Shown here one piece after another: positions 1 through 64,000 of a stretch of 64,000 bases of DNA (position 1 is the stretch's first letter; the number at the start of each line of letters is the position of its first letter). The DNA lies in contig OY969695.1 in NCBI GenBank assembly GCA_963701965.1, positions 2,816,001 through 2,880,000 of the forward strand. The letters are read 5' to 3'. The position numbers and the translations under genes were made by a program. Below the pieces are notes generated by a model. The model ran no database searches. It saw only the letters and a list, made by a program, of their open reading frames with translations, and was not told the DNA's origin. The DNA comes from an uncultured Gemmatimonadales bacterium (GTDB lineage Bacteria; Gemmatimonadota; Gemmatimonadetes; Gemmatimonadales; Gemmatimonadaceae).

Positions 1-2
1 TC

Positions 3-500
3 GACACGGACAGCAACTATCTCGTGTCGTTCCGCGATTTTGACGCCGTCGACAAGATCGACCGGAACACCGGGAACGTCATCTGGCAGCTCGGGGGCGT
101 GAAGAGCAGCTTCACGTTCAAGAATGATCCATTCGGCTCATTCAGCGGCCAGCACTTCGCGCGCCGCATCGCGAATGGGCATATCCTGCTCTACGACGAT
201 GGCACCCGGCATTCGCCGCAAACATCCCGCGCGGTCGAGTATGCGCTGGATACCGTGGCGCACACGGCGACCATGGTCTGGCAATACCTGCCCCAGCCCG
301 CGGTGTTCACCGCGATCGTCGGGTCCGTGGTCCGGCTGGCGAACGGCAACACCGTCGTGGGGTTTGCGTTCGCCTCGCAGATCGACGAGGTCGGACCGAA
401 CGGCAATCTCCTGGCACGAGGCAAGTTCTCATTCTCGGGCGCCAAGGAGTTCTATCGGGCCCTTCGCCTGCCGTCCCTCTACCGGTACGAGACGCCCTGA
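3..500 (+). CDS. Aryl-sulfate sulfotransferase (ASST)-like protein, C-terminal part (5' truncated by window)
   Basis: Frame is open from base 3 ([11 protein letters not shown]). Motifs [43 protein letters not shown] and [11 protein letters not shown] are typical of ASST-family propellers. Confidence 0.75.
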
Positions 501-781
501 AGCTCGGCGAGGACCGTGCGCAGGTGGCGCGGCCACACGTGGGTCGCGTAGCGAAAGAAGTTGGATCGGGCCTCGGGGTGCGCCGCGAGAAATGCTGACA
601 AGCGCGCGTGCCCCTTGGCCCGATTGCACGCGCGGCAGGCGGTGACGAGGTTACCACCGCTCCGGTCGCCGCCGCGCACGCGTGGCTGCACGTGGTCCGT
701 CGTGAGATCCTCTGCCGCGAAGACCACGCCGCAGTACACGCAGCGGTAGGCATCGCGATCGAAGACCTCGTCGCGGGTCAC
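479..781 (-). CDS. HNH endonuclease (small, McrA-like)
   Basis: [13 protein letters not shown]...[30 protein letters not shown] has two CxxC and the DH...N...N HNH motif. Confidence 0.9.
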
Positions 782-791
782 CGCCGCGCGA

Positions 792-2225
792 TCACTGGAC
801 TGAGCCGGTCGACGCCGTGGCCAGCGCGCGGATCGCGACTTTGGCGCCCGGCGTGAGCCGCGACTGACCGTCGGTGACCACTTTCTCGCCTTCGGCCAGA
901 CCCTTGCCGATCACGCAGATGTTGTCCGCCTGACGCTGCACGACGACCGGCCGTTGCCGCGCCGTGCCTGCCTGGTCGACGACGAAGACGTAGGTTCCGG
1001 TCTGCCCCGTCATGATCGCTTGTTGCGGGACGACCAACGCATCCTGCTGGATGTAGAGACGCAGCGTCGTCGCCACGTATTCGCCCGGCCACAGCTCGCT
1101 GTGCGGATTGGGGAAGGTGCCCTTGAGCAGCACGGTGCCCGTCACCGTATCGACGGCGTTGTTCACGAACGACAGCGTGCCCGACGTCATCGGCACATTG
1201 ACCGTGACGTTGCTGCCGCCCGGCGAGCCCGCGCCGTAGCCACTGGCGGGCGGACCGCCGGCGGCGGCTCCGCCACCGGATCGGGGGGCGGCGGAGGAGG
1301 ACGCGCTGGCCGTGGCGCCGGCGCTCGTGGCCGCCGGACGGCTCGGCGGACCGTGGGATCGACGCGAGCCGGCGGCCGGCGCCGAGGCGGCATCGCTGCC
1401 CGGGGTGTCGGGAGCGTTGGACAGCGCGGGGTCATTGGATTCGCCGATCGTCGTGCCCGGCGGCGCATCGGTCTGCGGATCTTGCGGGACGTTCGCCGAC
1501 GGCGGGGCCGAACTCGCGGTCGGGGACACGGTGACGGGCAAGGAGCCCGTGGCGCTGTACTTCTGGATATCCGGCAGATTCGTGGCCGGTACCGCGAACT
1601 GCACCAGGATCGGGTGCATCTGATTGATCACGACCAGCGGCGTGCCCGACGCGGCGTGCACGAGATTCCCCGTCCGGACGAGCAGTCCTCCGGTCCGGCC
1701 GCCGATCGGCGCCCGGATCGTCGTGTTGTCGAGATTGAATTTCGCGTTCGCCATGAGCGCCGAGTCGGCGATGACCGTGCCCTGGGCCGATCCCGCGGTG
1801 GCGCGGATCTGATCGACTTGCTCCTGCGTCACGTAATCCTTCTTGACCAACTGCTCGTAGCGCTCCACTTCCTTGACCGCATCGACCAACGTCGCGTGAT
1901 CGCGCGCCAGGTTGGCGACGGCTTGCTGATACGCCGCCCGGTACGGGATGGGATCGATCTGGAACAGCGTCTGTCCCTTCGCGACATCCTGCCCTTCCTG
2001 GAACGCCACGTTCACGATGATCCCATCGACCTGGGTCGCCACCGCCGCCGTTTGCATCGGGTAGACCGTGCCGTTGGCGCTGATGGTGTACGGCACGGCC
2101 GCGCGCTTCACGGTCGTTACCGCGACGGGCACGGCGGCCTGCGGGGGTCGCTGCTTCTTCGGCTTGCAACCGGTGGCGACGACGGCAAATGCCAGAGTCG
2201 CGCCAAGAACGTGCACTTTCATCAT
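792..2225 (-). CDS. RND efflux periplasmic adaptor (MdtA/MFP family lipoprotein) with long low-complexity insertion
   Basis: Lipobox (VVATGC), [62 protein letters not shown] and [12 protein letters not shown]. Confidence 0.9.
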
Positions 2226-3724
2226 CGGGAAGGGTGGCTCGTCGAGTCCGACGTGAGCTGGAGCGGCATTTCGCCGTGGAGGCCGATCACGCCGGCATCA
2301 TGCGAAAGTTGCGCGAGGTCCGAGTACCACGTCCAGCGCGCTTGGGCTTCTTGTGAACGCGCGGTCGCGAGCGCGGCCTCGGCCGTGAGCAGATCGAGAA
2401 TGGCGCCGACGCCTTGCTTGTACTTGCCCAACGCCACGTCGTAGTTCTGCTGGGCGCTGGCCAAAAGGTCCTGCGAGGATTTCACCTGCGCGGTCGCCGT
2501 GCGCAGGTTGTAGTACGACGTGAAGACCTGATACACCACCTGGTCGCGTTGGAACTCGGCGTTGGCGATCGCTGCCTGAGCCTGCTCTTTGGCTTGCAGA
2601 ATGTCATAGGCATTCGTAAACCCGGAGAAGATCGGGATCGACACGCCGATCTGCGCGGACCAGGTGTTGCCGTCGAGCGATGACTGATCGGCGTACGTGT
2701 GGCTGGCCGTGCCGCCCAGCGTCAGCTGGGGCAGCCAGTTGCCGCGCACGACTTGAATGTTCGCCTGCGCTTCGCGCGCCGACGCGCGGAACGATGCGAG
2801 GTCGGGCCGCCGGCCCACCGCTTGGGCGACCAGCGAATCGACCGTGACCGCGATCGACTGGATCGGCACGTTGGGCGGTTCCGGTGCGATGTCATACGGT
2901 ACGTTGGCGGGGAATCCAATGGCGACGGCCAACCCCCCGCGCGTCGTCTGCACCGCGCCCTCGTCGCCCTCCAACGTGAACACGGCTTGCGAGTACGTCG
3001 TCTGGGCCTGCAAGACGTCGGAGATCGTGGCGACGCCCGCGTCGTGACGCTCCTTCGCCGCCTCCAAGCTCACGCTGTCCTCGCGGACCGTCTCCCGCTG
3101 CCCGTCGCGCACCGCTTTGGCCGCGTTGTAATTGCAGTACGATTGGACGATCGTGAGGACCGTCTGTTGGACCGTCGCGTTGTGCGTGTACGAGGCGGAG
3201 AACGCGGCCTGCCGCGCTGCCTCGATGGAGCCAAACCGCCCGAAGTCGAACAGCAGCCACGACGCCGACACGCTGGGTGTGAAGAACGAACGGGTCCGGC
3301 CGCCACTGACAGCGATCCCGGCGCCGCCGCTCGTCACCGACAATGTGCCGCTCAATGACGATCCGGTGCGTTCGGCCGTGCCGTCGGCCGTGATCTGCGG
3401 GAGATACTTGCCAAAAGCGGCGCCCACCGTCGCGCCCGCCGCGCGCGCCGTCGCGTAGGACGCGCGTGTTTGCGGATTGTTGAGCAAGCCAATGTCCACC
3501 ACGTCCGGGAGCGTCAATCGCTGGACGCGGTCCTGGATGTCCGGCGGCACGACCTGGCGCGGCAGCGTGTCTCGCACAATGGCGCGCGCCGGTGGCGTCC
3601 AAAACTGATTCGGCGCCTGCGGAGCACTGGGCTTTCCGCCGACGTCGGGAGGGTTATGGATACAGGCGGCGGCGCCGCCGATAAGGACCAATACCGCGGC
3701 CCGTGCGGCTCGCGCCGATCTCAT
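2222..3724 (-). CDS. TolC-family outer membrane efflux protein (lipoprotein)
   Basis: Two OEP repeats (LTLPDVVDIGLLNNP, YLPQIT, RRPDL, WLPQLTL, YKQGVGAILDLLTAE). ATGA overlap with the MFP. Start placed at ATG 3724, behind a TATTGT -10 box. Confidence 0.9.
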   Translation of the reverse strand: MRSARAARAAVLVLIGGAAACIHNPPDVGGKPSAPQAPNQFWTPPARAIVRDTLPRQVVPPDIQDRVQRLTLPDVVDIGLLNNPQTRASYATARAAGATVGAAFGKYLPQITADGTAERTGSSLSGTLSVTSGGAGIAVSGGRTRSFFTPSVSASWLLFDFGRFGSIEAARQAAFSASYTHNATVQQTVLTIVQSYCNYNAAKAVRDGQRETVREDSVSLEAAKERHDAGVATISDVLQAQTTYSQAVFTLEGDEGAVQTTRGGLAVAIGFPANVPYDIAPEPPNVPIQSIAVTVDSLVAQAVGRRPDLASFRASAREAQANIQVVRGNWLPQLTLGGTASHTYADQSSLDGNTWSAQIGVSIPIFSGFTNAYDILQAKEQAQAAIANAEFQRDQVVYQVFTSYYNLRTATAQVKSSQDLLASAQQNYDVALGKYKQGVGAILDLLTAEAALATARSQEAQARWTWYSDLAQLSHDAGVIGLHGEMPLQLTSDSTSHPSR

Positions 3725-3760
3725 ATTCGACAATACGGATGAGGTCCCGATTTCGCTGGG

Positions 3761-5461
3761 CTACTTTTGCGCGCGCAGCTCATCAGCCGCGCTCAGAGCG
3801 TAGCCGATTTCCTTGGACAAAGCCTTCGCCTGTTCGGTTGCGCTGGTGACGGTTCCGATGCCGGCATCCACTCCGGCCGACCGCAACCGTAGCAAATCGA
3901 GCGCCAGGTTCTGCAGGGCGAGCGACGCCCGTTCCATCTGGCCCAAAAGTTCCTGACGTGGTACGGCTAGTTGGGATCGTTGTGTTTCAGGCGTCTCGAC
4001 GTCGATCCGGTGCAGCGCGGTGGCCAGGGACGCGATCTGATCCACCAACGCGTCGGCGGTCGGTAGGACGTCGGGGATCGCCCCACCTTTGGGTGTAATG
4101 GTCTTGAGGCGGTCGATATGATCCAGCACCGCCGCATGGTCGCCTGTGGCGCGGCGGACCGCGGGACCGTACGGGCCGGCCAACACCTCCGGCGCGACGA
4201 GCCGTGACGCCACACGTTGGCCCGAAGGCAACTTCCCGCGCAACCCCAGGTGCCCGCCGCGCAGCATGGCGACAGGGTTCACTCCGTCCGCCCACAGCGA
4301 GCCCGCGCTTCGCACCAGGCCGAAACCCCACCAGATCGTCACCCAGGGGAACCGAATGTCGCCCATGTGGTGGATGCCCGCCATGACATTGATGGTTGCC
4401 ATGACGGCGTTGAAGCCCAACCACGATACCGTGGCCCGCCGAAAGCGGTTGACGCGGAGTTCCAGGCCTTCGGGATCGGTCCGGTCCCGAAGGCGGACGG
4501 GCTTCTCGATCGTCGCCGCCAGTTCCCGCAGTCGGGCGGCATTTTGGAGCGTGGCCGCCACGTTGGTCATCGGCGGCGGTGGCGGCGTGGGCGCGGCCGG
4601 CGGCGGGGATCCCGCTGGGGCATCTAGGGCTTGGACGACCGCTTGCGCGTCCTGAAAGCGGTCCCCGGGGTTTTTTTCCAGGAGCCGCATGATGATCGCC
4701 GCGAGGTCCGCGGGCACGTCCCCGCGCACGTCCCGCAACGGGCGCGGCCGCTCGGTCAGGTGCTTCACGAGCAGCGCGGCGGTGTTTGTGCCCGCGAACG
4801 GCGGCGTCCCGGCCAGCGCGTAGTACATCACGACGCCGAGCGAGTACAGGTCGCTGCGGCCGTCGACCGCCCGCTCGCCGGTACACTGCTCGGGTGACAT
4901 GTAGGCCGGGGTGCCGATCGCCACGCCCGTCGCCGTGAGCTTGGTGCCGGTCGTATCGTCCGCCGCGCGCGCGATCCCAAAGTCCGTCACCACGGCGCGC
5001 CCGTCGTCCAATGCGATCAAGATGTTGTCGGGCTTGATGTCCCGATGGATCACTCCCCGCGCATGGGCGTAGGCCAGCGCGTCGGCCACCTGGCGCAAGA
5101 TGGTGCGCGCCTCGGACACCGCGAGCCGGCCGCGCGCGGTGATACGGGCGCCCAGGGTCTCTCCATCGATGAACGCCATGATGAAGTAGACCAGGTTCTC
5201 TTTTTCGTCGACCGTGTAGATGGGGACGATGTTCGGGTGCGAGAGCTGCGCGGCCATCTCGGCTTCGCGCAGAAACCGGGACCGGATCTCGTCGCGATAC
5301 GCCAGTTCCGGGGGCAGGAGCTTGACGGCGACGGTGCGCTTGAGGCGCACGTCCTTGGCGCGATAGACGATCCCCATTCCGCCGCGGCCCACCTCGTCCT
5401 CGAGCACGAAGCCCGGGGCGAGCACGTGCTCCAGACGTTCTTTGAGGGCAGGATCTTTCAT
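3761..5461 (-). CDS. Hanks-type Ser/Thr protein kinase with C-terminal 2TM and helical region
   Basis: GRGGMG, AVK, HRDIKPDN, DFG, GTPAYMSPE and DLYSLG, followed by a Pro-rich linker and two hydrophobic segments. Confidence 0.95.
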   Translation of the reverse strand: MKDPALKERLEHVLAPGFVLEDEVGRGGMGIVYRAKDVRLKRTVAVKLLPPELAYRDEIRSRFLREAEMAAQLSHPNIVPIYTVDEKENLVYFIMAFIDGETLGARITARGRLAVSEARTILRQVADALAYAHARGVIHRDIKPDNILIALDDGRAVVTDFGIARAADDTTGTKLTATGVAIGTPAYMSPEQCTGERAVDGRSDLYSLGVVMYYALAGTPPFAGTNTAALLVKHLTERPRPLRDVRGDVPADLAAIIMRLLEKNPGDRFQDAQAVVQALDAPAGSPPPAAPTPPPPPMTNVAATLQNAARLRELAATIEKPVRLRDRTDPEGLELRVNRFRRATVSWLGFNAVMATINVMAGIHHMGDIRFPWVTIWWGFGLVRSAGSLWADGVNPVAMLRGGHLGLRGKLPSGQRVASRLVAPEVLAGPYGPAVRRATGDHAAVLDHIDRLKTITPKGGAIPDVLPTADALVDQIASLATALHRIDVETPETQRSQLAVPRQELLGQMERASLALQNLALDLLRLRSAGVDAGIGTVTSATEQAKALSKEIGYALSAADELRAQK

Positions 5462-5535
5462 TGCGACCGGGGACGGGGCGTGACGAGCGCCGGCGGGCCA
5501 GCGTCGTATTGCAAAACTAACGGTCGACGGTTCCG

Positions 5536-6624
5536 GTGTCTCCTTCTCGTCAGCACCTCATCGCGGGGCTCGCAGGGTCCACGCTCGTCCTCGGGCTCGC
5601 GGGGTTCGCGGTGTGGCACCGGGCCAACGGCGGCGCCGAGCGACCGTTGAGCGGCATTGTCGGTTCCTTTCGGGACCACGCCGGCACACGGCTGGCCTAT
5701 TATCTGGACGCCGACGCGTTGAGCCAGCAAGTGGCCGACGTCGGTCTCGATTTCCTCATCGCGCAGCACAACCGGTCGGCGCTGGCGGCGGTACTGGGCG
5801 AGGTCCCGTCGGCCGAACGCGAGGGCCCGGACAGCGCCGCCCGCATCCTGGCCCTCAAGTCCGCGATGGCCGAGCGCGGCGCGCGCGGCATTTCGGTGGC
5901 GATGACGTCGGGGACGGCGGATAGCGCCAATGTCCTGGAGCGGGTGACGGCCGCGTTCAGCGCCCTGCCGCCGCTCGACGTCATACTCGCCGGCGATCAT
6001 CTCGATCTGGTCGACGTGGGCGGCGTATCGGGGCAGAAGCAGGATCGCGTGATCGTGCTCGCGTTGCGCGACCGCGAGCTGCATCTCCCGGTCGACATCG
6101 GGGTCGCGATCCACCATGAGGACACGCAATGGCGCGTCGTGGGAGTCGACCGCCTGGATCGGACCCTGGGCGCGATCGACAACGCGCAGCTGGAGCGCTT
6201 GGCCGTCGCCAACCGGCCGATCGAAGAACGGTTGGCCGATGCCCTCGGCGTCGGCGCTCCCCAAGTCACGCGCGTCGCCCACGGCCGGCGGCGCACCGAC
6301 ATGCAACTCGCGGTCCGGCTGGAGAATCGGTCGACGGCGACGATCGACGCCCTCGACCTCGCGCTGTCGACCCGGGCGTCCGATGACGAGCACGCCGAGG
6401 TGTTGCACGTCGATGGGCCGATTCCGCCGGGACGGGCGGTCATGGCCAATTGGCAATTCGACGAGACGCGGCGGCAGACCAGCCACACCGCGGCGCTCCT
6501 GATGCATCCCGATGACCTCACGATGCGCGCCCGCCGGGTCGTGCTCGACTCGGCGGGCGTTGCCGACACGGTGCGCTTGCTCAGATCGTACCGGGATCTG
6601 CGCAAGCGGGGCGCCGAGCCTTAG
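5536..6624 (+). CDS. Hypothetical membrane-anchored protein (possibly DUF2939-like N-terminus)
   Basis: 362-aa ORF with an N-terminal TM. It fills the gap between two minus-strand genes. The LAYYLDADAL segment resembles DUF2939. Confidence 0.55.
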   Translation: MSPSRQHLIAGLAGSTLVLGLAGFAVWHRANGGAERPLSGIVGSFRDHAGTRLAYYLDADALSQQVADVGLDFLIAQHNRSALAAVLGEVPSAEREGPDSAARILALKSAMAERGARGISVAMTSGTADSANVLERVTAAFSALPPLDVILAGDHLDLVDVGGVSGQKQDRVIVLALRDRELHLPVDIGVAIHHEDTQWRVVGVDRLDRTLGAIDNAQLERLAVANRPIEERLADALGVGAPQVTRVAHGRRRTDMQLAVRLENRSTATIDALDLALSTRASDDEHAEVLHVDGPIPPGRAVMANWQFDETRRQTSHTAALLMHPDDLTMRARRVVLDSAGVADTVRLLRSYRDLRKRGAEP

Positions 6625-6634
6625 GCGCCAGGCC

Positions 6635-6988
6635 TTAGCCCGGCGGGATCTGGAGCTCGACGTCGTCTCCGGCCGTCACGCTGATCGACTGGGAGACGGG
6701 CGACCGATTGCCCCCGATCGGGCTGCACAGAAAGCGCAGCGTCGTCGGGATGTTCACCAGAAACGCGGGAATCTTCATCGTCGACGTGCTGTTTCCGGTC
6801 GACGTGCCGAGGCGGATCCGGCTCCCGCCCTGCGGCAGGACGTAGATGTCCATGTCGACAAAGCCCTGATTGGCGACCGTGAGCGTCGTCTCCGGTTGCG
6901 CCTCCTGCGGTTGCATGTCCGGCTCACCGCTCTTGCCGGAGTGACACGCCAGCGCCAACGCGAGGATTGGGACGAATCGAGTGCGCAT
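6635..6988 (-). CDS. Small hypothetical lipoprotein
   Basis: Lipobox LALAC followed by a short beta-rich domain (TLTVANQGFVDMDIYV...RIRLG). Confidence 0.75.
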   Translation of the reverse strand: MRTRFVPILALALACHSGKSGEPDMQPQEAQPETTLTVANQGFVDMDIYVLPQGGSRIRLGTSTGNSTSTMKIPAFLVNIPTTLRFLCSPIGGNRSPVSQSISVTAGDDVELQIPPG

Positions 6989-7051
6989 GACGCCTAATAC
7001 TCGCCTGGCCGGGGATCGTGCCGCCTTCGCCCGAGTGGTCGTCTGTATTCA

Positions 7052-9838
7052 ATGGCTCAGGTTGATTGCCCCGACGAACGTTTCGACCGTGTGACCCGGC
7101 TGGCCGCGCGCATCTTGCGGGCGCCAGTCGTGTTGTTTTCGCTCGTCAATGGCGACCGTCAGGTGTGCAAGAGCGCGGTGGGCCTCGCCCCATCGCGCGT
7201 GGCGCGCCAAACGCCGCTGGCCGAGTCCCTGGGCCATCACGTCGTGCAGTGCGGCCACGCGTTGGTCGTGCGCGATGTGCGCCTCCATCCGACCCTGGCC
7301 GACCATCCGGCCATCCGGGACCTGAACGCGGCGGCCATCGCCGGCGTCCCGGTCCGCGCCATGAACGGCGAGTTGCTGGGAACGTTCTGTGTCATCGACA
7401 CGGTGCCCCGGGATTGGACCGCGGACGACGTGGCGGTACTCGAGGACATGAGCGTCAGCGTCGGGACCCAAGTCGAACTGCGGCGGGAGATCGCGGCCCG
7501 GGAACGGGTGGCCCGGGAGCTGGGCGCGGCGCGCGAACAGCTCCAAGACTATTTGGAGAACATTCCGGTGCTCGTGCAGCTGGCGACACCGGATGGCCGG
7601 CTCTTCTTCGTGAACCGCACCTGGCGTCAGACGCTGCGATACGCCGAGTCCGACGTGGCGCGCCTCTGCGCCGGCGACGTCATCTCGCCGGATCATCGAG
7701 CGGCCTATCTCGACGCCGTGCGCCGTGTGCTGGCAGGCGAATCGGTGCCGGCGTTCGACACGGTGTTTCTCGATGCCGGCGGCCAACGGCTCGTAATGCG
7801 CGCCATGGTGAGCGCGCGGTTCGAGGATGGCGAGGCGGTCGCCGTCCGTGGGACGTTCGAGGACGTCACCCTGCAGCGCGGCAACGACGAAGCGCAGGCA
7901 CGGCTGGTGCAAGTGCTCGACGCGACGACCGACTTCGTCGGGATCGCGACCATGGATGGCCGGGCCGTCTACATCAATCGCGCGGGGCGGGCGCTGATCG
8001 GCGTCGGCGAGCACGAGGATGTCTCCGCGCTTCGCATGAGCTCCGTGTACACGCTGGCGGCGCGGCAAAGGGTGCTGTCGAGCGGCGTGCCGGCTGCCCT
8101 GCGCGATGGCACCTGGGAAGGCGAGTCGGCGATCCGGCGCCGCGACGGTCGCGAGATCCCGGTCTCGCAAGTCATCGTCGCTCATGAGTCGGCGCAGAGC
8201 GGCGTGTGGTACTTCTCGACCATCATGCGCGACATCAGTGATCAGAAGCGCACCGAAGATGAATTCCGGTTGTTGCAATCCCTGACGGAAGCCATTGGCG
8301 ACGCGGAAGATCTGCACGTCGCGCTGGTGATCGCGCTCGACCGGTTGTGTCAGGTGACGGGGTGGCCCTACGCCGAGGTGTGGGTGCCGGACGAAAGCGG
8401 GACGGTGCTCACCTTGGGCCCCGTCTGGTGCCAGCCGTCGCCGCCCCTGGTCGCCTATGCGCGCGCCAGTCAGAAGCACGTGTATGCGCGCGGGGTGGGT
8501 CTACCGGGCGGCGTCTGGGCGACGGGACGGCCGTCCTGGGTGCGCGATGTGGGGACGGACGAGAGCTTGCCGCGGGCCCAGATGTCCCTGGCCGCGGGCC
8601 TCAAGGCGACCGTCGGCGTCCCGGTGATGGCCGACGGGGAGTTGGTGGCCGTCTTGGCGTTCGGCATGGCCGAGTTGACCGACGAGCAGGAGTACCAACT
8701 GCGGTTGGTCTCCGTGGTCGCGGCGCAGCTGGGCGGCATGATGCGGCGGAAACAGGCCGAGGATGCGCGCCGCGCCAGTGAGGAGCGCTTCCGGCGGTTG
8801 GCCATGGCGTCCAACGACGGCATCGTCATCTCGCGGAATGGGCGCTTCCTCGAGGTGAACGCCGCGTGGTCGCGCATGAGCGGCTATCCCGAAGGGGAGC
8901 TGCCGGACATCCCGATCGGCGAACACGTGGCCGACGAGGATCGGGCCGAGGTGCTGCATCGGGCGGGGCGCAACGTCGAAGGGACGTACTACGCGACGAT
9001 CAAGCGTCTGGATGGGACGATGTTCGAGGCCGAGATCACGGCCAAGTCCATCATCTATGAGGGCGCGCCGGCGCGCATCGCGGTCATGCGGGACGTCACG
9101 GCGTGGCGGCGGGTGGATCGCATGAAGAGCGAGTTCGTGTCCACGGTGTCGCACGAGCTCCGGACGCCTCTCACGTCGATTCGGGGCGCGATCGGGCTGC
9201 TGGAGGGTGGCATTACCGGCGAGATGGCGCCCAAAGCGCTCGATCTCCTGCGCATGGCCCGCGAGAATACCGACCGGCTGATCCGCCTCATCAACGAGCT
9301 CCTGGATCTCGACAAGATCGAGGCGGGCAAGTTGGAGCTTCGGTGGACCACGCTCATGCCGGCGGACATCGTGCGGACCACACTCAATGGCATCGCGGCC
9401 ATGGCCGACGAGTACAAGGTGCGGTTGGTGGAGCGGGTCGAAGCCCACCGGACGTTCGCGGCGGACCGCGATCGCATCATTCAGGTGCTCACCAACCTCG
9501 TGTCGAACGCGATCAAATTCTCGGACATGGATTCGGCCATCGAGATCGAGGCCACGGCGGCGCCTTCGGTCGTGCGCTTCGCCGTGCACAACGCCGGGGC
9601 GGGCATCTCGGCGGCGGATCGGGCGCGGTTGTTCGCCAAGTTCCAACAGCTCGACGCCGGCGACAACCGGCGTCGGGGCGGCACCGGTCTGGGGCTCGCC
9701 ATCTCCAAGGCGATCGTCGAGCAGCACGGCGGGCGCATCGGCGTCGAATCCGAACTGAACGCCAAGACCACGTTCTGGTTCGAGCTGCCGCTCACGCGCC
9801 CGACGACGGTGTCTCAGGCCATCACCGTCGCGACGTAG
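7052..9838 (+). CDS. Cytoplasmic sensor histidine kinase (GAF-PAS-PAS-GAF-PAS-HisKA-HATPase)
   Basis: GTFCVIDTVPR (GAF), three PAS repeats, GVGLPGGVW (GAF), EFVSTVSHELRTPL (H-box), NLVSNAIKF (N-box) and GGTGLGLAI (G2). Confidence 0.95.
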   Translation: MAQVDCPDERFDRVTRLAARILRAPVVLFSLVNGDRQVCKSAVGLAPSRVARQTPLAESLGHHVVQCGHALVVRDVRLHPTLADHPAIRDLNAAAIAGVPVRAMNGELLGTFCVIDTVPRDWTADDVAVLEDMSVSVGTQVELRREIAARERVARELGAAREQLQDYLENIPVLVQLATPDGRLFFVNRTWRQTLRYAESDVARLCAGDVISPDHRAAYLDAVRRVLAGESVPAFDTVFLDAGGQRLVMRAMVSARFEDGEAVAVRGTFEDVTLQRGNDEAQARLVQVLDATTDFVGIATMDGRAVYINRAGRALIGVGEHEDVSALRMSSVYTLAARQRVLSSGVPAALRDGTWEGESAIRRRDGREIPVSQVIVAHESAQSGVWYFSTIMRDISDQKRTEDEFRLLQSLTEAIGDAEDLHVALVIALDRLCQVTGWPYAEVWVPDESGTVLTLGPVWCQPSPPLVAYARASQKHVYARGVGLPGGVWATGRPSWVRDVGTDESLPRAQMSLAAGLKATVGVPVMADGELVAVLAFGMAELTDEQEYQLRLVSVVAAQLGGMMRRKQAEDARRASEERFRRLAMASNDGIVISRNGRFLEVNAAWSRMSGYPEGELPDIPIGEHVADEDRAEVLHRAGRNVEGTYYATIKRLDGTMFEAEITAKSIIYEGAPARIAVMRDVTAWRRVDRMKSEFVSTVSHELRTPLTSIRGAIGLLEGGITGEMAPKALDLLRMARENTDRLIRLINELLDLDKIEAGKLELRWTTLMPADIVRTTLNGIAAMADEYKVRLVERVEAHRTFAADRDRIIQVLTNLVSNAIKFSDMDSAIEIEATAAPSVVRFAVHNAGAGISAADRARLFAKFQQLDAGDNRRRGGTGLGLAISKAIVEQHGGRIGVESELNAKTTFWFELPLTRPTTVSQAITVAT

Positions 9839-9839
9839 A

Positions 9840-11873
9840 CTATCGGGTGCTGACGCACCCGTAAGGCACGGCCGTCCCGCCCGCGCGCCAGCGATCGAGC
9901 GCGCCGCCGGATGGCGCCTCGGCGGCGCCGGCATCGAACGCCGCCCGGATGACCGAGTCGCGCGACCGCCGCGCATCGGCGCTCAACGTATCGGGTTCGG
10001 CTTCGCCCGACGCCCGCGCCAGCGCGATGTCGGCCGCGATCTGCGTGGTGTCGTAGTGCGCGAACCGGACGGTATCCTGCCGCCGCAGGTCGGCGAGCAG
10101 CCCCGGGTCGAACAAGGCCTCGACGTGTCGCGCGGCCAGTATCTGCCGCGCCGTCAACCCATACGCGCCCCGGAAGTCGGCCCCATCGAGATCGGCGCCT
10201 ATGAACGTGGCGCGCTGCACCCGCGCCTTCTTGAACGTCGCGCCTTGCAGCATCGCGTCGTCGAACGACGCGCCGCGCACGTCGGCGCCCCACAGCCGGG
10301 CGTCGCGCAGGTTGGCGGCGGCGAACATCGTGCGCTGGCAATACAACGTGTCGGCGTGCTTGACGCCGGCCACCGCGTACGACCGCTCGGCCGTGGGAAT
10401 CGCCTTGGCGCGCGCCTTCCGGAGATCGGTGTTGAACAAGAGCGCGCCGACGAAGCTCGCACCCCCGATGTTCGTGCCGCGGAGATCGGCCGACCAGAGA
10501 TCGGCCCCGAGGAGATCGGTCGTGCGCAGATCGGCCAGCGCGAGGAACGCCCGCTCGGCCGCCGCGAACCGGAGGTTCGTGCCGACCAAACGCGCGCCCG
10601 AGGCCTTGGGGTCGGCGTTCGTCTCGCCCGTATCGGCCGCCGTCGGCCCCGTCGTCAGGCGCGTCGAGATTTCGCTCTCGGCCAACTGCGCCGTGGGATT
10701 CACGCCCGCCCGCGCGAGCAGATCGGGCACCAGCGCGCTGAAGGCCGGCACGTGGGCCAGGCTGATCGTCGCCGGCCGGACATCCGCCACCTGATCGGTG
10801 AGCGTTCCCGTGTCGCGTCCCCGATAGACGCCGTTGATCCCGTAGTACGACGCCACGCCGAAGACCAACGGTACCAGCACGGCGACGACGATGGCCGGGA
10901 TATAGGGACGCAGTGGTTGCGAGGACGGTGGCCGCCACCGCACGGGCAGGGTGAGGCTGGCCAGCGTGAGGAATCCCGCCGCCGCCGCGCACCCCACGCT
11001 GAGGGCCGCCACCTGGAGCACCGTGACCGGCCAATGATGCCGGTGCAGATAGCGCATCCAGAACCATCCCACGGTGACGGGCACGATCCACCACCCGACG
11101 ATCACCCAGAGCCAGGACTGCACGCGGTCGAGCAGGCCAATCTGGCGCTGATCGCCGACGCGCGACGCGGCCCAGGCGCCGAAGATCCACGTGCTGGCCC
11201 GGTCCGCCATCGCCGTCGCGTCCGGCAGTACGGCCGGCGCGGCGGCCACGGACGCCCAGACGCGCTGCGCTTGGAGCATGACCACGAGCGCGATGCCCAC
11301 GAGCGCCACCGGCACGAGGGCGTAAAAGTTCACGATCGGGATGTCCGCGTTCAGGATCGGCAGCTTGGACGTCGATGTGTCCGTGAGCAACTTCGCGTCG
11401 GCCGTCGAATTGATCGTCAACCACGAGAACACGCAGACGAGGAGGAGCGTCAAAAAGATCTTGCCCGTCGTCTGCGCGATCTCGTTGGCCGTGTCGAACG
11501 CGCCAAACCGGACGCTGCCCGGCAACGTCGCGCCGGCGAGATCCGCGCGGGCGAACTGGGTGCCGACGACGCCCGAGGCGCCCGTGAAATCGGCGTGCTG
11601 CAGACGCGCCCAGGCGAAATTGGCGCCCATGAGGTTCGCGTTACGCAGCTTGGCGCCAGTGAGGACGGCGTTCGTGAAATCGACGCCTCGAAGGTCGGCC
11701 CCACTCAAGTCGGCGCCGCTCAGGTCCGCGTCGGGGCCCAGGCTCGTCTTGCGCCAGTCCTTGGTCGTCTTGAGCTCACTGGCGAGAGTACTCGCATCGA
11801 TTTTCGGTGCCGCGTCGGCCAACACCGGCGGCCGGGCTGGCACCGCCCGTTCCGGCGTGATCTCGGTCTCCAT
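9840..11873 (-). CDS. Pentapeptide-repeat membrane protein
   Basis: A(D/N)L(S/R)G repeats at the N- and C-termini, separated by about five hydrophobic helices. Confidence 0.9.
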   Translation of the reverse strand: METEITPERAVPARPPVLADAAPKIDASTLASELKTTKDWRKTSLGPDADLSGADLSGADLRGVDFTNAVLTGAKLRNANLMGANFAWARLQHADFTGASGVVGTQFARADLAGATLPGSVRFGAFDTANEIAQTTGKIFLTLLLVCVFSWLTINSTADAKLLTDTSTSKLPILNADIPIVNFYALVPVALVGIALVVMLQAQRVWASVAAAPAVLPDATAMADRASTWIFGAWAASRVGDQRQIGLLDRVQSWLWVIVGWWIVPVTVGWFWMRYLHRHHWPVTVLQVAALSVGCAAAAGFLTLASLTLPVRWRPPSSQPLRPYIPAIVVAVLVPLVFGVASYYGINGVYRGRDTGTLTDQVADVRPATISLAHVPAFSALVPDLLARAGVNPTAQLAESEISTRLTTGPTAADTGETNADPKASGARLVGTNLRFAAAERAFLALADLRTTDLLGADLWSADLRGTNIGGASFVGALLFNTDLRKARAKAIPTAERSYAVAGVKHADTLYCQRTMFAAANLRDARLWGADVRGASFDDAMLQGATFKKARVQRATFIGADLDGADFRGAYGLTARQILAARHVEALFDPGLLADLRRQDTVRFAHYDTTQIAADIALARASGEAEPDTLSADARRSRDSVIRAAFDAGAAEAPSGGALDRWRAGGTAVPYGCVSTR

Positions 11874-11881
11874 GCCCCAAT

Positions 11882-12550
11882 CTATGGCACTGTCTGGATG
11901 ACGTCGTCATACAGCTGGGCGATGCCCGGCCAGACGCGGTCGGCGCCGGCTTGGCGCAGCGCCGACTCCGAATATCCCCCACTTTGGACCGCAAAAGCAG
12001 CAACGCCGGCCCCTTTCGCGGCCAGGATGTCGTAGGGGGTATCCCCCACGTACGCGCAGCACGCGGCGGACGCGTCCAGCAGCCGGACGGCCAGCAGAAT
12101 CGCGTCGGGCGCCGGTTTGCTCACGGGGACCATCTCGGCCGTCACGACCACGTCGGCCACCGCCGCCGCGTCCAGTCCGACCAACGCCAGGACGGCGTCG
12201 AGCGCCCGGCGCGGACTGGACGTGGCCAAAGCGGTGCGGATGCCGCGCGCGCGGAGAGCGGCGAACAGCTCCCGGACCATCGGGAAGAGCGCGATCGGGA
12301 GCGTTGCCAAGCGCTCCAGGTAGATCGACCCGGCCCGGCCCCGGATGGTCGCGCCGTGCTCGGCCGACAGGGCCGGTCCCAGAATCGACGGGACGACGCG
12401 GTCGCCGCCCTGCCCGACCTCCATGGCGATCCGGTATGTCGGGATCGCGAATCCCGAGGCCGCGAACGCCTGGCGCCAGGCCTCGACGTGCGCCGCGTTC
12501 GTGTCGACAAGCGTGCCGTCGACATCGAAGATCAGGGCATCGCGCTGCAT
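11882..12550 (-). CDS. HAD-family hydrolase/phosphatase
   Basis: DVDGTLVDT (motif I), ATSS (II), SKPAPD (III) and VGDTPYD (IV). Start placed at MQRDALIF; an alternative ATG lies at 12562. Confidence 0.9.
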   Translation of the reverse strand: MQRDALIFDVDGTLVDTNAAHVEAWRQAFAASGFAIPTYRIAMEVGQGGDRVVPSILGPALSAEHGATIRGRAGSIYLERLATLPIALFPMVRELFAALRARGIRTALATSSPRRALDAVLALVGLDAAAVADVVVTAEMVPVSKPAPDAILLAVRLLDASAACCAYVGDTPYDILAAKGAGVAAFAVQSGGYSESALRQAGADRVWPGIAQLYDDVIQTVP

Positions 12551-12560
12551 ATTATCGCCC

Positions 12561-13361
12561 ATGCGCCTCGCCCCCGTGACACCGGGCAGCCGTGTCCGCC
12601 TCCGGTCCTCGGATGCCCGGCCGCCCGCCAACATTCCTCACGATCTCGAGGGAGCGACGAAGCCCATCCTCAAGCGGCTGAACGAGCTGCAGGAGGCCCT
12701 CTACGCCGAGTCGAAACGCGCGTTGTTGATTGTGCTGCAGGGGACGGACGCGTCGGGAAAGGATGGCACGATCCAGCACATCTTCAATGCCTTCAACCCG
12801 CAGGGCGTCCGGATCGCGGACTTCAAGGCGCCGGCCGGCGAGGAGGTGACGCACGATTATCTCTGGCGCGTGCACCGCGCGGTGCCGCCGCGGGGCATGG
12901 TGGGGGTGTTCAACCGGTCGCAGTACGAGGACATCCTGGTGCCGAGGGTCCACCATCTCCTGCCGCGGGTGATCTGGGCCAAACGCTATCACCAAATCAA
13001 CGAATTCGAGCGCATACTCGCGGAGAACGGCGTCACGATCGTGAAGCTGTTCCTCCACATCTCCCGGGCCGAACAGGCCCGCAGGCTCAGAGCTCGGGCG
13101 ACGGACGAAAAGAAGAATTGGAAAATCTCTCCTTCCGATGTGAAGGAGCGTCTCTACTGGCACGAATACACCCGTGCCTACCAGGACGTTCTCTCCAAGT
13201 GCAGCACGCCCTGGGCCCCATGGCACGTCATTCCGGCCGACGATAAAGAGGCCCGAAATTACTTGGTGGCGTGCGTGTTGCTTGCCGTGCTGCAACGCAT
13301 GGGTCCCACCTTCCCTCCGGCGGACCCTAAACTCGTGGCCCGGGTCAAACGGTTGAGGTGA
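12561..13361 (+). CDS. ppk2: Polyphosphate kinase 2 family (class III-like polyphosphate:nucleotide phosphotransferase)
   Basis: LQGTDASGKDG Walker A, HDYLWR, FNRSQYEDIL, KLFLHIS, KNWKIS and APWHVIPADDK. Start placed at MRLAP. Confidence 0.92.
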   Translation: MRLAPVTPGSRVRLRSSDARPPANIPHDLEGATKPILKRLNELQEALYAESKRALLIVLQGTDASGKDGTIQHIFNAFNPQGVRIADFKAPAGEEVTHDYLWRVHRAVPPRGMVGVFNRSQYEDILVPRVHHLLPRVIWAKRYHQINEFERILAENGVTIVKLFLHISRAEQARRLRARATDEKKNWKISPSDVKERLYWHEYTRAYQDVLSKCSTPWAPWHVIPADDKEARNYLVACVLLAVLQRMGPTFPPADPKLVARVKRLR

Positions 13362-13390
13362 CAGATGCGGGTCAGAGCTAGATTTCGCCC

Positions 13391-13874
13391 ATGGACGTGA
13401 CATCACGAGCGATCCCGTTGCTCGCCGGGTGCTTGGCGGCCGGAACGATCGTGCTGGGCCAGGTGCGGCCAATCATCTGGTCGGCGGTGTCGCCGGCCGG
13501 ACGCCTGACGCCCGGCAGTACCGTGTCCATTGCCCTCACGGCGAAAATCGATGACGGATGGCATTCTGTATTCGACGACGCAGCCTCCCGGCGGTCCGGT
13601 GCCGACCCGTATCGTGGTCGTTGCGTCGCCCGTATTCGCGGCCGCCGGCGCGGTCACGTTTCCGAAACCTGCCGTCACCCCGGACCCGAACTTCGGCATC
13701 AACGTCGAGACGTATGACCGGGCGGTCACGTTCACGGTGCCGGTCCGGATCGCGCCCGATGCCAAGCCCGGTGTCGACACCCTGTCGATCCAGGCCAAGT
13801 TCCAAAGCTGCAACGCGACGCTGTGCCTCCCGCCGCGGACGCAGGCGGTCGCCGTGCCGCTGACGATCAAATGA
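13391..13874 (+). CDS. DsbD N-terminal Ig-like domain protein (apparent +1 frameshift at 13565)
   Basis: Signal peptide and KIDDGWH in one frame join LYSTTQPPGGP...FQSCNATLCLPP (CxxxxC) in the next. Removing one T gives 160 aa. Confidence 0.85.
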
Positions 13875-15139
13875 CGGCGCACTTCGTCTGGCTGGCGATC
13901 ACCGCCGGTGCCGTGTCGTTGCTCACGCCGTGCGTGTTCCCCATGATCCCGCTCACGGTGACCTACTTCGCGAGCCAGGGCACGATGCACCGCCGCGACG
14001 CGGTGGGCTCCGCCCTGCTCTTTGGGCTGGCGATCGTGGCGTCGTTCACCGCCCTCGGTCTCGCGCTCTCGCTGGTCGTCGGAGCCACCGGTGCCGCCCG
14101 GTTCGCGACGAACCCGATCGTGAACCTGGCGCTGGCCGCGCTGTTCGTGGCGTTCGCGCTCAATCTCTTCGGGGTCTTCGAGATCGTCATTCCCGGCCGC
14201 GCGCTGACGGCCCTCGATGCGGCCGCCCGCCAGCGTGAAGCCGCCGGCGCCCGGATCGCGGGCGCCCTGCTCATGGGCGTCACGTTTTCGCTGACGTCGT
14301 TCACGTGCACGGCGCCTTTCATCGGGACGGTGCTGGTGACGGCGGCGACCGGCGCCTGGAAACAGCCGGCGATCGGGATGCTGGCGTATGCGACGGTCTT
14401 CGCGCTGCCGTTCTTCCTGCTGGCGCTCGTGCCGCACTGGGCGCTCCGGCTGCCGCGCGGCGGCAAATGGCTGGTGTCCGTCAAGGTCCTGATGGGCCTC
14501 GTGGAGCTCGCCGCCGCGTTCAAGTTTCTGTCGAACGCGGACTTAGTCTGGCACTGGGGCATCTTCTCGCGGGATGTCGTCCTCGCCTCGTGGATCGTCC
14601 TCGCGGGAAGCGGGGTCGTCTACCTCCTCGCAACCGGCTCAGGCAGCTTTGGCCGGTTAGTCACGACGGCGGTCGCGGGTGGGGTCGGGGTCTGGCTATG
14701 CACGGGACTCGCCGGCCGCCCGCTCGGCGGCCTGGAAGCCTTTCTGCCACCGATGGCCAAGTCCGCCCGGTTTCTCAATTGGCAGATGAATAACTTGCCT
14801 GCAGCGCTGGCGGCTGCGCAGACGTCGTCCAAGCCCGTCTTTATTGATTTTACCGGTTACACCTGCACGAACTGTCGCTGGATGGAGGCGAACATTTTTT
14901 CGCGGCCTGACGTCGAGGCTACCCTCTCGAAGTTCGAGCTGGCGCGGTTGTTCACTGACGGCGACGGACCGATCTACGTGAAGCAGCAGGCGTATCAGGA
15001 ATCGCGGTTCAACACCGTCGCGTTGCCGCTGTATGTCGTCATGTCCTCCGATGGACGCACGCTGGGCACGTACGCGGGTCTGGTCCGCGACCCGGCGGTC
15101 TTCGTTGCGTTCCTGGAGAAGAGCATCCAGGCACAGTAG
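13871..15139 (+). CDS. dsbD: DsbD/CcdA transmembrane domain fused to a thioredoxin-like domain
   Basis: SLLTPCVFPMIP, SFTCTAPFIG, LPRGGKWL and FIDFTGYTCTNCRWME. ATGA overlap with the upstream gene. Confidence 0.9.
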   Translation: MTAHFVWLAITAGAVSLLTPCVFPMIPLTVTYFASQGTMHRRDAVGSALLFGLAIVASFTALGLALSLVVGATGAARFATNPIVNLALAALFVAFALNLFGVFEIVIPGRALTALDAAARQREAAGARIAGALLMGVTFSLTSFTCTAPFIGTVLVTAATGAWKQPAIGMLAYATVFALPFFLLALVPHWALRLPRGGKWLVSVKVLMGLVELAAAFKFLSNADLVWHWGIFSRDVVLASWIVLAGSGVVYLLATGSGSFGRLVTTAVAGGVGVWLCTGLAGRPLGGLEAFLPPMAKSARFLNWQMNNLPAALAAAQTSSKPVFIDFTGYTCTNCRWMEANIFSRPDVEATLSKFELARLFTDGDGPIYVKQQAYQESRFNTVALPLYVVMSSDGRTLGTYAGLVRDPAVFVAFLEKSIQAQ

Positions 15140-15142
15140 GAT

Positions 15143-18100
15143 ATGGCGACGGTCGTGCCTCCGCCCCCGCGTCCCCCCGGTTGGGCGGGCCTCTTCGCGC
15201 GGCTCTCCGCCCGGACCGCCGGAGCGCGCGACGGGGTCGGCCCGGATCGTTTCGCGGGGCCGATCCGCGGCGAGCTGCTGGGCACCGAGGGACTCGCCGA
15301 ACATGCGCGCGCGCTGGCCCGGCAGCAGCGGGTGCTGCCCCAGGTGGGACGGGGCCCCCGCCAGCGCGGTCAGGGCCCGCTCCTCGCGCGTCTCGACGAC
15401 ACCCGGCGATTGCTGGAATCGGCGCGGGCGCAAATCGACGCCGCCGCGGAGCGGGGTGTCGATATCAGTCCCGCCGGCGAATGGCTCCTCGACAACTTCT
15501 ACGTGGTGCAGGAGCACATTCGCGAAGTGCGCGCCAGCATGCCGCGCACCTACTATCGCGAATTGCCGAAGCTGGCCGCCGGGGCCCTCGCGGGATACCC
15601 GCGCATCTACGAAGTCGCGATCGAGCTGATCGCCCATACCGAGGGGTACATCAAGCTCGAGAACATCGAGCTGTACGTGCGCGAGTTCCAGCGCGGCGCC
15701 ACGCTCACCACCGGCGAGCTGTGGGCCATGCCCACGATGCTGCGCTTGGGGCTCATCGAGAACATCCGCCGCATGTCGCTGCGCGTGGTGCAGCGGCTGG
15801 ACGAGTTGGACGCGGCGGACCGGTGGGCCAAGCGCTTGCGCGAGGCCACCGAGGGCGGCGCCCAGAGCCTGTCCGCCGTGATGGCCGCGTTCGTGAACGA
15901 GCATCCGCCGCTCACGCCGTCGTTCGTGTCGCGGTTCCTGCAACAGATCCGGTCCTATCAGTCGAACTTCACGGCGCTCCGCTGGCTGGAGCAATGGATC
16001 GCCGAGGACGGTCTCAACGCCGAAGACGCCGTCTCCCGGTCGAACCAACGGTTGGCGTTGACGCAGGTGGTGATGGCCAACAGCATCACCAGCCTGCGCA
16101 CCATCGCCCGGCTCGACTGGTCGACGTGGGTCGAGTCGATGAACGCCGTCGAGACGTTGCTGCGGCAAGACCCCGCCGGCACGTACCGCGCGATGACGTT
16201 CGAATCGCGCGACCTGTATCGGCACGTCGTCGAAGAGATCGCCAAGCGGACGGGCGCGAGCGAAGTCGACATCGCGGAGCGCGCGCTCGATCTGGCGCGT
16301 CGCGCGGATGACATTCCGGGGGTCGACGTGCGGCTCACCCACGTCGGCTACTATCTGGTCGATGATGGCGTGCGGGAGTTGGAGCGGGTCGTCGCGTACA
16401 CCCCACCGTGGCGCGAGGAGCTGTATCAGTGGATCCTCGCCCATCCCAACCCGGTCTATTTCGGGAGTCTCGGGGTCACGACGGCGCTGTTGCTGGCCGT
16501 CGCCTTCATCGGCATCCGGCAGGTGACCCTCGGCGGCTTTCTCGCCGTCGTGCTCTTGGGGATGATCCCGGCCAGCGAGATCGCGATCAGCATCGTGCAC
16601 CAGCTGGTGACGATGCTGCTCAAGCCGCGGATCATGCCCAAGCTCGACTTCGAGGAGGGCATTCCCGCCGCCTGCCGTACGGCGGTCGTCGTGCCGACGC
16701 TGCTCCCCAACCTGGAAACGGTCAAAGAGGCGCTCGAGCACCTCGAGGTGCAGTTTCTCGCCAATCGCGATCCGTCGCTCCATTTCGCCCTCCTCAGCGA
16801 TTTCACGGACGCGTCGACGGAGACGCGGGCCGGCGACGACGAGATCTTGGCCGCGGCGGTCGCCGGCATCCACGCGCTCAACGAGCGGTACCCCACCGAC
16901 CCCGCCGACGGGCGGGGCGATGCGTTCTATCTTTTTCATCGGTCGCGCCGCTGGAATCCCGCGCAGCGCGTGTGGATGGGGTGGGAGCGCAAGCGGGGCA
17001 AGCTCGCCGAGTTCAATCAATTCCTGCGCGGCGGCGCGTCGAGCGCGTTCACGACTATCATCGGGGACACGGCGCCCCTGGGTGACGTCCGGTACGTCAT
17101 TACCCTCGATTCCGACACCGTGATGCCGCGCGGCGCCGCGGCCCTGCTCGTCGGCGCCATGGCCCACCCCGTGAATCGCGCCGCGTTCGACCCGGCCAGT
17201 GGCCGCGTGGTCCGGGGCTATGGCATCCTGCAGCCGCGCATCGGTATCTCGTTGGAGAGCGCCAACCGCTCGCTGTTCGCCGCCATCGCGTCCGGGCGGC
17301 CCGGCGTCGACCCGTACACCACCGCGGTGTCCGACGTCTATCAGGACCTCTTCGCCGAGGGGAGCTTCACCGGCAAAGGCATCTACGACGTCGATGCCTT
17401 CGAGGAAGCGACCGCCAGCAAGTTCCCCGAGAACGCGCTGTTGTCGCACGACCTCATCGAGGGCACCTACGCGCGGGCGGCGCTCGTTACCGACGTCGAG
17501 CTCTACGACGACTATCCGACGCGGTACCTCACGTACACGCGGCGCAAGCACCGGTGGATCCGCGGCGACTGGCAGTTGCTGCCGTTCATCTGGCGACACA
17601 CCGTGTCGGCGATCTCCCAATGGAAGATCTACGACAACCTGCGCCGCAGCCTGGTCGAGATCGCGCAGCTGCTGTTGCTGGTCGCCGGCTGGACGGTGCT
17701 GCCCGGCGGACCGTTCCTGTGGACCGGTCTGGTGTTGGCGGGGATGTTCACGCCGTACGTCTTCTCGATCGTGCTGGCCCTCGTCACGCCGCCGCGCGAC
17801 CAGTCGTGGCGCGCGTATTACGTGGCGGTATGGCGCGACACGCGCGCCTCCATCGCCCAGTACGTGCTCCAGGTCACGTTCCTCCCCCACCAGGCCGCGG
17901 TCTCCGCCGATGCCATCGGGCGAACGCTGTGGCGGGTGTTCGTGACCCACCGGCGGATGTTGGAGTGGCAGACGGCGAGCCAAGTGGAGCGCGTGATGGC
18001 GGGCGGGTCGCAGCGCGAAGTGTGGCGCCGCATGGCGCCCGCGATCGTGCTGACGCTGACGCTGTTGGGCGTGGTGCTCGCGAACGGCGTCGAGCGGCCG

Positions 18101-21100
18101 CCGCAGGTCCGCTGGTGGTATCTCGCGGTCACGCTCCCCCTCATTGCGCTGTGGGGCGCCAGTCCGAGCATCGCCAATGCGCTGAGCGCGCCCGCGGTCC
18201 GGCGCGAACGGCGGCTGTCGGCGGCCGAGAGCGCCACGGCACTCCGGTACGCGCTCCTGCATTGGCATTTCTTTGATCGCTTCGTCACCGCCGATACGCA
18301 GTGGCTGGCCCCCGACAACTTTCAGGAGGACCCGAGTCCGGTCGTGGCGATGCGCACGTCGCCGACGAACATCGGTCTCCAGCTCTTGGGGCTCGTCTCC
18401 GCGTACGATCTGGGGTTCTTGTCGTCCGGCGCGCTGATCGATCGGCTGGAGTTGGTGTTCCGGACGCTGGAGCGCATGCCGCGCTTTCGCGGCCACTTCT
18501 ATAACTGGTACGATCTCCGCGACCTGCAGATCCTGGAGCCGGCGTACGTCTCCACGGTCGACAGCGGGAACCTGGCGGGCGATCTCCTGGCCTTGAAGCA
18601 AGCGTGCCTGAGCCTCGCCGATGAGCCGGTGGTCGACGCGCGCATCTCGGGATGCCCTGCAGACGGCGCTGGATCTGGCGGTGGGCAGTCTGCGGTCGCT
18701 GGCGTCCTCCGGCGACGTGGCCACCCCGAAGCAATGGCAGGCCGTCGTCGAAGCGGGCGAGCGCGTGCGCGCGGTGCTGCAGTCGCTCCTCCAGGCGCAG
18801 ACCGAGAAGACGGTGCAGAAGACGACGCTGCAAACGCTGGCCGAGCGGCTGCGCACCGCCGAGCGGATTCTCGTGGAGCGCGCTGACGATCTGGCCAACG
18901 GCGACCTCATGCCGGGGCGCGACTGGATCATCTGGAGCCGTCAATTGCTGGAGCGGTGGGCGGCCGACGTGAACGCCGTCGGCGATGGCGCGATGAGCCT
19001 GCGCCAGGCGGCGGCCACGTCGTCGCACGCGGCCGAGCAGGTGAAGCGGCTGGAGGCGCTGGCGGCGCGGGCCCACGAGTATGCGATGGAGATGGATTTC
19101 CGGTTTTTGTACGACGAGCGGCGGAAGCTCTTTTCCATCGGGTATCAAGCGGGCGCCGGCCAGCTCGATGCCTCACTCTACGATCTCCTGGCGTCGGAGG
19201 CGCGACTGGCGAGCTTCATCGCCATCGCCAAGCACGACGTGCAGGTCGAGCATTGGTTCAAGCTCGGGCGCGCCCTCACGATGACCGCCAGCGATACCGC
19301 GCTCATCTCGTGGAGCGGCAGCATGTTCGAGTACCTGATGCCGGCACTCGTGATGGAGTCCTTTCCGTTCACGTTGCTGGACCAGACCTACACCGGCGCC
19401 GTGCGACGGCAGATCGCCTACGGCGGCGAGCGCGGCGTGCCGTGGGGCGTCTCGGAGTCGGCGTACAACGCGCGGGACCGCAACCAGACGTACCAGTATC
19501 GGGCGTTCGGCGTCCCCGATCTGGCGCTCAAGCGGGGCTTGAGCAAGGACCTGGTGATCGCCCCGTACGCGACGATTCTGGCCCTGATGATCGAACCGCA
19601 CCACGCCATGCGCAATCTCGCCGCGCTGGAAAAAGAGGGCGCGCTTGGGCCCTTCGGGTTCCGCGACGCGGTCGACTTCACGCGCCCCGCGGTCGGCTCC
19701 AACCACGCGCTGGTCGGGTGCTACATGGCCCACCACGTCGGCATGAGCCTGGTGGCGCTCAACAACGCGCTGAGTCCCAACCGCTGGCCGCTGCGATTCC
19801 ACTCCGACCCCATAGTCAAGTCGGTGGAGCTGGTGCTCTACGAGCGCATTCCCCGGCGCTTCGTGCTGACCGAGGCGCAGACGGGCGAGGGCGATGAAGT
19901 GCCGCGGCGCCGGGGCTCGGAGAAGCCGGCGGCGCGCGCGCTCGACACGCCGCACACCCCCCAGCCGCGGATTACGCTCCTCGGCCACGCGCCGTACACG
20001 CTCATGGTCTCCAACGCCGGCAGCGGCTACGCGCGATTCGAGAACTATCAGGTCACGCGTTGGCGGAACGATGGGACCGTCGACCGGCACGGCCAGTGGT
20101 GCTACGTCCGCGACGTTGCGACATCCCGGCTGTGGTCGGCGGCGTTCCAGCCCGTGGCCGTGGAAGCCGACTGGTACCGGGCGACGTTCGCATCCGACCG
20201 GGCGACCTTTCAGCGCCGCGACGGCGACGTCGATACCCGTGTCGAGGTGACGGTGGTCCCCGATGATGCGGCCGAGGTGCGCCGCGTGACCGTGACCAAC
20301 AACGGGTCCACCACGCGCGAGATCGAGCTCACGTCCTACGGGGAGATCTCGCTGGCGCCGCCGGACGCCGACCGGTCGCACCCGGCCTTTCAGAACCTGT
20401 TCGTCGAGACGGAGTTCGTGTCGTCGCACGGCGCCATCCTCGCGACCCGGCGGCCGCGGTCGGCCGACGAACGCGTGCTGTGGTGCGTGCACGTGGCGGC
20501 GTCGGGGCCCGAACGCGTCGGCGCCGTGAGCTGCGAGACGGACCGGGCCCGGTTCGTGGGCCGCAACCGCACCACGCAGGACCCGGCGGCGATGGATGCC
20601 GACGGCGCGCTCTCGGGTACGACGGGCGCGGTGCTCGACCCGATCTTCTCGCTCCGGGTGCGGGTGCGGGTCGGCGCCGGCCAATCGGCGCGGGTGGCGT
20701 TCACGACGCTCGTCGCGCCCACGCGCGAGCGCGCGTTGGAGCTGGCCGATCGCTATCAGGATCCGTACAGCGCGCAGCGGGCGCTCGACCTCTCCTGGAT
20801 GCACGCGCAGGTCGAGCTGCGCGAGTTGGCCATCACGCCGGCCAATGCCGCGCTCTATCAAGAGCTCGCCGGCTATCTCCTGTTCTCCGACAAAGTGGTG
20901 CGTCTCCCGGTCGAAGAGCGGGAACCTCTCAAGCGCGGCATCGATGCGCTGTGGGCGCACGGGATCTCCGGCGACTGGCCGATCTTGCTCGCGGCCGTCG
21001 ACGCGGCCGCCGGCGTGGCCACCGTCAAGGAGCTGCTGCAGGCGCACCAATACTGGCGCCTCAAGGGCCTGACGGTGGATCTCGTGATTCTGAACACCAA

Positions 21101-23826
21101 CCCGCCCAGCTACCTGCAGGACCTGCAGGATGAGCTGACCGCGGCGGTGATGGCGTCGACCGAGGGCGGCCTGGTCGACAAACCGGGCGGCGTCATGCTC
21201 CGCCGGCGCGATCTCATTCCGCCCGACGACCTGGCGGTGTTGCGGGCGACGGCGCGCGTGCATGTCGTGTGCGACGGGCTCCGGCTCGCCGAGATGCTGG
21301 AGTTGCCGGAATCGGAGCCGGACTACGGGGCGCCGTTCGAGCCGTCGACGCAGGCGGGCGGCGGCATCGTGAGCGCCGCGCTGCTGGCCGCCGCGGCGGC
21401 GCGGTCCGGTGACGGCGCGCGGGGCGCCGCGCTCATCGATGCCATGCCGCCGCTGGCGTTCGATAACGGCATTGGCGGGTTGACGCCGGACGGCGCCTAC
21501 GAGATCCGCCTCACGACCGGCGTGACCACGCCGGCGCCGTGGACGAACGTGATCGCCAACGAGCGCGGAGGATTTCTCATCTCGGAGAACGGCGGCGGGT
21601 ACGTCTGGGCCGAGAACAGCCTCTTCTTCCGGCTGACGCCGTGGCGGAACGATCCGGTGGGCGATGAGCCGACGGACATCCTCTACGTTCGCGATGACGA
21701 GACCGGCGAAGTCTGGTCGGCGACGCCGGATCCGGTGCGCCACGCCACGCCCTACGTCGTGCGGCACGCGCCCGCCCGCAGCGAGTTCCAGCACAGCCAC
21801 GCCGGGCTGACCACGACGTTGACGCTGGGCATGGCCGGCGACGAGGCAGTCAAGGTCGAGGTGCTGCGGATCACGAACGACACCGGCGGCTCGCGCCGCG
21901 TGACCATCACGCACTATGCCGAGTGGTGCCTCGGCGTCATCCGCGAGCACACGCAGCATCAGGTGCGCACGGCGTTCGACCGCGAGACCGAGGCCCTCCT
22001 CGCGCAGAACGAATACGACGGCGACTTCGCCAGCCGGCGCGCGTTCACCGCCCTCAGCCTGCCCGTGACCAGTTTCACGGCCGACCGGCGGGAATTCCTC
22101 GGCCGCAATGGATCGTTGGCCGCGCCCGCGGCGCTGGAGCGGACCCTCCTGTCCGAGGCCAGCGGGCCGCTGCTCGATCCCTGCGCCGTGCTCCAGACCG
22201 TCGTGACCCTCGCCCCGGGCGAGACGCGCGAGGTCGTCGTGCTCGTGGGCTGCGGCACCAGTGACGACGACTGTCGCCGGCTGGTGCGGGCCTACCGGGA
22301 CCCGCTGGACGCCCGGCGAGCGCTCGACAGGTCGGCGCTGGCCTGGCAGCGGCGGCTCGGCGTCATTCGCGTGCAGACGCCATCGCCCGCGTTCGACGCG
22401 ATGCTCAACAGCTGGGCGTTGTATCAGGCGCTGGCCTGCCGGTTCATGGCCCGGACGGCGTTGTACCAGTCGAGCGGGGCCTATGGATTCCGCGACCAGC
22501 TGCAGGATTCGATGGCGTTCGTGTACGCCGAGCCGGCCCTGGCCCGGGCGCATATCGTGCGCAGCGCGGGGCGGCAGTTCGTGGAAGGCGACGTGCAACA
22601 TTGGTGGCACGCGCACAATGGCCGCGGCGTGCGCACGCGCTTTTCGGACGACCTGGCGTGGCTCCCGTACGTCGTCGATCACTACATCGCGGTGACGGGC
22701 GATGCGACGGTGCTGGACGAAGTCGTGCCGTTCATCACGATGCGCGCGCTGGAGCCCAACGAACAGGAGCTCTACGACCGGCCCGACGTGTCGAGCGAGA
22801 CCGCGACCGTGCGCGAGCACTGTGTGCGCGCGCTCCGGAAAGCGACCACGGTCGGCCAGCATGGCCTGCCGCTCATGGGCATCGGCGATTGGAACGACGG
22901 CATGAATCGCGTCGGCGTCGGCGGAAAAGGCGTCAGCGTGTGGCTGGCGTGGTTTCTCATCGCGACGCTGCGCCGTTTCGCGGCGTACGCCGATGCGGCG
23001 ACGGCCGCCGAGTTCCACGCCAAGGCCACCGCCTACGCCGAGGCCATCGAACGCGAATCGTGGGATGGCCAGTGGTACCGGCGGGCGTACTTCGATGACG
23101 GCACGCCGCTGGGCAGCGCCGAGAACGACGAATGCCGCATCAATGCCATCGCGCAGAGCTGGGCCGTCATCTCCGGCGCGGGCAATCCGGCTCGGGTGCG
23201 CACGGCAGTCGCCTCGGCCTACAACCATTCTCGTTCGCGAAGACGCGCGGCTCATCATGCTGCTGACGCCGGCGTTCGATCGCACGGATCACGATCCCGG
23301 CTACATCAAGGGCTATCTCCCCGGGGTGCGGGAGAACGGCGCGCAGTATACCCACGCGGCGACATGGGCCGTGCTGTCGCGGGCCATGCTGGGCGATGGC
23401 GACGTGGCGTACAAACTCTACGAGATGCTCAACCCCCTGACGCACGCGTCCACGGCCGAGGGCGTCGAGCGGTACAAAGTCGAGCCCTTCGTCGTCGCCG
23501 CCGACGTCTACACGGCCGCAGGCCATCTGGGCCGCGGGGGGTGGACGTGGTATACCGGGTCGGCCGCCTGGGTCTATCGCGTCGGCCTCGAAGGTATTCT
23601 CGGATTTACGCAACGCGGGTCGTCACTCACCATCGCGCCCGTCATACCCGCGGACTGGCCCGGTTTCTCTCTCTCATACCGGTACGGCGGATCGACCTAC
23701 GAGATCACCGTACAGATCGGCGACCACTCAGAGATCACGGTCGACGGCGAAGCCGTCGCCGAGATCAACTTGGTCGATGATGGCGCAACGCATCACGTAC
23801 TGGTGATACGCTCACGGCGGCCCTAG
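15143..23826 (+). CDS. ndvB: Cyclic beta-1,2-glucan synthase (Cgs/NdvB/ChvB; GT84 + GH94), split by two apparent +1 frameshifts (~18648, 23229)
   Basis: EWLLDNFY, WMGWERKRGKL, YVITLDSDT, GEGS-like FTGKGIYDVD, LLSHDLIEG, RWIRGDWQ, RTSPTNIG, SWSGSMFEY, QSSGAYGFRDQLQD, GDWNDGMN, GVRENGAQYTH and GRGGWTWYTGSA across three successive frames. The joined protein is about 2,893 aa. Confidence 0.93.
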
Positions 23827-25323
23827 GTCGCCGGCGGCCGGCCCGTTGATCACTTTGCCATAGGGGTCGAACCGCGATCCGTGGCACGGGCAGTCCCACG
23901 TATGCTCGCCCGAGTTCCATTCGACGATGCAGTAGAGATGCGGACACACGGCCGAGCATTCGTGTGTGACGCCGGCGGAGTCGCGGTAGGCCGCGATCTT
24001 CGTGATGCCGCGCCGGATGACGGCCCCTTCGCCCGGACGGATCAAGTCGACGGTGCGGACTTCGCCGGGCGTCACCCACCGCGCATACTGGCCGGCCACG
24101 TTCAGATTTTCCCGGGCGTAGGCGACGCCCGACCGCATCATGAGCCGCGACGGATCATAGAGCTTGGTCCACGGATTCTCGCGGCCCAGGATGAGATCCG
24201 TGAGCAGCATGCCGGCGATGGTGCCGTACGTCATGCCGTTCCCCGAGTCACCAGTCGTGACGAAGATGTGCGGCACGACGCCGGGATTGGCGCCGATGAA
24301 CGCCAACCCGTCGACCGGCTCCAGGACCTGACCCGACCACCGGCGGATGGGAGCGCCCGCGCGGGGAAACCGCGCCCGGGTCCACGCTTCCAGCGCCGCG
24401 AACCGCGCCTCGGCGTCATCGGCCTGGCCCGTCCGATGATCCTCGCCGCCGACGATCAACATGTCGCCGCGCATGCGCACGTAGTGGTACGGCGTGTCCG
24501 TATCCCAATAGAGCGCCGTCTCGGCCGCGATCCCGGCCGCCGCGCGCGTGTAGGCGATGACGTAGGTCCGATAGGCCGCTTGCTTGGTGTGGAGTGTGAC
24601 CACGTCGTTGACCGGCGCGCCCGTCGCCACGACCACATCGGACGCCGTGATCGTATGCCCGGTGTCGGTCACGACCCGGCCCGGGATGCCTCCCTGCATC
24701 GTCGCGGCGTGGGTGCCGCCGTAAATGCGTCCGCCATCGCGCACGATGGCGCGGGCCAGTCCCTCCAGATACCGCACCGGATCGAACTGGGCTTGCCGCG
24801 GAAACCGGAGGCACGGGCGGTCATTGTACGCCAACGCCGGGAGCGGGGCCTGCGCCAACCGGCGCACGTGGGACAGGCCGGCCCGATCGCAGGCGGCCAG
24901 CTCGCGGTCGAGCAACTCGGGGTCGCCCCCATCGGCGAGGACCAGGTAGCCATCGACCCGCTCGAAGTCGCAGTCCAAGTCTTCGGCGCGGGCGATCGAC
25001 TCGATGCGGTCGATCGCGGCCACGTGGCTCTCGGCGGCGAGCCGCGTCGCGGCCATCCCGTGGCGGCGCTCGAGGGCGAAATACCGGTCATCGAGCACGC
25101 AGGTGATCTGCGCCGTGCTGCGGCCCGTCTCGCCGCCCGCCAGGCCGCCGTCGTCGATCACGATGACGGTCTTCCCTTCGCGGGCCAGGAGATACGCCGT
25201 GGTGATGCCGGCGATGCCGGCGCCGACGACGCAGACGTCGGCGTAGGTGTCTCCGTCGAGCGGGGCGTACCACGGGACCGAGCGCCGGCCGCCGTGCCAC
25301 CAAATCGGAGTGGTCGCGATCAT
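23812..25323 (-). CDS. FAD-dependent oxidoreductase with C-terminal Rieske [2Fe-2S] domain (YhfW-like)
   Basis: VVGAGIAG Rossmann motif, GETGRSTA, WSGQV, GNGMTYG and Rieske CPHLYC...WDCPCHGSRF. Confidence 0.93.
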   Translation of the reverse strand: MIATTPIWWHGGRRSVPWYAPLDGDTYADVCVVGAGIAGITTAYLLAREGKTVIVIDDGGLAGGETGRSTAQITCVLDDRYFALERRHGMAATRLAAESHVAAIDRIESIARAEDLDCDFERVDGYLVLADGGDPELLDRELAACDRAGLSHVRRLAQAPLPALAYNDRPCLRFPRQAQFDPVRYLEGLARAIVRDGGRIYGGTHAATMQGGIPGRVVTDTGHTITASDVVVATGAPVNDVVTLHTKQAAYRTYVIAYTRAAAGIAAETALYWDTDTPYHYVRMRGDMLIVGGEDHRTGQADDAEARFAALEAWTRARFPRAGAPIRRWSGQVLEPVDGLAFIGANPGVVPHIFVTTGDSGNGMTYGTIAGMLLTDLILGRENPWTKLYDPSRLMMRSGVAYARENLNVAGQYARWVTPGEVRTVDLIRPGEGAVIRRGITKIAAYRDSAGVTHECSAVCPHLYCIVEWNSGEHTWDCPCHGSRFDPYGKVINGPAAGDLGPP

Positions 25324-25351
25324 CGGCGCGCGGGCGCGCCGATCCAGGAGC

Positions 25352-25759
25352 TCAGCCGCAGCCGGGAGCGAGCTCGATCGAGTCCGCCGCGAACGGCGGG
25401 GTGGCCGTACCGCCCCAGATCGCGCACTTGCTGGGTGACGCGCTCGACGGCACGTAGCCGCTGACGACGGTCGCCGTCCAGCCGTTGTTGGTGACGCTGC
25501 TGGCCGAGATCGAATTGGCGGAGGACAGGTGGAACGCGCCGGAGGAGATCAGGCTGGCCGGGTCGGCGTACGTGGCGTTGTCGAAGAAGTACCCCTCCTC
25601 GACTGTCGCCAGGTTGCGCAGGTCGGCCCGCATCGACGTCACGTAGGCTTTCTGTTTCGAGCTGGCGAACTTCGGAATCGCAATCGCGGCAAGGATGCCG
25701 ATGATCACGACGACGATCAGTAGCTCGATCAGGGTAAAGCCGGTACGCCGGGTCGACAC
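25352..25759 (-). CDS. Type IV pilin
   Basis: Prepilin cleavage/methylation site G|FTLIELLIVVVIIGILAAIAIPKF, a C-terminal Cys pair and a GAGGAG RBS. Confidence 0.93.
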   Translation of the reverse strand: MSTRRTGFTLIELLIVVVIIGILAAIAIPKFASSKQKAYVTSMRADLRNLATVEEGYFFDNATYADPASLISSGAFHLSSANSISASSVTNNGWTATVVSGYVPSSASPSKCAIWGGTATPPFAADSIELAPGCG

Positions 25760-25794
25760 GATGCTCCTCGCGTTTCAGGTCGGGCCCGAGTAAA

Positions 25795-25810
25795 AGCAAT
25801 GACCGTTCCC
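25795..25810 (-). promoter_or_regulatory. Sigma-54 (-24/-12) promoter of the pilin gene
   Basis: The minus strand reads GGGAACGGTCATTGCT, i.e. GG-N10-GC with TTGCT. Pilin genes are classically sigma-54 dependent. Confidence 0.65.
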
Positions 25811-25863
25811 ACAGCGAGCCGGCTAGTAACATGTTGTGATATCAACACTTGCGGTAATGGGTC

Positions 25864-25888
25864 GCGGCCCGCAGTCTCCGCGGGCCGC
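25864..25888 (-). terminator. Hairpin downstream of tkt
   Basis: GCGGCCCGC...GCGGGCCGC 9-bp perfect inverted repeat 23 nt after the tkt stop. It has no U-tract. Confidence 0.55.
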
Positions 25889-25911
25889 CTCATTCTGCAA
25901 CACTCCCCGCA

Positions 25912-27934
25912 TTATGAAGCGCGTAAGGCGGCCTCTACGACCCGTTCCGGCGTGATTCCCAGCTCTTTGAACAGGATCGGGGCGGGGGCCGAGGCTCCGA
26001 ACCGTTCGAGGCTGACGACGGCGCCGTGATCGCCGACCCATCGGTACCAGGACATCGGATGTCCGGCTTCCACAGCCACGCGCGGGATCCCAGGTGGCAG
26101 TACGCTGTCGCGATAACTGGCGGGTTGTGCGGCAAACAGCTCGTGGCTCGGCATGCTGACGACCCGGGCGCGGACGCCGCGGGCGGCCAGCATCTTCCGC
26201 GCTTCGACCGCGACGGAGACTTCGGAGCCGGACGAGAGGAGCACGACCTGCGGCGCGCCGCCGTCGGCATCGTACAGGACGTAGGCGCCTTTGGCCACGC
26301 CGGCCGCGCTTCCGGCCGTCGACCGGTCGATGAGCGGCAGTTTCTGGCGCGTGAGAACGAGGGAGACGGGTCCGTCCTTGTGGGTGATCGCGACGCGCCA
26401 CGCTTCGGCCGTTTCGTTGGCGTCGGCGGGTCGCACCAGGGTCATGTTGGGAATCGCGCGCATCGTCGACAGCTGCTCGATCGGCTGGTGCGTGGGCCCA
26501 TCCTCGCCCAGTCCGATCGAGTCGTGCGTGAACACGTAGATCACGTGCTGGTGCATCAGCGCCGCCAGCCGGATGGCGGGGCGCATGTAGTCGGAGAAAA
26601 TGAAGAACGTGGAGCCGTAGGGGAGGACGCCGCCGTGCAGCGCCATCCCGTTCAGGATACCACCCATCCCGTGCTCGCGGATGCCGAAGTGGACGTTCGA
26701 TCCGGCGTATTCGCCCGGCGCGAACGCGCCGTCGGCCTTGAGGTAGGTGAGGGTGGATGGATTGAGATCGGCGGCGCCACCGAAGAGTTCCGGTACCTGG
26801 CTCGCGAACGCGTTGAGCACGACCAATGAGGCGGCGCGGCTGGCGACGTTGCCATTCTCCGCCGTGAACACCGGGATGTTCTTGTCCCAATCCGGGCGGA
26901 GTCTCCCGGCGAGCCGCCGGTCGAACTCGGCCGCCTTCTCCGGCTGCGCGGCGGTGTAGGCGGCCCGCGTCTTTTCCCACGCGTCGCGCGCGGCGGCGCT
27001 CTTGCGGCCGGCGGCGCGCCAGTGCTCGAGCGCGGCGTCGGGCACGAAGAAGGGCTCCTGGGATGGCCAGCCGAGGTTCTCCTTGGACAGCTCGACCTCT
27101 TTGACGCCGAGGGCTTCGCCGTGGGCCTTTGCGGTGTCGACCCGGTTCGGGCTGCCGTAGCCAATGTGCGTGCGCGTGACGATGAGCGAAGGGCGGTCCG
27201 TCACCGCTTTGGCGGCCACGATGGCGGCATCGACCGTTGCCAGGTCATTGACGTCCGGCACGTGCTGTACGTGCCAGCCGTACGCCTCGAAGCGCTTCCC
27301 GGCATCATCGCTGTACGTGAGATCGGTGTCCCCGTCGATCGTGATGTGGTTGTCGTCGTAGAAGCCGATCAGCTTGCCCAGCTTGGCGTGTCCAGCGAAC
27401 GATGCGGCCTCGTGCGAGATGCCTTCCATGAGGTCGCCGTCGCCGACGATGAAGTACGTGTGATGATCGACGATCGCCTGACCGGGGCGATTGAACTGCG
27501 CGGCTAGGTGCGCCTCGGCCGCGGCCATGCCGATGGCGTTGGCGATGCCTTGGCCCAGGGGTCCGGTCGTGGTTTCGACGCCGGGCGTCTCGCCATGCTC
27601 GGGATGGCCGGGCGTCTTGCTCCCCCATTGCCGGAACTGCTTGATGTCATCGAGCGTCAGCGCGTAGCCGGTCAGATAGAGCACCGAATACAGCAGCATC
27701 GACGCGTGTCCGTTCGATAGCACGAACCGGTCGCGGTCGGGCCACTCCGGATGGGCCGGGTCGTAGCGCAGGTGGCGGGTCCACAGGAGGTACGCCAGAG
27801 GCGCCAACGCCATGGGCGTTCCGGGGTGTCCACTGTCGGCCTTCTGGACGGCGTCCATGGCCAGAGTGCGGACGGTGTCGATCGCCAGTTGTTCGATCGA
27901 GGATGTCGCCGGGGGGAGGGGCAATAGTCGCCAT
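25912..27934 (-). CDS. tkt: Transketolase (true ATG at 27934; apparent +1 error in the G6 run at 27911-27916)
   Basis: [40 protein letters not shown] and [16 protein letters not shown]. Removing one base gives [17 protein letters not shown]. Confidence 0.97.
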
Positions 27935-27942
27935 GCCCCAAT

Positions 27943-28383
27943 TTATCGCGTGATCGTGAAACTCGCGGTCTCGGCGATCACGGGATTCAGGAGCGTGACA
28001 ACCACGCGGGCGGGACCGGGCGTCGCGCCCAGCGTCACCACGACGAAGGCGGAGCCGGACCCGTCGGTGGAGTCGACGACCGAGCAGGACGGAGCGGTGC
28101 CATCGAGACGGGAGACCAGCGCCGTGCAATTGCCGGCCGCCAGCGGATGGTGCACCAGCGACGTGTCGGCCGTGGGCGCGAACAGGATCCCGCAATGGTC
28201 CGGCTCCCGCGTCCCCTCGAGCAGGATGACGAGCCCCTGGGGCAGCGTCGCGTTCGCGGTATCGCTTTGGAGGTTACCGGACGCGATGATGAGGCGGGAC
28301 CCGCCGGGTTGCGTACTAGTGTTTCCGCAGCCCGCCGCTCCGAACAGGAACCCGATGAGCGATAGTCGCGCCGTGTGCCGCAT
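27943..28383 (-). CDS. Hypothetical lipoprotein; truncated paralog (N-terminal Ig-like domain only) of the two upstream genes
   Basis: Lipobox GAAGC. IASGNLQSDT, DSTDGSG, LGATPGPARVVV and ETASFTI align by eye with the N-termini of both upstream paralogs. Confidence 0.7.
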   Translation of the reverse strand: MRHTARLSLIGFLFGAAGCGNTSTQPGGSRLIIASGNLQSDTANATLPQGLVILLEGTREPDHCGILFAPTADTSLVHHPLAAGNCTALVSRLDGTAPSCSVVDSTDGSGSAFVVVTLGATPGPARVVVTLLNPVIAETASFTITR

Positions 28384-29854
28384 CGCGTCCCAATTTAGCC
28401 GCCGCGGCGCTGGACGTGGGCTGCCAGCTGGGTGACTCGAGATTGCTGGTGTACAGCAGAGGCACCACTTCGCTAGTGGCGACATTGATCAGATCAATGT
28501 GGCCCGTCGACGAGTTGAAGGCGACGAGCCACTGGCCGTCCGGCGACCAGTCGAATCCCGCCAGGTAAAATGAGGCCCCCGCGAGGATCCTGCTGCCCGT
28601 CCCATCGGAGTGCGCGATGCCAATGTTGCCCGCGCAGGCGATTCCGTTGATATAGGCGATCTGATCCCCGGTCGGGGACCACGACGGCGACCACGCCGGA
28701 ATCGAGGTGCTCGTCACCGCTCCGGTGCTCGTCGCGAGGATCCGAAGGACGCGGGAAGAATCGGCGACGTAGGCGACATGCGAGCCGTCGGGTGACGGCG
28801 TCGGATACAGGTCCTCGTCCGGCAGCTGGTTGGGCAAGGAATCATCGTTGCTGCCGTCAGGCGCGACGCGCCAGAGCGACCAGTGTCCCGTGTCTTTCGC
28901 GTAGTAGATCCATGAGCCATCGCGTGAATACTGCGGCCACTGATCGATCGCACCGGGGCTGTTTTCGACCACGTGCGGATGGTTGCTGAGGTCGACCGTG
29001 GTCAACTGCGTGCTGCCCCCGGAACATCCACCCACGGGTTGCGAGAATACCACGCTCGTGCCCGAGGGTGCCCAACGCACGACGCCCACGCCTTGATCCG
29101 GCGTCGCGATCGTCTTCATGCCCGAGCCGTCGAGGTTGAACGTGATGATCCTGGTCAAATCCGTCGCCACGAGCGCGCCGTGTGGGACCGCGGACACATG
29201 GACCGTATCGACCGCTTTGCCCGCGGAGGCGGTAACGGCGATCACGCCGAAGCCCTTGGCGGTCAGCGTCGTTCCCGTGATCGTTCCCGGACCGGATGCG
29301 ATGCCGAACCTCACGACGTCAGTTCTGGCGTTGCCAAACGTGTCGAAGGCCTTGGCTTGCAGGGTGAGGGACGCGTCACCGAAAATCGTGGTGTCTCGGG
29401 GTGACACTCTCACCTGCGCCGCTTTGCCGGGCGTCACCGTGAATGTCGCGGTATCGACGTATCCCAGTTGGGGGACCCGCACCTCGATGCGGGCAACGCC
29501 TGCCGTGGCTCCGAGCACGACCTTGACCGCTGCCTGTCCCAACGAATCGGTGGAGTCGGCAATGAACGGGGCCGGGCCACCAGAGCCAATGGTCTCGACG
29601 TAAGCCTGCTCCCCACCGACGCCGCTGTCGACCGGGAAAGTCACGAATTGCACGACGTCGTGCGCAACCGGTTTGTGCAATGCCGTGATCCGGACCACCA
29701 AGGCCTGGGTGAACGCGCCGCCGACCGTGTCGGATTGTTGGTTGCCCGCGACGAAAACAATGCCCGATCCTGACGACGCGTGAGGCGCCGTGCCCGATCC
29801 ACAGGCCGCCGTGAGGAGGAGGGTCGCCGCGGAGACGGTGCGCTTCAGTGCCAT
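28316..29854 (-). CDS. Lipoprotein with Ig-like domains and TolB-like (PD40) beta-propeller
   Basis: Lipobox LTAAC, VAGNQQSDT and repeated WAPSG/YSRDG/PSPDG/WSPTG/WSPDG motifs. Confidence 0.85.
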   Translation of the reverse strand: MALKRTVSAATLLLTAACGSGTAPHASSGSGIVFVAGNQQSDTVGGAFTQALVVRITALHKPVAHDVVQFVTFPVDSGVGGEQAYVETIGSGGPAPFIADSTDSLGQAAVKVVLGATAGVARIEVRVPQLGYVDTATFTVTPGKAAQVRVSPRDTTIFGDASLTLQAKAFDTFGNARTDVVRFGIASGPGTITGTTLTAKGFGVIAVTASAGKAVDTVHVSAVPHGALVATDLTRIITFNLDGSGMKTIATPDQGVGVVRWAPSGTSVVFSQPVGGCSGGSTQLTTVDLSNHPHVVENSPGAIDQWPQYSRDGSWIYYAKDTGHWSLWRVAPDGSNDDSLPNQLPDEDLYPTPSPDGSHVAYVADSSRVLRILATSTGAVTSTSIPAWSPSWSPTGDQIAYINGIACAGNIGIAHSDGTGSRILAGASFYLAGFDWSPDGQWLVAFNSSTGHIDLINVATSEVVPLLYTSNLESPSWQPTSSAAAAKLGRDAAHGATIAHRVPVRSGGLRKH

Positions 29855-31287
29855 GTTGGAGAACCGATTTTGCCCGTGTACGCCAGCGGGAGGATCTCAG
29901 CGGTCGACACGCTGATGAGATCGAGGCGATTCGTTACGGCGTTCCGGGCGATGATGAACTGACCATCCGGCGACCAGTCGAACTGCGCGCCGTAGATGGA
30001 TGTCGGCGTCAGCACCGTCTGGCCGGAGCCGTCCGTATGCACGATACCGATATGGAAGGCGTCGGATGCGTAGGCGATGAGATCGGACTTGGGCGACCAT
30101 TGCGCCGCTTCCGCATTCACGCCGATCTCGAAGTCGGTTTGCGACGCCAGGGTGAGGATATGAATGTGGTTGCCGCCCGCCGCCACGTAGGAGAGCTGCT
30201 GACCGTTCGGCGAGGGACTCGGGAAGGTGAAGCCGTTTGGCAAGGACGGGAACGGCTGCACGGCCGCGTCGCCGGTGCTATTGGGATGCACTTGCCACAG
30301 CGCGTTGCTCTTCCAGTAGTAGATGAGAGAGCCGTCCCGACGATAGGCGGGCCAGGCGTCGATCTGCGACGCGAGGGCCTTGTCCAACACCGACACCGTC
30401 CCATCGAGGGTGGCGCTCGCCAGTTGATTCGAGCCGCCATCCAGTCCGCCCGGTACTTGATCGAATACGACGCTGGTGCCGGACGGCGCCCACTTGACCG
30501 TACCGGCCAATGTTGGCGTGATAATCCGGTACCCGGAACCATCGAGATTGAACATCGCGATGCCGCCGCTGTCGTCGACGGCGCCGGCGATCAAACCCTT
30601 CGGGACTACCGAAACGAATGACGTGTCACGGAACGTCCCACTGGCGCTCGCGATCGAGACACGACCGACACCGGTGGCCGTGACCGTGCTTCCGGAGACG
30701 CTGGCCGGGCCCGATATGATCGAGAAGGTGACCGGATCCGATCGCGCGTTGCCGAATCGATCCGTCGCCGCGGCGTGAAGGATCGCCTGTCCGCCTATGA
30801 AGAGCGCCGTGTCGGCTGGGGTGACGGTGATGGCCGCGGCGTTGCCGGCCTTCACCGTGAAGGTCGCGGTGTCGGCGTAGCCGAACGCGGGTACAGTAAC
30901 CTCGACTCGGGCTCTCCCTGTCCGAAATCCGAGGAAGATCGAGGCGTAGGCCTTCCCCTGGGCGTCCGTGGTGTCGACTAGGACGCTCTCCACCAGTGGC
31001 GACAGGAGCGACCCGACGTATGCCTCGTAGGCCGGGCCAATGACGCCGGGCGGAGCAGTGTCGAGGAGAATGCTGCGGAACTCGACGATTTGACCCGCCG
31101 CCGACTGCCCGTCGTGCGGCGCGATCTGAACGATCAAGGCGCGAGCGAGGTCGGCTTGGACGGTGTCGGTTTGTCTGTTCCCGGCAATGAAGCCTACGCC
31201 GCTCGCGCGGGGAGCAGTACTGCCATCGCCGCCGCACGCGATGCCGCCAAGGGCTAGCGAGAGACCCACAAACGGTGCGAAACGCAA
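29845..31287 (-). CDS. Lipoprotein with Ig-like domains and TolB-like beta-propeller (paralog)
   Basis: Lipobox GIAC, IAGNRQTDT and WAPSG/PSPNG/WSPKS/WSPDG repeats. TTG start at 31287 chosen for its upstream GGAG. Confidence 0.85.
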   Translation of the reverse strand: MRFAPFVGLSLALGGIACGGDGSTAPRASGVGFIAGNRQTDTVQADLARALIVQIAPHDGQSAAGQIVEFRSILLDTAPPGVIGPAYEAYVGSLLSPLVESVLVDTTDAQGKAYASIFLGFRTGRARVEVTVPAFGYADTATFTVKAGNAAAITVTPADTALFIGGQAILHAAATDRFGNARSDPVTFSIISGPASVSGSTVTATGVGRVSIASASGTFRDTSFVSVVPKGLIAGAVDDSGGIAMFNLDGSGYRIITPTLAGTVKWAPSGTSVVFDQVPGGLDGGSNQLASATLDGTVSVLDKALASQIDAWPAYRRDGSLIYYWKSNALWQVHPNSTGDAAVQPFPSLPNGFTFPSPSPNGQQLSYVAAGGNHIHILTLASQTDFEIGVNAEAAQWSPKSDLIAYASDAFHIGIVHTDGSGQTVLTPTSIYGAQFDWSPDGQFIIARNAVTNRLDLISVSTAEILPLAYTGKIGSPTWH

Positions 31288-31427
31288 GCGCGAACGCTCC
31301 AATAAAGAAAAACGGGCCCAACAATGGGCCCGCAAACATACGCTTTACCGGATGCGGGCGCGACCATTCGCGCCCGTGCAATCAGATGTTTGGTCTATTA
31401 TTTACAATTCAGTCGCCCTAGAGACCA

Positions 31428-31814
31428 TTAGGCAACCGGGGCATCCTTGAGCCGTTGGTTCAACACACGGCGCATCCGCTGCAGCGTCTTCGGATCATCG
31501 CGCACGTCCTCGACCACGTGGGCGAGGAACATAGCGCCGGACCCGCGGAACATCTTGTGCTTGAGATACCGAATGCTCGACTGCGCCGCCACCTCGCGGC
31601 TGACGCCGGGATGAAAGCGATGCGCCTTTCCCTCGACCGTGTGGGACAAGTAGCCCTTCGCCTCGAGCACGCGTAGCACGGTCAACACCGTGGTGTACGC
31701 CAGACGGTCGCTCAGCCGCACCTGAACCTCGGCGGCCGTCGACGGTCCGTGCTCCCAGAGCACGTTCATGAGATCCAACTCGCGGTCGGTAAACACTACC
31801 TCAGCCAGCTCCAT
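31428..31814 (-). CDS. BlaI/MecI/CopY family transcriptional repressor
   Basis: FTDRELDLMNVLWEHG, LAYTTVLTVLRVLEAKGY and KMFRGS. GAGGTG RBS before MELAEV. Confidence 0.92.
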   Translation of the reverse strand: MELAEVVFTDRELDLMNVLWEHGPSTAAEVQVRLSDRLAYTTVLTVLRVLEAKGYLSHTVEGKAHRFHPGVSREVAAQSSIRYLKHKMFRGSGAMFLAHVVEDVRDDPKTLQRMRRVLNQRLKDAPVA

Positions 31815-31928
31815 ATCACCTCTCGCCGTCCATACGTGCCGGACAGCCGTCAAGTTTCACGTCTTTTTCTTTGACGCCGAACGCCAGCAAATGGTTTGCA
31901 GGCTGCATACCCCCGGACGCACGAAAGG

Positions 31929-31950
31929 TCCTGACGGCAAAACGTCAGGA
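31929..31950 (-). terminator. Likely terminator of the serine-cycle operon
   Basis: TCCTGACG-N6-CGTCAGGA 8-bp perfect stem followed by CCTTT on the minus strand, 26 nt after the hpr stop. Confidence 0.6.
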
Positions 31951-31976
31951 AATGATCACCGCATGATCAACGCGAG

Positions 31977-32948
31977 CTATGCGACGCGGTCGCGGGGGGA
32001 CTTGCCAGAGAAGAAAAGCTCCAGGTTGGCGAGCGCGCGCTCGCCCATCGCGATGCGGGTGTCCACGGTCGCGCTCCCCAGATGGGGGAGCAGCACGACA
32101 TTGTCGAGCGCGAGGAGTGCAGGCGCGATCGCGGGCTCTTTCTCGTATACGTCCAATCCCGCGCCAGCAATGCGCCGCGCCGCCAACGCCTCGGCCAACG
32201 CCGCCTCATCAATGACGTCACCGCGCGCCGTATTGATCAAAAACGCGTGCGGCGGCATGAGACGTAACGTCTCGGCATTGATCATGTGACGGGTCTCCGG
32301 CGTCGCCGGCGCGTGCAGGGACACGAAGTCGCTTTCCCGCAGCACATCGTCCAGCGACGCCCGGGGCTCGGCGCCCAGCGCCTTCGCCTCGCCAATGGGG
32401 ATCGGTGGGTCGAAATAGATGACGCGCATGCCGAATCCATCGTGCGCACGCTTGGCGACCGCGCGCCCGATCCGCCCCAGACCGATGATCCCCAGGGTCT
32501 TGCCGCTCACCCGCGTCCCCAACATCTGCGTCGGGCCCCATCCGGTCCATCCTTCCGAACGCACCAGCCGCTCTCCCTCGGCCAGCCGCCGCGCCGCCAT
32601 CAACAAGAGGGCGATCGCCAGATCCGCGGTGTCATCGGTGAGCACATCGGGCGTGTTGGTCACCACGACCTCGTGCCGCTTGGCGGCAACGACGTCGATG
32701 TTGTTGAACCCGACCCCGAAGTTGGCCACGATCCGCGCCCGGCGCCCGGCCGTGCCCAGTACCTCGTCGGTGATCTTGTCGGTCACCGTAGGCAGCAAGG
32801 CGTCGGCGCCGCGCATCGCGTCAATGAGCTGCGCCGTCGTCAGTGGCGTGTCGCTCGTGTTGACGCGGGCGTCAAACATCGCTTTGGCGTGCTGCTCCAC
32901 GGCCGCGGGCAACCGCCGGGTGATGACGACCGTCGGCCGCGCGCTCAT
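31977..32948 (-). CDS. hpr: D-glycerate dehydrogenase / hydroxypyruvate(glyoxylate) reductase
   Basis: GVGFNNID, VTNTPDVL, GLGRIG, INTARGDVIDE, AGLDVYEKEP and LPHLGSAT. The real start is MSARPTVV (ATGA overlap); the longer ORF is a frame artefact. Confidence 0.9.
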   Translation of the reverse strand: MSARPTVVITRRLPAAVEQHAKAMFDARVNTSDTPLTTAQLIDAMRGADALLPTVTDKITDEVLGTAGRRARIVANFGVGFNNIDVVAAKRHEVVVTNTPDVLTDDTADLAIALLLMAARRLAEGERLVRSEGWTGWGPTQMLGTRVSGKTLGIIGLGRIGRAVAKRAHDGFGMRVIYFDPPIPIGEAKALGAEPRASLDDVLRESDFVSLHAPATPETRHMINAETLRLMPPHAFLINTARGDVIDEAALAEALAARRIAGAGLDVYEKEPAIAPALLALDNVVLLPHLGSATVDTRIAMGERALANLELFFSGKSPRDRVA

Positions 32949-33826
32949 GAGAGGACCCTCGCCATGGTGGCGCCCAGCTCCGACGGACTGGGCGCGACCT
33001 GGAGCCCCGAGGCGCGCATGATCTCGGCCTTCTCGGCCGCACTGTCGCCGAACGCCGAAATGATCGCGCCGGCGTGCCCCATGCGCCGGCCCGTCGGCGC
33101 CGAGAGTCCCGCGACGTAGCCGACGACAGGCTTCGTCATGTTGTGCCGCACCCACTGCGCGGCTTCCGCTTCCTGCGGGCCGCCAATCTCGCCGATGAGC
33201 AACACTGCGTCTGTCTCCGTGTCGCGCTCGAACAGCTGGAGGATGTCGAGAAATGAGGAACCGTTGATCGGGTCGCCGCCGATGCCCACGCTGGTGCTGA
33301 CCCCAATGCCGAGCGCCGCCATCTGCGACGCCGCTTCGTACCCCAGGGTGCCCGAACGCGAGACAATGCCAACGCGACCTGCGCGATAAATATGCGGCGG
33401 CATGATGCCGATGAAAGCCTTGCCCGGGCTGATCACCCCGGCGCAATTGGGTCCGATCAAGGTCGAACGGCGCTCGCTCGGATAGCGCCGCAAGTACCGC
33501 TTCACCCGCATCATGTCCTGGGCCGGCACGCCGTCGGTGATGGCGACGATCAACCGGATGCCGGCGTCGGCCGCTTCCATGATGGCGTCGGCCGTGAACG
33601 GCCCCGGCACGAAGATTCCGGTGGCCGAGGCGCCCGTCGCGTGGACCGCGGCCTTCACGGTGTTGAACACCGGCAAGCCCAAGTGGGTGGCGCCGCCCTT
33701 GCCGGGCGTCACTCCGCCCACGAGTCGCGTCCCGTAGGCGATCGCCTCCCGGGCGTGAAAGGTGGCCTTGTCCCCCGTGAAGCCCTGGAAAATGATCGGG
33801 GTCGTCTGGTCGATGAGGATGCTCAT
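32945..33826 (-). CDS. mtkB: Malate--CoA ligase alpha subunit (SucD family)
   Basis: MSILID...[45 protein letters not shown] and GRRMGHAGA. The TDGxPAQDM variant and gene context favour MtkB over SucD. Confidence 0.85.
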
Positions 33827-35004
33827 ACCTCGGCACCCGCGAGCATCTGCAATGCACAGACGGCCTTGGCGGCGCCGTCCGCCAACGTGTCGGCGGTCGT
33901 GATCGAAAGGCCGCTCTGCTTGAGGATCCGGCGGCCTTCCTCCACGTTCGTCCCGGCGAGCCGGGCGATGATGGGCGCCGTGATCGACATGTCGCGGGCC
34001 GCTTGCACCACGCCCTGCGCGATCCAATCGCACCGGTTGATGCCGGCGAAAATGTTCACGAGCACGACTTTCACCCGGGGGTCCGACAACACCAGGCGAA
34101 AAGCCGTGGCCACGCGCTCCGGCGAGGCGCCGCCGCCCACGTCCAGGAAATTGGCCGGCTCGGCGCCGGCCAATTTGATCATGTCCATGGTCGCCATGGC
34201 CAGGCCCGCGCCGTTCACGATGCATCCGATCTCACCGGTCAAGCCGACGTAGTTGAGGCCATGCTTGGACGCCTCGGCCTCCCGGGGATCCTCTTCCGTA
34301 TAGTCGCGCAACTCACGCACGTTGGGCCGCCGGAACAGCGCGTTGTCGTCGAACTGCATCTTGGCGTCGAGCGCCAATACGCGCCCATCCTGTGTGACAG
34401 CCAACGGGTTGATTTCCACCATAGTGGCGTCGAGGTCCCGAAAGGCGCGGTAGGCGCCGAGGATCGCCCGCGTCGCCTCGGGCACTTGCGCGGCATCGAG
34501 CCCCAAGCCGAAGCACAGCTCCCGCGCCTGGAACGACTGCATCCCCACGGCCGGCTCAATGACCTCGCGCACCAGCGTGTCGGGCCGCTGCGCGGCGATG
34601 TCTTCGATCTCCATGCCGCCTTCGGCGGTCGCCAGCACGCACACCCGTTCGGCGCGGCGGTCGAGGACCAGGCCCACGTAGAGCTCGCGGGCGATGGGCA
34701 CCGCGGCCTCGATGTAGAGCCGCTGGACGAGCTTGCCCTGCGGGCCCGTCTGCTTGGTCACCAGCACGCGCCCGAGCAAGTCGGCCGCCGCGGCGTGGAC
34801 ATCGTGCTCCGAGGCGCAGATCCGGACGCCGCCCGCCTGCCCGCGGCCGCCGCTATGAATCTGGGCCTTGATCACCCACCGCGCGCCGCCGATCTCGCGC
34901 GCGCAGTACACGGCCTGGTCCGGCGTGTAGGCGACGCTGCCCCGCGGCACCGGCACCCCGAAGTTCGCCAGCAGCTCCTTGGCCTGGTACTCATGGATGT
35001 CCAT
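33823..35004 (-). CDS. mtkA: Malate--CoA ligase beta subunit (SucC family)
   Basis: [66 protein letters not shown] and [11 protein letters not shown], which is MtkA-like rather than SucC's FGGIVRCD. Confidence 0.88.
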
Positions 35005-35956
35005 TGCGGGCTCCAGCGTCTATCGCGTCCATCGTGTGCACGACGTTGCGGGCCATCCGTGCCGAAGCGGCGTCGATCATCTTGCCGTCCAGCTGCGCCG
35101 CGCCGCGGCCGCCGGCGGCAGCTTCGTCGATGGCGACCAGGATCCGGCGCGCGCGATCGACCTCGGGCGTGGTGGGCGTGAACACCTCGTTGGCCAAGGC
35201 GATCTGCGAGGGATGGATCGCCCATTTCCCCTCGACACCGAGGGCCGCGGCCCGGCGCGCCGCGGCCCGGTAACCGTCGGGGTCCTGGAAATCGCCGAAC
35301 GGCCCGTCGATGGGCCGCAACCCGTACGCGCGGCACGCGACGATCATCCGGGTGAGCGAGGCGTGCCACTGGTCGCCGGGATAGTCGGGGTTGAGCCCTC
35401 CGATGCTCACCGTGCGGGCGCGCAGGCTGGCCGCGTAGTCGGCGACGCCAAAGTGCATGGCCTCGAGACGACGGCTGGATTGCGCGATCGCCTCGACGTT
35501 CGCCATCCCCAGGGCGGTCTCGATCAGGACTTCGATGCCGACGCGGCGCGGCAAGTCCGTGCGGCCGTGGGCGTCCTCGATCTGCGTGAGCAACGCGTCG
35601 ACCATGTAGACATCAGACGCGGTGCCGACTTTCGGGATGAGCACCGTGTCGAGGCGGTCGCCAGCCGCCTCCACGACGTCGACGACATCGCGATACATGT
35701 AGTGCGTATCGAGCCCATTGATGCGCAGCGAGATCGTCTTGCCCCGCCCCCGCCAGTCATGATCGCGAAGGCCCGCGATGGCCTGCGCCCGGGCGGCCAC
35801 TTTCTCGTTCGGCGAGACCGCATCCTCGAGATCGAGAAAGACGTAGTCGGCATCGCCGGCCAACGCTTTGGCGAACAGCTCCGGCCGCGAGGCCGGCACC
35901 GCCAGCTCGCTCCGCTGCAGGCGCTGACGGGTGGGCTCGGGGCGCCAGAAGCTCAT
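34991..35956 (-). CDS. mcl: Malyl-CoA lyase (L-malyl-CoA/beta-methylmalyl-CoA lyase, CitE/HpcH family)
   Basis: [69 protein letters not shown] and [11 protein letters not shown]. Confidence 0.92.
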
Positions 35957-37161
35957 ACTCCTGCCGCGGCGGGAGCGCGCTTCGCCGTCTTCGCCGCGCA
36001 CTTGCCGCGCCAAAATTCGGCGGCGGCGGCCACGCCCGATCCCGGCGTCACGTCGATCCCGACGTCGCGCATGGCCATCTCGGCGCCGGCGATGCCGCTG
36101 ATCAACATCAACTCGTTGAGATCGCCGAGGTGTCCGATGCGAAAGAGCTTGCCGGCGACCTCGGAGAGCCCGGCCCCGAGCGCCAGGTTGTAGCGCTTGA
36201 ACGCGACATCAATGATCTCCGCGGCATTGACGCCCGGCGGAGTCATCACGGCGCTCACGGTGTCGGAGTACCACTTGGGATCTCTTGCACAAAGTTGCAG
36301 TCCCCATGCCTGTACGGCGCGCCGCGTGCCCTCGGCCAGCCAATGGTGCCGGGCGTACACGTTGTCGAGACCCTCCTCGAACAGCATGTCGAGCGATTCC
36401 CGCAGCCCGTAGAGCAGGGGGATCGACGGCGTGTACGGGAAGTATCCCGTGGCGTTGGCCTTGATCTGATCCCCGAAATCGAAGAACACCCGCGCGCACT
36501 TGGCGCTCGACTGGAGGGCGAGCGCTCTCTGGCTCATGCACACCAGTCCAAGTCCGGCCGGCATCATGAAACCCTTCTGGGATCCCGTGATCGCGGCGTC
36601 GACGCCCCAGGCATCCATCTCGAACGGCAGGCTGCCGATGGCACTCACGCCGTCGACATAGAGCAGGGCGGGATGCCGCGCGGCGTCGATGGCTTCGCGG
36701 ACGGCGGCCACGTCGGTGGTGACGCCGGTCGCCGTCTCGTTATGCACGACGAGTACGCCCGTGATCTCGTGCGCCGTGTCGGCGCGGAGCGCCGCCGCGA
36801 TGCGGTCGGCCGGCGCGCCCTCGCCCCACGGCACCTGCATCACGTCGACCCTGAGGCCCAATCGCTGCGCGCAGTCGATGAAGAGATGACTGAACTGGCC
36901 GTAGCGGGGGGCCAGGACCCGATCGCCGGGCGAGCGTGTGTTGGCGAGCGCCGCCTCCCACATCCCCGTCCCCGTCGCCGGGAACACGAAGGCCTGTCCC
37001 GTCTCGGTGCGGAAGACGCGCTTCAGGTCCTCGAAGATCCCCTTGGGCAGCGCCGGAAACGACGATGACCGATGATCCTCCTGCGCGCGATGCATCGCGC
37101 GCAGGATGCGATCGGGGACATTGGTGGGACCGGGCACGAAAAGGTGATTCCGACCGGGCAT
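35953..37161 (-). CDS. sgaA: Serine--glyoxylate aminotransferase (class V PLP aminotransferase)
   Basis: PGRNHLFVPGPTN, EDHRS, VHNETATGV, DGVS, GSQKG (PLP Lys), GYFPYTP and FRIGHLGDLNE. The N-terminus matches methylotroph SgaA as I recall it. Confidence 0.9.
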   Translation of the reverse strand: MPGRNHLFVPGPTNVPDRILRAMHRAQEDHRSSSFPALPKGIFEDLKRVFRTETGQAFVFPATGTGMWEAALANTRSPGDRVLAPRYGQFSHLFIDCAQRLGLRVDVMQVPWGEGAPADRIAAALRADTAHEITGVLVVHNETATGVTTDVAAVREAIDAARHPALLYVDGVSAIGSLPFEMDAWGVDAAITGSQKGFMMPAGLGLVCMSQRALALQSSAKCARVFFDFGDQIKANATGYFPYTPSIPLLYGLRESLDMLFEEGLDNVYARHHWLAEGTRRAVQAWGLQLCARDPKWYSDTVSAVMTPPGVNAAEIIDVAFKRYNLALGAGLSEVAGKLFRIGHLGDLNELMLISGIAGAEMAMRDVGIDVTPGSGVAAAAEFWRGKCAAKTAKRAPAAAGV

Positions 37162-37247
37162 GAGACGGCATCCTCGACAGAAATGATATGGCGGGCGGGC
37201 TCGACTTGGTGCCCACTTACCGGCACGTCGCGTGCCGAAAAGCGACA

Positions 37248-37285
37248 GAAAGGGCCCCCCCGCTGAATGGCGAAGGAGCCCTCTC
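37248..37285 (-). terminator. 16-bp G-U-rich hairpin between the small Cys/His gene and sgaA
   Basis: Minus strand GAGAGGGCUCCUUCGC-CAUUCA-GCGGGGGGGCCCUUUC pairs fully only with G-U wobbles, so it is strand-specific. It is followed by UGUCGCUUUU. Confidence 0.7.
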
Positions 37286-37301
37286 GCTCAAGAGCCGCGA
37301 C

Positions 37302-37490
37302 CTATCGAACGAGCTGCTCGACCTCTGCAGCCTTACATCGATTCTCGTGGTCCGGATAGGTGTGACCGCAGTGGACACAGACCTCGCCAAAGCCGGTGCG
37401 CTTCCACACGAGATAGTACACCGCGCGCTGCAACTGCTTGATGCGTTCGTTGATCTGTCGGACGTCGAGGTCCGCGTCGGGTGGTGTCAT
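37302..37490 (-). CDS. Small hypothetical protein with CxxC..H...C putative metal-binding motif
   Basis: 62 aa: coiled-coil-like helix followed by EVCVHCGHTYPDHENRC. TATAGT -10 box 7 nt before the ATG and a hairpin after the stop. Confidence 0.7.
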   Translation of the reverse strand: MTPPDADLDVRQINERIKQLQRAVYYLVWKRTGFGEVCVHCGHTYPDHENRCKAAEVEQLVR

Positions 37491-37505
37491 GCCCTACACT
37501 ATAGC

Positions 37506-37910
37506 TCAGCGAGAGAGGAAACGCGACCGGACGTCCGCGGTCGGCACCATACACGTGTCGCGCCGGCCGAACCAACGGAAGCGGTTCCGCGCAATACAGC
37601 GATAGACGGCGTCGCGCACCGGCCGGGGAACGATCATCAGGCCGCGGGCCAACACCGGCCACACCCCGTCGAGCCCTAGGGCAATCCGAAGCGCGGCCGT
37701 GGACTCCTGATAGACGCGGTCACTCTCGACCAAGACGACGCTGGATGCCGGCGCCGTCCACTGGACGCCGCGTTGCCGCAGCAGTTCTGTCGCGGCGTCG
37801 CCCTGGAATGGCGCGAACGTAAAGTGTCCGTGGGGGTCGTGGCGGATAACGAACCGCACCCAGGCATTGCACAGATTACACACCCCATCGAACACGATCA
37901 CACGCGCCAT
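37506..37910 (-). CDS. DCC1-like thiol-disulfide oxidoreductase (DUF393)
   Basis: VIVFDGVCNLCN, FAPFQ, STAALRI and RDAVYRCIARNRFRWFG..DTC. Confidence 0.92.
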   Translation of the reverse strand: MARVIVFDGVCNLCNAWVRFVIRHDPHGHFTFAPFQGDAATELLRQRGVQWTAPASSVVLVESDRVYQESTAALRIALGLDGVWPVLARGLMIVPRPVRDAVYRCIARNRFRWFGRRDTCMVPTADVRSRFLSR

Positions 37911-37955
37911 GAGTTCAACATACCGGTGGGCGGGAAGCAGCCCCATGTTTCTCTC

Positions 37956-38588
37956 ATGTTTTCCCGGTGCCTCCTGGTGTTGGCCCTTGCGGCGCGGCCG
38001 GCCTGCGGCCAAGCGGCCGCGACCGACGAATTCATCACGCTCACGGCCAAGGGCGATACGTTCGCCGTCGAACGCTACGTGCGGACGCCGGAGCGCGTGG
38101 CGGGGGAGATGCTCGTCCCGTCCGTCCACCAGCTGCTCTCCTACACGTACACGCTGGGGGACAGTGAGTTGGTAAAGCGCCTCGATGTCGCAGTGCGCCC
38201 GGACTCGGCGGCGCCGTCGACCCCCGCCCGGCAAGTCTTCGCGCTCTCGTTCGCCAGCGACAGCGTGCACATCGAGGCGCCCGGAGGCACGCGGTCGGTG
38301 CCCGCCGCGCGCGGCTCGCTCCCCTGGATCAATCCCTCGTTCGTGCTGCTCGAGCAGCTCGTGCGCCGCGCCCGCAGTCGGGACCCCCGGCGGGCGCGCA
38401 CGGACACGGTGCCGATGTTCGATCTCAACAGCGGGCCGATCTCGGCGTCCGTGAGCTGGGTGGGCGCCGACTCGGCGATCATCGCGTTCACCACGGTCAC
38501 CGTGCGCGCCGCGGTCGATCCCAAGACGGGTCAGGTGCTGGGCGTCCGATTTCCCGACGGCGGATCAGTGCGCGCCCATCATCTCTAG
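37956..38588 (+). CDS. Hypothetical secreted protein
   Basis: Signal peptide MFSRCLLVLALAA followed by a beta-rich body (GDTFAVERYVRT). Confidence 0.7.
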   Translation: MFSRCLLVLALAARPACGQAAATDEFITLTAKGDTFAVERYVRTPERVAGEMLVPSVHQLLSYTYTLGDSELVKRLDVAVRPDSAAPSTPARQVFALSFASDSVHIEAPGGTRSVPAARGSLPWINPSFVLLEQLVRRARSRDPRRARTDTVPMFDLNSGPISASVSWVGADSAIIAFTTVTVRAAVDPKTGQVLGVRFPDGGSVRAHHL

Positions 38589-38617
38589 CAGGTGCTGAAC
38601 TACGCACGCTGCTAGAG

Positions 38618-41113
38618 TTAATCGGTTGGACTGATCTCCGCTGCGCGGAGCTCCAGCATGGTGGCGCGGCGCGGCGGGGGTTCGGGGACGGCGTCGCCCT
38701 TGACGGCGCGCCACAGGATGGTGTTGAACAGCGTCTCGTCCGACTCGTCCTCTTTCCCCAGCCGGAGCCGGCGGGACATCGCCGCCAGCGGCCCTTTGGC
38801 CGGGTTCATCTCGTCGAGGGGGACGGACGGCGTCAACGCCGTGTAGGGCGTGGTATCGGCGACGGACGCGAAGGCATCGCGCAGCGGCCGGCCGAACCGG
38901 TCGAACGGCGACAAGGAACCGAGGCCGAGGATCTCTTCCATTGTCGCGATGACATTGGTGGTGTTGGCGAAGCGGTGCCGCACGCCCGCGCGCGCGTAGG
39001 GCGAGATCACCAGCACGGGCGACCGGTGGGAGTCGACATGATCGGCGCCGGCCTGGGCGTCATCCTCGAGCACGAACACCGCGGTGCTCTTCCAGAACGG
39101 CGTCTTGGACAACGCCTCGATCATCCGCCCCAGCGCCAGATCGTTGTCGGCGACCATCGCGCGCGGGGTCGGCGCGCCGGCCCGGGCGCCGGCGGTGTGA
39201 TCGTTGCCGAGGTGCACGATCTCCAACGCCGGCATCGCCCCGTCGTGCACGTAGCGCTCGAGCTCCGCGATCCAGATATCGGCCCGGCGCTGGTCGGTGA
39301 TCGACAGGTCGAACGGCGGAAAATCGGGGTTGGTGTGGGACTTGAGCGCGGGTTTCGCGCCGATCGCGGGGCCCTTCCACTTGCCTTCTTCGGCCGTGCG
39401 CCCGTTCTCGACCACGAACTCGCCGTAATCGCGCAGTGAAAGTCCCTTGGCGGCGGCGAGATCCCAGAGGTAACCCGCGACCGGCGACGCGACGTCATCG
39501 CCGTCGCGCGGCAGCACGTTGCGGTTCGTGCCCTCGTAGTCGTACGTGCGGCCACGCGCCGAGTAGTTGGACTCCAGGGTTTTTTCCACGTAGTCGGTCG
39601 CGTAGGCCGCGGTCGACCAGGGGTGCCCGTCGGCGCTGACTTCGGCGTTCACGAAGAACCGGTCCCAGATGCCGAATCGCTCGGCCAACGCATGGTGATT
39701 GGGCGTGATGGACCGGCCAAAGAACACGATCGACGAGTCGCCGTCTCCCTGGGGCAGGTCGCCGAAGATCTGATCGTAGGTCCGGTTTTCCTTGATGATG
39801 TAGACCACGTGGGTGATCGGCGGATAGCTCGCGGCGGGGCGCGATGTCTTCCAGCGGTTGGCGCGCGCGACGCGGGCGGTGTAGCCGGCCAGCGTCGCCG
39901 AGTCGCGCGGTGCGGCGACGATCGACAGGGTGCCCGACAACTGGCCGAGGGTGTAGGCCTCGGGGTGGCCATTCTTGTCGCGCGGCGACGGCCGGGTGGG
40001 CCCGGGGCCGGTCCCGGGGTTGGGCGCCGTGCCGATCCCCTTGCCGTTCACCACGAACAGCGCATCGCCAGGGCCGGCCGCGATCGCGGTGGGATACCAC
40101 TCGACGGGCACGCGGGCCACGAGGCGGTCGCCGCCGCCGAGCTGCACGATCGCTACGGCGTTGTTGTCGGCCTCCGCGATGAACAACCGGGTGCCGTCAG
40201 CGGAGAGCGCCAGCGCATTCGGGGTGCTGCCCTCGGCGGTGCCCGCGGGCGTCGGATCGTCGATGTGGCGCGCCACGCGGCGCGTCTTGGTGTCGATCAC
40301 GTCGACGCGGTCGGTGCTGGCCGAGGCGACGAATAGCGACGCGCCGTCGGCGCTCAGGGCGAGGGCCGAGGGATGCCGGGCCACCAGAACGCGCCCGCGC
40401 GCGGCGAGCGCGCCGCCGGCGCGGGGCGCGAAGACGGACACGGTGTGGCCGCCCCACGCCGAGACGTACACGCTGCTGTCGTGGCCGACCACGACGGCGT
40501 AGGGATAGCGCTCGGTGGCCAGGCGCTGGCGTACCCGATGCGCCGCGACGTCGACGACCGCGAGCGAGTCGCCGAGGTTCTCGGCGACGTACAGGCGGTG
40601 GCCATCCGGAGACACCGCGATGCCGGCCGGATAGCGCCGGCCGCCCGTGTTCTTGTCGTGCGGATCGCGCGCGTGGGTTTCCTCCAGCGCGATACTGTCG
40701 ATGAGCGTCGCGCTGTCGGCGCGCCAGGCATAGATGTAGACCTTGTCCTCGTTTCCGCCCGACGCATACAGCGTCGCGCCGTCCGGCGCGAACGCCAGGC
40801 CGAGAAACGCGGCGGGTTGCGGTAGCGTTTGGCGCAGTGCGCCGGTGCGGTCGACGATGGCGATGCCCTGCGAACGCCAGCCGTTGAGCGACAGCACCAG
40901 ACAGCTCGAGTCCGGCGACCAGATCGCGCTCAGCGGCAGCGGTCCCACCTCGTGCGATGTGCCGGCCGGGTCGAGCGTGACTCCCGTGGGCAGGCGCGTG
41001 CCGGCGAGCGTGCCGGTCGATCCCGCGGGCCCGGGCGGGGTCTGATCATTGTGGACCGTCGTGCAGGCGGCCAATACCGCAGCCAACGTGGCCAGTGCTC
41101 GTCCCAAGCGCAT
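38618..41113 (-). CDS. YVTN/YncE beta-propeller fused to a phosphoesterase/alkaline-phosphatase-superfamily domain (lipoprotein)
   Basis: Lipobox VLAAC, repeated SPDG..LYVA blades, HVVYIIKENRTYDQ, EVSADGH, GNDHT and EDDAQAGADHVDSHRS. Confidence 0.9.
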   Translation of the reverse strand: MRLGRALATLAAVLAACTTVHNDQTPPGPAGSTGTLAGTRLPTGVTLDPAGTSHEVGPLPLSAIWSPDSSCLVLSLNGWRSQGIAIVDRTGALRQTLPQPAAFLGLAFAPDGATLYASGGNEDKVYIYAWRADSATLIDSIALEETHARDPHDKNTGGRRYPAGIAVSPDGHRLYVAENLGDSLAVVDVAAHRVRQRLATERYPYAVVVGHDSSVYVSAWGGHTVSVFAPRAGGALAARGRVLVARHPSALALSADGASLFVASASTDRVDVIDTKTRRVARHIDDPTPAGTAEGSTPNALALSADGTRLFIAEADNNAVAIVQLGGGDRLVARVPVEWYPTAIAAGPGDALFVVNGKGIGTAPNPGTGPGPTRPSPRDKNGHPEAYTLGQLSGTLSIVAAPRDSATLAGYTARVARANRWKTSRPAASYPPITHVVYIIKENRTYDQIFGDLPQGDGDSSIVFFGRSITPNHHALAERFGIWDRFFVNAEVSADGHPWSTAAYATDYVEKTLESNYSARGRTYDYEGTNRNVLPRDGDDVASPVAGYLWDLAAAKGLSLRDYGEFVVENGRTAEEGKWKGPAIGAKPALKSHTNPDFPPFDLSITDQRRADIWIAELERYVHDGAMPALEIVHLGNDHTAGARAGAPTPRAMVADNDLALGRMIEALSKTPFWKSTAVFVLEDDAQAGADHVDSHRSPVLVISPYARAGVRHRFANTTNVIATMEEILGLGSLSPFDRFGRPLRDAFASVADTTPYTALTPSVPLDEMNPAKGPLAAMSRRLRLGKEDESDETLFNTILWRAVKGDAVPEPPPRRATMLELRAAEISPTD

Positions 41114-41200
41114 TGAGTGCCCCTCACATGTGTCAACGCGGTGTGCAAGTCCGGACCGAACCGGCGTCTCCCTCGTACAACCGCGACTCGAGGGAACGTT

Positions 41201-43360
41201 ATGCACGGGAAGTCGGCCTGGCCAATCGTTACACGTCTCGTCATTCTGTCTCATCGCATCGGGCTGGCCAAACGCCCGGATTCAGGCTCAAGGGTGGGTC
41301 ATGCCGCGCGCCGGATTCGCGCCGACGGTCGTTCGCACGTCGAGCGATGTCCGGGCCGATCTGACGGATCGGGTCGTGCGCTGGGAGGTCAAGGAGACCT
41401 TCCGCAACACGGGCGGCCAACTCGGCGAGGCCGACTATCTGTTCCCGTTGCCGCGCGACGCGGCGTTCGAAAACCTGCGGCTGTCGATCAACGGCGAGCT
41501 CGTGGCCGGCGAGACGCTCGGCGCCCAGGAAGCGCGCAGTCTCTACGAAGAGATCGTGCGGCGACGCCGCGATCCGGCGCTCGTCGAGTGGATGGGGTAC
41601 GGATTGCTTCGCGCGCGCATCTTCCCGCTGGCGCCGGGCGAGGAAAAGACGGTCGTCGTGCGGTTTCAGACGGTCATGCAGCGGGAGGGCGATGCCATGC
41701 GGATCGACTACGTCCGCGCTGGCGGCCGCTCGGACCGGACGGACAGCACGGACAGCGGGCGCTGGAACTTCGCGCTCGCGCTGCCGGCGCAAGGTCGCTA
41801 CGGCACGCCCTACTCGCCGACGCACCAGTTGACGACGGCGGATGAAGACGGACGGCGCGTCGTCCACGTCGCCGGCGCCGCGCGCGACATCACGATCCTG
41901 TTGCCCGTGGAGCAACCCGCGCGGGCGTCGATCGCCATGCTGCCGTATGCGCCGGGGGGCGAAGATGGCTACGCGCTGCTCACGCTCACGCCGCCGCGCG
42001 CCCACCGGGCGAACATCGCGCCGCGGGACGTGACGCTGGTGCTCGATGTGTCGGGGTCCATGAATGGGCGCAAGATGGATCAGGCGCGCGCGGCCGGCCG
42101 GGCGCTGCTCAAGACGTTGCGGCCGACGGACCGGTTTCGGTTGATCGACTTCTCGACTGATGTACGGTCATTCCGCGACGGGTGGACCGTGGCTACTGAC
42201 GACAACCTGGCGGCGGCGGACCGCTACTTCACGCAGCTCGAGGCCGAGGGGTCGACGAACATTCGAGGGGGCGCTGCGCGCGGCGTTCACCGTGGCTCCG
42301 GATAGCGAGCGGCTGCCGCTCGTGCTCTTCATCACCGATGGCGAGCCCACGGTCGGCGAGCGCCGGCCCGACGCGCTGGCCAAGATGCTCGCCGACGCCA
42401 GGCATCAGGCGCGCGTGTTCACGTTCGGCCTCGGTGCCGACGTCAATGCGTCGCTGCTGGAGCAGTTCGCGCTCGACGGGCGGGGGACGGCGCAGTTCGT
42501 GCGACCCGACGAGTCGGTCGAGCGCGCGGTGTCGCTCGTCGCCCGGCGCTTGGCCGATCCCGTGGTCACGGATCTCGTGGTGCGCGTCGACGGGCCGGTG
42601 CAATTGCGACACGTGTCGCAGGCGGGGCCGATCGATCTCTTCGACGGACAGGACGTCGTTGTGTTGGCGCGTTATACGGGGACGGGGCGCTCCCGTCTCG
42701 AGTTCGATGGCCGGAGCGTGGATGGGCCGGTGCACTGGACCCAAGACGTCGATTTTCCCGATCGCGACCGGGCCAATCCGTTCGTGGCGCGTCTCTGGGC
42801 GACGCAGCGCATCGGGTATCTGAGCGCCCAGCGGCGAAAGGATGGCCCTTCGGCCGAGCTCGACGACGAGATTCGCACGCTGGGCATGAAGTACGGCATT
42901 CCCACGGAGCTCACGTCGTATTTCGTCCGGGACCCCTCGATGCGGCTGGCTCAGACCGTGGTCACCGCCGGGGTGGTCGGTGCGCCGGCGGCGGCGCCGG
43001 CGCCCATGGTGGCGTTCGACGCCGCGAAAACGGCGTCGGCGCAGCGGCAGGTGTCGTCGCTGTCGGCCATGGAGACGTCAGGCGTCCGGTACCGAGCGGC
43101 GGGCGGAGGATCGGACCTTTGTGCAGAAGGACAGCGTCTGGGTGGATACGCGCGACCGTCCGGCCCTGCCCGTCGTGCGCGTCCAGCCGTACACGCCGGC
43201 CTATTTCGCGCTGCTCGATGCGATCCCGGAGTTGCGGGCGTTGTTCGCGGTTGGCGAGCGGGTACGGGTGAGCGGGCGGACGATCGCGATCGAGGTCACG
43301 CCCGCCGGTGTCGAGCGGTTGACCGACGCCGAGGTCGCGCGCGTGCGCGCCGGCTGGTAG
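41201..43360 (+). CDS. Secreted VIT + vWA domain protein, split by three apparent +1 frameshifts (41245, 42263, ~43080)
   Basis: Signal peptide, VIT domain (ETFRN..EADYLFPLP, YEEIVRRRRDPAL), MIDAS DVSGSM, GSTNI, FITDGEPT and C-terminal RTFVQKDSVWVD. The joined protein is about 718 aa. Confidence 0.88.
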
Positions 43361-43370
43361 CGTTGCGATC

Positions 43371-43898
43371 GTGGACGACGCCGACCGCCTCTTTCGCGAG
43401 TATCACGCGCCGCTCGTGCGGTACTTGACGAGGCGGCTCGGCGACCGGGATTGGGCCGAGGAGGTCGCGCAGGAGACCTTTCTGCGGGCGCTGCGGCAGC
43501 CGGTGTTGGTGAGTGAGCGGGCGTGGTTGTTTGCGGTGGCCACGAACTTGGTCCGCGACGCCGCGCGGAAAGACGCGCGGCGGAGGAGGTGGTTGCAGGT
43601 GCTGGCCGCCGAGGAAAGGGAGCGGGAGGAGACCGAGCCCATCTCGGCGCTGGAGCAGGCGCAGGAGGCCGCGCTCGCGCGACGGGCCGTCGACGCGCTG
43701 GCGGAGCGGGACCGGTTGGCGTTGCTCATGCGGGAGGAAGGGCTGAGCTATGAGGAGATCGCTGAGGCTCTGTCGTTGTCCGTTGGATCCATCGGCACGA
43801 CGTTGGCGCGGGCGCGGCGGCGGCTGGCCGAGAGTTACGAGGCACTGCAGGGCGCGGCGCGCGTCCGTGAGGTGGGACGGAGGGGCCATGCCACGTAG
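43371..43898 (+). CDS. ECF RNA polymerase sigma factor
   Basis: LFREYHAPLVRYL, AEEVAQETFLR, AWLFAVATNL and GLSYEEIAEAL..SVGSIGTTLARAR. Confidence 0.93.
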   Translation: MDDADRLFREYHAPLVRYLTRRLGDRDWAEEVAQETFLRALRQPVLVSERAWLFAVATNLVRDAARKDARRRRWLQVLAAEEREREETEPISALEQAQEAALARRAVDALAERDRLALLMREEGLSYEEIAEALSLSVGSIGTTLARARRRLAESYEALQGAARVREVGRRGHAT

Positions 43899-45429
43899 TG
43901 GAGAGCGGCACATCGAGGAAGGCACGCTGCACGCGTGGATCGATGGGGCGTTGGTGCCCATCGAGGCGGCGCGCGTCGAGGCGCACATCGAGCGGTGCGA
44001 CGCGTGTCAGGAAGCCGCGGCCGAGGCGCGCGGCCTCGCGGCCGCGGCCTCGCGCATCCTCACGGCGCTCAATGCGGTCCCATCGGGGATTGTACCCGCT
44101 CCGTCGGACGAGCCCGGCTCTACTTTCGCGGCGCGGAGCCGGCGCCGGCCATTTATCTCCTGGTCGCTCCGCGTTGCGGCGACGCTGCTCGTCGTCGCGG
44201 CCGGCACGCTCTCCGTCGTCCGGGTCGCGCAGCAGGATTCCCGGCCTCCGGCGACTGTGGCGCCTGCGGCGCCAGCAGCGCCGCTGCCGTCAGCCCCGGC
44301 GCCGTCGGGGGCTGCCCCCTCAGGGACTGCGCCTTCGGGGGCTGCGCCGTCGGTAGCTGCGCCGTCAGGGGCTGCGCCGTCGGGGGCTGCGCCGTCGGGG
44401 GCTGCGCCGTCGGGGGCTGCGCCGTCGGGGGCTGCGCCGTCGGGGGCTGCGCCGTCAGGGGCTGCGCCGTCAGGGGCTGCGCCGTCGGGGGCTGCGTCGT
44501 CGGGGGCTGCGCCGTCGGGGGCTGCGCCGTCGGCCACTGCGCGATCGGGGGCGCCGGCGTTTGTGCCTCCGCCCTCGGCGCCGCCGCGGTCAGCCGCGCC
44601 GGCACCGCAGTTAGCGGCGAAGGCGGCGGAGCCGCCGCCGGTGGGCGCGGCCCGCGACTCGGTCGTTCAGGCACCAGCCGCGGCGAGCGACATGGCGGTG
44701 GCCCAGCGCGAGCAGCAGTTGCAAAATGACAATCGTGCTGCCCCCGCCAGGCCGGCTGGCATAGCGGGAGCCCTTACGCGACCGCTGGCGCAGGCCGCGG
44801 CTCCCAGTATGGCGGCCGCGGCGCCGATCGTCAGCGGCCGGGTAACGTCGGCGACGACCGGCGCGCCGGTCGCGGATGCGGTTGTCTCGTTGGCCAATGC
44901 CCAGGGGAGCGCGCAGACGTCGGCCGACGGGCACTACTCGATCGCGGTGCCCGACACGGTGTCCAAGGGCCACATCGCCACGCTCGTGATCCGCCGTCTC
45001 GGCTTTCAGCCGCAGCGACAGGATGTCGCGGTGGCGCCGGGTGTGACGGCGCACGACGTCGCATTGGTCGAGAACCGGCAGACGCTCATGCAGATGGTCG
45101 TCGCGGGCACGGCCAGCGCAACGCCTGTCGGCTGCTATCAGACGAAGAGCCCATTCTTCCCGTCCCGTTTCACACTAGACACCGCACCCGGCGACACACT
45201 TCCCCTGCGCCTCTCTCCCCCCGACGCACGCCGGTTCCCCATCGCGTACTGGCTCCGCGGCGATTCGGGCCGCGTGGTCTTGGTCGTATCACCGGATTCG
45301 ACGAGCGAGCCCATTCGCATCAAAGCGGCCGTGACCGCCGATAGCCTGAGCGGCGCGACAATCGCGCCGGATGACGAGCTGACTCAGCCCGCGCCGTTCA
45401 CGGCGACGCGCTGCAAGCCAGCGCGCTGA
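43888..45429 (+). CDS. Zinc-finger (zf-HC2) anti-sigma factor with TM, VNTR linker and carboxypeptidase-regulatory-like domain
   Basis: HIEEGTLHAWIDG...HIERCDAC (HxxxCxxC), a TM helix and VSGRVTSATTGAPV...TSADGHYSI...RRLGF. It overlaps the sigma stop and has a GGAGG RBS. Confidence 0.88.
   Translation: MPRSGERHIEEGTLHAWIDGALVPIEAARVEAHIERCDACQEAAAEARGLAAAASRILTALNAVPSGIVPAPSDEPGSTFAARSRRRPFISWSLRVAATLLVVAAGTLSVVRVAQQDSRPPATVAPAAPAAPLPSAPAPSGAAPSGTAPSGAAPSVAAPSGAAPSGAAPSGAAPSGAAPSGAAPSGAAPSGAAPSGAAPSGAASSGAAPSGAAPSATARSGAPAFVPPPSAPPRSAAPAPQLAAKAAEPPPVGAARDSVVQAPAAASDMAVAQREQQLQNDNRAAPARPAGIAGALTRPLAQAAAPSMAAAAPIVSGRVTSATTGAPVADAVVSLANAQGSAQTSADGHYSIAVPDTVSKGHIATLVIRRLGFQPQRQDVAVAPGVTAHDVALVENRQTLMQMVVAGTASATPVGCYQTKSPFFPSRFTLDTAPGDTLPLRLSPPDARRFPIAYWLRGDSGRVVLVVSPDSTSEPIRIKAAVTADSLSGATIAPDDELTQPAPFTATRCKPAR
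44308..44532 (+). repeat. In-frame tandem repeat, 15 copies of 15 bp (GGGGCTGCGCCGTCG; GAAPS)
   Basis: Directly visible, with minor variants (GTAPS, VAAPS, GAASS) and a degenerate 16th unit extending to 44547. Confidence 0.97.
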
Positions 45430-46706
45430 GGCGCGACGCCCAGGCTCTTCTCGATCGCATCGCACGCCACGGCGATGCCGCGCTCGGCCCGCACGCGGGC
45501 GCCAATGGCGGCGGCGCGCTCCGCCGTGGCCGGGTCGCCGAGCACGGCATCGAGCGCGCGGGCCGCCGTGTCGGTGCGATATCGCGCGCGCGGCACGACG
45601 CGGGCGACGCCGAGGCGTTCGCAGCGCGCCGCGTTGTCCGGCTGGTCGTGGCTAAAGGGCACGACGACCGCGGGCCGACCGGCGCGGAGCGCCTGCCCGG
45701 TCGTGCCCACGCCGCCCTGATGCACGACCGCCGCGGCCAGCGGCATGACCAGGTGATGGGGGAGATACGGCACGGCCAACACGTCGTCCTGCCCGCGGAA
45801 CGTCTCCACCACTCCCGGCGCCGGGCCCACGAGGACGATGCTGCGCCGTCCGACGCGCCGCGCGGCCGCGATGCTCGCGGCGAAGAAATCACCGGCCGTC
45901 GCCACGGCCAATGACCCCAGCGTGAAGACGATCGGCGGCTCGCCCGCCGCCGCGAACGCACGCGCCAGGTCGGCCGGCTCGTCGAGCCCCGGCGGCGTCG
46001 CGTCGTAGAACGGAAACCCCGTCACCAGAGTCCGCGGCGGAAAATCCGGTTGCGGGCTCCCGAGGACCGGCGAGAACAGCGCCAGCACGCGCTCGTCCGA
46101 GTGCTGTCCCTCGAACAGCGGGTGGGCGCCGAGCGTGACCCCTTGGTCCCTAGCCAGCGCGCGGAGCGGTGCCAGCCATCGCCCCGTCTGCAAACGGCCC
46201 GCCGCGACGAACGCCCGCGCCGCGGACGGTCCCAGGCGGCGAAAGATCCGGCCAACCCACGGCGCCTGCGGGACGAGGGGGAAATCGTAGGCCGAGAAGA
46301 ACGAGATCGGCGCCAGGACCGAGGACACCCAGCGGAGCGAGGGGCGTTTGCGCACGACCACCGGACCCGCGAAGGACAGCACGTGCGTGACCAGCAAGTC
46401 CGCCTGGGCGGTGGCCGCCGCGAGATCCGCGTATGTCTCGCGGACCGCGGACAGCACCAGCCGGATGACCGTCTCGGTGCCGCGGAGCGGATCCATGATG
46501 CCCCGCATGAACGCCGCGTCGGTTGCATCGACGTCGGGCCGGATCGGCGCGAACGCGAGCCCTGCCGCTTCGACTATCCCGCGGTGCGACGCGCTGGTGG
46601 CGACGATCGCCTGGTGGCCGCGAGCAACGAGCTCGCGGCCGACCGCGACGTACGGGAACACGTCGCCGTAGGAGCCGAGCGTGTGCAGAACGATGCGCGC
46701 GGCCAC
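45384..46706 (-). CDS. GT-B glycosyltransferase family 1 (RhlB/sterol-GT-like)
   Basis: TLGSYGDVFPY, VFTLGS, YLPHH, VHQGGVGTT and PFSHDQPDNA. Confidence 0.92.
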   Translation of the reverse strand: MAARIVLHTLGSYGDVFPYVAVGRELVARGHQAIVATSASHRGIVEAAGLAFAPIRPDVDATDAAFMRGIMDPLRGTETVIRLVLSAVRETYADLAAATAQADLLVTHVLSFAGPVVVRKRPSLRWVSSVLAPISFFSAYDFPLVPQAPWVGRIFRRLGPSAARAFVAAGRLQTGRWLAPLRALARDQGVTLGAHPLFEGQHSDERVLALFSPVLGSPQPDFPPRTLVTGFPFYDATPPGLDEPADLARAFAAAGEPPIVFTLGSLAVATAGDFFAASIAAARRVGRRSIVLVGPAPGVVETFRGQDDVLAVPYLPHHLVMPLAAAVVHQGGVGTTGQALRAGRPAVVVPFSHDQPDNAARCERLGVARVVPRARYRTDTAARALDAVLGDPATAERAAAIGARVRAERGIAVACDAIEKSLGVAPQRAGLQRVAVNGAG

Positions 46707-46713
46707 CGGACGG

Positions 46714-47418
46714 CTAGGTGCGCGGGTTCGTCGCCCAGATCGTCAGGTCGGTCGTGAACCCCCGATCATCCATCGTCAGCATCCCTAAGATCGCGTGGGC
46801 GATTTCCTCGGGGCGGAGCTTGTCCTCACTGGCCGTCTGCAGGCGTCCCGAGTTGTGCGCGAAGTCCGTGATCACCTCGCTCGGATTCACCTGCATCACG
46901 CGGATGTTCGCTTTGCGCAATTCGGCCCGCCAGCATTCGGTGAGGCCGCTGAGCGCGAACTTACTGGCGACGTACGCCGAGCCACCCGGGTAGCCGCGCA
47001 TGCTCGACGTCGAGCCCACGTTGACGATATTCCCCGTCTGCTGCTGGACGAAGTAGCGCGCCGACTCCCGCGCGACCAACATGGCCCCCGTGATGTTCGT
47101 CGCCAGCAGGCGCTCGAACGCGTCCGTGTCCACGTCGAGCAACGGCGCGAAGTAACCGAACGCCGCGTTGTTGATCAACACGTTGTAGTCGCCGAACTCG
47201 TCGACCACGCGGGCGACGAGCCGCGTGACCGACTCCTCGTCGCTCACGTCCGCCGGCACGCCCAGGATGCCCAACTCATCGGCGGCCTGCTCGACCTTGT
47301 CGGCGCGCCGGCCGCAGATAGCGACTTTGGCGCCGGCCGCCGCCAGCTCGCGGGCGGTCTCATAGCCGATACCGGAACTCCCCCCGGTCACCAGGGCGAC
47401 TGCGTTCTTGAGATTCAT
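46714..47418 (-). CDS. SDR family oxidoreductase
   Basis: TGGSSGIG, LINNA, VGSTS and YVASK. Start MNLKNA lies 6 nt after a perfect TATAAT. Confidence 0.93.
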   Translation of the reverse strand: MNLKNAVALVTGGSSGIGYETARELAAAGAKVAICGRRADKVEQAADELGILGVPADVSDEESVTRLVARVVDEFGDYNVLINNAAFGYFAPLLDVDTDAFERLLATNITGAMLVARESARYFVQQQTGNIVNVGSTSSMRGYPGGSAYVASKFALSGLTECWRAELRKANIRVMQVNPSEVITDFAHNSGRLQTASEDKLRPEEIAHAILGMLTMDDRGFTTDLTIWATNPRT

Positions 47419-47443
47419 GCCTGGATTATACCATACTGTGCCC
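47419..47443. promoter_or_regulatory. 25-bp bidirectional promoter with back-to-back -10 boxes
   Basis: CAT-gcctgg-ATTATA-c-CATACT-gtgccc-ATG gives TATAAT (minus) and CATACT (plus), each 6 nt from an ATG. Confidence 0.7.
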
Positions 47444-49303
47444 ATGTCCGAGGCCGAGCAGGTCGAGCAGCTGGCGCGGGCAGTGCGCGCCTTGCAGGCG
47501 CAGGTCGAAGGGCTGCGGCGCGATGTGCAGCGTCTGGCCGAGCCGCGGGCGGTGCCCGCTCCGGTCGCTGTGGCACGCGTCGCGCTAAGACCGCCAGACC
47601 CGGTGGAACGAGTCGCGAGGCCCGTGGCGCCGCCGCGCGGGCCGCGGTTCACGGTCGACATTGAGTCCATCGTCGGTCGCTACGGGACCTTGGCACTCGC
47701 CACCCTCGCCATCCTGCTGGGAGTCGGAAGCTTCGTAAACTGGGCCATCGCGCACGGGTTGCTCGTCCCGTGGGTGCGCGTGGCGTTGGGCCTCTTGGCG
47801 GCGGTGGCGATCGGCGTCGCCGGGATGCGCGTCCGACCGCACGCGCGCCCGTTCGGCAACGCGCTCTTGGCGTTGGCATTGGCCATCGTGCACGTCAATG
47901 CGTGGGGCGCGGGGCCCGTGCTCGGCTTGGTGCCGGGGTGGGCCGCGCTGGCCGTCGCCGGTGCCGCGTCCGCCGTGCTGTCGGTGTTCGCGCTGGTGCA
48001 GGGCGAGCAGACCCTGTTCAGCCTGGGTGTCGGTGGCGCGCTGATCGCGCCATTCGTCACGACGTACGGGCCGCCCCGCATCGTGGCGCTTCTCTCCTAT
48101 GGGTACTGCGTCATCGCCCTCGCCATGAGTGCAATCAAGAGTCGCGAGTGGCGGTTGCCCACGTGGTTGCTGGCGGCGGGTTGTCCGATCTACGTCGTCG
48201 CGGCGCTCGAAGCGGGAACGACCCTCGATCCGTGGATACCGGCGCTGCTGCCCGCGGCGTTCGCGCTGGCGTGCGCCATCACGGCGCTCCGGAGCGTCAT
48301 TCCCGCGCGGCGGACCGTCGTGGCGCACGTCGCCTTGGGGGCGCTCCTCCTTGGCCTGGGTTTGCGCGCCGCCGATCGTTTGAGCCTGGGCATCGTGATC
48401 CTGGCCGCGGCGGGGACCGTCACCGCCTACGCCAGTCTTCGCACCATCGACGCCGAGGCCATCGTCGCGCGCCTGTTGGCGAGCGTCGTATTCCCACTGG
48501 GATTTCTGGCGACGGCCGCCTATGTCGCGCCCAATCGGGACATCGCCGCGCTCATCGCGCTCGCCTGGATGGGCGGTGCCATCGGGATGGCGTTCAACAG
48601 CGATCCGGCCAATGAGGCGGGCGGCTTGGACCTGGCCGTCGCGGCCTTGGCGGGGTCCGCCGCCATCGTGCTGGCCACACAGGAGCGCTCCGCGCCCCTC
48701 TGTATCACGCTCCTCGCGGGCGCCGCGGCGACCGGAGCCTACGTCATGATGCGCTGGCGCATCGCGGCCCTGGCGGTGCCCGTGGCGCTCAATCTCCTCG
48801 TCACGGCCGGATGGGCGGCCAACCTGCTCATCTACCGGCCTCATTACGGATACATCCCGTTCGCGTCATCGCCCGGAGTGGCGGCGGGTGCGACATCGGC
48901 CGCCTGGATCATGTCGGCGTGGTGCGCGAGCCGGTTCACCGCGAAAGACGGGACGGCCGTACTGGACACCCGGTGGCGGACCGGACTCTGGGTGGTGGCG
49001 GTGCTCGTGGCGTTCCTCTGGGGACGCGACGAGTGCGGGCACGCGTTCTCGCCCGACATCGCGACCTTTCTCCTGATCGCGTACTACGCCATCACCGGCG
49101 TCGCGGCCATCTTCGTTGGTCGTGCGCGGGCGCTGCCGGTCGTGCGGCACGCGGGGCTCGTGGTCGCCATCTATGCGGCCCTCAAGTCCATCGCCCAGGC
49201 GTCGGACCTGGTCATCGTCCCGCGACTCGGGAGCTACTTCGTCGTGGGGCTCTTTCTTTTGGCGGTCGCTTACTGGTACCGGGCGCGCGTTCAGGGCGCG
49301 TAG
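47444..49303 (+). CDS. DUF2339-like multi-pass membrane protein
   Basis: N-terminal coiled coil, DIESIVGRYG..LLGVGSF..WAI, many TMs and a C-terminal LLAVAYWYR. Confidence 0.85.
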   Translation: MSEAEQVEQLARAVRALQAQVEGLRRDVQRLAEPRAVPAPVAVARVALRPPDPVERVARPVAPPRGPRFTVDIESIVGRYGTLALATLAILLGVGSFVNWAIAHGLLVPWVRVALGLLAAVAIGVAGMRVRPHARPFGNALLALALAIVHVNAWGAGPVLGLVPGWAALAVAGAASAVLSVFALVQGEQTLFSLGVGGALIAPFVTTYGPPRIVALLSYGYCVIALAMSAIKSREWRLPTWLLAAGCPIYVVAALEAGTTLDPWIPALLPAAFALACAITALRSVIPARRTVVAHVALGALLLGLGLRAADRLSLGIVILAAAGTVTAYASLRTIDAEAIVARLLASVVFPLGFLATAAYVAPNRDIAALIALAWMGGAIGMAFNSDPANEAGGLDLAVAALAGSAAIVLATQERSAPLCITLLAGAAATGAYVMMRWRIAALAVPVALNLLVTAGWAANLLIYRPHYGYIPFASSPGVAAGATSAAWIMSAWCASRFTAKDGTAVLDTRWRTGLWVVAVLVAFLWGRDECGHAFSPDIATFLLIAYYAITGVAAIFVGRARALPVVRHAGLVVAIYAALKSIAQASDLVIVPRLGSYFVVGLFLLAVAYWYRARVQGA

Positions 49304-50064
49304 TTCGGGTCCAGTGTATAGCCGCGGCCCGGGATCGTGTGCAGCAGGCGAGCCGGGTAGCCGGGTAGCCCCGCATTCTCGCCTTCGATCTTCCGCCGGA
49401 GCGCGGCCATGGAGTTCTGATACGTCCGGCTGTGCTCCGTGAATGTCTGCTCCCATACGGCCGCAGCGATCATCTTGATCGTGACCACGCGTCCCGAGTT
49501 GCGCATCAGGTAGCGCAGGAGGCGGAACTCGAGGCGCGTCAGCTCGATTTGGCGATCTCCCCGATGGACCGTCTGCGCGGTCTCATCGAGCTCCAGGTCA
49601 TCGACGCGCATGACGATGGACCCGTGGGCGCCGATCGTGCGGCGGGCGAGCGCGCGCACGCGGGCGAGCAGCTCCGGCCAGTTGAACGGCTTCGTGACGT
49701 AGTCATCGGCGCCCGCCTCCAGCCCCCGGACCCGGTCGGCCACCGCATCGCGGCCCGTGAGCATGATCACCGGCGTATCGATCCCCGCGCGGCGCATCTC
49801 GGTCAGCATCCCGATCCCGTCCAGGCGCGGCATCTCGAGATTGAGACACACGAGGTCGGGGAGCATCTCGCGCACGCAGCGGAGGCCCTCCTCGCCGTCC
49901 CCCGCCACGCGCACGTGATAGTGCTCGCTCTCAAACAGGCGACTCAGGAGCGCCCGGATCGCCGGCTGATCGTCGACGATCAGCACGTGGACGGCCCGCG
50001 GCGACCCGGCGGGGAGCCGGCGCCGGCTGTCTTCGGACACCTGGGAGAGGGAGTCTGGGCACAT
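49291..50064 (-). CDS. OmpR-family response regulator (atypical: Asn at the phosphoacceptor position)
   Basis: VLIVDD, DLVCLNLEMP, PVIMLT, GADDYVTKPF, LTRLEFRLL and HTIPGRGY. The start is uncertain. Confidence 0.9.
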   Translation of the reverse strand: MCPDSLSQVSEDSRRRLPAGSPRAVHVLIVDDQPAIRALLSRLFESEHYHVRVAGDGEEGLRCVREMLPDLVCLNLEMPRLDGIGMLTEMRRAGIDTPVIMLTGRDAVADRVRGLEAGADDYVTKPFNWPELLARVRALARRTIGAHGSIVMRVDDLELDETAQTVHRGDRQIELTRLEFRLLRYLMRNSGRVVTIKMIAAAVWEQTFTEHSRTYQNSMAALRRKIEGENAGLPGYPARLLHTIPGRGYTLDPNYAP

Positions 50065-50423
50065 AATCCGGTTGCCCAATGTCGGGCCGGTCCGGCCGGC
50101 GGCGCAACGGTCGACTACCGGTGGAGGCAGGGTGTCCGGTGCCGGTGTCTATGAAGGTGAGAGCAGAACGTGGAGGCGAGCGGCGCGTTGCAGCTTCGCG
50201 TGCGCAAATAACTTACGCGATAAACGTCCTCGGCGATTCATGAGAAAAATCTTGCACCGTGGAGGATTGCTCTTCGTTCGCTTCGTACGTACCTCTCTGT
50301 TACCAAAAAACGTGTGTGGTCACCCGCACCTTCCGACCGCGCGGCGGACAGATGACCAGTGACCACGCACGGCACGTCAGTCCTTGACGCAGCCGTTGCC
50401 CGACGGCTGCGCGTATAAACACC

Positions 50424-51362
50424 GTGGGCACCACAGCACGAGTCGCCGGCTGGTCGGCGCCGGCGAGGAGCGGCAACTTGCCACTGACCAATGAAGGACC
50501 AAGTCCCACCGAGAGCCTGGTTCCGGTGGATGCGTACGCGGTGCAGGGCGCGCCGCATACGTCTCGTCGCGCGGCTGGACCGGCGCACGTCGCCGCGCTC
50601 CTGTTGCGCAAGCCCGAGCGCGCCCACGTCGAGCGCGTGCTCAAGTCGCGGGCGACGATCTCGTTCTGCGATCGCATGGACTCGCTGGTGCAGCTCGCCG
50701 AGAGTTTGCCCCTGTCGGCGGTCGTGACGGAGCTGCGGGATATCGAGGGCGAGCGCGTGGGGCAGACGATCGCGCACTTGCGGGAGCGGTTCCCGACGCT
50801 GCCCATTGTCATTTTCGTCTCACTGGAAGCGGCCGATGTGCACGAACTGGCGCACGTGCCCGAGCTTCGGGCGACGGCGGTGGTGATTCGGGCATACGAC
50901 GATCTGGCGGCCGAGGTTTTGGCCGCGATCCGCACGGTGCCTGAACATCCGGCCGAGGTGAAAATCCTCGAGACCGTCCACCGTCACGCCCCGCGGGGGC
51001 TCGTGAACCTGTTCGACTTTCTGGCGCACGCGGCGGTCCGGCCGATCACGGTAGAGCAAGCGTCAAAGGGCGTCCGCGTTCCGCGGCGCACGTTGGGGGA
51101 TCAACTGAAGCGCGCGGGATTGCCGCCGATGGAACGGTTGATCGGTTGGATGCGGCTCCTGCACGCGGCGTGGAAGATGGACGGCCATGGACGGACGGTC
51201 GATTCGGTCGCCAATGAGCTGGAGTTCAAGTCGGGATCGGCGTTGCGCCATATGGTGAAGCGCTACACGGGGAGAACGCCATCGGAGATCTGGTCGCTGG
51301 GCGGGTTCGCGTATCTGCTCAATCAGTTCGAGCACTCGCTGTGGAGCGAAACGCGCGTGTAA
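50424..51362 (+). CDS. AraC-family regulator with degenerate receiver-like N-terminal domain
   Basis: C-terminal double HTH (RRTLGDQL, WMRLLHAA, TVDSVANELEFKSGSALRHMVKRYTGRTP). The start is uncertain. Confidence 0.82.
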   Translation: MGTTARVAGWSAPARSGNLPLTNEGPSPTESLVPVDAYAVQGAPHTSRRAAGPAHVAALLLRKPERAHVERVLKSRATISFCDRMDSLVQLAESLPLSAVVTELRDIEGERVGQTIAHLRERFPTLPIVIFVSLEAADVHELAHVPELRATAVVIRAYDDLAAEVLAAIRTVPEHPAEVKILETVHRHAPRGLVNLFDFLAHAAVRPITVEQASKGVRVPRRTLGDQLKRAGLPPMERLIGWMRLLHAAWKMDGHGRTVDSVANELEFKSGSALRHMVKRYTGRTPSEIWSLGGFAYLLNQFEHSLWSETRV

Positions 51363-51394
51363 AGCGGCGTAACGATATCCCGAAGAGACCGGGT

Positions 51395-51439
51395 AAACGG
51401 CGGTCGTTGCTCGCCCAGAGCGAGTGACGACCGCCGTTT
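51395..51439 (+). terminator. 20-bp hairpin after the AraC gene
   Basis: AAACGGCGGTCGTTGCTCGC-CCAGA-GCGAGTGACGACCGCCGTTT, with two G-U pairs. Confidence 0.75.
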
Positions 51440-51551
51440 GCCGCACTGTTCATTTTCGCACAGGCTTGCAGTGTGGCAACAATTGCTTACTGTGTCCCCC
51501 ACCCGCCCGTGGTGTCCGCCATGGAGCCGGAGAGTCTTCGTCGGGGGCATC

Positions 51552-52265
51552 ATGTCGAGCAGCGAGCCAGCCCTGAGTTGGACCGGTGAATGGTGGGCGC
51601 CGAAGCCGGAACCCCAACAGCCGGCCGCGCCGCCGCCCGCTGCTCCCGCCGCTCCCGCTGCCCGGCAACCCTGGCGCGCGCTGACGTACGCCGAGCGCAA
51701 TCCGTGGGCGGGACGCGTCGACACGCTGGAAGCGATGGACGCCATTCGGAACGGCGACGAGAACGCCTACGAAGCAATGTTCAAGGAGTTCTATCGGTCG
51801 TTGTGTTCGTTCGCCTATCGCTATGTGCGCTCGCCGGAGTTGGCCGAGGAGGTCGTGCAGGAAGTTCTGGGCGCGCTGTGGCTCCGGCGCGAGGACATCA
51901 CGGTGCGGGTCAGCGTCAAATCTTATCTCTACGGTGCCGTGCGTTACCGCGCGCTCAACGTCGTGGCCCGGAATCGCATCGAAGCGACGTGGCTGGCGCA
52001 GGCGTTGCAGAATGGCGCGCCGGCGATCGCCACGGAGCGCGCCGCCGACGAGCAATTTGTGCTCGAGGAGAGATCGGCCGCCGTGGGGAAGGCCGTCCAC
52101 GACTTGCCGCAGAAGCGGCGCGCGGTCTTCGTACTGCGCTCGTCGACGCAAATGAGCTACGCGGAGATCGCCGAGGTGTTGCACACGTCCGTGAAGAATG
52201 TCGAGGTGCAATTGCGTCGCGCGACGCACTCGCTGCGAGCGGCGTTGCCACAGCACGCGGAGTGA
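51552..52265 (+). CDS. ECF sigma-70 factor (FecI-like)
   Basis: GDENAYEAMFKEFY..LCSFA, AEEVVQEV, SYLYGAVR and MSYAEIAEVL..SVKNVE. It has a Pro/Ala-rich N-terminal extension. Confidence 0.92.
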   Translation: MSSSEPALSWTGEWWAPKPEPQQPAAPPPAAPAAPAARQPWRALTYAERNPWAGRVDTLEAMDAIRNGDENAYEAMFKEFYRSLCSFAYRYVRSPELAEEVVQEVLGALWLRREDITVRVSVKSYLYGAVRYRALNVVARNRIEATWLAQALQNGAPAIATERAADEQFVLEERSAAVGKAVHDLPQKRRAVFVLRSSTQMSYAEIAEVLHTSVKNVEVQLRRATHSLRAALPQHAE

Positions 52266-52348
52266 ATCAGTACTGTAGGGTTTGTTCGGGGTGGCCGGTC
52301 CGGGGTACGAATTATGTCGCCCGCGACTGACACCACCCCGGATAACGG

Positions 52349-53440
52349 ATGGAGATTCCCAACGACATCGACTGGGCTCTGATCGCGAAGTATCTGGCTG
52401 GTGATGCCACATCCGCCGAGATCGAGAGAGTCGAGCAGTGGGCCGCGGCCGATCCCCGCCACGCCGCCGAGCTTGACGCGATACGCAATGACGCGATACG
52501 CAATGACGCGGTACGCGAGCGCACGGCCGACGCCGGCGCCGAGCCACTTCCCCAATTCGACGTCGAGGCCGCGTGGGCCAAGAGCCCGGTCGCGCGCGAA
52601 CGCGCATCGGCCCCGCGGATTCGTCTGCTCGGTCATACGCGGGTCCGGCGGTCGCGCGTGGCCGTCGCCGCCTCGTGGCTCGCGGCCGCGGGCATCATCG
52701 TCGCCATCCCGTTCATCTGGAATATCGTGCGGGCGCGGCGCGCCGAGTTGTCCCAGCAGGCGAGCGCCGACGACACGATCTACGAGACCCACAAAGGCGA
52801 GCGGAGCCGCATCCAGCTGTCCGACGGCACGACGATCGCGATGGCCGCCGACACCCGGCTTCGCGTCTCGTCGCGCTACGGCGATCTCCGGCGCGATGTG
52901 TTCCTCACTGGTGAGGCGCTGTTCGACGTCACGCACGACGCGGCGCGGCCATTCGCAGTCCACGTGGGCGATCTCGTGGCCCAGGACCTCGGCACCCAGT
53001 TTGGCGTCCGGGCGTATGCCGGCAAGAGACTCCAGATCGTCGTCGCCAAAGGCGCGGTCTCACTCGGCGCCGACAAGAGCCGCGCGCCACGCCCCGGCGC
53101 GCCCGCCCTGCCGGATCTGCCGCCCGTCCGCCTGGCGCCCGGCGATCTCGGGCAGCTGGACTCGACCGGACACATCACGTTGCAGCATGACGTCGACGTC
53201 ACCCGATACCTGGGCTGGACCGAAGGGCGCCTCTCGTACCAACTGGCGCCGCTGAGCGAGATCATCGCCGATCTCGATCGCTGGTACGACGTCGACATCC
53301 GCCTCGCCGATTCGTCGGCTGGCACCACCCGGGTCACCATGTCGGCGACGGGTAAGTCGATCGACAATGTCATGACCGTGCTGGGGGCCGCCCTCGCGCT
53401 CCACGTCGAGCGCCACGGCCGCGTCTTCACAATGCACTAG
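52349..53440 (+). CDS. FecR-family anti-sigma/sensor
   Basis: LIAKYLAG, TM, GERSRIQLSDGT, RDVFLTGEALFDV, DLGTQF, WTEGRL and LDRWYDVDI. Confidence 0.92.
   Translation: MEIPNDIDWALIAKYLAGDATSAEIERVEQWAAADPRHAAELDAIRNDAIRNDAVRERTADAGAEPLPQFDVEAAWAKSPVARERASAPRIRLLGHTRVRRSRVAVAASWLAAAGIIVAIPFIWNIVRARRAELSQQASADDTIYETHKGERSRIQLSDGTTIAMAADTRLRVSSRYGDLRRDVFLTGEALFDVTHDAARPFAVHVGDLVAQDLGTQFGVRAYAGKRLQIVVAKGAVSLGADKSRAPRPGAPALPDLPPVRLAPGDLGQLDSTGHITLQHDVDVTRYLGWTEGRLSYQLAPLSEIIADLDRWYDVDIRLADSSAGTTRVTMSATGKSIDNVMTVLGAALALHVERHGRVFTMH
52475..52516 (+). repeat. In-frame 15-bp tandem duplication in FecR (DAIRN-DAIRN-DAVR)
   Basis: GACGCGATACGCAAT x2 followed by GACGCGGTACGC. Confidence 0.9.
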
Positions 53441-53450
53441 TATTCGCGGC

Positions 53451-54632
53451 GTGTCCGTCACGCCGCTGCCCGTCACCCGGAGCACGCTCGCCCGTTTTCT
53501 CGTGGAGACCCTCGATCTGGCCGCCAAGCGGCCGGGCGGGACTCCCGACGATGTGTTGGACGAGATCCGCCGGTTGGAGTGCGTGCAAATCGATCCCGTG
53601 GCCGCGGTCGAACGCAACCAACATCTGGCGCTGCACGCCCGGCTCCGGACCTATGCCCCGGCCACACTCGGCGCCCTGCTGGAGCGCGCGCAGGTCTTCG
53701 AGGGCATCGCCAATGCCGCGTGCGTGATCCCCATCGAGGACTATCCGATCTTCGCCGGCACCCGGCGCCGCCGTCTGGCCGGTCTGGCGCGCGCGCTGGC
53801 CGATCTCGACCCGATCGTGCGCCACGTGCGGACGACGCTCGCCGAACGCGGTCCCCAACCGGCGCGGTCGTTCGAGTCCGCGCATCGGGTGCGCGGGTAT
53901 TGGAACGTCGGGACCGCCACGACCAAGGCCACGTCGCACGCCCTCACCCTGCTGCTCGACGCGGGAGAGGTGATCGTCGTCCGCCGCGACGGCAATACGC
54001 GGTGGTTCGATCTGCCCGAGCACGCCCTGCCGCCGGCGCTGTTCGATGCCGCGCAGCGCATCCCGACGCCCGACGCCGACGAGGCCCTCCTCCAGAAATA
54101 CTTGCGGGCGCTCCGGGTGTGCGACGCCGGAGACTTTCGCTTCGGATGGCGGGCCATGCCGGCCGCCGAGCGCGTCGCCCGGTTGGAGCAGATGGCCGGG
54201 GAGGGGCACATCGTGCCCTTAGCGGTGCGCGATGTGAAGCGCCGCTACTACGTCCTCGCTTCCGATGCCGAAGTCCTGGAGCGCCCGCGCCGCGGCGCCG
54301 GCGCCGGCGGCCTGCGCTTTCTGCCGCCGCTCGACAACCTGCTGTGGCGCCGCAGCCGTCTCGCCGACCTGTTTCGGTTCGACTACACGTGGGAGGTGTA
54401 TCTCCCGGCCGCCAAACGCCGGTACGGCTACTACGCCATGCCGATACTGTTCAACGGCCGCCTCATCGGCCGCATGGACCCCAACCTCGATCGCGAACGC
54501 GGTCGCATGACGGTGAAAGTGCATCTCGAGCCCGATGTCGCGGCCACCGAACGGCTGCGGTCGGCACTGCGTCGGTCCCTCGCCGCCTTCGCGGAGTGGC
54601 ATGGCGCCGACCTCGTTAAGTTGCGGTCATGA
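53451..54632 (+). CDS. YcaQ/AlkZ-family crosslink-repair DNA glycosylase (HTH_42)
   Basis: VQIDPV (Q-phi-D catalytic motif), LPPLDNLLW, FDYTWEVY and KRRYGYYAMPIL..GRMD. Confidence 0.88.
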   Translation: MSVTPLPVTRSTLARFLVETLDLAAKRPGGTPDDVLDEIRRLECVQIDPVAAVERNQHLALHARLRTYAPATLGALLERAQVFEGIANAACVIPIEDYPIFAGTRRRRLAGLARALADLDPIVRHVRTTLAERGPQPARSFESAHRVRGYWNVGTATTKATSHALTLLLDAGEVIVVRRDGNTRWFDLPEHALPPALFDAAQRIPTPDADEALLQKYLRALRVCDAGDFRFGWRAMPAAERVARLEQMAGEGHIVPLAVRDVKRRYYVLASDAEVLERPRRGAGAGGLRFLPPLDNLLWRRSRLADLFRFDYTWEVYLPAAKRRYGYYAMPILFNGRLIGRMDPNLDRERGRMTVKVHLEPDVAATERLRSALRRSLAAFAEWHGADLVKLRS

Positions 54633-55897
54633 CGACCGCCGCCGCGCCCGCGCCGACCCGTGCCGCGGGCGTCGTGTCCTCTCCCACGCAGGGGGCCCGG
54701 CTCGACGCGATCGATCTCCTGCGCGGCATCGTGATGGTCGTGATGGCGCTCGACCACACGCGGGACTTCGCGCTCAACTGGACCCTGTTTCACAGCGCGA
54801 CCGATCCGACGTCCACCACACCCGCCATCTTCCTGACGCGCTGGGTGACGCATTTCTGCGCGCCGGTGTTCGTGCTCCTCGCCGGCACCGGCATCTCGCT
54901 CCAACAGCAGCGCGGCAAGTCGATCGGCGCGCTCTCCCGGTTTCTGGTGACGCGCGGACTCTGGCTCATCCTGCTGGAGTTCACGGTCGTCCGCGCGGGA
55001 TGGCTGTTCGATTTGGATTACGGAAAGCTCTTTGGATTTTTCCAGGTGATCTGGGCCATCGGGTTTTCCATGATCGTCATGGCCGCGCTCATTCGACTCC
55101 CCGCGGCGACCGTGGGCGTGATCGGGCTCGCGCTGATCAGCTTTCACAATGTGCTCGATCGCGTCGCGCCCGCGACGTTCTGGCGCCCCGGGCTGCCCGA
55201 GCCCAGCCGGTGGAGTGAGATCTGGTCGGTGCTGCACGGGGCCGGCCTCATTCCCCTCGGCCACCCGTTCCCGCTGGCGCTCACCGGGTACGGCCTCATC
55301 CCGTGGCTGGGCGTCATGTGCGCCGGCTACGCGCTCGGCATGGTGTACAGTTGGCAGCCGGAGGCGCGGCGTCGCGTCCTGCTGCGCGCGGGCCTGGCGG
55401 TCACCGCGGCATTCATCGCGATCCGGCTCGCCAACAATTACGGCGATCCGGCGCCGTGGAGCGTGCAACACACGCCGGTCTTTACGGTGCTGTCGTTTCT
55501 CAACACCACCAAGTACCCGCCGTCGCTCGATTACCTGCTCATGACGCTCGGCCCTGCCCTCATCGCGTTGGCCTGGTTCGACCGCATCCGCGAGCCTGCG
55601 TTTGCCGTGCGGGCGCTCATCACGTTCGGTCGCGTGCCAATGTTCTTCTATCTCCTGCAATGGCCCGCCACGCACGGTCTCAGCTTGCTGGCGGGCGTCC
55701 TCGCCCACAAGCCCACGGCCTATCTCATCGGCACGCCGGCCTTCTCATCCCAGGGCATCGATCCGCAGTCCGGCTTTGGACTCGGCACGACGTATCTCAT
55801 CTGGATCACGGTGATCGTGATCCTGTATCCGTTGTGCGCGTGGTACGCTGGCGTCAAGCGCCGGCATCGCGACTGGTGGTGGCTCAGCTATTTGTGA
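54629..55897 (+). CDS. DUF1624 / HGSNAT-like membrane acyltransferase
   Basis: RLDAIDLLRGIVMVVMALDH, TRWVTHFCAPVF, KYPPSL and GRVPMFFY. Confidence 0.9.
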   Translation: MTTAAAPAPTRAAGVVSSPTQGARLDAIDLLRGIVMVVMALDHTRDFALNWTLFHSATDPTSTTPAIFLTRWVTHFCAPVFVLLAGTGISLQQQRGKSIGALSRFLVTRGLWLILLEFTVVRAGWLFDLDYGKLFGFFQVIWAIGFSMIVMAALIRLPAATVGVIGLALISFHNVLDRVAPATFWRPGLPEPSRWSEIWSVLHGAGLIPLGHPFPLALTGYGLIPWLGVMCAGYALGMVYSWQPEARRRVLLRAGLAVTAAFIAIRLANNYGDPAPWSVQHTPVFTVLSFLNTTKYPPSLDYLLMTLGPALIALAWFDRIREPAFAVRALITFGRVPMFFYLLQWPATHGLSLLAGVLAHKPTAYLIGTPAFSSQGIDPQSGFGLGTTYLIWITVIVILYPLCAWYAGVKRRHRDWWWLSYL

Positions 55898-55967
55898 GTC
55901 GGCGCTCCAACGTGCGGTGCGAGCCGGGTGTATCCCGGTAGGACACTTCATGAGGAGTAGCGACCGA

Positions 55968-56333
55968 ATGCGCACCATACGCTGGCTCGCCGTCATGATC
56001 GGCGCAGCCTTGTTGATTCCAGGAGCGGCCGCGCACGCGCAAGGGAGAGGAATGGGTGGCGGCGGCGGCCGCCGTCCCGACTTGTTGCAAGGGATCACGT
56101 TGACGGACGCGCAGAAGACGTCCGTCGACTCGATCCATACCGCGTATCGATCGCAGTTCGAGGCCCTCGGCCAGCCCGGGCCCGACACCCGCGATCAGCG
56201 GCGGCAGCTGTTCCAGAAGGAGAACGCCGATATTCGCGGGCTGCTCACGCCGGATCAGCAGACGCAGTTCGACAAGAACCTCGCCGACGCCCAATCCCGC
56301 ATGCAATCGCGCGCCGGTGGCGGCAACACCTAG
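55968..56333 (+). CDS. Spy/CpxP-like periplasmic chaperone
   Basis: Signal peptide, LTDAQK and LTPDQQ (two LTxxQ motifs), and a GAGGAG RBS. Confidence 0.8.
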   Translation: MRTIRWLAVMIGAALLIPGAAAHAQGRGMGGGGGRRPDLLQGITLTDAQKTSVDSIHTAYRSQFEALGQPGPDTRDQRRQLFQKENADIRGLLTPDQQTQFDKNLADAQSRMQSRAGGGNT

Positions 56334-56345
56334 CAGAAAACGATC

Positions 56346-56372
56346 GCGGGGCCAGTCTTTGACTGGCCCCGC
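56346..56372. terminator. Shared terminator between convergent genes
   Basis: GCGGGGCCAGTC-TTT-GACTGGCCCCGC 12-bp perfect stem. Confidence 0.8.
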
Positions 56373-56384
56373 TCGTCGTCGCGC

Positions 56385-56699
56385 TTAGCGCCAGCGCCCC
56401 TCGACCCAGAAATATCCCCGCGGCTCGCGGTCCCAGTGACCGGGGACCCATTCGCGCCGGCCGCGCGGCGGCAGCGCCCAGTAGCCACGCACCCACTCGT
56501 AGTGGCCACCGACCCACTGATGATGGCCGGCGATCCAGTAGTGGCCCGGACTTGGACGCGCCGGGGCCGTCTCCACCACTTCGACGGGCGGTCTCACGTT
56601 CACGAACACCCGCGCCTCGACCTGCGCGCTGGCGCGCGGCGCGGAGGCCGCGAGCATGATGCCGGCCAGCGCAACCGCTGGCAGATATTTCTTTAACAT
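56385..56699 (-). CDS. YXWGXW (WXXGXW) repeat secreted protein
   Basis: Signal peptide followed by WIAGHH, WVRGYW, WVPGHW and WVEGRW. Confidence 0.9.
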   Translation of the reverse strand: MLKKYLPAVALAGIMLAASAPRASAQVEARVFVNVRPPVEVVETAPARPSPGHYWIAGHHQWVGGHYEWVRGYWALPPRGRREWVPGHWDREPRGYFWVEGRWR

Positions 56700-56759
56700 A
56701 GGTCCCCCATTCGGTTCGTGTTGCTCGTCACGTATTGGACGAGCGAACCAGGGCCGGCG

Positions 56760-58517
56760 TTAATGCCCGGCCGCGAGCCGCCGGAATCGGGGGATGGCGC
56801 GCAACTGGTCGAATACCGGGTCAACGCGAAGCCAGCCTGGCGACAGCAACGCGGGACCTTTGAGCAAACTCTCAATGAGATCGAGCGCTTTGTCCCGCGC
56901 GCCAATGCGCAGGTAGATCCGGGCCAACGTCTGCTGGTACGTCGGTCCTTGCCAGGTGTTTTCCGGCGGCGGCGCCAGCGTCACGGCGCGCTCGCCTTCG
57001 CGCGCCGCGTCGTTCGTGCGGCCAAGGTAGGCCAGGGCCAGCCCGTACTCGGCGTGCAGCGCGGGTGACTCCGGCGCGGCGCGGAGCGCTCCTTCGAGTT
57101 GGCCGCGCGCCGAGTCCGCGAACGCGCGCATGCGCGCGCTGTCGCCGAGCAGCATCGCGTCCGCCGCGATGGCGCTGGCCCAGGCGGCGCGGTTGCCGCC
57201 GAACGCGCGCGGTCCGAGCGTGGTCACGTAGCGCCAGGTCGTCGAGTCCATCACCGCGATCGCGCCGAGCACGCCGCTGGCATAGGCGTAGAGCGCCGCC
57301 GAGTCCGTGACCTGCGCGCCAGCGCGGAGTACCGCGCGCGCCGCCTCGCGGTCGCCGGCGCAGAGCTCCACGAGCGCGCGGTCGACGATGGCGTCCGCGC
57401 TGCCGGGCGCGCGGGCGAGCGCCAGGTCCAACGCCTGGCGCGCCTCGGGGTACCGGCGTAGCCGGAGCAGCGTCGTCCCCCGCACCCGCGCCGCCGCGCT
57501 GCCGAACGGCTCCATCCGTTCGGCCTGGTCGAGCCGCGCCAATGCTTGCTCCCAATGGCCCACACTGCGGAGCGTCTGCGCGCTCGCCACCAGGATCTCG
57601 GCGTCGTTCGGCGCGTACCGCAGCGCGGCCTCGTACTCGCGCAGCGCCGCGTCGTTGTCGCCGGCGATCGTGGCATCGTACAAAGCCATGGCGCCGTGCG
57701 CCGGCCCCAAAGTTGGCGCGATCGCCAGGGCGCGCTCGGCGTCCTTGTGCGCGGCCCGGGCCAGCGCGGAGTCGGCGCGGCCGCGCGCCACCCATAGCGC
57801 GCTCAGCGTGGTACTGAGTCTGGCCCACGCCAGCGCGAACGCGGGATCGACGGCGACCGCGCGCTCATAGGCCGCGATCGCGCGGCGCGGGTCGGTCGTG
57901 GATTGTCCTTTGACATATCCCTCCCACGCGTCGAGACTCGACGTCGGCGTCGCGTCGATCGCGCCGCGGTCGCCGGGGTCGAGCGTGACGCCAAGTGCGC
58001 TCGCGACCTTGGTGGCGATCGACGCCTGGATCGCGAACACGTCGGCGACGCGCGCGCTGTACGGCGCCGACCACGTCTCGCCGGCGCTGGCGGCATCGAA
58101 CAGCTCCGGCTCGACGGCCAATCGTCCGCCGGCGCGCTGCACGCGGCCCCGCAGCAGGTAGCGCACGTGCAGCGCCCGGCCGATCGCCGCCGGCGTTTCC
58201 TCGCTGTGGCCGTAGCGGGCCGCGCTCGCCGGCGCAATCACCTCGATGCCCGGCACGGCGGCGAGCTTCGTCCGGAGACCGTCCGTCATCCCATCGGCGA
58301 GATACGCATCCGTCGAGTCGCCGGTATTGTCGAATGGGAGCACCGCGAGCCGCGCGGGCGCGGCGGCGCGCGGCATCGAGATCGAGCGGTTGTGCCAGGC
58401 GTTGGTGAGACCGGCGCCCACGAGCACCGCCACCAGGGTGCCGGCAATGGCGATCGCCGCCGGCACGCGCCGGCGGGTCGGGGTGAGACTCAGGGGCACT
58501 TCAGGCGCGTCGGTCAT
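56760..58517 (-). CDS. Membrane-anchored TolB-N-like + TPR protein (no catalytic domain)
   Basis: TM, RLAVLPFDN...YLADGMTD, DVFAIQ..IA, TPR helices and terminal LRVDPVFDQLR..PRF. Confidence 0.85.
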   Translation of the reverse strand: MTDAPEVPLSLTPTRRRVPAAIAIAGTLVAVLVGAGLTNAWHNRSISMPRAAAPARLAVLPFDNTGDSTDAYLADGMTDGLRTKLAAVPGIEVIAPASAARYGHSEETPAAIGRALHVRYLLRGRVQRAGGRLAVEPELFDAASAGETWSAPYSARVADVFAIQASIATKVASALGVTLDPGDRGAIDATPTSSLDAWEGYVKGQSTTDPRRAIAAYERAVAVDPAFALAWARLSTTLSALWVARGRADSALARAAHKDAERALAIAPTLGPAHGAMALYDATIAGDNDAALREYEAALRYAPNDAEILVASAQTLRSVGHWEQALARLDQAERMEPFGSAAARVRGTTLLRLRRYPEARQALDLALARAPGSADAIVDRALVELCAGDREAARAVLRAGAQVTDSAALYAYASGVLGAIAVMDSTTWRYVTTLGPRAFGGNRAAWASAIAADAMLLGDSARMRAFADSARGQLEGALRAAPESPALHAEYGLALAYLGRTNDAAREGERAVTLAPPPENTWQGPTYQQTLARIYLRIGARDKALDLIESLLKGPALLSPGWLRVDPVFDQLRAIPRFRRLAAGH

Positions 58518-58576
58518 CCAGGCCCACACACTGTGGGCCGGCGACCTCGACCGTCAAGGCCGAACGTCAAAGCCGA

Positions 58577-60625
58577 CTAATGCACAGCCAATGCGCTGAC
58601 CCCGTCCGGCGCCAGTGGCTCGTTCCAGATCCAGTGTCCGAACCAGCGCAGGTTTTCCTCCATGACCGAGCGCTGTTGTTTCGGCTTGTCGATCGGGTGC
58701 CCAAACCCCGGGTAGACGACCATCCGGACCGGCACGCCCTTGTCGCGCAACGCCTGATAGAGCTCGAATCCATTGGGGAGAGGAACGCGCCGGTCGCTGC
58801 CGCCATGCTGAATGAGCGTGGGCGTCCGCGCCGCCTTGACGTACGTGATGGGCGAAGTCTTCCGGTAGATCTCGGGATCATCCCACGGCGTGGCATGGAG
58901 ATACTGCCGCGTGAACGGATGGATGTCGGTATTGACGTAGTACGTCATCCAGTCCGAGATCCCGGCCCCCACGGAGACGGCGCGGAACCGGTCGCTCGAC
59001 GCGGTAATGAATGCCGAGATGTACCCCCCTTCGCTCCACCCCATCGCGCCGACGCGGGACCGGTCGACGTAGCCTTTGGCGATCAGGTAGTCGACGCCCG
59101 AGATCACGTCGGCGTAGTCACCGATCCCCAGATTGCGGACGTTGAGCGCGCGAAATTTCGCGCCATAGCCCGCCGAGCCCCGATAGTTGGGCCGGAGGAT
59201 GAGCGCGCCTTTGGCGACGAAGTCTTCCATCGGGTAATAGCGGTCCGCGCCCAGCGACGCGCGGTCGACGCCGGTCGGTCCGCCGTGGATCACGACCAGG
59301 AGCGGATATTTCTTCGACGGGTCGAAGTCGGGCGGCGTATACAGTACGCCTTCGATGCGCGCGCCGTCGGTCGAAGACCATTGCACGAGCTGGCGGCGCG
59401 CGGAATGGAACGGCTTGAGCTGGTCGCCCATCGCCGTGAGTGTCACCGGCGCGAACGTGTTCGTCAGTGAGACTTGGACTTCCGGATAGGCATTGTCCAA
59501 CGCGCCGACGAACGCCACGGCGGGCGCGTTCCGGGCGAAGGAGAACTGCGTGGCGCCGAGCGAGTCCGGTTGCGTCACGCGGTCGATCGTACCGGCGCGC
59601 GGGTCGAGGCGGAACAGGTGCGAGTACGTGCGCTGCTGCGCCCCGAAATAGATCCCGTCCCTGTTCCACGCGACAAGGAACGGATCCTCGTCGAAGTGCT
59701 CCGTGAGCAGGCGCGGGATACCACCGTTGCTGGAGACCACCGCAATGAAGGAGTTCGTGTAGTAGTAGTACGGGTTTCCGTTGGCGGTAGAGAACGCGAT
59801 CTCGGCGCCGTCCGGCGACCAGAGCGGATTTTGGTTCGGGCCCGGCCCGTCGACGATTTTCTTGACGGAGCGATCGGCGACGGTGACGACGTAGATCGTC
59901 GCCGTATTGGACGAGCCCAGGTCGGGATCGTGCTGCGCCGTGAACGCGATCCGGTTGCCGTCCGGGGACCAGGCGAACGATCCCACGGTGAGGCTATCCC
60001 CCTCCGTGAGGCGCCGCGCCGCGGGCGCGGCCGATGGGGCATCGGTGGCCGGCACGTCGACGAGCCAGATGTGCGTCATCTGATAGTCGGCACCGACGAT
60101 CTGGATGTCGCCGTAGGTGCTGTCGCGGTCCTTTCGCGTCTTCGATTTGGGATCGCGCGAGGCGAACGCGATCGTGCGTCCATCCGGCGACCACTCGAAG
60201 TCCACGACGCCGGTCTCGTGTCGCGTGAGCTCGCGCGCTTCGCCACCGCCTGGGGCGATAATGTAGATCTGCGTCGAGTCGTCGAGTTTGCCCCCGGCGC
60301 GCTGCGGCGGGCGGTTGGAGAGGAAGGCGATCCATTTCCCGTCGGGGGACCACCGCGCGTTGTCGCTCGAGCCTTTGCTGTCGGTGAGTCGAGTGCGGCG
60401 GGTACCCGCTGCGTCCGTGAGCCAGAGATCGCGCTCGAACGCGTTGGCATCCCAGTTCGTGCGGCTCACCTCGTAGGCCACCCACTTGCCATCGGGCGAG
60501 ATGCGGGGCGACGCGGCGGCGCGCATCTCCAGGGATTGATCGATCGTCGGCGCGGACTGCGCGCCGATCCCACCGGCTAAGGTGAGAAGCGCCAACGTGA
60601 TAGCGCCAAATGTCTTGCGGGTCAT
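58577..60625 (-). CDS. S9-family (prolyl oligopeptidase/acylaminoacyl) peptidase
   Basis: Signal peptide, WSPDG propeller repeats, IHGGP, NYRGSAGYG, GWSEGG nucleophile, DRRVP and a GH catalytic His. Confidence 0.95.
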   Translation of the reverse strand: MTRKTFGAITLALLTLAGGIGAQSAPTIDQSLEMRAAASPRISPDGKWVAYEVSRTNWDANAFERDLWLTDAAGTRRTRLTDSKGSSDNARWSPDGKWIAFLSNRPPQRAGGKLDDSTQIYIIAPGGGEARELTRHETGVVDFEWSPDGRTIAFASRDPKSKTRKDRDSTYGDIQIVGADYQMTHIWLVDVPATDAPSAAPAARRLTEGDSLTVGSFAWSPDGNRIAFTAQHDPDLGSSNTATIYVVTVADRSVKKIVDGPGPNQNPLWSPDGAEIAFSTANGNPYYYYTNSFIAVVSSNGGIPRLLTEHFDEDPFLVAWNRDGIYFGAQQRTYSHLFRLDPRAGTIDRVTQPDSLGATQFSFARNAPAVAFVGALDNAYPEVQVSLTNTFAPVTLTAMGDQLKPFHSARRQLVQWSSTDGARIEGVLYTPPDFDPSKKYPLLVVIHGGPTGVDRASLGADRYYPMEDFVAKGALILRPNYRGSAGYGAKFRALNVRNLGIGDYADVISGVDYLIAKGYVDRSRVGAMGWSEGGYISAFITASSDRFRAVSVGAGISDWMTYYVNTDIHPFTRQYLHATPWDDPEIYRKTSPITYVKAARTPTLIQHGGSDRRVPLPNGFELYQALRDKGVPVRMVVYPGFGHPIDKPKQQRSVMEENLRWFGHWIWNEPLAPDGVSALAVH

Positions 60626-60757
60626 TCACGCCTCGGAAGGTCGGGTAGCCGCCGGGAAGTAACAGCCGTTCTTCCTGGCGCGAAAGTGGGACAGCGGTGC
60701 GCCTCGATACGTTTCTCTTTTGCTGGCCAGCGGGCTCACGTCATCCCAGATTGGAAC

Positions 60758-62932
60758 ATGATCGGTTCTGTGCCCGGTACCCGCCGGGTGTCGGCGCCTG
60801 CCGACGGTGCGCTGTGGGCCGCGGTCGAGGGCTTGGTCGGCGGCGAGTACGAGTTGCACGGCGAGTTGAGCGATGCGCCGGACGGCCGGCGGGTCGTGTA
60901 CGTGGCGACGCGGCGCAACGGAGCGTCCGGTCTCGTGCTCCTCGTGGTCGACCGCTCGCCCGACGTGCCTGTCGGCGCAACCGGGTCGTACGAGTTGACC
61001 GTGCACGATGTGTTGGACGAGACCATTCCGGTGCGCGACACGTTTTGCCGGCATTGCGCGCATCGGCTGGTGACGTGGGCTGCCGCCTGTCCGGCGTGCG
61101 GGCAGAGCACGGCGCTCATGACCGCGATCGCGCGCGCCGAGTGGTCCGAGGCGAGCGCGCGGGCCGCCGTGTCGGCGGCGTTGGGGAGCGAGTGCACGAT
61201 GCTGGGGTCGCTGCCGACGGCGGCGGGCAGCGTGATCGCGATCGCGCGCGACGATCAGGAGGGAGCGGTCGTGGCGATGGCCATCGAGCGGATCGGCGGG
61301 CGTGGTGGCGCTACGCGGGCCGTCCCCGCGGGACGGCTCCGCCACCCCGTCTCTCCGCCGCCTGTGGCGCCGCCATCGTCTGTCCCTGCGCCAGTCGCCC
61401 CCGCGATCGCGCCGCCAGCCGCGGCGCCGCACCGGTCATCGCCGCACAGCGGCGAGATCGGTCCGTTGCCGCCCGCCGATCGCGGTCTTTTGGAGCGCCC
61501 TCTCGTTCTCGTGTGTCCGTCGTGCCGGTCGCGGTACGAGGATGGGTTGAGATTTTGTCCGTCCGACGGGTCGCAGCTCGTGCGGGCGCCCGACGGCAGC
61601 GATCTCGTGGGGCGTGTGCTGGAAGGGAAGTTTCGCGTGGAGAGACTGCTCGGCGAAGGTGGGATGGGCCGCGTGTATTTGGCCGAGCATGTGCGGATCG
61701 GCCGGCGGTGCGCGCTCAAGGTGTTGTCACCCCAGCTCGTCGGCCATCCCGGCGCCATCAAGCGCTTTGGTGGCGAAGCGCGGAACGCGAGCCGCATTGC
61801 GCACCCCAACGTGGCGACCGTCTACGATTTCGAGGAGACCGAAGACGGACTCGTCTACATCGTGCTGGAGTACATCGACGGGGAGACCCTCGGCGCCCTC
61901 CTGGCGCGGGAGCAGCGGCTCGATGCGATGCGCGCCGTGCGCATCGCGCGGGACACCGCCGCGGCGCTCGCGGCCGCGCACGATCTCGGCATCGTCCATC
62001 GCGATCTCAAGCCTGACAACATCATGATCGCAAGGGCCTCGTCGGGCGCCGATGTCGTCAAGGTCGTCGATTTCGGCATCGCCAAGGCGCTGGAGGGGTC
62101 GCAGACCAGTGTGACCATGACCGGCCACGTGGTGGGAACGCCGCGCTACATGAGCCCCGAGCAATTCGCCGGCGCCGGCGTCGATGCGCGCAGCGACATC
62201 TTCTCACTCGGCTGCGTGTTGTACGAGGCCCTCACCGGCCGGCCCGCCTACGATGCGCCGGTCACCACGCAGGCCGGCACCGGGCGCACCGCGCGGCAGC
62301 AGCCCCGGTTTCGGGAGGGGGCGCCGCGGGCGATCGATGCGATCATCACGAAGGCGATGGGTCGCACACCCGAGGTCCGCTACCAGACCGCGCGCGAGAT
62401 GTCCGACGCGCTGGACGCGGTGTTGGCGCACGCGGCCCGGAAGGCGCGCGCGGGGCAGCGCGCGCTCGCGCTCCGCATCGCGGGCGCCGCGGCCGCGGTA
62501 CTGATCGTGGGAATGGGCACTGTGTTCGTCGCGCGGCGGGTGGGCTCGCGCGATACGGTGACCGCGTCCGCTGGCGTCGTCGAGATGCCCACGATCGCGG
62601 CGGCGGGGCCAATGGGGCCCAACGCCTACCTGCGCCGCGTCGAGACCATCGTGCGCGATGTCTGGCGCCAATCCCGCTCGGCGACGCCATCGGCGTCGGA
62701 GAGCGCCGACTACACGATCGCCGTCGATGAGACGGGCCGCGTCGTCGATGTGCGCTCCGTCCGCGCGTCCGATGCCGCCTACTCGGCGCCGATCGCGGCC
62801 GCGATCCAGCACCTCGCCGGATTCGGGCCGCCGCCCGCGGCGCTGGGGCGCGCGCCGGGCGACGTCCTCCGGATCGATCTCCACTTTGGCGGCGTGACCG
62901 TCAGCGCATCGCCCGCGGCGGAAGATCGCTGA
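60758..62932 (+). CDS. Ser/Thr kinase with N-terminal zinc ribbons, TM and TonB-C-like extracytoplasmic domain
   Basis: CRHC/CPAC and [26 protein letters not shown] and GTPRYMSPE, then a TM and [13 protein letters not shown]...IAVDETGRV...FGPPP. Confidence 0.92.
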
Positions 62933-64000
62933 GACTGTCGGTCTCGCGGATCAGGCGCGCGTAGTCATCCTCGATCGTGCGTGCGCGCTCCAGGTCATTC
63001 TCACCGTTCACATAGATGACGTCGGGCGCGGTGTCGCGCACCGGATACGCCTCGGCGAACCACACGTAGAGCGCGCGGTTGTCTGCCGCCCGGTCGTCAG
63101 TGAGCGTGCGCCAGATGACGAGGGCGTTCCGACCGTCGGGCAGCATCCCAGCGACGGTGCGGAATGACGATGGACCGGTGATCGATCGCACGGTCAAGCC
63201 GATCAGCCAGTTGAACGTCTCCATCCGGTCGACCGTGTCGGGAGGTTGCTGTTCCCCATCGTCGAGACGGATCACCTTCACGATGCGCGGACTGCGGGCC
63301 GCCTCGGTCGGACTGGCGTGGCGCGCGGGGCGACCCTCCTTCCACTCGGGGGCGAACGTAACCTTCTTGATGCGGGCCAGGAGCACCCGATCGAAGTAGT
63401 CCGCCGACTCGACGAGGATGAACTTGCGGCGTCGCCCATCCTCGCGGTTCAGGTTGATCACCGCGTGGCCCGTAGTGCCGGACCCCGCGAAGTAGTCCAG
63501 CACGAACGCGTCGTCGTCCAGGGTCGCCGCGTAGATCGCGTCCTCCACCGTGTGGACCGATTTCGGATAGAAGAAGCGATGCGAGACGCCGAGGATGTCC
63601 CGGAGCAGGTTCGCGCCAAACGTGCCGGCGCTATACCGGCGGCCGATCCAGTTGCTGAACAGCGCCGGCGTGCGCTCGTGGCTCTCGATGCGCTGGTAGA
63701 TCGTGCCGTTCGCGCTGGCGCGGAGCCTCCCCTGGGCGATGAGGGCGGCGCCTGACGCGAACGCGCGTCGCCACACGCGCTCGTCGTCGCGCGCGCCGAT
63801 CGGGTAGATCCGCTCGTAGCCTTCCGCGGTGCGCTCTTGTGGATAGTCGTCGCCCACCGGCGGCGGCTCGGCGCCCACGACCATGCCGGTCCGGGGATCG
63901 ACCAGAATGGCGTAGAAGCTATTGGGGCGTTTGCGCCGATAGTTGCTCTCCGCGGTGCCGCTGCGCTTGAACGGCCGCTGCTCCGGCGCGTTGTCGCCCG
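62901..64000 (-). CDS. Type III Mod-like site-specific DNA methyltransferase, C-terminal part (5' outside window)
   Basis: [42 protein letters not shown] and ETFNWLIGL...IYVNG. The frame is open to the window end. Confidence 0.88.

What the first reader, a model, noticed from the sequence alone, without database searches (positions are those of the whole stretch)
31977..37161. Compact serine-cycle operon (sgaA-mcl-mtkA-mtkB-hpr) in a probable Gemmatimonadota genome
Seen: five co-oriented genes with overlapping stop/start junctions, a TATCAT -10 box (37183-37188) and GAGGA RBS in front, and a hairpin behind. Known: SgaA, Hpr, MtkAB and Mcl are signature enzymes of the serine cycle for C1 assimilation, best studied in alphaproteobacterial methylotrophs, where the cluster order is sga-hpr-mtdA-fch-mtkA-mtkB-ppc-mcl. 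Here the order differs, mtdA/fch/ppc/glyA/gck are absent locally, and the reductase looks GyaR/GhrB-like. Inference: either C1 (methanol/formate) assimilation in a non-proteobacterial host, or a stand-alone glyoxylate/oxalate/glycolate module running Mcl+Mtk towards malate. I recall C1 metabolism being proposed for this phylum from metagenomes, so novelty needs checking.
Basis: partly seen in the sequence, partly recalled or inferred. Interest (0 to 1): 0.8.

Follow-up and report, generated by a model that had tools for sequence, protein, structure and literature searches.

The report
Serine-cycle operon of methanol-using Gemmatimonadota
Five overlapping genes encode the core enzymes of the serine cycle in a Gemmatimonadota genome that also carries methanol-oxidation genes, so they likely build biomass from methanol; both the pathway in this phylum and the gene order are already in print, so this is a sound but mostly ordinary find.

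Summary
In detail: five intact, overlapping minus-strand genes, sga-mcl-mtkA-mtkB-hpr. The ligase passes the malate--CoA ligase cut-off and the genome has a separate sucCD. The aminotransferase groups with SgaA, not BhcA. The rest of the pathway lies elsewhere in the single-contig genome: glyA, gck, eno, ppc, mdh, ftfL, folD, intact xoxF, pqq, the H4MPT genes, fdh and aceA; no ccr. In 400 genomes of the phylum the mcl orthologue and xoxF orthologue coincide in 69, and mch occurs in 72 of 76 carriers versus 1 of 28 controls. Best reading: a serine cycle for methanol, with isocitrate lyase regenerating glyoxylate (untested at the bench). Novelty is low: the pathway was reported for Gemmatimonadetes in 2016 (PMC5103831), the same gene order is described in Aminobacter (PMC13199381), and this scan has noted the operon in other genomes. 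The promoter and terminator calls are weak. One new lead, outside the window: 49 of the 54 carriers lacking canonical AceA encode a divergent isocitrate-lyase-like protein, never found together with AceA.

The parts
35953..37161 (-). sga: serine-glyoxylate aminotransferase-type enzyme, 402 aa
   Evidence: Best solved relative is plant serine--glyoxylate aminotransferase 6pk1, E 1e-142; BhcA model 586.6 bits, below its 650 cut-off; clade with Methylobacterium and Paraburkholderia SgaA 95/91, BhcA apart 100/100; SQKG motif with K196
34991..35956 (-). mcl: malyl-CoA lyase, 321 aa
   Evidence: Best solved relative 5ugr malyl-CoA/beta-methylmalyl-CoA lyase, E 4e-116; 60-71% identical to Mcl of proteobacterial serine-cycle clusters
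33823..35004 (-). mtkA: malate--CoA ligase beta subunit, 393 aa
   Evidence: NF010647 malate--CoA ligase beta 676.9 bits, cut-off 604; groups with MtkA, away from SucC; the genome's own SucC is only 46% identical
32945..33826 (-). mtkB: malate--CoA ligase alpha subunit, 293 aa
   Evidence: 72-74% identical to MtkB of Methylobacterium and Paraburkholderia clusters, 58% to E. coli SucD, 54% to the genome's own SucD; GHAGA motif. NCBIfam names it SucD; no malate-ligase alpha model appeared among the hits
31977..32948 (-). hpr: GyaR-like hydroxypyruvate/glyoxylate reductase, 323 aa
   Evidence: 51-54% identical to the reductases of the Aminobacter, Paracoccus and Ruegeria clusters, 35% to Methylobacterium HprA; same clade as the former, SH-aLRT 99; aligns full length with Hyphomicrobium-type D-glycerate dehydrogenase 1gdh, sharing the YFD acidic residue
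37171..37175 (-). GAGGA ribosome-binding site, 9 nt before the sga ATG
   Evidence: Sequence; GAGG/GGAG recurs before sga in most of 25 relatives
37183..37188 (-). TATCAT, possible -10 hexamer (weak)
   Evidence: Present; no matching -35, not called by the scan; not conserved
37221..37237 (.). 7-3-7 palindrome upstream of sga, possible operator (speculative)
   Evidence: Sequence; this exact pattern occurs once in the genome; not seen in relatives' upstream regions by eye
37248..37285 (-). terminator-like hairpin closing the upstream gene
   Evidence: 16 pairs, called by the scan; z = -3.15; a similar hairpin precedes sga in the closest relative L008
31929..31950 (-). 8-bp hairpin behind hpr (weak terminator candidate)
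   Evidence: Folds (z -0.7 to -1.8); no U-tract, not called

Best explanation
The five genes encode the dedicated core of a serine cycle that likely assimilates methanol-derived carbon, with glyoxylate likely regenerated by isocitrate lyase because no crotonyl-CoA carboxylase/reductase was found. Inferred route: lanthanide-type XoxF oxidises methanol; the H4MPT genes take formaldehyde to formate; FtfL and FolD load formate on tetrahydrofolate; GlyA makes serine. Sga turns serine plus glyoxylate into hydroxypyruvate plus glycine; Hpr reduces hydroxypyruvate to glycerate; Gck, Eno, Ppc and Mdh lead to malate; MtkAB activates malate and Mcl splits malyl-CoA into glyoxylate and acetyl-CoA. AceA supplies the second glyoxylate from acetyl-CoA. 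Shown: gene identities, operon structure, presence of the partner genes, co-occurrence across the phylum. Inferred: enzyme activities, direction of flux, growth on methanol, co-transcription.
For: Enzyme assignments. Separate sucCD at C1:5022247-5024276. Partner genes in the genome: ppc, glyA, gck, ftfL, folD, aceA (26, 24, 30), mdh and NAD-dependent fdh over their cut-offs, pqqC, intact xoxF C1:646550-648364 with WDYDG, and an island at C1:2651838-2691592 with xoxF/J/G, fae, mtd, fhcBADC and mch. In relatives gck and ppc flank the operon, and this genome's lone ppc groups with those operon copies, SH-aLRT 100. Phylum sample of 400: mcl 76, xoxF 77, both 69, neither 316; in the window's family the same 10 of 94 genomes have both. 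mch 72 of 76 carriers versus 1 of 28 controls; ftfL 72 of 76; an isocitrate lyase of either type in 71 of 76 versus 65 of 324 non-carriers; ccr over cut-off in 0 of 76 and not in this genome. The same-order operon in Aminobacter NyZ550 is induced by dimethylamine (PMC13199381, section 9).
Against: No enzyme, expression or growth data for this organism or, in the papers I saw, any Gemmatimonadota isolate. The genome also has aceB and glcDEF-like genes, and glcF-like genes occur in 67 of 76 carriers (no control), so a glycolate role is not excluded. This genome's gck has an 84-residue repeat insertion that relatives lack and its ppc scores 741 bits against a cut-off of 815 (79) on a longer branch; two same-genus-group loci (L163, L164) keep only mcl-hpr. 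These may signal relaxed use in this lineage. The xoxF copy inside the island is split by a frameshift. Seven of 76 carriers lacked a xoxF orthologue. Carriers fall in 15 genera of two families, so the counts are not independent and I ran no phylogenetic test.
Confidence: 0.8

Rival explanations
1. Stand-alone glyoxylate/glycolate module: Mcl and MtkAB run towards malate as a malate-synthase substitute, and Sga and Hpr dispose of glyoxylate as glycine or glycolate, independent of C1 metabolism.
For: glcDEF-like genes in the genome and glcF-like genes in 67 of 76 carriers; the reductase's best solved relatives are glyoxylate reductases; mcl-mtkAB without sga/hpr occurs in SAR11 and other loci.
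Against: The genome already has malate synthase A over its cut-off. No oxc, frc, gcl, hyi or glxK orthologue and no bhc cluster were found with E. coli and Pseudosulfitobacter queries. gck and ppc, which such a module would not need, flank the operon in relatives. The operon tracks xoxF and mch.
Confidence: 0.08
2. Auxiliary or decaying serine cycle: methanol is used mainly for energy, and the operon serves co-assimilation of C1 units during growth on multi-carbon substrates, or is being lost in this lineage.
For: gck and ppc have left the cluster here and in L001, L008, L160-L162; repeat insertion in gck; loci L163 and L164 keep only mcl-hpr; no SecR-type regulator found (best hits 28-29%); aceB could compete for glyoxylate.
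Against: All five genes are intact, overlap, and have genome-typical GC3 of 0.85-0.90; identities to close relatives are 70-93%; split clusters are normal in working methylotrophs (Aminobacter type II); aceA and aceB lie 2.4 Mb apart, which would allow separate control.
Confidence: 0.1
3. Misnamed housekeeping genes: a second succinyl-CoA synthetase, a BhcA-type aspartate-glyoxylate aminotransferase and a generic 2-hydroxyacid dehydrogenase.
For: mtkA and mtkB also pass the SucC/SucD cut-offs, and BhcA is the top NCBIfam model for the aminotransferase.
Against: Higher score on the malate--CoA ligase model, separate sucCD, trees; bhcB/C/D homologues are only 29-35% identical and scattered.
Confidence: 0.02

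Closest known systems
Aminobacter sp. [quoted passage not shown]
   Same: Same five genes in the same order, ppc and glyA elsewhere; same GyaR-like reductase clade; 54-71% identity.
   Different: Host phylum; no gck in the operon; no SecR orthologue or SecR motif upstream; linked to xoxF and H4MPT, while the N-methylglutamate genes were not found.
Serine pathway of soil Gemmatimonadetes MAGs (Butterfield et al. 2016, PMC5103831)
   Same: Same phylum and same set: xoxF, H4MPT, THF-to-serine route, malate-CoA ligase and malyl-CoA lyase (passages; Fig. S4 text).
   Different: In what I saw the paper lists genes per genome and gives no operon order or phylum-wide counts; its glycerate-kinase route for Gemmatimonadetes differs from the MOFRL-type gck seen beside the operon here.
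Methylobacterium/Methylorubrum type V cluster sga-hprA-mtdA-fch-mtkA-mtkB-ppc-mcl
   Same: Sga, MtkA and Ppc of Gemmatimonadota group with the Methylobacterium bullatum and Paraburkholderia copies (95/91, SH 98, SH 99).
   Different: Order differs; HprA is of the other type (35%); no mtdA-fch in the operon; no ccr here, whereas Methylobacterium regenerates glyoxylate by the ethylmalonyl-CoA pathway (own knowledge).
beta-hydroxyaspartate cycle bhcABCD
   Same: Homologous aminotransferase, 54-55% identical.
   Different: Below the BhcA cut-off, separate clade, no bhcBCD cluster.

Membership tests
Serine cycle (C1 assimilation) | Signature genes sga, hpr, mtkAB, mcl | tested here: met
Serine cycle (C1 assimilation) | glyA, gck, eno, ppc, mdh in the genome | tested here: met
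   glyA and mdh over cut-off; ppc by Pfam with intact motifs but below the NCBIfam cut-off; gck with an insertion; eno recognised from its translation only
Serine cycle (C1 assimilation) | Source of methylene-THF from a C1 substrate | tested here: met
   xoxF, pqqC, fae, mtd, mch, fhcBADC, ftfL, folD
Serine cycle (C1 assimilation) | Glyoxylate regeneration route | tested here: met
   aceA over cut-off; ccr not over cut-off. Citrate synthase and aconitase were not searched
Serine cycle (C1 assimilation) | Enzyme activities, induction and 13C flux on a C1 substrate | not testable with these tools
   Needs assays and labelling
Malate--CoA ligase MtkAB | Beta subunit over the curated malate--CoA ligase cut-off, beside mcl, with a separate sucCD | tested here: met
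   676.9 versus 604 bits; sucCD elsewhere; tree
BhcA / beta-hydroxyaspartate cycle | BhcA cut-off, BhcA clade and linked bhcBCD | tested here: not met
   the AU test of a forced grouping did not finish
SecR-regulated type I/II clusters | Gene order sga-mcl-mtkBA-hpr | tested here: met
SecR-regulated type I/II clusters | secR gene and CCYACCCG motif before sga | tested here: not met
   Best SecR hits 28-29% identity; motif absent from 170 nt upstream
Methylobacterium HprA type | Grouping with HprA of type V clusters | tested here: not met
   35% identity, separate clade (62, 82)
Isocitrate lyase (the divergent protein P0001 of relatives, not in this genome) | Curated ICL cut-off | tested here: not met
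   172 versus 275.9 bits, 179 versus 562 bits
Isocitrate lyase (the divergent protein P0001 of relatives, not in this genome) | Substrate-binding and catalytic residues of ICL1 | tested here: met
   S91, G92, W93, C191, G192, H193, R228, N313, S315, S317, T347, L348 invariant in 5 aligned members (numbering from 112; residue roles from passages of PMC9780415, 111); the two lysines before the cysteine are replaced (RTCGH)
Isocitrate lyase (the divergent protein P0001 of relatives, not in this genome) | Cleavage of isocitrate | not testable with these tools
   Needs an assay; 50 of 50 longer homologues carry a malate-synthase domain (110)

The most novel reading that the evidence does not exclude
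About a fifth of Gemmatimonadota are methanol-assimilating methylotrophs that run one conserved package (xoxF, H4MPT, this operon) with an isocitrate-lyase-type serine cycle and no ethylmalonyl-CoA pathway, and about two thirds of them use an uncharacterised compact isocitrate lyase with an RTCGH loop that curated models miss. This would make them a large non-proteobacterial group of serine-cycle methylotrophs whose pathway looks incomplete in standard annotation.
Probability: 0.55. Interest if true: 0.6.

Novelty: new member of a known kind. Interest (0 to 1): 0.33.

Why it matters
Gemmatimonadota are abundant in soil and their XoxF was the most abundant protein in one grassland proteome (PMC5103831). 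Whether they build biomass from methanol or only burn it decides their place in soil carbon budgets. The operon is a usable marker for the assimilating subset (76 of 400 sampled genomes), and its five genes plus the divergent isocitrate lyase can be tested in Methylorubrum and E. coli mutants without a culture. The operon itself adds no new chemistry or architecture.

Tried and rejected
Conserved promoter or operator: none evident in 25 relatives; no motif-discovery run. SecR control: rejected. Oxalate, glyoxylate-carboligase and beta-hydroxyaspartate routes: no orthologues with the queries used; the gcl-like hits are acetolactate synthases by context or family score. N-methylglutamate genes: not found with SAR11 queries. 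RuBisCO, pMMO/AMO, sMMO and Hps: short recalled motifs gave no credible hit; a weak test, so 'not found with these motifs'. Recent transfer: not supported, GC3 matches the genome. AU test of Sga with BhcA: unfinished. The ccr search covered the 76 carriers only, without controls; ftfL and glcF have no controls. Malate synthase in carriers of the divergent isocitrate lyase could not be searched, the genome cap being spent. Rows dropped: 6 weak mcl hits (46-51%) and 32 genomes with only weaker PQQ-dehydrogenase hits, by thresholds set at gaps after seeing the lists; trees were thinned (MtkA 53 of 76 rows, Sga 41 of 51, Hpr 31 of 38, Ppc 30 of 34). Literature: ten searches found no paper on this operon's order in Gemmatimonadota or on the divergent isocitrate lyase; the library lacks most subscription papers.
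Full report
Observation. All four junctions overlap. GAGGA and TATCAT are present, but the scan finds no sigma-70 promoter and TATCAT is absent from the last 70 nt before sga in the 25 relatives compared. The downstream hairpin is weak and lacks a U-tract; a better terminator-like hairpin lies upstream at 37285-37248. GC3 of 0.85-0.90 matches the genome median of 0.86. The host is inferred to be Gemmatimonadota: the nine best Mcl loci are all labelled so.

Gene identities. MtkA scores 676.9 bits on the malate--CoA ligase beta model (cut-off 604), above its SucC scores. The genome has a separate sucC/sucD pair, 46% and 54% identical. In a 53-row tree MtkA sits with Gemmatimonadota, Methylobacterium and Paraburkholderia MtkA (SH-aLRT 98), and the MtkA rows are set apart from three SucC rows (99) (quick tree, long outgroup branches). 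Mcl is closest to the solved malyl-CoA lyase 5ugr. The aminotransferase is below the BhcA cut-off and closest in the PDB to a plant serine--glyoxylate aminotransferase. In a 41-row careful tree it groups with Gemmatimonadota, Methylobacterium and Paraburkholderia Sga (95/91), and six BhcA proteins from bhcABCD clusters form their own side (100/100); the AU test did not finish. Motif names for catalytic residues are recalled.

The rest of the genome (one contig, 5.12 Mb, 95% complete). Found: ppc, glyA, MOFRL-type gck, eno (by translation), mdh, ftfL, folD, aceA, aceB, pqqBCDE, an NAD-dependent formate dehydrogenase over its cut-off and a molybdopterin one below it. An island at C1:2651838-2691592 holds a PQQ dehydrogenase, a split xoxF, xoxJ, a cytochrome c, pab-like and methanofuran/methanopterin synthesis genes, fae, mtd, fhcBADC and mch. 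An intact xoxF lies at C1:646550-648364; its best three PDB hits are XoxF-type enzymes and it has WDYDG, which I recall as the lanthanide-binding signature. Not found with the queries used: ccr over cut-off, oxc, frc, gcl, hyi, glxK (72, 79), a bhc cluster or SecR, N-methylglutamate genes. glcDEF-like genes and gcvPTH are present.

Relatives. Many also carry gck head to head with sga. The window's lineage has neither gck nor ppc in the cluster, but its lone ppc groups with the operon ppc of its family (SH 100), so it looks relocated. Marine gammaproteobacterial loci add ftr, folD and mtd; Aminobacter, Mesorhizobium and some SAR11 loci sit beside N-methylglutamate genes. The neighbours are thus C1 genes again and again.

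Phylum counts (400 genomes besides the window's; thresholds set at gaps after seeing the lists). mcl orthologue 76 (6 weak hits dropped), xoxF orthologue 77 (32 genomes with weaker hits dropped; query was the N-terminal half), both 69, neither 316; in the window's family the same 10 of 94. mch is in 72 of 76 carriers and 1 of 28 hand-picked non-carriers; ftfL in 72 of 76; glcF-like in 67 of 76; the last two lack controls. ccr passes its cut-off in 0 of 76. Carriers belong to 15 genera in two families, so these are not independent events. One genome flagged unpublished (G156) counts only in the denominators.

Glyoxylate regeneration. Canonical AceA is in 84 of 400 genomes, 22 of them carriers. 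Of the other 54 carriers, 49 have a 378-residue ICL-like protein. It occurs in 52 of 400 genomes, all in one family, and in none that has AceA. So 71 of 76 carriers have one or the other, against 65 of 324 non-carriers; the five exceptions are assemblies of 80-340 contigs. The protein is 31-34% identical to the window genome's AceA, falls below curated ICL cut-offs, is closer to ICL than to methylisocitrate lyase structures, keeps the ICL1 ligand-binding residues listed in PMC9780415, and has RTCGH for KKCGH. All 50 longer homologues found carry a malate-synthase domain at 59-63% identity over the shared part, and the few that are named are Elusimicrobia, a lead taken from earlier scan notes and checked here. 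Its activity is inferred. It is not in the window's genome, which has ordinary AceA, and the exclusion may reflect a single replacement in one clade.

Mechanism. Most likely (0.8) the operon is the dedicated core of a serine cycle fed by XoxF, H4MPT and FtfL/FolD, with Mtk and Mcl running from malate to glyoxylate plus acetyl-CoA and AceA closing the balance. Rivals: an auxiliary or decaying cycle (0.1), for which the gck insertion, the dispersal of gck and ppc and the mcl-hpr remnants in L163 and L164 are real hints; a glyoxylate/glycolate module (0.08); misnamed housekeeping genes (0.02).

What is known. Butterfield et al. 2016 (PMC5103831; passages and the text of Fig. S4, whose columns are read from page layout; two supplements not searchable) report xoxF, H4MPT, the THF-serine route, malate-CoA ligase and malyl-CoA lyase in soil Gemmatimonadetes. 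[quoted passage not shown] PMC10875860 (passages) reports XoxF3 systems in Gemmatimonadetes and the serine pathway in most XoxF genomes. PMC8262859 (passages) reports serine cycles with a glyoxylate shunt in one Binatota order. A 2026 preprint (10.64898/2026.02.02.703227; passages, supplements closed) says the proposed Gemmatimonadota methanotroph lacks sga and hprA. Ten searches found nothing on the operon order in this phylum or on the divergent lyase, within a library that omits most subscription papers. This scan has already noted the operon in other Gemmatimonadota genomes.

Verdict. Real and well supported, but a new member of a known kind: interest 0.33. The added value is the phylum-wide coupling to xoxF and H4MPT, the absence of ccr, and a testable divergent isocitrate lyase in relatives.

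Noticed in passing
L146:1501-2637 (-), protein P0001; G216 and 51 other genomes: Divergent 378-aa isocitrate-lyase-like protein with an RTCGH loop, in 52 of 400 genomes of the phylum, never with canonical AceA, 49 of them operon carriers; homologues are fused to malate synthase elsewhere. It sits beside hflX-like and polysaccharide genes, not beside C1 genes.
   Followed up: partly
L091:1474-3045 (+), G000 C1:1912990-1914561: The glycerate kinase gene carries an in-frame insertion of about 84 residues built on a 15-bp tandem repeat, absent from five relatives aligned.
   Followed up: partly
L099:15458-17276 (+), G000 C1:2655458-2657276: The xoxF copy in the methylotrophy island is split by a single frameshift; relatives are unbroken and a second copy elsewhere (89% identical over the first half) is intact, so a sequencing error is plausible.
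   Followed up: partly
L099-L101, G000 C1:2651838-2691592: A 40-kb methylotrophy island close to dnaA/dnaN, with a second PQQ dehydrogenase, porin-like gene, SoxYZ-like and SoxH-like quinoprotein partners.
   Followed up: partly
L163:7744-9694 and L164:8602-10508: Two genomes of genus group g12 keep only mcl-hpr at this locus, without sga and mtkAB.
   Followed up: no
L015 and L066, upstream of sga: Two Gemmatimonadota loci have a CCTACCC stretch before sga that resembles the SecR site; only L015 matches the pattern exactly and no SecR homologue was found in those loci.
   Followed up: partly
L020, L037, L055, L062: SAR11 loci place mcl-mtkAB next to N-methylglutamate pathway genes, while a second SAR11 group has it inside a his/ftsK housekeeping region.
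   Followed up: no
window 44007-44560: A low-complexity run of 15-bp repeats (PSGAA units) inside the ORF 43750-45429.
   Followed up: no
window 28316-31335 (-): Two tandem paralogous TolB-like beta-propeller genes behind a BlaI/CopY-type repressor gene at 31428-31820.
   Followed up: no
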